Assembly (NCBI GenBank): GCA_964397605.1
Contig: CAYNJI010000001.1
Coordinates: 2,234-30,758 of the forward strand
Length of the DNA stretch: 28,525 bases
Source: an uncultured Dehalococcoidia bacterium
GTDB taxonomy: Bacteria; Chloroflexota; Dehalococcoidia; Lucifugimonadales; GCA-2712585
Direction of reading: 5' to 3'
Part shown: positions 1 to 28,525 of the stretch, in pieces
How the letters are laid out: each line of letters opens with the position of its first letter
Numbering within the stretch: position 1 is the stretch's first letter
Notes under the pieces: model-generated
What the model was told of the DNA's origin: nothing
The model's database searches: none
Seen by the model: the letters and a program-made list of their open reading frames with translations, nothing else
Program-made: the position numbers and the translations under genes

Positions 1-242
1 TCTGCCTTGCCTTCTGCATGACGCCTTTTGAGATATCTTTCTGCTAGCATCTCTCCCCCTTCTTGTATCAACACCGTCGAAGCCGTGACGAATACAATAA
101 CCGGCGCCAAGCCGTCTAAGACGTCCATGAACGTGGTTAGGGCATCCGTTGGATTGGATATTAGTTCATGGTAGACGCGGAAACCGGCAAGTAACAGGAA
201 CTGAACAAGGAATATGACGATATATCGAACTTCCCGGTTCAT
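1..242 (-). CDS. Hypothetical small membrane protein, partial (runs off the left edge)
   Basis: Translated by hand and absent from the ORF track. ATG at 242 gives 80 open codons: MNREVRYIVIFLVQFLLLAGFRVYHELISNPTDALTTFMDVLDGLAPVIVFVTASTVLIQEGGEMLAERYLKRRHAEGKA... There are two hydrophobic stretches followed by a charged tail. Confidence 0.6.
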   Translation of the reverse strand, partial: MNREVRYIVIFLVQFLLLAGFRVYHELISNPTDALTTFMDVLDGLAPVIVFVTASTVLIQEGGEMLAERYLKRRHAEGKA

Positions 243-588
243 CCCCACTACTAGTATCGCCTAATTCGACGCTTCCGGATATTCGGTTGTGTTCGAGGAC
301 TTAATCAAGATTAAATCGGCGGTTACCTCCGCAGACTTACTCTATCAACGGATGCTAAACCCGTCAATGAGTGGGCCGAGTGAATGGAACTGAATGATAA
401 GGGGGAGGGCAAGTGTTCAATGAAGACATCTGTCTTTCCTGGAGTGACGTCATGCCCGCGGGGATGGTGAGAGCATGGGGACTATATTCCTAGCGAAGCC
501 TCGAAGTCACAGATTGGGCGTGGGTTGTGGAATGGTTGGTGGCGCGGGCGTCTTCATGGGGCTGATGGGATAGGATTAGTCGGTGTTG

Positions 589-1098
589 TCAGGCGGGATC
601 CGTGCCTATCAGCACGGCAGCCATAACGCATGGCTCCGTCCCCCGATTGCGCCATGTGTGAACCGTGCCGCGCTGGATCAGCGTGTCCCCCGGTTTGAGA
701 AGGGTCTCGTCGCCGTTCCCCATCTTCGCCCACACCTCCCCGGAGAGGATTATTATCATGTCCACTGTGTCGCTGCGGTGCATGCCAAAATCATTCGAGT
801 CCAGGTCTACGGTAGCTCCCATGTAGTCGCGGGCCTCCCCAGGGTTCTCCCGAAGGGCGGACTCCGGTGGAAGCTTCACCATTCGGAAGACGAGGCTGCC
901 GGTCTTGGGGAAGCCGCCGCCGGTGGTGAGGGCCCCGTCGTCGGAAAGACCCGGAGGGATCGACGCCATCTCCCAAATATCAACTGCCCAGCCTCCGAGG
1001 GTCTCGCTGGCCTTGGTGAATGGAGCCGGGCCGTCGCTGCTGAATATGTCCTGCCCGTCTTGGTCAACTCCTGTAACTACGCGTCGGATACCCTTCAT
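589..1098 (-). CDS. Cupin-domain protein (Cupin_2 type)
   Basis: RRVVTG N-terminus; GMHRSDTVDMIIILSGE and GDTLIQRGTVHTWRN cupin metal motifs; AAGGAG RBS upstream. Confidence 0.88.
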   Translation of the reverse strand: MKGIRRVVTGVDQDGQDIFSSDGPAPFTKASETLGGWAVDIWEMASIPPGLSDDGALTTGGGFPKTGSLVFRMVKLPPESALRENPGEARDYMGATVDLDSNDFGMHRSDTVDMIIILSGEVWAKMGNGDETLLKPGDTLIQRGTVHTWRNRGTEPCVMAAVLIGTDPA

Positions 1099-1154
1099 GG
1101 ACTTTACTCCTTAGGTGACATTGAGGAATCAATCCGCATCTTAGCGAATTGCAC

Positions 1155-1190
1155 AAAAAAGCAGAAGGCCCCTCGTAACGAGGGGCCTTC
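1155..1190 (-). terminator. Intrinsic terminator downstream of the Rdx selenoprotein gene
   Basis: Perfect 12-bp stem GAAGGCCCCTCG/CGAGGGGCCTTC (1164-1175/1179-1190) with a 3-nt loop, followed on the minus strand by TGC-TTTTTT. Confidence 0.85.
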
Positions 1191-1211
1191 CAAAATGGTC
1201 ATATGGTGCAA

Positions 1212-1487
1212 CTAGGCGGCGGCGACCTCAAGGGAGTCCACCTTGGCCTGAATAACGTCGCGAAGCTGCTTTACCCGGGTCAGGTCGGGGTACTTGCCAT
1301 CTTCTTCTGAGCGGTCGAAGATCTTCTCGCCGTCCAGATAGACCTCCAAGCGGCCATTGGCCCCGGGGGTCAGAGAGATGCCGGCGTCGGCGCCGAAGTA
1401 TCGGTAGAACTCATTCGCCATCCACGTGGCGGTGGCATGGTACTGTCAAGGTACACAATAGACGATGTCGATATTAACTTTCCACAT
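1212..1487 (-). CDS. Rdx-family (SelW/SelT/SelH-like) selenoprotein, 91 aa, Sec at codon 14
   Basis: The ORF-track fragment (1212-1421) extends in frame through TGA at 1446-1448 to an ATG at 1487 with a GAGGGG RBS: MWKVNIDIVYCVP-U-QYHATATWMANEF...ISLTPGANGRLEVYLDGEKIFDR...YPDL. The I-x-YCxxU motif and the G..GRLEV..DG...PD C-terminus match the Rdx family. Confidence 0.9.
1416..1431 (-). promoter_or_regulatory. Candidate bacterial SECIS hairpin
   Basis: mRNA CGCCA-CGUGGA-UGGCG: a 5-bp stem with a G-containing loop, starting 14 nt after the in-frame UGA. Paired by hand. Confidence 0.5.
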
Positions 1488-1543
1488 AGCAAGTCCCCTC
1501 TAAGCTAGGTTTCCGGGCCCTTAGCGTAGGCACGGTTATCTAC

Positions 1544-1571
1544 AGTTTAGCGTGTGTACCGTCGGTGTCAA
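1544..1571 (-). promoter_or_regulatory. Sigma70-type promoter for the selenoprotein gene
   Basis: TTGACA-16 nt-TAAACT on the minus strand. Confidence 0.6.
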
Positions 1572-1604
1572 GGGAGTGGGGGAGCCAAATTTGGGTAACT
1601 GCGC

Positions 1605-1633
1605 TTGACACCCCCTTGGGTTGGGGGTAGCAT
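1605..1633 (+). promoter_or_regulatory. Sigma70-type promoter for the protoglobin gene
   Basis: TTGACA-17 nt-TAGCAT, back-to-back with the selenoprotein promoter. Confidence 0.65.
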
Positions 1634-1687
1634 CGGCCACGTTCACGGCAGAGCGGGCCCACTACCAAATAGGATTGAACAGGAAGA

Positions 1688-2227
1688 ATGACTACGACTG
1701 GCAAGGAGAGGACTAACTGGCCGGAACGACTGCGAGAGGTTATCAGGTACGTTAACCTGACGGAGGAGGACCGGAGCTCGATACGAGCCACGGGTCCTAT
1801 TGTCCGACGCTACTCGAACCAGCTGACAACTGAAGTCTACGACCTCATCTTCGAGTTTCCCAACGCAGGCCGGTTTTTTTCCTACGACGACGGCACGCCG
1901 GACCCCAAGCGGGTTAAGGACAACAAGGACTCTATGATGCAGTGGCTGAACTACCTGTCTGAGGCCCCTTCCAACGATGCCTTTGCCCGGTATCTTATTT
2001 CGGTGAGCGCTATGCATCGGGACATCCCGATACACCGTCCGGGGCTGCCGCCGGTGCCCTCCCAGTTCGTCATTGGCACCATATCCTTCTACCAGACACG
2101 TTTGATAGAGATATTCGAGGACGAGTTGGGAGACTTGCGGAAGGCGGCAAAGGCCAGCGTGGCGTGGAACAAGATGCTGATGGTGTCGCTGGATATCCTC
2201 CTGGGAGCGTACCTGCTGGACTCCTAG
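1688..2227 (+). CDS. Single-domain protoglobin / globin-sensor family heme protein
   Basis: YVNLTEED...IRAT start typical of sensor globins; B-helix VYDLIFEFP..RFF; proximal His in VSAMH; no fused output domain. Confidence 0.8.
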   Translation: MTTTGKERTNWPERLREVIRYVNLTEEDRSSIRATGPIVRRYSNQLTTEVYDLIFEFPNAGRFFSYDDGTPDPKRVKDNKDSMMQWLNYLSEAPSNDAFARYLISVSAMHRDIPIHRPGLPPVPSQFVIGTISFYQTRLIEIFEDELGDLRKAAKASVAWNKMLMVSLDILLGAYLLDS

Positions 2228-2371
2228 GTGCCGTGGGGACTGCCCCGTCCGGAAGCGTCGAGAGCCGCGGAGTTGAAAGCCTAGTATCAACCGCCCGTCC
2301 CACTTGATGCTTTTGGAATGAAAAGCGTTAACTCGCCCCTCGACATGAAACTCCAGTTACATTTGGGTCAG

Positions 2372-2682
2372 TCAAATGCAATTTTTGGGGCGAAAAGTTT
2401 CTTTCGAGAAGTTGAAAGGATACTGGAGTATCTTTTAGAGAAGAAATTTGGCGGCAAGAGAAACTTTTCGGTCCGAAAGTTTTCAAAGTTAGCTGATTTG
2501 TTACTGGAGTATCCTTTTGCGAAAAGAGTAAACTTCAAAGTGTACTTTTTGGCCAAAAAGTTTCATTTCCCAAATCGGTTTGTTATTGGAGTATCTTTTG
2601 GAGAAGATATTTGGAGCCAAGAGATACTTTTAAGCCAAAAAGTTTCTAAACTTCGTTGATTTGTTACTGGAGTATCTTTTGC
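2372..2682. repeat. AT-rich degenerate tandem array, 81-82-bp period, about 3.8 units, with internal palindromes
   Basis: Core TGGAGTATC(C)TTTT at 2424, 2505, 2587 and 2668 (spacing 81/82/81). Units 2424-2504 and 2587-2667 match at 66 of 81 positions. About 36% GC counted over 2401-2640. Confidence 0.85.
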
Positions 2683-3824
2683 TGAACAGACTGGGCCCTA
2701 ATCCACACGGAACGCTGGTTCCCACCATTGATAATCAGAAAGCCTTCGTTCCCGCGGCACTCCCCAAGGAGTTGCGGCTCAGCCCTCATCTTGTGTGGGT
2801 TCTAGACAAGGCATCCAGGGCGGTGGCTTCTCTGGCGGCTCTAGGCGAATACATTCCAAATCCCCACTTGCTTATTCCTCCCATGGTGCGGAGAGAGGCT
2901 CTCTCGTCTTCCCGTATTGAAGGCACGGTCGCATCCTTGTCCGATGTGCTTTCCCACGAGGCAACCCGCAGAAAACCGCCTAACGACGACGTGCAGGAAG
3001 TCATCAACTACGTTAAGGCTCTTGAACTAGGCATTGAGTTGCTGGAAGAGCTGCCCATCTCTTACCGGTTGGTCAATCAGGTTCACGGCCGACTCCTGTC
3101 CGGAGTGCGGGGACGGGAAAAACACCCGGGGGAATTTCGCAGGGAGCAGGTTTGGATAGGCGCACCGGGATCGTCAATTGGAAACGCTAGGTTCATTCCG
3201 CCACCGCCGGATAGGCTACGCGATCTGTTCCAAGACTGGGAAGAGTTCGCCAGCGAGCCTTTGGAGACGCCTCCCCTGGTGAGATGCGCCCTCCTGCACT
3301 ATCAGATAGAGGCCATCCATCCTTATCGAGACGGCAACGGAAGAATTGGGCGTTTGCTTATTACCCTGTTTCTGAAGGAGAGCAGCGTTCTGACCACTCC
3401 CCTTCTATATCTGAGCGCCTACTTCGAGCGGGACCGGCAGCGCTACTACGACGAGCTTTTTAACGTCAGCGTCACGGGAGACTGGGAAAGGTGGCTTGAG
3501 TATTTTCTAACCGGAGTGTATCAAGAGTCGCTAGACGTGGTGGCGCGCATTAGGCGACTGAGGGATATGCAGGAAGGATATAGAGCCGAACTGCTGGGCA
3601 GAAGGGCGCCGGCCAGCGAATCTCTTCTGGTGGATGAACTCTTCGCCAATCCCTTTATGACGGTGCGAAGGGCCAGTGAAATTCTGGATATGACGCCGCC
3701 CGGGGCGCGTAGGGCGTTGGGCAGACTGGCTGACGCGGGAATTGTACGAATTCGTCCCAACCAGAGGCCGCAACTGTACGTGGCCGAGGAAGTGCTGGAA
3801 ATTCTGGACGCCGACGAACTTTGA
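2679..3824 (+). CDS. Fic family protein (N-terminal Fic_N region, Fic core, C-terminal winged HTH)
   Basis: Catalytic HPYRDGNGRIGR matches HPFxDGNGRxxR. An autoinhibitory-type SSRIEG (S/TxxxEG) lies N-terminal to it, and the tail is HTH-like (FMTVRRASEILDMTPPGARRALGRL). The start is uncertain: TTG 2679 has GGAG 6 nt upstream, while the ORF track uses TTG 2661. Confidence 0.92.
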   Translation: MLNRLGPNPHGTLVPTIDNQKAFVPAALPKELRLSPHLVWVLDKASRAVASLAALGEYIPNPHLLIPPMVRREALSSSRIEGTVASLSDVLSHEATRRKPPNDDVQEVINYVKALELGIELLEELPISYRLVNQVHGRLLSGVRGREKHPGEFRREQVWIGAPGSSIGNARFIPPPPDRLRDLFQDWEEFASEPLETPPLVRCALLHYQIEAIHPYRDGNGRIGRLLITLFLKESSVLTTPLLYLSAYFERDRQRYYDELFNVSVTGDWERWLEYFLTGVYQESLDVVARIRRLRDMQEGYRAELLGRRAPASESLLVDELFANPFMTVRRASEILDMTPPGARRALGRLADAGIVRIRPNQRPQLYVAEEVLEILDADEL

Positions 3825-3862
3825 CCGTCTGGCGCGTTGAAGACGCATAGAGGGATTGAAGG

Positions 3863-3937
3863 TGGAGCGGGCGATGGGATTCGAACCCACGACTTTTTGC
3901 TTGGGAAGCAAACACTCTGCCACTGAGTTACGCCCGC
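3863..3937 (-). tRNA. tRNA-Gly(CCC), CCA encoded
   Basis: GCGGGCG acceptor stem, TAACTCAGTGGCAGAG D arm, TTTGC-TTCCCAA-GCAAA anticodon arm, GGGTTCGAATCCC T arm, ending in TCCA. Confidence 0.97.
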
Positions 3938-3968
3938 AACGTTGAGGGAAGGCCGAACCTAGACAAGG

Positions 3969-3998
3969 ATGGTAATACGGCCCTCTGAACGTTGTCAA
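3969..3998 (-). promoter_or_regulatory. Probable tRNA promoter
   Basis: TTGACA-18 nt-TACCAT on the minus strand, about 30 nt upstream of the tRNA. Confidence 0.5.
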
Positions 3999-4109
3999 TT
4001 GGAAGCGTGGGGTTCCACTGCTCATCAAGCACGCGTTATCTTCGTCCGTAGGCTGGCCCGCTCTTTGTGTGGCGGGTGAGAGGCGCGTCGCTTCCAGCGT
4101 CCACCCGTC

Positions 4110-4138
4110 TTGACACCTGGCCCCCGCTACCCTTTAAT
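4110..4138 (+). promoter_or_regulatory. Probable promoter for the small protein-amidase pair
   Basis: TTGACA-17 nt-TTTAAT. Confidence 0.45.
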
Positions 4139-4166
4139 CTAGCCAACCCCTCCTGAAAGGCCACCG

Positions 4167-4385
4167 ATGTCACAATCAACGCCGCCCCTCTTCCCGTCAC
4201 TGCCTCCTTCGAGGCAAGTGCTCCTCGATCAACTCACGCAGGCCGCGATAAGCCTCTGGGGGGAGAAGCGGGCCGACGCCCTTTCGGAAATCCTGGAGGA
4301 ACACGCCGAGCGGCTGATCGATCTCTCCTCAGTAATACCGCCCAGCCAGGAAGCGCCCACAATGGCTTGGCAGAACCACCCGTAG
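4167..4385 (+). CDS. Small helical protein upstream of an amidase (possible GatC/AtzG-like partner)
   Basis: 72-aa ORF with a GAAAGG RBS and amphipathic helices, directly upstream of the amidase. The function is inferred from position only. Confidence 0.6.
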   Translation: MSQSTPPLFPSLPPSRQVLLDQLTQAAISLWGEKRADALSEILEEHAERLIDLSSVIPPSQEAPTMAWQNHP

Positions 4386-4469
4386 AGGTTCCCCCCTCAT
4401 CCGTTGCGAGATGCTCGTGCAGCCGCGCAATCCATGAATCGCAGTATTATCACACGTAGAGGACTCACA

Positions 4470-5828
4470 TTGACCGAACCCCACCAACTAACCATCGCCC
4501 AGGCCGCCACCGAAATAGCCGCCCGTCGGCTCACATCCCAGAAGCTAGTTGAAGACCTGCTGAGTCGCATCGACAAGCTGGACTCGCGGCTCAAGGCCTG
4601 GGTAACGGTGGACGCTGAAGGGGCCCTGGAGTCGGCGCAGGCCCTGGACCGCGAGCTTGAGGAACGCGGCCCGCGCTCTCCCCTCCACGGCATCCCCCTG
4701 GGCATCAAGGACATCTACTATACGGCGGGCCTGAAGACCACGGCCTGCTCCAAGATTCTCGCTGACTTTACCCCCAGCTACGACGCCGCATCGGTGGCGC
4801 GGCTGCGGGAGGCAGGTGCTATCATCTTGGGCAAGACGGTCACGACGGAGTTCGCCTCCGGCGACCCGCCACCGACGCTAAACCCTTGGCGGGCCGCCCA
4901 CACTCCCGGAGGTTCCAGCAGCGGCTCCGCAGTGGCAGTGGCCGCCCGGATGTGCCCTGGGGCTATGGGTTCGCAAACGGGCGGGTCCATTCTTCGCCCC
5001 GCCGCCTACAACGGCATCGTTGGCTTCAAGCCCACCTTCGGACGCATCAGCTGTTTTGGCGTCATCCCCCTGGCATGGTCTCTAGACACCATTGGGCCCA
5101 TGGTCAATAGCGTGGAAGACGCCGCCATCATGCTTCAGCATCTGGCGGGCTACGACCCGCGGGACTCCGGCTGCGCCGACGTTCCAACGTCTGACTATCT
5201 CAAGGCACTGGACCGGCTGGTCAGCCCACCTCGGATTGGCGTGATCGGCGGCTTTTTCAAGGAGCGGGCCGAGCCGGAGGTTTGGAGTCACGCCGAGGCT
5301 GTGGCCCAGAAGTTTGCCGCCGCTGGGGCCGTGGTCGAGATTGTGAAGCCTCCTCCCAGCTTTGCCAACGCTCACACCGTGCAGTGGGTTGTCAACAACG
5401 CGGAAACGGCGGCCTACCACGAGGAGAATTTCCGAAAGCGGGCCGACGATTACAGCGAAGTTCTTCGGCGGCGCATTGAGGTTGGCATCCTGACTCCTGC
5501 CGTGAGCTACATCCAGGCCCAACGACTACGCCGCGTCTTCCGTCGGGAGATGGAGGAGCTTGCCCGTGGGTGGGACCTCCTGCTAACACCGACCACGCCG
5601 ACGCCGGCTCCTCGTGACCTGAGCACCACGGGCGACCCCGTGTTCCAGAGTCCGTGGACTTCCTGTGGACTGCCTACAATTACCATCCCCTCCGGCATTA
5701 GCCCATCCACCGGTCTGCCTCTGGGCACACAGCTGGCCGCCCCGCCCTTCGAAGAGGCCCATCTGCTGGCCGGGGCCAAGTGGTGCGAAGGCGTGTTAGA
5801 CCTGCACTTCGCCCCGCCGGTCGTCTAG
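4470..5828 (+). CDS. Amidase-signature family enzyme (GatA/AtzE-like paralog)
   Basis: GIPLGIKDIY (catalytic Lys), PGGSSSGS and GSQTGGSILRPAA (Ser-cisSer-Lys triad). The likely start is TTG 4470 behind AGAGGA; the ORF track starts at 4404. Confidence 0.92.
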   Translation: MTEPHQLTIAQAATEIAARRLTSQKLVEDLLSRIDKLDSRLKAWVTVDAEGALESAQALDRELEERGPRSPLHGIPLGIKDIYYTAGLKTTACSKILADFTPSYDAASVARLREAGAIILGKTVTTEFASGDPPPTLNPWRAAHTPGGSSSGSAVAVAARMCPGAMGSQTGGSILRPAAYNGIVGFKPTFGRISCFGVIPLAWSLDTIGPMVNSVEDAAIMLQHLAGYDPRDSGCADVPTSDYLKALDRLVSPPRIGVIGGFFKERAEPEVWSHAEAVAQKFAAAGAVVEIVKPPPSFANAHTVQWVVNNAETAAYHEENFRKRADDYSEVLRRRIEVGILTPAVSYIQAQRLRRVFRREMEELARGWDLLLTPTTPTPAPRDLSTTGDPVFQSPWTSCGLPTITIPSGISPSTGLPLGTQLAAPPFEEAHLLAGAKWCEGVLDLHFAPPVV

Positions 5829-5832
5829 CAGT

Positions 5833-6687
5833 CTAAGCCAGGAAGTCCAGCAATGCCCGGTTAAACACCTGGCTGACCTCCAAATGCGGCCAGTGCCCGC
5901 ACTTCTCGAAGATCCGCAGGCGTCCTTCGGGCATCAGCCGCGCTGCCCGCTGCCCGTGAGCTAGGGGGAAGATGCGGTCTTCACTCCCCCAGAACACCAT
6001 TGTAGGGACCTGAAGCTCGCCGAGCCTGGGAGTTAGGTTTATCGAAGGCTTGATGCCCAACAGCGAGACCCCGGCTCGCAGCATCTTGAGCATGGCAGCG
6101 CTGTTTCCGGGGCGGCTCCGCTCCTCATGAATCAGGGTTATCAGCCTGTCAGTGACGTGGGCTCGATTGTGGAACACCTGGCGAAGCACCCATTGGGTGG
6201 CGGCAGGCCGGTGGCTGACTAGGAATTCTCCCAGCATCGGCACGGACATAATGCGGAGGAATCCAGCAACCTCGCGTCCTAGCCCGGCCGCGTCTTCGAG
6301 GACCAGACGGCGAACCCGCTGAGGGTGTTCCAAAGCCAAAGCCAAGGCTATGAGCCCGCCCAGGGAGTTTCCGACTAGGGAGGCGCGCTGGAGGCCCAAC
6401 GCGTTCATGAACTCTTCCAGGAAGTGTACGGAGCCTTCCAGAGAGTATTGCCACGGGGGTTCGTCCGATGCTCCGTGGCCGGGCAGGTCTGGGACGTACA
6501 CGGTATACCCCCGGGCCAACGTTTCCACGTTCGCATACCAGATCACGGCGGCTTCCCCCAGCCCGTGTAGCAGAATTAGGGGAGGTCCCGACCCAGCCTG
6601 AAAGTATCGCACCCGGGTGTCTGCCGCAGTGACCCACTTCTCGACACCGGACATCTTCAGGGGCGGCTCGTATTCCGCAGCGGTCAT
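5833..6687 (-). CDS. Alpha/beta-fold hydrolase
   Basis: LLHGLG oxyanion motif, GNSLGG nucleophile elbow, WGSED acid, CGHWPH catalytic His. The likely start is ATG 6687 (track 6723). Confidence 0.9.
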   Translation of the reverse strand: MTAAEYEPPLKMSGVEKWVTAADTRVRYFQAGSGPPLILLHGLGEAAVIWYANVETLARGYTVYVPDLPGHGASDEPPWQYSLEGSVHFLEEFMNALGLQRASLVGNSLGGLIALALALEHPQRVRRLVLEDAAGLGREVAGFLRIMSVPMLGEFLVSHRPAATQWVLRQVFHNRAHVTDRLITLIHEERSRPGNSAAMLKMLRAGVSLLGIKPSINLTPRLGELQVPTMVFWGSEDRIFPLAHGQRAARLMPEGRLRIFEKCGHWPHLEVSQVFNRALLDFLA

Positions 6688-6742
6688 GATAGGTAAAGTG
6701 TACCCGCCATCGCCAGCCGCCACAACAACAGGCGGGCCTTAG

Positions 6743-6771
6743 TTGACGGTCAACCCTTTCGGGCCTAAGCT
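6743..6771 (+). promoter_or_regulatory. Promoter giving a near-leaderless acVLRF1 transcript
   Basis: TTGACG-17 nt-TAAGCT, with the ATG only 12 nt after the -10 box and no SD. Confidence 0.55.
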
Positions 6772-6783
6772 GACGGAAGTTCC

Positions 6784-7563
6784 ATGGACGCTGCCGCCAG
6801 AACCCTATTGATGTCCCAACGAAGGCTGGAGACCTTGCTCTCCGTGCTGGACGAGGTCCCGCCCATGGACGCCCTGACCCTGTTGCTTGCGCCCGGAGAC
6901 TCCCTGGACGACGTTCGCCCCGCCGATGAGCAGCAGGCCCACTGGCTGGAGGAGATACGTGCAGTCGCTCCGGCACAGATTTGGGAATCAGAGACGGGCG
7001 CCGTCCTCTTCTGGAGCGAACAGCTAAAACTGTCCGTGATGCCGTCCTTTCCGCTGGAGGCATCGGCTCGACGAATCGGCATCCGAACTGCCGCCCTTCG
7101 AAGTCTGTTGAATCGAGAACCGGTCATTGCCGTGATGCTGCTGCGGCTGGGCAGCTACTCCGTTGGCGTCTTCCGAGGGCGGCGACTTCTGGACGCAAAG
7201 ACGGGAACCCGGTACGTGAAGGGACGCCACAGCGCGGGCGGAACGTCGCAGCGTCGGTTCGCTCGTGTGAGGGAGAATCAAATTCATCACCTGTATGTGA
7301 AGGTCTGCGGAGTTGTGCGGCAGAAGTTGGAGCCCTACAAGGAAGAGCTAGAGCATATTTTTCTGGGCGGCGAGCGGCACACACTAACGGGCTTCGTGAA
7401 GGAGTGTCCGTTCCTTCAACGACTCGAGCCTTTGATTTTCGGGCGTCTTCTGCCAGTGGGGGAACCTCGAAGGCGGGAGTTGGAGCGGATGCCAAATGAG
7501 ATTTGGAAAAGTAGGGTGACGGTCTTCCGTCTGCCGGAAGGGTTCCCCTTCGACGGGCTGTAA
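6784..7563 (+). CDS. acVLRF1 (Actinobacteria/Chloroflexi Vms1-like release factor 1 family) peptidyl-tRNA hydrolase
   Basis: LLRLGSYSVGVF...KTGTRYVKGRHSAGGTSQRRFARVRENQ is the eRF1/Vms1-clade catalytic loop (GGxSQRRF), followed by the LGG motif (IFLGGER). Confidence 0.85.
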   Translation: MDAAARTLLMSQRRLETLLSVLDEVPPMDALTLLLAPGDSLDDVRPADEQQAHWLEEIRAVAPAQIWESETGAVLFWSEQLKLSVMPSFPLEASARRIGIRTAALRSLLNREPVIAVMLLRLGSYSVGVFRGRRLLDAKTGTRYVKGRHSAGGTSQRRFARVRENQIHHLYVKVCGVVRQKLEPYKEELEHIFLGGERHTLTGFVKECPFLQRLEPLIFGRLLPVGEPRRRELERMPNEIWKSRVTVFRLPEGFPFDGL

Positions 7564-7693
7564 TCCGCGTCCCTCATCCGCGTAAGATAGTACAAAGTGA
7601 CGCCATGGCATTGATACGCCGGCGTTGGGGCTGATAACATCTTTCTGTCACGTCTTGAGAATCGAACCAACCACCCCGTTAACGTTAAACAGA

Positions 7694-10114
7694 ATGTCTA
7701 CACCTTCCTCAATATACAGCCAGCCCACGATCGTTGAGTCGCATTTTGACGCAGTGAGGGAAACCAGTCAGGAAACGCTGGAATTGCTGGAGTTTCATCT
7801 CATCCGGCAACAGCTGGCCCGCTATACGACGTTGGCCCCGGCGCGGGAATCCGTCCTTTCATTGGCGCCCTCCTCCAACTTGGAGCAGATCCGACATCGT
7901 CAGCAGGGAACCTTGGAGGCGCGGAACTTCATCGAGGAACAGGGGTCCCTCGATCTGACGGGGGTGGAGGACATTCGTGGCTTGGTGCAGCGGGCCGTTC
8001 TTACAGGCGTCCTTCGGGCCGAGCACCTGAGAGAGATTCATGACACCCTTAGGGCCTGCCGTCGCGCTCGATCCGTTCTAGCCCATCGGAGGGACCTGCC
8101 CCTCATCTCCGACTGGGCCCGCGCGATGCCGTCATTGCGAGAGTTGGAAGACCGCATAGCGGGGGCCATCGACGCCAGCGGCCTGGTCATGGACAAAGCC
8201 TCGCCCGCGCTGCGACAGCTACGGATACAAGCGGAGGAGACCCGCGCCCGTCTATCGGTGTCCATGGAGCGGGAGATGCGCCGCTTACGCCGAAGCAACG
8301 TGCTTCAGGAGCAGCTTATTACGGAGCGGAACGGCCGGCTGGTGCTTCTGGTCAAGAGTTCGCTGCGACAACGGGTGCCGGGCATAGTCCACGACGTTTC
8401 GGACAGCGGGGCGACCGCCTTCATCGAGCCTCTGGGCGCGGTGCCCCTGGGCAACCAGTGGCGAGAGGCAGCGCTTTCGGCGCGTCGGGAGGAAGAGCGC
8501 ATCCTTCGCTCCCTGTCGACACAGGTGGGGTTGCAGGGATCTCAGGTTCTGGCCTCGCTGGACCTGCTGGCCCAGATAGACTTCACCCTGGCCAAGGGGC
8601 GGCTATCCATGGCCCACGACGGAACGCCGCCCACCTTCATCGAGACAGAGGAGTCCCACCTGGGGCTGGAGGGCGCGCGGCATCCCCTGCTGGGGGAATC
8701 GGCGGTGCCCATAAACCTGACCCTGGGCGACGAGGGGCGCATTTTGCTCATTACCGGCCCCAACGCGGGCGGGAAGACCGTCGCCCTCAAGACGGCGGGC
8801 CTGCTGATGGCAATGGCGCAGGCCGGCTTGCACGTGCCGGCGGGCCGTTGCGACATGACGGTTTTCGACGCCATCTACGCCGACATCGGCGACCAGCAGA
8901 GCATCGAGCAGTCTTTATCGTCCTTCAGTTCCCACCTTCAAAACCTGGGTCGCATCATGGAGGGCGCCACCTCTCGTTCCCTTGTCCTGCTGGACGAGTT
9001 GGGGGCCAGCACCGACCCGGAGGAGGGGGCGGCCCTGGCCAAGGCGACCCTCAGCTATTTCGCCCGTGGCGGCGTGTCTTGCATAGTCACCACCCACCAT
9101 CGAGACGTGGCCGCCTTTGCCCAAGACCAACCGAGCATGGAAAACGCCAGCGTGGAGCTAGACCCGTCCACTTTTGCGCCCACCTACCGCCTGGCAATAG
9201 GGCTGCCGGGAAGGAGCTACGCCCTCACCATTGCGGAGAGAATGGGCATCGACGAAGCAACGGTGAAACACGCCCGTTCCCTGCTTTCGGAGGACCACCG
9301 GCGGGCCGAGGAGCTGCTGCGCGAGCTGGAGGAGGAGCGCTCCCTTGCGGAACGTCATCGAAAAGCGGCCCAGCAAGAGGCGAGACAGGCGCACGTTCAG
9401 CGGCGTGAGTTGGAGAAGCGGTTGGACGCGCTGGAGACCGAGAAAGCGGTGATTCTGGAGGAGGCTCGGCAGGAAATTCAGTCTAAAGCCGACGATTTAT
9501 GGAAGCGGCTCCGCCGCGCCGAGCGGGCCCTGACCCGGCCGGACTGGAAGCGGGGGCTGAAGGACGAGCGGGTCGACGTGGCGCAGGTGCGGAGCCAGAT
9601 CCGGTCATCACTTGCGCCGCCGTCGGAAGTCAAGGCGAAGGCCAACCCGAGGCGTTGGGTCGAAGGGTTGAAGCGGGGTGACTTCGTCTACGTGCGGGGC
9701 CTTCCCAATGCGGCGGAGGTGCTGGAGCCTCCGAAGAACAGTGGCAATCTGGAGCTTCTTATGGGGTCGGTGCGGGCCAGCATCCCGTCGCACCAGATTG
9801 AGGGGAAGGCCCAGACGCCGCAGCCGCTGCGAATGCCAGAGGGGGTGTCCCTCTCCCGTGCGCCGACTGGCCCCGTGAGAACGGAGTTGGACCTTCGGGG
9901 CATGCGGGTGGAAGAGGCAGAGGGACAGCTTGAGACGTTTCTGGACCAGGCGTTGATGAAGGGCCTCTCGTCGGTGCGAATCGTGCACGGCGGAGGGACC
10001 GGCGCGCTCCGTTCCCTTGTTCGGGAGCGGCTTAAGGGGCATCCGGTGGTAAAGGCGGTGCGCCCCGAATCCGTTGGCCTCACCGACGGGGCGACGTTGG
10101 TGGAGTTGGTGTGA
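7694..10114 (+). CDS. mutS2: Endonuclease MutS2 / ribosome-collision splitting factor with C-terminal Smr domain
   Basis: TLELLEF N-terminus; VHDVSDSGATAFIEP; Walker A ITGPNAGGKT; DIGDQQSIEQSLSSFSSH; LLDELGASTDPEEG; coiled coil; KOW-like region; Smr LDLRGMRVEEA...IVHGGGTGALR. The start is uncertain (track 7625). Confidence 0.95.
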   Translation: MSTPSSIYSQPTIVESHFDAVRETSQETLELLEFHLIRQQLARYTTLAPARESVLSLAPSSNLEQIRHRQQGTLEARNFIEEQGSLDLTGVEDIRGLVQRAVLTGVLRAEHLREIHDTLRACRRARSVLAHRRDLPLISDWARAMPSLRELEDRIAGAIDASGLVMDKASPALRQLRIQAEETRARLSVSMEREMRRLRRSNVLQEQLITERNGRLVLLVKSSLRQRVPGIVHDVSDSGATAFIEPLGAVPLGNQWREAALSARREEERILRSLSTQVGLQGSQVLASLDLLAQIDFTLAKGRLSMAHDGTPPTFIETEESHLGLEGARHPLLGESAVPINLTLGDEGRILLITGPNAGGKTVALKTAGLLMAMAQAGLHVPAGRCDMTVFDAIYADIGDQQSIEQSLSSFSSHLQNLGRIMEGATSRSLVLLDELGASTDPEEGAALAKATLSYFARGGVSCIVTTHHRDVAAFAQDQPSMENASVELDPSTFAPTYRLAIGLPGRSYALTIAERMGIDEATVKHARSLLSEDHRRAEELLRELEEERSLAERHRKAAQQEARQAHVQRRELEKRLDALETEKAVILEEARQEIQSKADDLWKRLRRAERALTRPDWKRGLKDERVDVAQVRSQIRSSLAPPSEVKAKANPRRWVEGLKRGDFVYVRGLPNAAEVLEPPKNSGNLELLMGSVRASIPSHQIEGKAQTPQPLRMPEGVSLSRAPTGPVRTELDLRGMRVEEAEGQLETFLDQALMKGLSSVRIVHGGGTGALRSLVRERLKGHPVVKAVRPESVGLTDGATLVELV

Positions 10115-10136
10115 CCGGTGGAGAGAGATTAGGGTG

Positions 10137-11366
10137 ATGCGAGGCGTGCAGCAGATAATGGCAGGCGTGGCAGCGGCGGTCCTATTGGGCGTGATCCTTG
10201 GGTGCGCTCGGCCCGACACACCCACGTCGACGCCCCAGCCCTCTCCGGGGACGATGCAGCCCGCCGCGCCGCCATCGCCGGTCGCCCCACGGCCTACTTC
10301 GCCTTCCTACGAGCAGGGCGTGCAGGCGGTGGCGGAGCTGGTAGCCAAGGAACTAAAGGCGCCCTGGGCTTTGGCATTCGTCCCCGACGGCCGGATCTTC
10401 ATCACGGAGAAGGAGGGCAACATCCGCGTCGTCGTCGAGGGCGAACTACAGGATGCGCCTTATCTCACCATTGAGGAGGTGGCCCCGGAGGGTGAGGGCG
10501 GGCTGCTGGGGGTGGCCGTTGACCCGAACTTCTCCATTAATGGTTACTTCTACGTCTACTATACCTATAAGGAAAGCAACGGCAGTCTTGCGAACCGGGT
10601 GGTGCGATGGCAAGACGCTGGACAGACGGCAGGGAATCCTACGGTTATCCTGGACGGGATTCCCGGCAATCGCATCCACAACGGGGGCCGCCTGAAGTTC
10701 GGACCCGACGGGAAGCTATACGTCACGACCGGAGACGCGGCTTCCAGCCCGCTGGCCCAGGACATGAGGTCCTTGGCAGGGAAGATTCTAAGAATAAACG
10801 GCGACGGCACTGTTCCTGCGGACAATCCCTTCCCTGGCTCACTGGTCTATTCCTACGGGCACCGGAACCCCCAGGGGCTGGCGTGGCACCCGGAAACTGG
10901 CGCACTCTTCGCTACAGAGCACGGGCCCGTGGGCAACGACGAGGTGAATCTCATCGTAGCAGGCGGCAATTACGGCTGGCCGGAGGTTGGGGGCGATGAG
11001 ACCGGCGAAGGGTTCATACCGCCGGTCCTTCATAGTGGTATCGAGACGTGGGCGCCGTCGGGCGCCGCCTTCTACGACGGGGACATGATGCAGGCCTACT
11101 GGAAGGGACGTCTGCTCTTCGCCGCCCTTCGGGGACAGCGCATTGTTTGGGTGGAATTCCGCCCGGAGGAGTTCGTGCAAGTACAGGAGCAGGACTCTCT
11201 GTTCGTCCGACAGCAAGGGCGAATTCGTGACGTGGTCCTGGGGCCGGACGGGTATCTCTATTTCCTTACCAATAACCTGGATGGTCGTGGGAGGCCCCGC
11301 GAGGGGGACGACCTGCTGCTAAGAATCGCGCCGGTAGCGGGAATACTGAGCATGCGTGTGCCTTAG
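10137..11366 (+). CDS. PQQ-dependent sugar dehydrogenase (GSDH/YliI family), probable lipoprotein
   Basis: Signal peptide ending in the ILGC lipobox; Pro-rich linker; PWALAFVPDG, GEGGLLG, HNGGRLKFGPDGKLY, YGHRNPQG and GRIRDV beta-propeller motifs. Confidence 0.9.
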   Translation: MRGVQQIMAGVAAAVLLGVILGCARPDTPTSTPQPSPGTMQPAAPPSPVAPRPTSPSYEQGVQAVAELVAKELKAPWALAFVPDGRIFITEKEGNIRVVVEGELQDAPYLTIEEVAPEGEGGLLGVAVDPNFSINGYFYVYYTYKESNGSLANRVVRWQDAGQTAGNPTVILDGIPGNRIHNGGRLKFGPDGKLYVTTGDAASSPLAQDMRSLAGKILRINGDGTVPADNPFPGSLVYSYGHRNPQGLAWHPETGALFATEHGPVGNDEVNLIVAGGNYGWPEVGGDETGEGFIPPVLHSGIETWAPSGAAFYDGDMMQAYWKGRLLFAALRGQRIVWVEFRPEEFVQVQEQDSLFVRQQGRIRDVVLGPDGYLYFLTNNLDGRGRPREGDDLLLRIAPVAGILSMRVP

Positions 11367-11420
11367 GGTACAATAGCGGCAGCAAAGGCCGCTGGGCTTA
11401 GACGAACAGAAGGACGCGCA

Positions 11421-13241
11421 ATGAAGATAGCCGTTTGCATCAAGCAGGTGCCCACCCTCTCCCGCATCGAGTTTGACTACGAGAAGAAGACAATCCTTCG
11501 AGACGGGGTTCCCCTGGAGATGAACGTCTTCGACCTCATCGCACTAGGGCGGGCCATTGAGTTGAAGGAGGAGTTCGGCGGGGAGGTGACGGCTATCACC
11601 ATGGGGCCGCCCCAGGCCAAAGAGGCGCTAGCCCATGCCTTGGCCGTCGGCGCAGACCACGGCGTCATCATCTCTGACCCGGTCATGGCAGGCTCCGATA
11701 CCCTGGCCACCTCACGCACCCTGGCCCTGGCGCTGAAAGACCGGGGCTTCGATCTCATCATGTGCGGCAGAAACAGCACCGACGCCGAGACCGGACAGGT
11801 CGGGCCGGAGCTGGCGGAAATTCTGGGCATCCCTCACGTCAGCCGGGCTCGGCGGCTGGAATACCAGGCCGAGTCCAACAGCGTGATAGTGGAGCGGGAG
11901 ACGGACGAAGGACATGAGATTCTGGAGATGTCCTTACCCGCCCTGGTCACAGCCACGGAGGGTTTGAGCGAGGAACGATGGGCGCGCCGCCGGCTGCTGG
12001 TTGAGGCCAGGAAGCGACCGGTTGAAGAGATAGGGGCCGGTCAGCTTTCGGAGGACGTGTCCATCTTTGGCGCGGAGGGTTCTCCCACCTGGGTAGCGGA
12101 CATCCGCTTTCTTGAACCCCAGCGATTGGGGGTGGTGATTGAAGATTCCGACCCGGAAGCAGCGGCCCAGGCCGTAATGGAGGGGCTTAGAAACCGTCCC
12201 GACGTAGTCGAAGAAGACGCGCCGTCTGAATCGGGGTGGCAGAGATACCCCGGAGGGCAGGGAAACACCCTCTGGGTGGTGGCGGAGAGGTCGGCAGATG
12301 GGCTTCGCCGGGCGACGCTAGAGAATCTGGGCAAGGCCAGAGGGCTGGCCGAGGAGCTGCATGGTGAAGTTGTCGCCGTGTTGGTGGAGGACTTCGACAC
12401 GGATGATATTGTGAAGCTGGCCCGCTACGGCGCCGACTTTATTCTGGACCTGTCTGCCCGCGACTATCGTCACCCAACTAGCCCGCTGACTGCTTCGACC
12501 CTCGATCGGGTCATAAGGGAAAGAAAACCTTACGCCGTGCTGTTTTCCTCCACTGCCAACGGTCGGGACCTGGCCTCTCGGGTTGCCGCCCGCCTCTCCC
12601 TCGGCCTCACCGGCGATTGCATTGACCTGGAGTTAGACGAGGAAGGACGGCTGGTGCAGTTGAAGCCCGCCCTGGGCGGCAACGTGGTGGCGCCCATCCT
12701 GTCGAAGGTCAAGCCCTACCTGGTCACCCTGCGTCCGGGCTTGCTCACGCCCGTCATGCCTGAGGACGACCCCGTAGTTACATTGGAATCCCCTCCTTAC
12801 TGCGTAGAAGGGCCGGACCCGCTGCGCCTGGTGGAAAGCCGGGTCGAGGAGGACGCCAGCGGGTTGGAGTTGGAGCGGGCGGAGGTTGTCATCGGTGTGG
12901 GCATGGGCATCGGCGGCCCGGAGTCGCTGCCCAAGATTCGAGAGCTGGCGGGACGTTTGGGCGCGTCGGTAGCGGCCAGTCGCAGCGTCACTGACGCCGG
13001 CTGGTTGCCGAAACAGCTGCAGGTGGGTCTCACGGGCCGGGCCATAGCGCCCAGGCTCTACATAGCCGTTGGCCTTCGGGGCGACTTCAATCACATTGTC
13101 GGAATCCAGAAAGCGGGTACGGTAGTGGGCATAAACACCAACCGGCGGCATCCAATCTTTCAGGCCGCCGACTTCGGCATCGTCGGTTCGTGGGAGGAAT
13201 ACCTGCCAGCCCTTGTTAAGGCGCTGGTCCGCGAGGACTAA
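11421..13241 (+). CDS. Fused electron transfer flavoprotein (EtfB-EtfA / FixA-FixB in one chain)
   Basis: The N-half has VCIKQVP, GSDTLATS and CGRNSTDAETGQVGPE (EtfB). The C-half has LTGDC, KPALGG, ASRSVTDAGW and QVGLTG..IAPRLYIAVG (EtfA). One uninterrupted 606-aa frame. Confidence 0.92.
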   Translation: MKIAVCIKQVPTLSRIEFDYEKKTILRDGVPLEMNVFDLIALGRAIELKEEFGGEVTAITMGPPQAKEALAHALAVGADHGVIISDPVMAGSDTLATSRTLALALKDRGFDLIMCGRNSTDAETGQVGPELAEILGIPHVSRARRLEYQAESNSVIVERETDEGHEILEMSLPALVTATEGLSEERWARRRLLVEARKRPVEEIGAGQLSEDVSIFGAEGSPTWVADIRFLEPQRLGVVIEDSDPEAAAQAVMEGLRNRPDVVEEDAPSESGWQRYPGGQGNTLWVVAERSADGLRRATLENLGKARGLAEELHGEVVAVLVEDFDTDDIVKLARYGADFILDLSARDYRHPTSPLTASTLDRVIRERKPYAVLFSSTANGRDLASRVAARLSLGLTGDCIDLELDEEGRLVQLKPALGGNVVAPILSKVKPYLVTLRPGLLTPVMPEDDPVVTLESPPYCVEGPDPLRLVESRVEEDASGLELERAEVVIGVGMGIGGPESLPKIRELAGRLGASVAASRSVTDAGWLPKQLQVGLTGRAIAPRLYIAVGLRGDFNHIVGIQKAGTVVGINTNRRHPIFQAADFGIVGSWEEYLPALVKALVRED

Positions 13242-14104
13242 CGGGCGAGGCGGCGCAGGAACATGGTGGTTAGGTCTACGAAGATCACCAGCAGCAGATA
13301 CCATATCAGCAGCAGCGCCACGTCGGTATACCGGAACAGGCTCATATCCAGCAGAAACTCCCGTCCCAGCCCTCCGGCGCTGACCAGCCCGACAACCACG
13401 GTGGTTCGGATGACCACTTCCCACCGGTACAGCAGGTAGGTAAGAAACTGGGGCAGCGCCTGGGGCAGAATGCCGTAAGCCAGCATCTGGAAGACGCTGG
13501 AGCCGGAGGTCCGCAGGGCGCGGGCGGACCGGGGGTCCAGGTCTTCCACCACCTCGGCAGAGAGCTTGCCTAGGATGCCGTAGTTGTGGATGCCGAGGGC
13601 GAGGGCGCCGGCCAGTATGCCGGGGCTGAAGGCGAAGACGACTATCATGGCGATTATTAGCTCCGGTATGCCACGGCTGAAGATGAAGAGCGCCCGTAGC
13701 AAATAGTAGAGTGCCCTTGACGGCAGCGAGGCGGAGGAAGCGAGTTCTCCCGTGGCCACGTTGCGAGCGGCGGGCAGGAAGGTCAGCAGCGCGGCAACGC
13801 CCGCTATGGCCATGGCTAATACGCTCATGGCGAGGGTGTCGTAGGCCAGCCCACCCGCTTCCTTCCACTTGTCCCACTGCAGAAAGGCCGGCGTTCCTTC
13901 GCTTCCCGAACCCGCCAACCGCCCCAGAAAAGCCCCGGCCTGCCGCCACGTTTCGGCCTGAAACATCTCCCGTAAGCCGCCGTCGGGGTCGAGAAGCAGA
14001 TAGGCCCAGGAGGCGCAGGCTAGGGCCACGAAAGCCGCCAGCGACACCCACAACGGGTTGAGCCGGAGCCTTCGGCGTGTAGCTGTATCTCTCCGCAAGC
14101 TCAC
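13238..14104 (-). CDS. ABC transporter permease, PhnE/PtxC family
   Basis: SRGIPELI, GILGKLSAEVVEDLD..ARALRTSG (EAA-like), YRWEVVIR...VGLVSAGGLG. Confidence 0.9.
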   Translation of the reverse strand: MSLRRDTATRRRLRLNPLWVSLAAFVALACASWAYLLLDPDGGLREMFQAETWRQAGAFLGRLAGSGSEGTPAFLQWDKWKEAGGLAYDTLAMSVLAMAIAGVAALLTFLPAARNVATGELASSASLPSRALYYLLRALFIFSRGIPELIIAMIVVFAFSPGILAGALALGIHNYGILGKLSAEVVEDLDPRSARALRTSGSSVFQMLAYGILPQALPQFLTYLLYRWEVVIRTTVVVGLVSAGGLGREFLLDMSLFRYTDVALLLIWYLLLVIFVDLTTMFLRRLAR

Positions 14105-14937
14105 GACGTGAGATACCTCCTAACCCAGGAACTCCAGAGGTCGACCAGCAGGACCAGCGCCACCATCGCGTAGAGCAGCGTCCAGACCTCAGGATAGTAG
14201 AGGTCCGACAGGGACAGCTGTATCTGCATACCCAGCCCGCCGACGCCAACGAATCCCATGATTGCGGCGGAGCGGATGGCGCATTCGAAGCGGTAGAAGG
14301 TGTAACTGAGCATATCCGGCAGGGCCATGGGCAGCCGTCCATAGAGAAGGATCTTGGCTTCCGATGCGCCGGAAGCCCGGAGGGCGCGGAGGGGGGCGGC
14401 TGGTACGTCGTTGAGGATATCGGCGTAGATTCTCCCTAGGATGCCGGCGTAGGGGATGGCCAAGGCCAGGATGGCTGCAGCCGGGAAGAGGCCGACGGCG
14501 GCAACGAAAAACCAGGCCCAAATCAGCTCGTGAACGGAGCGCATGGCGCCCAGGAGAAACCGGAAGCCTGCCACACCGGAGATTTTCGCGCGTGAGTTGC
14601 GGGTCAGAACGCCGGAGGCGAGAACGCCCAATGGCAGACCGAGAGCCACGGCGAGGCAGATTCCAGCTACGGCGTAGGCGACAGTCTTCCAAGCAGAACT
14701 AATTGTAAGGGTGAGGAATTCGCCGGACAGCTCCGGGCTGATGGCGGCTTGGAAGAACTGGCCGATGGACGCCAGTCCGCCGGGGTGCACCGGCGAGCTC
14801 CCCCACTGAAGCGAGGTGAGGCTCCAGAGGAAGGCGACCGCCAAGAGCAGGGTGAGGAATCCTCGCCCCCGGAAGAAGCTACCGTCCCGGTTACGGGCGG
14901 ACTGGGGCGAGGTTGTAGAGGCGGTTGAGGGCCTCAT
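14101..14937 (-). CDS. ABC transporter permease, PhnE/PtxC family
   Basis: RSVHELIWA, GILGRIYADIL, ALRASGAS, YRFECAIRSAAIMGFVGVGGLG. Confidence 0.9.
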   Translation of the reverse strand: MRPSTASTTSPQSARNRDGSFFRGRGFLTLLLAVAFLWSLTSLQWGSSPVHPGGLASIGQFFQAAISPELSGEFLTLTISSAWKTVAYAVAGICLAVALGLPLGVLASGVLTRNSRAKISGVAGFRFLLGAMRSVHELIWAWFFVAAVGLFPAAAILALAIPYAGILGRIYADILNDVPAAPLRALRASGASEAKILLYGRLPMALPDMLSYTFYRFECAIRSAAIMGFVGVGGLGMQIQLSLSDLYYPEVWTLLYAMVALVLLVDLWSSWVRRYLTS

Positions 14938-15661
14938 CCGTCAGCTGCTCCACTGGCAGGTCGAACTCCAGATTTCCCTTTCGGAGACCGATGGCTCGGG
15001 AGAAGTATTTTCGCGTCAGGTGGGTGGAATGGACGCTGGCAATGAGAGTCTTGTTGGTCTCCGTAACGATGGACACCAGCAGATGCATCAGGTCCTCGGC
15101 GCGGGCCGGGTCCAGGGAGGCCACAGGCTCGTCCGCCAGCACCACCCTCGACTGCTGGGCCAGCAGCCGAGCCATGGCGACTCGCTGCTGCTCGCCGCCG
15201 GAGAGGTGGGACGTCCTTTCGTGCAGTTTCTCTGGAATCCCTACCCGCTCCAGCGCTCGCTCGACCATCTCCCGTTCGCGCAGGGAGACCAGGGATAGGA
15301 GGGACTTCCACAGGCTCCATCGCCCTAGCCGTCCGGCCAGCACGTTGTGTACCACGGAAAGCTGGGGCACCAGGTCCAGCTGTTGGTGCATCATTCCCAC
15401 CAGTTCGGCCAGCTTGGGGCCGGCGCTCATGGTCGTGAGGGGCTGTCCGGCCAAGAGCACCTGTCCCTCGTTGGGCTGCTCCATGCTTGCGATGAGATGA
15501 AGCAGGGTGGTCTTGCCGCTGCCGCTAGGTCCCAGCACTGCCACCCGTTCACCCTCATTGATCTCCAGGGAGAGAGACGAGAGGGCGGCTTCGCCATTGT
15601 ACCGCTTGGACACCCCTTCCAGGCGGACTATGGGAAAAGGACTCTGGCCGTTGCGCGTCAT
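14891..15661 (-). CDS. ABC transporter ATP-binding protein, PhnC family
   Basis: Walker A GPSGSGKTT, HNVLAGRLG, signature LSGGEQQRV, Walker B ADEPVASLDP. Confidence 0.93.
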   Translation of the reverse strand: MTRNGQSPFPIVRLEGVSKRYNGEAALSSLSLEINEGERVAVLGPSGSGKTTLLHLIASMEQPNEGQVLLAGQPLTTMSAGPKLAELVGMMHQQLDLVPQLSVVHNVLAGRLGRWSLWKSLLSLVSLREREMVERALERVGIPEKLHERTSHLSGGEQQRVAMARLLAQQSRVVLADEPVASLDPARAEDLMHLLVSIVTETNKTLIASVHSTHLTRKYFSRAIGLRKGNLEFDLPVEQLTDEALNRLYNLAPVRP

Positions 15662-15662
15662 G

Positions 15663-16562
15663 CTACTCCAGCATCCCCAGGGACTTGGCCACGGACTCTA
15701 TGTCGGCGTAGTTTTCGTTCTTGGAAGTGATGAAAGAATCTGTTCGGAAGGCTTCGAGGAGGTCGGACTGGCTTGAATCGAGGTGCATGTTCAAAAGGGC
15801 GTCCTGAAGCCTCTGGGTGAACCCTACGCCGAAAGACTCATCCAAATCTCCCCGAGCCGACCAGTTGTAGTCGAAATAGGGCGGTGTGACGGACATCTGC
15901 CGCACCTTTGAGACATCGATCCTATTACCGGAAACGGCGTTTTCCCATACGGTCTTGTTGAGGGCGCCGGCCTGGAAGGAGCCGGACTCCACCAGCTTCC
16001 AGGTAGTGTTATGGGAACCCGAGAAATTGGGCAGGCCGTTGAAGTCTGAGTCCGGGTCGATGCCCGCTTGGACCAGATAGCGTCGCGGCATGAGGTGACC
16101 GGAGGTGGAGTTAATGCTGCCGAAGGTAAAGGTCAGGCCGGCCAAGTCCTGTAGTTCCTGGGCGGGGAGGTCGGATTGAACGATGTAGGCGGAGACGAAC
16201 TCGGTATCCCTGGGACGTTGGGCGATGGCCTTTGCGCCGGGGGATTGCTTGCGGGCCTGCACCCCCGTGAGTCCACCGAACCAGGCGAGATGGAGGTCTC
16301 CGTTAGCGAAGGCGGTGACTACGGCGGCGTAGTCGATGCTGGCCTTGTATTTTACGGACACGCCCAGCTTGTCGCTAAGATAGTGGGCCAAGCCGTCGAA
16401 GCGGCGCACTAGCAGGGAAGTCTCCTGGTCGGGAATGCCGCCGATGTATAGAGTTTCCGGGGTATCCCCGTTGCCGCCGGCGCAGGCAGATGAGAATGCC
16501 AGCGCCAATAGCAGAATTGGCGCGATGAACGTGAGCTTCCAGTTGTGGGTAGGAACTACCAT
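15663..16562 (-). CDS. PhnD-superfamily substrate-binding lipoprotein, 'putative selenate ABC transporter' clade
   Basis: Lipobox FSSAC. The motifs GIPDQ, DYAAVVTAF..GDLHLAWFGGLTGVQAR, TFGSINSTSGHLMP, FSGSH and AGALN..VW resemble, from memory, the TIGR04553 clade described near selD. The substrate is not proven. Confidence 0.85.
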   Translation of the reverse strand: MVVPTHNWKLTFIAPILLLALAFSSACAGGNGDTPETLYIGGIPDQETSLLVRRFDGLAHYLSDKLGVSVKYKASIDYAAVVTAFANGDLHLAWFGGLTGVQARKQSPGAKAIAQRPRDTEFVSAYIVQSDLPAQELQDLAGLTFTFGSINSTSGHLMPRRYLVQAGIDPDSDFNGLPNFSGSHNTTWKLVESGSFQAGALNKTVWENAVSGNRIDVSKVRQMSVTPPYFDYNWSARGDLDESFGVGFTQRLQDALLNMHLDSSQSDLLEAFRTDSFITSKNENYADIESVAKSLGMLE

Positions 16563-16813
16563 CTCTTCCCTCTCGTCTGGGGGGACCGCGATTGCCGGAG
16601 CGGTCAGGGCGCAATGCTGGAATCCGGCGCAAGCCTAAGCGTGGGACGAGGGAAGAACTGCTGAAAGGGGAGAACTAGGGAATTCGGAGCTTAGCAGGAC
16701 GCACCTCGCCCATCCAGGCGCGACCTCAGGTAAAGCCCTCTATTAAGCTGGGTATGAAGTTAAGAGTAGGCATAGGGCAAAGGAATACTATTATGGATGG
16801 GGGTTTTCGTCAA
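16563..16813 (-). promoter_or_regulatory. Promoter and structured 5' leader (candidate translational attenuator) of the ABC operon
   Basis: TTGACG (16808-16813)-17 nt-TAGTAT (16785-16790). The leader segment 16645-16657 is complementary (13 bp, 2-nt bulge) to the SD region 16563-16577. Confidence 0.65.
16675..16773 (-). CDS. Candidate leader peptide with in-frame UGA at codon 16 (15 aa if stop, 32 aa if Sec)
   Basis: ATG 16773: MPTLNFIPSLIEGFT-TGA(16726-16728)-GRAWMGEVRPAKLRIP-TAG. There is no SD and the ATG is 11 nt after the -10 box. Translation is inferred. Confidence 0.45.
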
Positions 16814-16867
16814 TGGGGGAACAGGTCAGAGTGGCGACGACCTAAACTGTCCGGACGAACGTTGGAG

Positions 16868-17233
16868 TCAGGGTGTTGCGCCCAGAAGCTCTTCCGCCCT
16901 GTCCACAAACTGTTCTACCTGCCGGAGATGGCTCCCTATGATTCTGTTGGAAAGTGCATTCTCGTAGAAATTCACGTGTAGGTGTGAGGCGAGGGCGAAC
17001 AGATTCGCAAGCTCCTCGTCGCTAGTCTCATCGGTCAAGGCTGAGACTGCACGCATGATATCCCGGTGACTGAAGTGGCGCCAGCCCCGTTCTTGGGCGA
17101 TGGCCTTGACCATCTGGGCAGCTGCGCCCCATCCTTTTTCCGAGGCTTGTGGAAGGTCGCCCTTGGCGAGCTCTTCGTACGCCTGGGCAAGAATCACCCG
17201 GCTCTGCTCTTTGTATGTTGTCGTTCTTTGCAT
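16868..17233 (-). CDS. PaREP1-family (HEPN-like) protein
   Basis: LAQAYEELAKGDLPQASEKGWGAAAQMVKAIA..RGWRH.SH and A..LHVNFYE motifs. The likely start is ATG 17233 (track 17296). Confidence 0.85.
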   Translation of the reverse strand: MQRTTTYKEQSRVILAQAYEELAKGDLPQASEKGWGAAAQMVKAIAQERGWRHFSHRDIMRAVSALTDETSDEELANLFALASHLHVNFYENALSNRIIGSHLRQVEQFVDRAEELLGATP

Positions 17234-17425
17234 GTTAAACGCCTTCCGTGCGGTGCGTGCCGACGGCAAGCTCGCATCAACGGTACACGCACACAAGTGC
17301 TGGCGTCAACAAGGCTGGATTATTTTCTTCGTTGGCTCTAGAATACCGATGAGCGCTCCCCTGACCCGCCGGCTTCCCAGGTTTGGCCCGGCCTCCACGG
17401 GGAGCCACTAACGGGAGGATGAATT

Positions 17426-18187
17426 ATGACGGTCTTTGCAAGATATCTGGCTCACGGCAACATCAACTACGGTGTTGTCGAAGGGGATACCATCAAGCAG
17501 ATAACCACCAGTCCGTTTGAGGAGTATGAGGTGACGGACCACACCCACACCCTCGACGAGGTGAAACTTCTGGCCCCCTGCGTTCCGGGGAAGATACTGG
17601 CCGTAGGTCTCAACTATCGCAGCCACTTGGGGGATAGGGCACCTCTCACGGAACCTCTCATCTTCTACAAGACGACTACATCGCTGGCAGGCCCGGGAGA
17701 CACCATCGTCATTCCCAAGGCCTTCGACGGGCGGGTGGATGAAGAAGGGGAGGTGGTGGCAATCATAAAAGACCGGTGTAAGAACGTGCCAAAGGAGGAG
17801 GCCCTGGACCACGTGTTGGGGTACACCTGTGGCAACGACGTCAGCGCCCGACAGTGGCAGCGTGAAGACGGTCAGTGGTGGCGGGCCAAGTCTTCCGATA
17901 CCTTCAGCCCCGCCGGACCCTTCCTGGTAACGGGCCTGGACCCCAGCGACATGATGCTTCGTGCCCGAGTCAATGGCGAGGAAGTGCAGGCGGAAACTAC
18001 GGCCATGTTCCTCTTCGACCTGCCCACCGTCATAAGCCACGTCAGCAAGTCCATTACTCTGGAGCCGGGCGACATGATATTCACGGGCACTCCCGGCAAG
18101 CCCGCCGAGTTGAAGGACGGGGACGTTTGCGAGGTGGAAGTGGAAGGCGTTGGCGTACTGAGCAATCCGGTGCGGATGGAGGCCTAG
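17426..18187 (+). CDS. Fumarylacetoacetate hydrolase family protein
   Basis: PGKILAVGLNYRSH, EPLIFYK, DEEGEV, GYTCGNDVSAR, RAKSSDTF and LEPGDMIFTGTP. Confidence 0.93.
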   Translation: MTVFARYLAHGNINYGVVEGDTIKQITTSPFEEYEVTDHTHTLDEVKLLAPCVPGKILAVGLNYRSHLGDRAPLTEPLIFYKTTTSLAGPGDTIVIPKAFDGRVDEEGEVVAIIKDRCKNVPKEEALDHVLGYTCGNDVSARQWQREDGQWWRAKSSDTFSPAGPFLVTGLDPSDMMLRARVNGEEVQAETTAMFLFDLPTVISHVSKSITLEPGDMIFTGTPGKPAELKDGDVCEVEVEGVGVLSNPVRMEA

Positions 18188-18225
18188 TCCTTCGGTCCAG
18201 ACGGTATCAACAAGAGGGGGCGCCA

Positions 18226-18528
18226 ATGGATAATGAACGTCAATGGGGAGAGGTGGGCACCAAGCTCATCTTCGAGAACCATCGGGTTAGAATTTGGGAG
18301 CTTGCCCTGGAACCCGGCGAGTCCAGCCACTGGCACACCCACAAGCGGGACTACGTGACGGTGGGCCTCACCGAAAGCCGGATGCGGCGCCATTTCGATG
18401 ACGGCACGTCGGATGAAACCGTCGGCTACGCGGGACGCTACACCTACGCCGACAAACACCAGCCTCACGAAGTTACGAACGTTGGGGACACTGCCCATCG
18501 AAACATCCTCATCGAAATAAAGGAGTAG
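18226..18528 (+). CDS. Small cupin-domain protein, 100 aa
   Basis: GAGGGG RBS and ATG 18226; FENHRVRIWELALEPGESSHWHTH and HEVTNVG motifs. The track ORF 17875 is over-extended. Confidence 0.85.
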   Translation: MDNERQWGEVGTKLIFENHRVRIWELALEPGESSHWHTHKRDYVTVGLTESRMRRHFDDGTSDETVGYAGRYTYADKHQPHEVTNVGDTAHRNILIEIKE

Positions 18529-18530
18529 TC

Positions 18531-18728
18531 ATGGCGGAAGCAGGGGAACTGTCCATGGAAACCTTTCTCAAAATGGCGGCCCTGCAGGGGGTGGACACCA
18601 GTGACCCGGACCACACTGCGGAGCTATACGCCAGCGTGAAGGACATTATGGCCACGGTGGCGGAACTGCGGCGGCTGGAACTGGGCGACATAGAACCGGC
18701 CAACGTCTTCTCCCCGGGGGAGGGCTAG
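18531..18728 (+). CDS. Small GatC/AtzG-like amidase partner
   Basis: 65 aa, 3 nt upstream of the amidase; the helix-helix-LELGDIEPANVF pattern resembles GatC/AtzG C-termini. Confidence 0.7.
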   Translation: MAEAGELSMETFLKMAALQGVDTSDPDHTAELYASVKDIMATVAELRRLELGDIEPANVFSPGEG

Positions 18729-18731
18729 GCC

Positions 18732-20141
18732 ATGGACGCAACGGAACTCTGCTATCTAAGCGCTGTGGAGCTTGGACGACTCATCGGCGCGAAGAAGGTC
18801 TCGCCGGTTGAGGTGGTCCAGGCCCATCTGGAGCGCATCGAGGCTACGGAGCCGGTTCTCAACTCCTTCATCACCCGTCCGGGGGAAGAAGCCCTGGAAG
18901 CGGCGCGGCAAGCGGAGTCGGAGATTGAGGCCGGAGGATATCGGGGCGTACTACACGGCGTACCGGTGGGACTGAAGGACCTCTACTATGTGGAGGGGAT
19001 GCCCAATACCTCCGGCTCTCGCATCTTCGACGATTTCGTGCCCGACCACGACGGCGCGGTTGCGGCGCGGCTGAAAGAGGCAGGCGCCATTCTGATGGGC
19101 AAGTTGAACATGCACCAGTTTGCCTTTGGGCCTACGGGCCTCAACGCCGACTATGGTCACATGCATAACCCGTGGGACCCGGACAGGATGGCCGGAGGTT
19201 CCAGCGGCGGTTCCGGCTCCGCGGCGGCGGCGGGCCAATGCGCCATAACGTTGGGAACAGACACAGGGGGGTCCATACGGATTCCCAGCGCTCTATGCGG
19301 ACTTGCGGGCCTAAAGCCCACCTATGGTCGGGTGAGCCGCTACGGGCTGGTGTCTCTTTCCTGGTCGCTAGACCACCCCGGGCCCATGGCCCGTACGGTG
19401 GAAGACTGCACAGCGGCCCTTCAGGTCCTGGCGGGTTACGATCCCCGCGATCCGGCGTCTGCCCAGGAGCCGGTGCCCGACTATATGGAATCCCTTTCGG
19501 AAGACCTGACCGGTCTGAAGGTTGGGGTGCCGAGGGAATACTTTGAAGTGCCCGTGGACGCAGAGGTGGAGAAGTTGGTCCGGGCTGCGCTGAAGACGCT
19601 GGAGGAATTGGGCGCCCAGGTAGTGGAAGTGGCTTGGCCGATGTATCATCGCTCCGCCGACATATCCAAGATAATCCTCTACGCAGAGGCGGCGGCGTAT
19701 CATAGAGAACTGCTGCTGCGTCGAGGAGAAGAGTACGACCCTTCGGTGCGGTGGCGGTTCGAGTCTGGGCTGTTCATCAGCGGGCCGGACTACCTGAGAG
19801 CGTTGCGGCATCGGCGGGAATACACCGAATCGACGCGGGAACTGTTCCAGCAGGTGGACCTGCTGGCAGGCCCGATGGAGCCAGTGGTGGCGCCGCTCAT
19901 TGAAGAGGAATCCATCCAGGTCAATGGGGAGTCGGTGGGAGTCATTCCGGCCCTGACGCAGTACACTCGCCCCTTCAATCTGACAGGCTATCCGGCGCTG
20001 ACGGTCCCTTGCGGCTTTTCCGACGGCTTGCCTGTGGGCTTGCAGCTTGCAGCGCGTCCCTTCGACGAGGCGACGGCGCTACGGGCGGGCTACGCCTACC
20101 AGCAGGCGACGGAGTGGCACAAGCGCAGACCGCCACTCTAA
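18732..20141 (+). CDS. Amidase-signature family enzyme (GatA/AtzE-like paralog)
   Basis: HGVPVGLKDLY, GGSSGGS and GTDTGGSIRIPS triad motifs; YTRPFNLTGYPALTVPCG. Confidence 0.93.
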   Translation: MDATELCYLSAVELGRLIGAKKVSPVEVVQAHLERIEATEPVLNSFITRPGEEALEAARQAESEIEAGGYRGVLHGVPVGLKDLYYVEGMPNTSGSRIFDDFVPDHDGAVAARLKEAGAILMGKLNMHQFAFGPTGLNADYGHMHNPWDPDRMAGGSSGGSGSAAAAGQCAITLGTDTGGSIRIPSALCGLAGLKPTYGRVSRYGLVSLSWSLDHPGPMARTVEDCTAALQVLAGYDPRDPASAQEPVPDYMESLSEDLTGLKVGVPREYFEVPVDAEVEKLVRAALKTLEELGAQVVEVAWPMYHRSADISKIILYAEAAAYHRELLLRRGEEYDPSVRWRFESGLFISGPDYLRALRHRREYTESTRELFQQVDLLAGPMEPVVAPLIEEESIQVNGESVGVIPALTQYTRPFNLTGYPALTVPCGFSDGLPVGLQLAARPFDEATALRAGYAYQQATEWHKRRPPL

Positions 20142-20308
20142 GAACCTTGTCGTCCTTCCACCAGGTCCATTGTGACTTTGAGGACAGCGGACGATCGAGT
20201 TGTGCTTGCTTCCCGCGTCTCAATTGCCATTGGTGCCGTGGGTTGGATAGAATAGGTGCTTAAGAGGGTCGCGCGTGAGCGGTGTCCCGCATCGGTTATA
20301 TGAATGCC

Positions 20309-21391
20309 ATGAATACATTCGTCGAAAGATTAGAGGATATTGACGCCCGGTATCGGGAGTTGGGCCGCTTGCTGGCTCAGCCCGAGGTGGCGGTGGACTA
20401 TGAGCAGGTGCAGAAGCTGGCCAAGGAGAGGGCGAGCTTGGAAGACACCGTGAAGGGGTATCGGGAGCTGAGAGACCTGCAGTCCCAGCGGGACGAGGCC
20501 CAGTCAATCATAGACGAGGGGGACGATCCAGAGATGGAGGCCCTAGCCGCCGAGGAATTGGAGGAGGCGTCCGGCCGGATAGAAGGGTTGGTGGAGGAGC
20601 TACGGTTGGCGCTGCTGCCCCGGGACCCCAACGACGGACGTAGCGTCATCGTGGAGATTCGCAAGGGCGCCGGCGGCCAGGAGGCCGGTCTGTTCGCAGC
20701 AGACCTCTACCGCATGTACATAAGGTACGCACATAACCAGCGCTGGAAGGTGGAAGTTCTTAACTCGAACCCGTCGGACCTGGGAGGCTTCAACGAAATT
20801 GTCTTCAATGTGGACGGTAAGAATGCCTTCGGTCGTCTGAAGTACGAACGGGGCGTGCATCGGGTGCAGCGAATTCCCACCACGGAGTCTTCAGGGCGGC
20901 TGCACACCTCCACAGTCACCGTGGCGGTGCTGCCAGAGGCGGAAGAGGTGGACATCAAGATAAACATGGATGACCTGCGCATCGACGTCTTCCACGCCGG
21001 GGGACATGGGGGTCAGAACGTGAACAAGGTGGCCACGGCCATCCGGATTGTCCATAACCCCACTGGCACGGTGGTTACATGCCAGGACGAGCGCTCCCAG
21101 TTCAAGAATAAGCAGAGGGCTTTGAACATTCTCCGGGCCCGCCTGTACGAGCAGGAGCAGCTGCGACAGGAGCGGGAGATAACCCAGTCTCGCCGCACCC
21201 AGGTGGGCACGGGGGACAGGGCGGAAAAGATTCGCACCTATAACCTCCCCCAGGACCGCATTACGGACCATCGCATAGGCCGGAATTTCTTTGGCTACCA
21301 GAAGTATATGGACGGGTTCATGGGCGACATCATCGAGGCGCTTGCGGCCCATGAGCAGTCCGATGCACTGGAAGCGGCTCTGTCCCGTTGA
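20309..21391 (+). CDS. prfA: Peptide chain release factor 1
   Basis: EIRKGAGGQEAGLF; ERGVHRVQRIPTTE (PxT of RF1); GGHGGQNVNK (GGQ); EKIRTYN. The start may be 20300 or 20309 (track 20282). Confidence 0.97.
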   Translation: MNTFVERLEDIDARYRELGRLLAQPEVAVDYEQVQKLAKERASLEDTVKGYRELRDLQSQRDEAQSIIDEGDDPEMEALAAEELEEASGRIEGLVEELRLALLPRDPNDGRSVIVEIRKGAGGQEAGLFAADLYRMYIRYAHNQRWKVEVLNSNPSDLGGFNEIVFNVDGKNAFGRLKYERGVHRVQRIPTTESSGRLHTSTVTVAVLPEAEEVDIKINMDDLRIDVFHAGGHGGQNVNKVATAIRIVHNPTGTVVTCQDERSQFKNKQRALNILRARLYEQEQLRQEREITQSRRTQVGTGDRAEKIRTYNLPQDRITDHRIGRNFFGYQKYMDGFMGDIIEALAAHEQSDALEAALSR

Positions 21392-21465
21392 TTTCTTTTT
21401 CCCTTGTGGACAGTGGGCGAGTCCGAAATGACTGCGCCGACCTCGTCTGCTTGACCGGCGGATAG

Positions 21466-22338
21466 ATGCCCACCCTGGGGGAGTTTCTGCAAGACACTCG
21501 GCGCCGTCTGGCGGAAGCGGGGACGCTGGAGCCCAGACTGGAATCGGAAGTCATCCTGACGGACGTGCTGGGCGTGCCGCGTCATCGTCTCTACGCCTAC
21601 CAGGACGACGCGATACCCGACGAGGCGACGGAGACTCTAGAGAAGGTGGTGCAGCGTCGGCTACGACGTGAACCTCTGGCGTACATTCTGGGGCACCGGG
21701 AGTTCTACGGCGTGGACCTGACAGTTGGCCCAGGAGTTATGGTTCCCCGCCCGGAAACAGAGATGTTGATAGAGCGGGCCATGCTGGTATGCATGGAGCG
21801 CATGGAGCGGCCGGGGCTTGTGGTGGCGGACGTGGGAACGGGCAGCGGAGGCATTGCCGTCAACCTGGCCATGCACCTCCCCGGCGTTCGGCTGTACGCC
21901 ACGGATATTTCGGCGGAGGCGCTGGAAGTGGCGAGGGTCAACGTCGACAAGTTTGGCCTAGGGCAGCGAATCACCCTCCTGAAGGGGGACTTGCTGGAGC
22001 CGCTGCCCGGGAGGGTGGACGTCATTGTGGCCAACCTTCCGTATATCCCGTCGGCGCGTCTGAAGGACCTCCAGCCGGAATTGGGCTGGGAGCCGAGGAC
22101 GGCGCTGGACGGAGGAGGCGACGGGATGGTAATGCTGCGTCGATTGATGGGTCAGGCGGCGGGCAAGCTGGCTTTGGACGGCGTGATGTTGCTGGAGATA
22201 GACCCGGGCCTGGGTGAACCTCTGCGGCGAATGGCGACGAGGCTATTCCCAGGGGCGGCGACATCGGTTGAGAAGGACCTCGCTGGGCTTGACCGGATCT
22301 TCGTGTTGGAGTCCCGGCCCGGAGCTGTTGTGGATTAG
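21466..22338 (+). CDS. prmC: Release factor glutamine methyltransferase (HemK)
   Basis: Follows prfA; EPLAYILG.REFYG, PRPETE, DVGTGSG, ANLPYIP (NPPY variant), ALDGGGDG. Confidence 0.96.
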   Translation: MPTLGEFLQDTRRRLAEAGTLEPRLESEVILTDVLGVPRHRLYAYQDDAIPDEATETLEKVVQRRLRREPLAYILGHREFYGVDLTVGPGVMVPRPETEMLIERAMLVCMERMERPGLVVADVGTGSGGIAVNLAMHLPGVRLYATDISAEALEVARVNVDKFGLGQRITLLKGDLLEPLPGRVDVIVANLPYIPSARLKDLQPELGWEPRTALDGGGDGMVMLRRLMGQAAGKLALDGVMLLEIDPGLGEPLRRMATRLFPGAATSVEKDLAGLDRIFVLESRPGAVVD

Positions 22339-22339
22339 T

Positions 22340-23200
22340 CTATCTCTGATAGGACCGGTCGCGCTGCTCGCGAAACAGCAACTGGTTGGCGTATCCGGCG
22401 TATCTACCGAAGTGGTCCTGGGCCCACATAACTAACTCATCGCCGACGGGCTGATTTCCGGATGGGAAGTATCGCTTCATGGCCCGTTCAACCCACCTAT
22501 CCACTGGAAAGGCTTCCATCTTGTCCAGAGCAAAGAGGGCGATGCAATCTGCTATCTTGTTCCCAATGCCGCGGCAGGCCATGAGTCTACGCTTGGCCTC
22601 TGCGTAGCAGGCCTCGGGTTGGGACAGGCGACGCAGGTCCAGCCTGCCGGCGCATATGCGTTGGGCGGCGGCGAATATCTTGGTGTGGCGGTCCATACCC
22701 AACCTCAGCCGCTCCAAAGTTTCCACACCGGCCTCCACCACCCTTTGAGGCGATGGGAAGGCGTAGCGCACTTCGCCGTCGAGTTCGACGGGGCGGCCTA
22801 GCGCTTTGGCGACTTTCTCCACCATTTTGCCTATGCTATCGACGCTGTTGGTGGCGGAGCAGACGTAGGCGGCGGTACACTCCCAGGGGTCCGGCTGGCG
22901 GAGGACTCGTAGGTAGGGGTATCTCTTCACTAGCTTGGCGACGTGAGCATCGCGGGCCGATAATTCAGCGCGAAGGATCTCTACGTCTTCATCCAAGCGA
23001 AAGTAGGAGATGAGGAGATGGTCCAGGTTGGCCTTTGCCCGGTACTCGAGTGCTCCATCGAGTTGTCGGAGGTGGAGCAGGTTTCCGTTGAGGACACCGG
23101 AACGCCACCCGTCTGACATCTGGCACCACCGGAAATCTTGGGTGCCGTCGAGAACGGCGTGCAAATCGAAGGGTTGGCCGATTATTAGCCGGTGTGGCAC
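22340..23200 (-). CDS. 8-oxoguanine DNA glycosylase (OGG1-like, HhH-GPD)
   Basis: LRVLRQPDPWEC, YAFPSP, HhH motif LMACRGIGNKIADCIALF with catalytic Lys, FPVD and YAGYANQLLF. Confidence 0.9.
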   Translation of the reverse strand: MPHRLIIGQPFDLHAVLDGTQDFRWCQMSDGWRSGVLNGNLLHLRQLDGALEYRAKANLDHLLISYFRLDEDVEILRAELSARDAHVAKLVKRYPYLRVLRQPDPWECTAAYVCSATNSVDSIGKMVEKVAKALGRPVELDGEVRYAFPSPQRVVEAGVETLERLRLGMDRHTKIFAAAQRICAGRLDLRRLSQPEACYAEAKRRLMACRGIGNKIADCIALFALDKMEAFPVDRWVERAMKRYFPSGNQPVGDELVMWAQDHFGRYAGYANQLLFREQRDRSYQR

Positions 23201-23237
23201 TGCGTTTGCTGCCCGTATGATCGCCGTGACGGTAGGG

Positions 23238-23381
23238 CTAGTCGGAGGAGGGGAGCTGCCGGGGCGCCTGGAGGGCCATCTCTATGTCGCAGCAGACGAC
23301 TACGCCGTCTCCACGTCGCACGCAGAGAATAAGGGAGCCGCACTGTTGGCAAGCGTAACGTTTTCCGAGTTGGTTGGCCAT
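23238..23381 (-). CDS. Desulforedoxin-like miniprotein, 47 aa
   Basis: Hand-translated: MANQLGKRYACQQCGSLILCVRRGDGVVVCCDIEMALQAPRQLPSSD. Y-x-C-x2-C-G-x15-CC pattern; AGGA upstream. Confidence 0.85.
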   Translation of the reverse strand: MANQLGKRYACQQCGSLILCVRRGDGVVVCCDIEMALQAPRQLPSSD

Positions 23382-23460
23382 TCTTTTATCCTGGTGTTTG
23401 GAAGTCGGTTGGGAGAGGTTCAGGTGCTCGTCTAGGGGGTTGAGGCTATCCTGGCGGCCT

Positions 23461-23580
23461 CTAGTTCTTGAGCTTGGTCGGTTGGCTGCAACACTTCAAC
23501 TCACCGTCACCGCCCCGGGTGACGAGGAATTCGGAGCCGCACTGGGAGCAGGTGTAGCGCTTTCCCGTCTCGTTCGGCAT
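23461..23580 (-). CDS. Desulforedoxin-like miniprotein, 39 aa
   Basis: Hand-translated: MPNETGKRYTCSQCGSEFLVTRGGDGELKCCSQPTKLKN. Same Cys pattern; AGGAG RBS. Confidence 0.88.
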   Translation of the reverse strand: MPNETGKRYTCSQCGSEFLVTRGGDGELKCCSQPTKLKN

Positions 23581-23724
23581 GGGAGCGGCTCCTTTCTCGT
23601 CGAGGTTCCGAAGGGTAGAGATGTCACGTACCGAGGCATATTCTAGCGGCAGGTGGCAATTTTGGTCAATGGGCGGGGGCCGAAATTCTTCGGGGCGACC
23701 AGAATGACGCTTTGGACGGCTTGG

Positions 23725-24111
23725 TTAGATGACCACGGTTGGTTCTATTTCTATGAGCAGGCTTGGGCGGGCGAGGCCGGGGCTGGCTACCAGGGTGCTG
23801 GTGGGGTACTGGCCCTGAAAGTAGCGTTCCAGAAGGACTTCGAATTCCGGCTGCCGCGGACGGAAGGCGTCCATGTCCGTAACGTAGATTACCAGCTTGA
23901 CGACGTCGCCCATGGACGCGCCCTCGGAGTGGACGATGGCCTGTATACGTTCGAGGGTGGCGTTTGCCTGGGCGATAACGTCCTCGTTCTCCGAAGGGGT
24001 GCCGACGGCGGTACAACCGGATACGTAGAGAGTTGATCCTGCGCGAAGGGAACGCACGTAGTTGCAGAGGGTGGGGGCTATGTCCGAATGGGCGTGGCGA
24101 ATCTTGTCCAT
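23725..24111 (-). CDS. RidA/YjgF/UK114 superfamily protein
   Basis: LYVSGCTA, QANATLERIQAI...GASMGDVVKLVIYVTD and PTSTLV...LLIEIE. Confidence 0.88.
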   Translation of the reverse strand: MDKIRHAHSDIAPTLCNYVRSLRAGSTLYVSGCTAVGTPSENEDVIAQANATLERIQAIVHSEGASMGDVVKLVIYVTDMDAFRPRQPEFEVLLERYFQGQYPTSTLVASPGLARPSLLIEIEPTVVI

Positions 24112-24138
24112 GGGGGATGAGGCTCCTTCAGAGAAATG

Positions 24139-24170
24139 ATGAACCCCTCGGCACAGGCCGAGGGGTTCAT
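24139..24170 (-). terminator. Strong hairpin, probable terminator after the 363-aa surface protein gene
   Basis: Perfect 14-bp stem ATGAACCCCTCGGC/GCCGAGGGGTTCAT with a 4-nt loop. The U-tract is weak (CATTTCTCT). Confidence 0.65.
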
Positions 24171-24195
24171 AGGATTCATAAGGTTTGAGGGCTGT

Positions 24196-25287
24196 CTAGG
24201 CCTGGGCCCGGCTGCGTCGGAGGATGGTCCCTCCGCCGACTATCATGACTGCGCCGACGCCAAGGGCAATGAGGGCGAGGGTCATGAAGTTTATGTCGCC
24301 GGTGTCGGGCGGACCAGCGCCGACCATGGCATTGTAGCCGGCCATGTCTTGCGCGGCCATGTGTGCCTGCATTGCGCCGCCTTCGCCTTTCCTGGCACTG
24401 ATGGCGCCGTCGAGGTCTTTATCGCGACCATTCAGGGCCCGGCTCGCCAGGGTGTGAGCGTTGGTGGCGTAAGCCCTAGCGGTAACCATGTCGCTGGCAG
24501 CCTTGGCAGTCATGGCTGCGTCCCGGGCCATACCGGCCCAAGAGGCCACGTTGTTGGTGGAACTGACGACCTGGCCTGAGTAGGTATGGAAGTTGGGATG
24601 GGTGGGGACGGCTGCGACGGCGCCCTGAGCCTGCCCGGCGGCGGCGGTGGCGTGGGCCGCAATGCCCATTCCGTCTCCCGGGTTTGCTTGAGCGTCATCG
24701 AAGTTGTCGCCTTCGGCGCCCTCGATGATGTTGATCACGTGGGAAGCGTGCGATTGCACTTCTTCGATGGTCTTACCTTCCGTGGCTAGCTTGGCGTGGG
24801 TAACGGCAAGTTGGGTCTGACCGACGAGAATCACCGTTGCGCCGGATTCGCTATCCAGCAGCCCGTGGACGTACATGATGCCGTCTTCAGGAATCACGTC
24901 GTAGTAGACAAATACGCCTGAGGGCCCAGGATCCGTATCTGGGGAGGGTTCGAGGGTGACGAGGAACTGGCTGTAGCCGGTTGCCAGGTTCATGCCGTCG
25001 GGGTGGGTGTAGCTCTGGTCGACGGTGCCGCTGTCGTCCAATTCGAAGACGCCAACGCTGAGCTTACCCGCGCCATCGGCGGTTACCAACCATCCTTCGT
25101 AAGCGTTGCCTTCCCCTGGGCTGGGGAGGGTGTTCAGCTTAATTGTCAGCATGTCAGAGGCGCCCATAGAGGACTCCTCGATCATAGCTGTACCCACGGT
25201 CACCTGCCCGCGGGCGATGCTGAGGGGGATGATAAGTGCCATCAGAGATAGCAACAGGACTACTTTGAAGACTTTGGACAAGTACAT
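24196..25287 (-). CDS. Secreted/surface-anchored protein: RskA-C-like beta domain, Ala-rich helical region, PPDTG sorting-like C-terminus
   Basis: N-terminal signal peptide; YEGWL...SVG...FLVTLEP motif like anti-sigma-K C-terminal domains; ends PPDTG-hydrophobic helix-RRSR. Confidence 0.8.
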   Translation of the reverse strand: MYLSKVFKVVLLLSLMALIIPLSIARGQVTVGTAMIEESSMGASDMLTIKLNTLPSPGEGNAYEGWLVTADGAGKLSVGVFELDDSGTVDQSYTHPDGMNLATGYSQFLVTLEPSPDTDPGPSGVFVYYDVIPEDGIMYVHGLLDSESGATVILVGQTQLAVTHAKLATEGKTIEEVQSHASHVINIIEGAEGDNFDDAQANPGDGMGIAAHATAAAGQAQGAVAAVPTHPNFHTYSGQVVSSTNNVASWAGMARDAAMTAKAASDMVTARAYATNAHTLASRALNGRDKDLDGAISARKGEGGAMQAHMAAQDMAGYNAMVGAGPPDTGDINFMTLALIALGVGAVMIVGGGTILRRSRAQA

Positions 25288-25362
25288 CTAACCTCCTTTA
25301 ACGGCTAGCGTAATCAGATGTTCTTAGGCAATTGACAAGCAACAGTGGGGAACTGCGGGCGT

Positions 25363-25392
25363 ATTATATAGGGTTGTCATTGGCCAATGCAA
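25363..25392 (-). promoter_or_regulatory. Promoter for the surface protein gene
   Basis: TTGCAT-18 nt-TATAAT on the minus strand. Confidence 0.6.
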
Positions 25393-25639
25393 TAGCTTTA
25401 CTATCGCCATAGGGGTCAATTGCCTAGATTGAGTTGGGGCTTCGGGAAAGGCCTCTCTATTGCCGGTGAGATTTCTTTTCACTTCCTTATTATATAGCAA
25501 AGGTTACGGCGCCCGAGGCATTGGAGGAGCGCTATTGCAGGTTTACCTACGGTGCCTCCCCCTCTAATCACTTGCGTTTATTATTGCAGCGTGCGGCCCA
25601 TTGTAGTGGATGACGGGGCGTTAGACCAGCCCCTTGGCT

Positions 25640-26410
25640 TCACTTTTGGAGGGGTCTGCCCCTACGCTGTATGAACTCTGCGAATCCCTCCTCGACGGCG
25701 AGGCCCTGGTGGGTGGTTCTGCGGGACATGTGCTCCCGTTGCCGCATCTCCTCCCAGGAGTGGCCCAGATTATTCTGAATGAGGCTCTTTACTCCCTGGA
25801 CGGACCTGGGATGGTTGGCGGCGATTGTCTGGGCCAGCTCCATAGCTTTATCCATGAGCTTGTCTGAGGGAACCAGATGGTTCAGGAGGCCCAGCCGGTA
25901 GGCTTCTTCGGCTTCCACGACGCGGCCCGTGTAGAGGAGCTCCTTGGCGCGGGGCCAGCCTATGATGACGGGTAGGGTCCAGGTGGAGTTCATCTGGCCG
26001 TAGGCGACGGCCAGAAAGCGAAACTGGCTTCGCTCGCACCCTACAAGGAAGTCGAGGGAGCTGGCGAGCACGGCGCCGCCGCCGTGGGCCAGTCCGTTGA
26101 GGGCGCCGATGATGGGCTTGGCGCAGTTGACCACACTCTGCTGGCCTTGGCCTCTCACGTCGGCGGCTTGGGCCGACTGCTCCGGGGTGAAGGAGCGCAT
26201 CTCGTGGATGTCCGCGCCGGCGGAGAAGGAGCGTTCGCCGGCGCCGGTAAGGATGATGGCGCGAACTTCGTCGTCGGCCTCCAACTCGGCGATGGCTTGG
26301 CCCAGCTCTTGGGATAGGGCCAGGTTCATGGCGTTGAGGACCCGGGGCCGGTTGAGGGTGACGGTTGCAACGCCGCCTTCTCGGTTCACCAGTATGGTCT
26401 GGTAGCTCAT
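25640..26410 (-). CDS. Enoyl-CoA hydratase/isomerase (crotonase) family
   Basis: VATVTLNRPRVLNAM, FSAGADI, KPIIGALNGLAHGGG and EEAYRLGLLNHLVP. Confidence 0.93.
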   Translation of the reverse strand: MSYQTILVNREGGVATVTLNRPRVLNAMNLALSQELGQAIAELEADDEVRAIILTGAGERSFSAGADIHEMRSFTPEQSAQAADVRGQGQQSVVNCAKPIIGALNGLAHGGGAVLASSLDFLVGCERSQFRFLAVAYGQMNSTWTLPVIIGWPRAKELLYTGRVVEAEEAYRLGLLNHLVPSDKLMDKAMELAQTIAANHPRSVQGVKSLIQNNLGHSWEEMRQREHMSRRTTHQGLAVEEGFAEFIQRRGRPLQK

Positions 26411-26673
26411 GGGTTGTTTCCTCGTCTTAAAGGGGTGGGGAGACGCCCCGCGGTTGGGGGATGATGCGTTGACATAGTAGCCTCTTCCCCTGAAAGGCGC
26501 AACGGGCGGGTTCGTTTCAGGAACGAGTGGGGAAACGAGGGACTCGTTTCAGGCGTGGGACTGACTCGTTCTTGATTCGAATATGGAGTGTTTTGGGGTG
26601 ATTCAGGCATGGATCTGATGGTTGGGGGATTCGTATTTGTTTTTCTAAATTATTGGGGCAACGAATGATATTT

Positions 26674-27051
26674 TCATCCGTAGATGTATCGTCTTTGGAC
26701 GGCCATTAGCTCGGAGAGGACATCGAGGGTTTTGAGTATGAGGTCTGGTGAAGTGTCAGGGTCGTCGAGGAGGGTGTTAAGCCTAACTCGGAGAAGGGCG
26801 ATTTCCGGGGCCAGGTCTTTGAGGTCATTGGCGTTTTCGAGAATCTCAAACTGTTCGGGAGTGAAGTGCCTGGAGTAGAGGCCGTGCTTGCGGGCGTTCT
26901 GGTTGCCGGGTTGGGCGCCGCGCTTACGCTTAGGTTCTTCGTCCTCATCGCTGCTGAGGTCGTAGAAGGAGCCCTTAGGGGGTTCTTTGGGGATTCCCAG
27001 TTTGTCGAGGTAGTCTTCCATTTCTTTGTGTATTTGTTCTATTTTTCTCAT
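26674..27051 (-). CDS. Hypothetical protein with GAQPGNQNARKHGLYS motif (terminase-small-subunit-like)
   Basis: The likely start is ATG 27051 (track 27129). KRGAQPGNQNARKHGLYS is followed by the helical DLAPEIALLRVRL. Confidence 0.75.
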   Translation of the reverse strand: MRKIEQIHKEMEDYLDKLGIPKEPPKGSFYDLSSDEDEEPKRKRGAQPGNQNARKHGLYSRHFTPEQFEILENANDLKDLAPEIALLRVRLNTLLDDPDTSPDLILKTLDVLSELMAVQRRYIYG

Positions 27052-27344
27052 GGGAGGGAGGGTAGCAGGGGGTAGGGATTTTGGGCAAGGGGAAGATGGC
27101 ACAGTGGGGTAGGGGGGTGCGTGATACAATCGGCATCGGGGGTTGAGTGGGGGAAAGTTTGCGGGGATGAAGCATCGTGGTTAAGCAAAGCGACGGACTT
27201 CAGGAAGCGCAGGATGCCATCGTCCTTAAGGTGGAGGAGCGGGCGGGCATTCTGGCGATGGAGCGGGAGACGGAGGGGATGCTGGGGGAGATTGTGGGGG
27301 ATATACGATAATGGATGTCGATAGCCCCGCATTGGAGCGCCGAT

Positions 27345-27851
27345 ATGCTGACTGATGCAGAAATTCAAAATCTTATTAAGATGCCCAAGCTCGTCGTGTC
27401 CAAGACTCCGGGCCGTGGATACGCCGCGGAAAACAACCAAAGGCGGTGTAGTTTAGAACTAGTGGCTGACGGGGATCCTGATAAGCAATTCACCATCTTC
27501 ATTCGGCAGAATACCAATTTCATAGAAAACTTCTCTATAGGACTCCGCTATAGGACTGGCAACAAAAGGCTTCCAATAGTTACGCTAATTCGCTACAACG
27601 GAGCTCACGGAGAATACGATATTTCACCTGACGGCCACTTTGTCCAACCGCACATTCATCGAATGACAGAAGAAGAGCTAAAGTCCGGAAGCATTCAGCC
27701 GCAAGAAAGCTGTCGAGAGATTACCGACAGATATGAAACTTTTGAACAGGACCTCGGAGTATCTCTTGGTGATGTAGCGGCGTCCAATTTGTTTCAGTAT
27801 TTTCCTGAACTGCAGCAGCAGAGGTTATTCAATGGACATTGGCAAAATTAA
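27345..27851 (+). CDS. Hypothetical protein with RYNG.HG...H...PHIH motif, of the kind seen upstream of DUF1828 genes
   Basis: GGAG RBS and ATG 27345 (track 27315); AT-richer codons; overlaps the next gene by 20 nt. Confidence 0.75.
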   Translation: MLTDAEIQNLIKMPKLVVSKTPGRGYAAENNQRRCSLELVADGDPDKQFTIFIRQNTNFIENFSIGLRYRTGNKRLPIVTLIRYNGAHGEYDISPDGHFVQPHIHRMTEEELKSGSIQPQESCREITDRYETFEQDLGVSLGDVAASNLFQYFPELQQQRLFNGHWQN

Positions 27852-28525
27852 AGAATCGTTAAATCGGCGGATGGCTGGGGGAATTGACTTCTACAAACGT
27901 CGTCCCGGCAAGTACCAGCTCATAGTTCCCATACTGCATGAAGATGGGGACATGGTGGACATTTACTTTGAAGAAAGTCCATTGGGTAAGGGACATGTTC
28001 GCATCTGCGACTTTGGCATGGCGCTGATGCGTCTTTCCTACACCTATGAAATTAGCACACCCACCCGAGAGAATATTTTTGAAAGTATCCTGCTCAACAA
28101 CCGAGTGAGTAACGACGGTGGCAATCTTTACTTGGATATTCCGGTTGACAGGCTCTACGAAGGCATTCTGCAATTTGCCGGTTGCGTGCAAAAAGTGTGC
28201 AACATGCGCTACTGGAGCAGGGAGATGGTCCGCAGCGCGTTCTACGATGATCTGGAAGAACACGTCAAGACGGAGTTGATCGGATTCTCACCGGAGCCCG
28301 ATCTGTCGCCTGTGCCAGACAATCCTCTTCTCACAGTGGATTGGTCCCTCTCGCATAATGAGCGGAATTTCTATGTGTTTGGAGTTCCTGGCAACGATAA
28401 GGCAAAGAACGTGGCTATCTCATTGCTGGAGTTTCAGAAGGCCCAGTTGTACTACATGAGTCTCGTGGTGAACGAGGACATGGGCGAATTGGGGAGAAGG
28501 GAATTGAGCCAGTTGACGAGAAATG
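27832..28525 (+). CDS. DUF1828(/DUF1829)-type protein, partial (runs off the right edge)
   Basis: Absent from the track. GAGG RBS and ATG 27832 give 231 open codons: MDIGKIKESL...KYQLIVPILHEDGDMVDIYFE...VRICDFGMALMRLSY...ILQFAGCVQKV...FYDDLEE...VDWSL...FYVFGV. The P..H.DGD..DIY and I.D.G..L..L motifs recall DUF1828. Confidence 0.75.
   Translation, partial: MDIGKIKESLNRRMAGGIDFYKRRPGKYQLIVPILHEDGDMVDIYFEESPLGKGHVRICDFGMALMRLSYTYEISTPTRENIFESILLNNRVSNDGGNLYLDIPVDRLYEGILQFAGCVQKVCNMRYWSREMVRSAFYDDLEEHVKTELIGFSPEPDLSPVPDNPLLTVDWSLSHNERNFYVFGVPGNDKAKNVAISLLEFQKAQLYYMSLVVNEDMGELGRRELSQLTRN

What the first reader, a model, noticed from the sequence alone, without database searches (positions are those of the whole stretch)
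16560..16813. Candidate selenocysteine-sensing translational attenuator controlling a putative selenate ABC transporter
SEEN: a good promoter (TTGACG-17-TAGTAT) lies about 210 nt upstream of the binding-protein ATG (16562). The leader opens with a uORF (ATG 16773) that has an in-frame UGA at codon 16 and a UAG at codon 33. Right after the UGA is a hairpin, GGUCGCGCCU-GGAUGGGCG-AGGUGCGUCC (16725-16697). Further down, UUCUUCCCUCGUC (16657-16645) can pair over 13 bp with a 2-nt bulge to GACGAGAGGGAAGAG (16577-16563), which covers the SD next to the start codon. That anti-SD can instead pair with GGGCGAGG from the post-UGA hairpin (16711-16704 with 16651-16644, 8 bp), backed by a nested CUGCU/AGCAG helix (16697-16693 with 16662-16658). 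The two folds are mutually exclusive. KNOWN: this binding-protein clade (TIGR04553-like) was named from selD neighbourhoods; leader-peptide attenuation by cognate-codon stalling is established (trp, his); E. coli selAB is regulated by a SECIS-like 5' element. The window also encodes a selenoprotein, so the host likely has Sec machinery. INFERENCE: in low Se the ribosome stalls or stops at the UGA, the anti-anti-SD captures the anti-SD and the transporter is translated. In high Se, read-through or SelB binding to the hairpin removes the anti-anti-SD and the SD is occluded. I know of no described Sec-codon attenuator for a selenium transporter. CAVEATS: the uORF has no SD (the acVLRF1 gene here shows the same near-leaderless layout), and the hairpin loop is only about 10 nt from the UGA, closer than canonical SECIS spacing.
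Basis: partly seen in the sequence, partly recalled or inferred. Interest (0 to 1): 0.9.

Follow-up and report, generated by a model that had tools for sequence, protein, structure and literature searches.

The report
Leader-peptide switch before selenium transporter
In front of a putative selenium-uptake transporter operon sits a tiny, promoter-proximal reading frame that always ends in Gly-Phe-Thr followed by a UGA codon and a hairpin; it is conserved across many Dehalococcoidia and most likely acts as a ribosome-operated on/off switch, perhaps the first one that reads selenocysteine supply.

Summary
About 27 Dehalococcoidia/Chloroflexota species carry the same layout in front of the TIGR04553 binding-protein gene:
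- a sigma-70 promoter;
- a leaderless or near-leaderless uORF of 10-23 codons ending in Gly-Phe-Thr (rarely GFA, GFV, GYA);
- a UGA stop in every case, although TGA is only 31% of stops in this genome;
- a hairpin directly after the UGA;
- a C-rich anti-SD tract that can pair with either the hairpin's 3' half or the transporter's SD.

A 45-nt core stays 87-98% identical where four-fold sites of the neighbouring gene have fallen to 35-44%. selA, selB, selC and selD are all present.

Selenocysteine decoding is not shown. In this lineage the hairpin lies too close to the UGA for canonical SECIS geometry. There is no significant covariation within the alignable group. Equilibrium folding does not reproduce the switch.

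Best reading: an ermC-type translational attenuator set by ribosome dwell time at the UGA, probably through RF2 versus Sec-tRNASec competition.

Unchecked notes from this scan describe similar leaders on other DNA. I found no published description.

The parts
16785..16813 (-). Sigma-70-type promoter: TTGACG, 17-nt spacer, TAGTAT
   Evidence: Found by the consensus scan. The -35 TTGAC is invariant in 14 aligned species. A promoter in this position occurs in 26 of 27 leaders.
16726..16773 (-). Leader uORF: AUG, 14 further sense codons, then UGA. Near-leaderless, with the AUG 11 nt after the -10 hexamer. Peptide MPTLNFIPSLIEGFT.
   Evidence: Seen. The frame and its exact 16-codon length are kept in the genus. 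In other lineages the start codon lies 6-7 nt after the -10, which makes the uORF truly leaderless. Metatranscriptome contig X17 rec. 13 begins at 16775.
16729..16737 (-). Conserved Gly-Phe-Thr codons (GGC TTT ACC) immediately before the stop
   Evidence: They vary only at third positions: GGC/GGT/GGA, TTT/TTC, ACC/ACT. Variant tails GFA, GFV, GYA and SFT occur in distant lineages.
16726..16728 (-). UGA that ends the uORF; candidate sensed codon
   Evidence: It is UGA in every leader found, including 15 of 15 in a scan that did not fix the stop codon. TGA makes up only 31% of the stops of long ORFs in this genome.
16696..16726 (-). Long post-UGA hairpin (segments 1 and 2), starting at the A of the UGA; loop UGGAUGGGCGA
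   Evidence: Seen. 92% of cells are paired in 14 species against 30-56% when the register is slid, but there is no covariation because 7 of 11 pairs never vary. Other lineages keep a hairpin here with a different sequence.
16707..16720 (-). Alternative small SECIS-like hairpin CGCCU-GGAU-GGGCG, beginning 5 nt after the UGA
   Evidence: Its fifth pair is U.G in most species, U-A in G006 and C-G in G016 (alignment). A related CGCCU-GGUCAG-AGGCG occurs in a second lineage. Its loop resembles the Rdx-like SECIS at 1416-1431 and shares CCUGG with the selD SECIS.
16693..16712 (-). Segment 2: SD-like decoy (anti-anti-SD) GGGCGAGGUG...CUGC. The 18 nt GGGCGAGGUGCGUCCUGC (16711-16694) are invariant in 14 species.
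   Evidence: It is the best upstream partner of the anti-SD tract: -20.0 kcal/mol, z = -3.4, and z between -1.1 and -5 in 13 of the 14 class A species. Invariant columns are listed.
16675..16677 (-). Next in-frame stop (UAG, codon 33), where a ribosome that read through the UGA would terminate
   Evidence: Seen. The position is not conserved across lineages: it lies +2 to +220 codons after the UGA.
16639..16698 (-). C-rich, G-poor tract (26 C, 8 G in 60 nt); possible Rho loading site
   Evidence: C minus G is 18 here and 14-21 in most leaders, against a genome background mean of 8.2 and a 95th percentile of 19. Rho is present in 5 of 5 complete genomes of the genus.
16644..16661 (-). Segment 3: anti-SD tract GCAGUUCUUCCCUCGUCC
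   Evidence: Pairs with the SD window at -18.6 kcal/mol and alternatively with segment 2. In alignment A2 89% of cells are paired against 45-65% when slid.
16560..16577 (-). Segment 4: SD (GACGAGAGGGAAGAG) and ATG of the binding-protein gene
   Evidence: Seen. The SD is predicted to be mostly paired in all species.
13238..16562 (-). Regulated operon: TIGR04553 binding protein (15663-16562), phnC-like ATPase (14891-15661) and two phnE-like permeases (14101-14937, 13238-14104)
   Evidence: NCBIfam and Pfam scans.

Best explanation
This is a ribosome-operated leader-peptide attenuator of the ermC/cat type that controls the TIGR04553 ABC-transporter operon.

Proposed sequence of events:
1. Transcription starts a few bases before a 16-codon uORF, which is translated without a Shine-Dalgarno sequence.
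2. The uORF ends in Gly-Phe-Thr-UGA.
3. The RNA after the UGA has four segments. Segment 1 is the 5' arm of the post-UGA hairpin. Segment 2 is an SD-like decoy. Segment 3 is a pyrimidine-rich anti-SD. Segment 4 is the true SD of the binding-protein gene.
4. With no ribosome on segment 1, the pairings 1:2 and 3:4 form and the SD is hidden (OFF). Untranslated mRNA may then also be terminated by Rho on the C-rich tract.
5. A ribosome that dwells on the UGA covers segment 1. Segment 2 then captures segment 3 and the SD is free (ON).

Favoured input (inferred): dwell time at the UGA is set by competition between a termination made slow by the GFT nascent chain (RF2) and decoding of the UGA by Sec-tRNASec/SelB, helped by the adjacent SECIS-like hairpin.
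- When selenium is scarce the ribosome waits at the UGA and the importer is made.
- When Sec-tRNASec is plentiful the UGA is read through, the ribosome runs over segment 2 and leaves at the next stop, and the SD is hidden again.

Shown: the parts, their conservation, UGA exclusivity, the alternative complementarities, and the presence of Sec machinery and of Rho.
Inferred: translation of the uORF, stalling, Sec decoding, and the sign of the response.
For: 1. The architecture is conserved in about 27 species across several families: promoter, leaderless uORF, G-F-T, UGA, hairpin.
2. Changes in the GFT codons are confined to third positions, which implies translation.
3. The stop is UGA in every case, including 15 of 15 in a motif-blind scan, while TGA is 31% of stops in this genome. 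A plain arrest or a plain stop would tolerate UAG or UAA.
4. The 45-nt core is 87-98% identical, while four-fold sites of the neighbouring gene are saturated at 35-44% identity.
5. In most of the lineages examined (about 20 of 27 leaders at z of -1.9 or below) the best upstream partner of the anti-SD is the 3' half of the post-UGA hairpin or lies within the post-UGA hairpin region, with z between -2 and -5. 2:3 and 3:4 have similar strength (-20.0 and -18.6 kcal/mol).
6. selA, selB, selC and selD are present, and selD and an Rdx-like gene are themselves selenoproteins.
7. The hairpin loops carry CCUGG(A/U), as do the selD SECIS (CCUG-GUN-CAGG) and the Rdx-like SECIS. In two other lineages a hairpin loop lies 18-20 nt after the UGA, which is canonical SECIS spacing.
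8. The leader is single-copy per genome and found only at this transporter.
9. Precedent: the PepNL nascent chain blocks RF2 at a UGA, and read-through by an aminoacyl-tRNA relieves the arrest (PMC11890864).
10. In four metatranscriptomes, contigs over the leader have 2-6 times the depth of the gene body, or the body is absent. One contig starts 2 nt before the AUG.
Against: 1. In the window's lineage the hairpin loop starts 9-10 nt after the UGA and the small hairpin starts 5 nt after it. Genuine SECIS stems in this genome start 14 and 19 nt after their UGA, so canonical SelB-mediated decoding is doubtful here.
2. There is no significant covariation in either helix within the alignable set.
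3. The leader's MFE is ordinary (z = +0.82), and local hairpin z-scores are mostly weak.
4. Constrained equilibrium folding with a ribosome on the UGA, or on the next stop, does not raise SD accessibility: mean 0.28, 0.28 and 0.30.
5. The read-through frame is not conserved. The next stop lies only +2 to +4 codons away in three lineages and +220 codons away in one.
6. selB is present in 53 of 61 relatives whether or not they have the leader, so there is no discriminating co-occurrence.
7. The substrate of TIGR04553 is only a hypothetical assignment.
8. No ribosome-profiling, TSS or selenium-response data exist. The metatranscriptome evidence comes from unstranded contigs.
Confidence: 0.5

Rival explanations
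1. A termination-arrest leader peptide that does not involve selenocysteine. The GFT nascent chain, alone or with a small molecule bound in the exit tunnel, slows RF2-catalysed release at the UGA, as TnaC does with tryptophan. The stalled ribosome remodels the same 1:2 / 2:3 / 3:4 pairings or blocks Rho. The signal would be something other than Sec-tRNASec, for example the transporter's substrate, RF2 activity or general translation status. The post-UGA hairpin would be only the attenuator's first stem.
For: - The C-terminal G-F-T is conserved at the amino-acid level and is the most widely conserved feature.
- The stop is UGA, as in TnaC and PepNL (PMC8450073; PMC11890864).
- The hairpin is too close to the UGA for canonical SECIS geometry in the window's lineage.
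- The C-rich spacer of 150-230 nt, together with Rho, resembles the tna operon layout.
Against: - A pure arrest works with any stop codon; PepNL arrests more strongly with UAG. Yet UGA is never replaced, in a genome where UAG is the commonest stop.
- Only 3 residues are conserved across lineages, whereas ligand-sensing arrest peptides use residues spread along the exit tunnel.
- An oxyanion substrate is an unlikely ligand for the tunnel.
- The link with a family tied to selenium genes and the SECIS-like loops would be coincidental.
Confidence: 0.25
2. A SelB operator without decoding, like the E. coli selAB leader. SelB, as the quaternary complex with GTP and Sec-tRNASec, binds the SECIS-like hairpin and locks the 1:2 pairing, or blocks the ribosome, so that the SD stays hidden when selenium is sufficient. 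The uORF only delivers ribosomes that melt the hairpin when SelB is absent.
For: - E. coli SelB represses selAB through a SECIS-like 5' element (cited in bioRxiv 10.64898/2026.03.03.709296).
- The small hairpin CGCCU-GGAU-GGGCG resembles genuine SECIS loops of the same genome.
- A GCCUGGA(Y) motif recurs at variable distances (7-18 nt) from the UGA in several lineages, as expected for a binding site that is not tied to decoding geometry.
Against: - It does not explain why the uORF must end in UGA or why GFT is conserved.
- Several lineages lack the CCUGG motif.
- The SECIS resemblance carries little information.
- No binding data exist.
Confidence: 0.1
3. The conserved core is a ligand-binding riboswitch, or the binding site of another protein (on RNA, or on DNA as an operator), and the short ORF is incidental.
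For: - An 18-nt stretch is invariant across 14 species, which is more than a simple stem needs.
- Other Dehalococcoidia regulate the same transporter through a divergent LysR-type regulator instead, so regulation by a protein does occur at this locus.
Against: - No Rfam family matches, even at E up to 10.
- The post-UGA sequence is not conserved between lineages, whereas the uORF, its GFT-UGA end and its leaderless start are.
- Third-position variation indicates translation.
- The invariant G.U pair and the U.G / U-A / C-G variation fit RNA pairing, not a DNA palindrome.
- The invariance is explained by the chain of constraints rRNA, SD, anti-SD, decoy SD.
Confidence: 0.08

Closest known systems
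ermC / cat / cmlA-type translational attenuation (own knowledge)
   Same: A short leader ORF is followed by four RNA segments. A ribosome stalled in the leader covers segment 1, segment 2 pairs with segment 3, and the SD in segment 4 is freed.
   Different: In those systems the stall is caused by an antibiotic acting with the nascent chain at a sense codon. Here the candidate stall site is the UGA stop, the leader is leaderless, and the regulated genes encode a nutrient importer.
PepNL arrest peptide of E. coli (PMC11890864)
   Same: A short uORF (14 codons) whose nascent chain blocks RF2 at a UGA stop. Read-through of that UGA by an aminoacyl-tRNA relieves the arrest, so UGA identity matters functionally.
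   Different: In PepNL the read-through is by near-cognate Trp-tRNATrp with no recoding hairpin. There is no sequence similarity to PepNL. Arrest has not been demonstrated here.
TnaC / tnaCAB (PMC8450073, PMC8429421)
   Same: A leader peptide ending at UGA, with inhibition of RF2. A spacer of about 200 nt with a Rho-dependent component precedes the structural genes.
   Different: TnaC senses free tryptophan through conserved residues spread along the tunnel (W12, D16, P24). Here only the last three residues are conserved, and the operon is not catabolic.
Leader-peptide attenuators of amino-acid operons (trpL, hisL, pheL; own knowledge)
   Same: Supply of a charged tRNA is read by a ribosome at cognate codons in a leader ORF, and alternative hairpins convert ribosome position into gene expression.
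   Different: Those systems use tandem sense codons and an intrinsic terminator. Here there is one UGA (UGA-GGC-UGA in one lineage), no U-tailed terminator, and SD sequestration. The tRNA would need SelB and a SECIS.
SECIS-like element in the E. coli selAB 5' UTR (Thanbichler and Boeck; cited in bioRxiv 10.64898/2026.03.03.709296)
   Same: A SECIS-type hairpin in a leader is used for selenium-dependent translational control through SelB.
   Different: In selAB there is no uORF and no UGA, the hairpin sits 3 nt from the SD, and the regulated genes are the Sec machinery rather than a transporter.
Bacterial SECIS elements of selenoprotein genes
   Same: An in-frame UGA followed by a G+C-rich hairpin with G at the start of the loop. 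The loop motif CCUGG(A/U) is shared with the selD and Rdx-like SECIS of this genome.
   Different: The loop starts 9-10 nt after the UGA, against about 20-27 nt in this genome's genuine elements. The frame after the UGA is not conserved, so no selenoprotein is made.

Membership tests
Bacterial SECIS element (criteria of bSECISearch, recalled from own knowledge) | In-frame UGA inside a translated ORF | tested here: met
   UGA at codon 16 of a uORF that is conserved in frame and length. Translation is inferred from the leaderless promoter spacing and third-position variation.
Bacterial SECIS element (criteria of bSECISearch, recalled from own knowledge) | Apical loop 16-37 nt downstream of the UGA | tested here: not met
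   In the window the loop starts 9-10 nt after the UGA. Genuine elements of this genome have the loop at about +20 (Rdx-like) and +27 (selD). In other lineages (the L079/L080/L082 group and the L120/L127 group) a loop lies at +18 to +20, which meets the criterion.
Bacterial SECIS element (criteria of bSECISearch, recalled from own knowledge) | Stem of at least 4 bp with G in the first two loop positions | tested here: met
   Small hairpin CGCCU-GGAU-GGGCG. Loop variants among relatives are GGAC, UGAC, GGACC and GGACU.
Bacterial SECIS element (criteria of bSECISearch, recalled from own knowledge) | Host has selA, selB, selC and selD | tested here: met
Bacterial SECIS element (criteria of bSECISearch, recalled from own knowledge) | SelB binding and Sec insertion at the UGA | not testable with these tools
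   Needs biochemistry or mass spectrometry.
ermC-type translational attenuator | Short translated leader ORF directly downstream of the promoter | tested here: met
   Promoter plus a start codon 6-12 nt after the -10 in 24 of 27 leaders (0, 14 and 18 nt in three others; none found in one). A metatranscriptome contig begins 2 nt before the AUG. Translation itself has not been measured.
ermC-type translational attenuator | Four segments with mutually exclusive 1:2, 2:3 and 3:4 pairings, with the SD in segment 4 | tested here: met
   RNAduplex energies and shuffle z-scores. Pairing is kept in 89-92% of cells across 14 species against 30-65% when slid.
ermC-type translational attenuator | Covariation supporting the helices | tested here: inconclusive
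   No pair in the long hairpin, and only one pair in the 2:3 helices, changes on both sides in alignment A2. Shuffles reach the observed scores. Across lineages the hairpin is kept with different sequences, but these cannot be aligned.
ermC-type translational attenuator | A ribosome stall in the leader opens the SD | tested here: inconclusive
   Equilibrium folding with the footprint forced unpaired leaves SD accessibility unchanged.
Stop-codon arrest peptides (TnaC, PepNL, SpeFL) | Conserved residues at the C-terminal end of a short uORF next to the stop | tested here: met
   G-F-T (also GFA, GFV, GYA, SFT) in all leaders.
Stop-codon arrest peptides (TnaC, PepNL, SpeFL) | Demonstrated inhibition of release-factor action | not testable with these tools
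   Needs toeprinting or peptidyl-tRNA assays.
Any Rfam family (riboswitches, T-box, leaders) | Match to a curated covariance model | tested here: not met
   Nothing at gathering score. Only chance-level hits appear at E up to 10.
TIGR04553 putative selenate ABC transporter binding protein | Score above the curated cut-off | tested here: met
   312.3 bits against a cut-off of 250. The model is a 'hypoth_equivalog', so the substrate has not been verified.

The most novel reading that the evidence does not exclude
This is a natural selenocysteine-sensing attenuator. A leaderless leader peptide has a UGA that is decoded by Sec-tRNASec/SelB in competition with a deliberately slowed RF2 termination (the GFT tail). 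Ribosome dwell time at a single recoded stop codon would report cellular selenium status and set translation, and possibly Rho-dependent termination, of a selenium importer.
Probability: 0.45. Interest if true: 0.9.

Novelty: new variant of a known kind. Interest (0 to 1): 0.8.

Why it matters
- No selenium-responsive cis-regulatory RNA for uptake genes has been described in bacteria, and how bacteria sense selenium status is largely unknown.
- A leader peptide that uses the Sec codon itself as the hungry codon would extend classical attenuation to the 21st amino acid. It would also link it to the recently found principle, shown for PepNL, that read-through of a UGA can relieve a termination arrest.
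- It would give independent functional support for the so far hypothetical assignment of the TIGR04553 transporter family to selenium.
- It would provide a compact genetic part of about 220 nt that reports Sec-tRNASec availability.
- Even if Sec is not the signal, the strictly conserved Gly-Phe-Thr-UGA tail defines a new candidate termination-arrest motif. It occurs on a leaderless regulatory ORF in a phylum where almost no gene regulation has been studied.

Tried and rejected
1. Rfam at gathering score and at E up to 10: no family in the leader.
2. Whole-leader MFE against shuffles: not special.
3. Exact-pattern scans for the hairpin core in genome contigs: 13 true hits, all Dehalococcoidia upstream of the transporter. 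The other 18, in Streptomyces, Polyangiaceae and others, are chance matches inside GC-rich genes. The metagenome scan added only 3 close relatives.
4. Search for further GFT-UGA leaders elsewhere:
   - in 5 complete genomes of the genus, in 61 relatives, and (for a tighter pattern) in 401 genomes of the class;
   - counts equal the reversed-pattern control once the known leaders are set aside;
   - the extra hits that I inspected (7 in the five complete genomes, 22 in 20 fetched regions from relatives, and all 8 class-level hits) lack a promoter and start codon;
   - so there is no regulon in this group.
6. selB co-occurrence: selB is nearly universal in the order (53 of 61) and present in 9 of 10 further leader-bearing genomes. 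This is compatible with the Sec reading but does not discriminate.
7. Ribosome-footprint-constrained partition-function folding: no change in SD accessibility.
8. Covariation counts on 14 aligned leaders: no signal beyond conservation.
9. De novo selenoprotein scan of the genome to enlarge the SECIS reference set: too noisy, abandoned.
10. Post-UGA region as coding sequence: rejected, because a 1-nt loop insertion in three species shifts the frame.
11. T-box-like direct tRNA binding: considered and rejected, because there is no Rfam T-box hit and the reading frame is conserved.
Full report
**The observation**

All coordinates are on the minus strand. The window holds:
- a -35 TTGACG (16813-16808), a 17-nt spacer and a -10 TAGTAT (16790-16785);
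- an ATG at 16773 that opens a 15-residue frame (MPTLNFIPSLIEGFT) closed by UGA at 16728-16726, with the next in-frame stop (UAG) 17 codons further on at 16677-16675;
- a hairpin that starts at the A of the UGA and ends at 16696: 10-11 pairs with one U.U mismatch and one G.U pair;
- a pyrimidine tract at 16661-16644 that is complementary to the SD and start of the binding-protein gene (16577-16560);
- the same tract is also complementary to 16712-16693, the 3' half of the hairpin. The energies are -18.6 and -20.0 kcal/mol, and the second has z = -3.4 against shuffles.

The downstream gene scores 312 bits on TIGR04553 (cut-off 250). It heads a phnC/phnE/phnE-like ABC operon.

**Is it more than chance?**

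Thermodynamics alone says nothing. The leader folds no better than shuffles (z = +0.82). The decisive evidence is comparative.

Evidence from close relatives:
- Orthologous loci from 11 further species of the genus and two sister genera keep several features: the -35, the ATG, an identical uORF length, the last four codons and the UGA.
- An 18-nt stretch of the hairpin's 3' half is invariant in them.
- Changes in the last three sense codons fall only on third positions (GGC/GGT, TTT/TTC, ACC/ACT).
- The 45-nt core is 39-44 of 45 identical to the window in all 13. Four-fold degenerate sites of the adjacent binding-protein gene fall to 35-44% identity in the most distant ones.

Evidence from distant relatives:
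- More distant orthologues have unalignable leader sequences but the same plan. This holds for other families of the order and for Chloroflexota loci found with a protein profile.
- The plan is a short ORF ending in x-Gly-Phe-Thr-UGA followed by a hairpin.
- In 26 of 27 leaders a TTGACN-17/18-TANNNT promoter precedes the uORF. The start codon lies 6-7 nt after the -10 (a true leaderless transcript) in most of the distant lineages, and 11-12 nt after it in most of the window's lineage.

A scan that fixed neither the peptide motif nor the stop codon gave the cleanest result:
- It looked for a promoter, then ATG or GTG within 4-13 nt, then an ORF of 6-32 codons, upstream of the 80 profile-derived loci.
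- It returned 15 uORFs, all in Chloroflexota and all ending in TGA.
- Twelve end in GFT. The others end in GFV, GYA and, for a 6-codon case that may be chance, WAG.
- None was found before the Bacillaceae, cyanobacterial or actinobacterial orthologues.

In this genome TGA closes only 31% of long ORFs, and TAG 48%. UGA in roughly nine independent sequence classes is therefore not a matter of composition.

**Surroundings and specificity**

- The leader occurs once per genome, only at this transporter.
- Genome-wide pattern searches covered five complete genomes of the genus, 61 relatives and (with a tighter pattern) 401 genomes of the class. Beyond the known leaders they gave only control-level numbers of hits. 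The extra hits I inspected (about half of those in the 61 relatives, and all of those in the other two searches) lack a promoter and start codon.
- Many of the Dehalococcoidia transporter loci examined without the leader carry a divergent ~315-345-aa ORF upstream instead; three that I scanned are LysR-type regulators. Two alternative control solutions therefore exist for the same operon.
- The genome has selB, selD (itself with an in-frame UGA), selA and tRNA-Sec.
- selB is nearly universal in the order (53 of 61 over cut-off) and is present in 9 of 10 further leader-bearing genomes. This is compatible with Sec involvement but does not discriminate.
- Rho was not found in the 70%-complete assembly but is present in five of five complete genomes of the genus.

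**Transcript evidence**

The organism occurs in sponge metagenomes. Four metatranscriptomes hold the region as assembled contigs.
- One contig (X17, record 13) matches 16570-16775 without a difference. It starts 2 nt before the uORF AUG, and the promoter region is not covered in that run.
- In all four runs the leader has more depth than the gene body: 5.9 against none, 20.8 against 3.3-3.7, 7.4 against 3.7-3.9, and 10.9 against 3.9-4.5. That is what an attenuated operon would show.
- These are unstranded contigs, one of them from a related strain, so this is suggestive only.

**Anatomy of the switch**

After the UGA the RNA has four segments.
- Segment 1: the C-rich 5' arm of the hairpin.
- Segment 2: a G-rich stretch containing GAGGUG, an SD look-alike.
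- Segment 3: the pyrimidine-rich anti-SD.
- Segment 4: the true SD.

In 13 of the 14 species of the window's lineage the best upstream partner of the anti-SD is segment 2 (z between -1.1 and -5). In several other lineages it lies within the post-UGA hairpin region. In-register pairing holds in 92% (1:2) and 89% (2:3) of cells across 14 species, against 30-65% when the register is slid.

The invariance of segment 2 is explained by a chain of constraints. The rRNA fixes the SD, the SD fixes the anti-SD, and the anti-SD fixes the decoy. This is the layout of ermC/cat-type translational attenuators: a ribosome held on segment 1 lets 2:3 form and frees the SD.

Caveats:
- Neither helix shows covariation beyond what shuffles give, because the sequences hardly vary.
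- Partition-function folding with a ribosome footprint on the UGA does not raise SD accessibility. If the switch exists it must be kinetic.
- The spacer of 150-230 nt is C-rich and G-poor. C minus G is 14-21 per 60 nt in most leaders, against a genome mean of 8.2. Rho-dependent termination of the untranslated message may therefore add to the output.

**What is sensed?**

Three facts must be explained together: the strict UGA, the conserved Gly-Phe-Thr tail, and a structured element right after the UGA in a selenium-linked operon.

The conserved tail, read at the amino-acid level, resembles peptides that hinder release-factor action at the peptidyl-transferase centre. TnaC and PepNL both act at a UGA. 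A pure arrest would not need UGA, however, since PepNL arrests better with UAG. PepNL keeps its UGA because read-through by an aminoacyl-tRNA relieves the arrest. Applied here, the natural read-through agent is Sec-tRNASec delivered by SelB.

Points in favour of SelB involvement:
- The post-UGA region can form a small hairpin (CGCCU-GGAU-GGGCG, 16720-16707). Its fifth pair varies as U.G, U-A or C-G.
- Its loop resembles the SECIS of the Rdx-like selenoprotein in this window.
- It shares CCUGG with the selD SECIS, which is conserved in 21 relatives.
- A second lineage has CGCCU-GGUCAG-AGGCG, with the GGUC loop of the E. coli element (own knowledge).
- Two lineages place a hairpin loop 18-20 nt after the UGA, which is canonical spacing.

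Points against canonical decoding in the window's lineage:
- The small hairpin starts 5 nt after the UGA and the loop 9-10 nt after it.
- This genome's genuine SECIS stems start 14 and 19 nt after their UGA.
- The read-through frame is not conserved. The next stop lies +2 to +220 codons away.

I therefore regard Sec decoding as the favoured but unproven input (about 0.45-0.5). A Sec-independent RF2 or arrest sensor comes second (about 0.25). A SelB operator without decoding, as in E. coli selAB, comes third.

The sign of the response (ON at low Se) follows from the arrest-plus-relief logic and from homeostasis. It does not follow from any data.

**Comparison with what is known, and novelty**

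- Full-text searches found no description of a Sec-codon attenuator, a selenium-responsive leader, or TIGR04553 regulation.
- The output domain works like ermC-type attenuation.
- The proposed input combines trp-type sensing of a charged tRNA with PepNL-type termination arrest relieved by read-through.
- It fails the spacing criterion for membership of canonical SECIS elements in this lineage, and it matches no Rfam family.
- I class it as a new variant of a known kind.
- Unchecked notes from this scan report similar UGA-containing leaders before selenium-related operons in other genomes. I did not test those loci. In the order examined here the leader is confined to the TIGR04553 operon, and my YedE search was uninformative because its controls failed.

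**Verdict**

- That it is a leader-peptide attenuator I hold at about 0.85.
- That selenocysteine supply is what it reads I hold at about 0.45-0.5.

Noticed in passing
window 1212-1487 (-): A 91-residue Rdx/SelW-like ORF with CVP-UGA-Q (CxxU). It reads through as a selenoprotein. A hairpin CGCCA-CGUGGA-UGGCG starts 14 nt after the UGA, and its loop resembles the small hairpin of the transporter leader.
   Followed up: partly
L102:448-1398(-), L143:416-1366(-), L126:465-1424(-), and about ten further loci: Dehalococcoidia TIGR04553 loci that lack the GFT-UGA leader have a divergently transcribed LysR-type regulator instead. The same operon is under two alternative kinds of control in different lineages.
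   Followed up: partly
L022 (G032) and L083: leader upstream of the binding-protein gene: In this lineage the leader ends GFT-UGA-GGC-UGA, two UGA codons one codon apart. The GFT codons pair with a GGUGAAGC stretch downstream, so the stop sits inside a long hairpin.
   Followed up: no
L194:757-830 (G041, about 340 nt upstream of selB): A frame ending ...LEGFT-UGA followed by strong hairpins lies just upstream of selB in another family. No promoter or ATG start was found and it overlaps longer open frames. This may be chance or a degenerate relative of the leader.
   Followed up: partly
whole genome G000: Among ORFs of 250 aa or more, TAG is the commonest stop (48%), followed by TGA (31%) and TAA (21%). 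This is unusual for a 59.5% G+C genome.
   Followed up: no
window 16868-17296 (-): The gene directly upstream of the leader belongs to the archaeal PaREP1/PaREP8 family (Pfam PF05942, E = 7e-22). It is syntenic in the four closest relatives.
   Followed up: no
window 11421-13241 (+): A single 606-aa ORF fuses the electron-transfer flavoprotein beta and alpha subunits (EtfB-EtfA). It converges on the end of the transporter operon.
   Followed up: no
window 15600-17400, runs X15-X18: In four sponge metatranscriptomes the leader region has 2-6 times the contig depth of the transporter gene body, and in one run only the leader is present. This fits premature termination or a stable leader RNA.
   Followed up: partly
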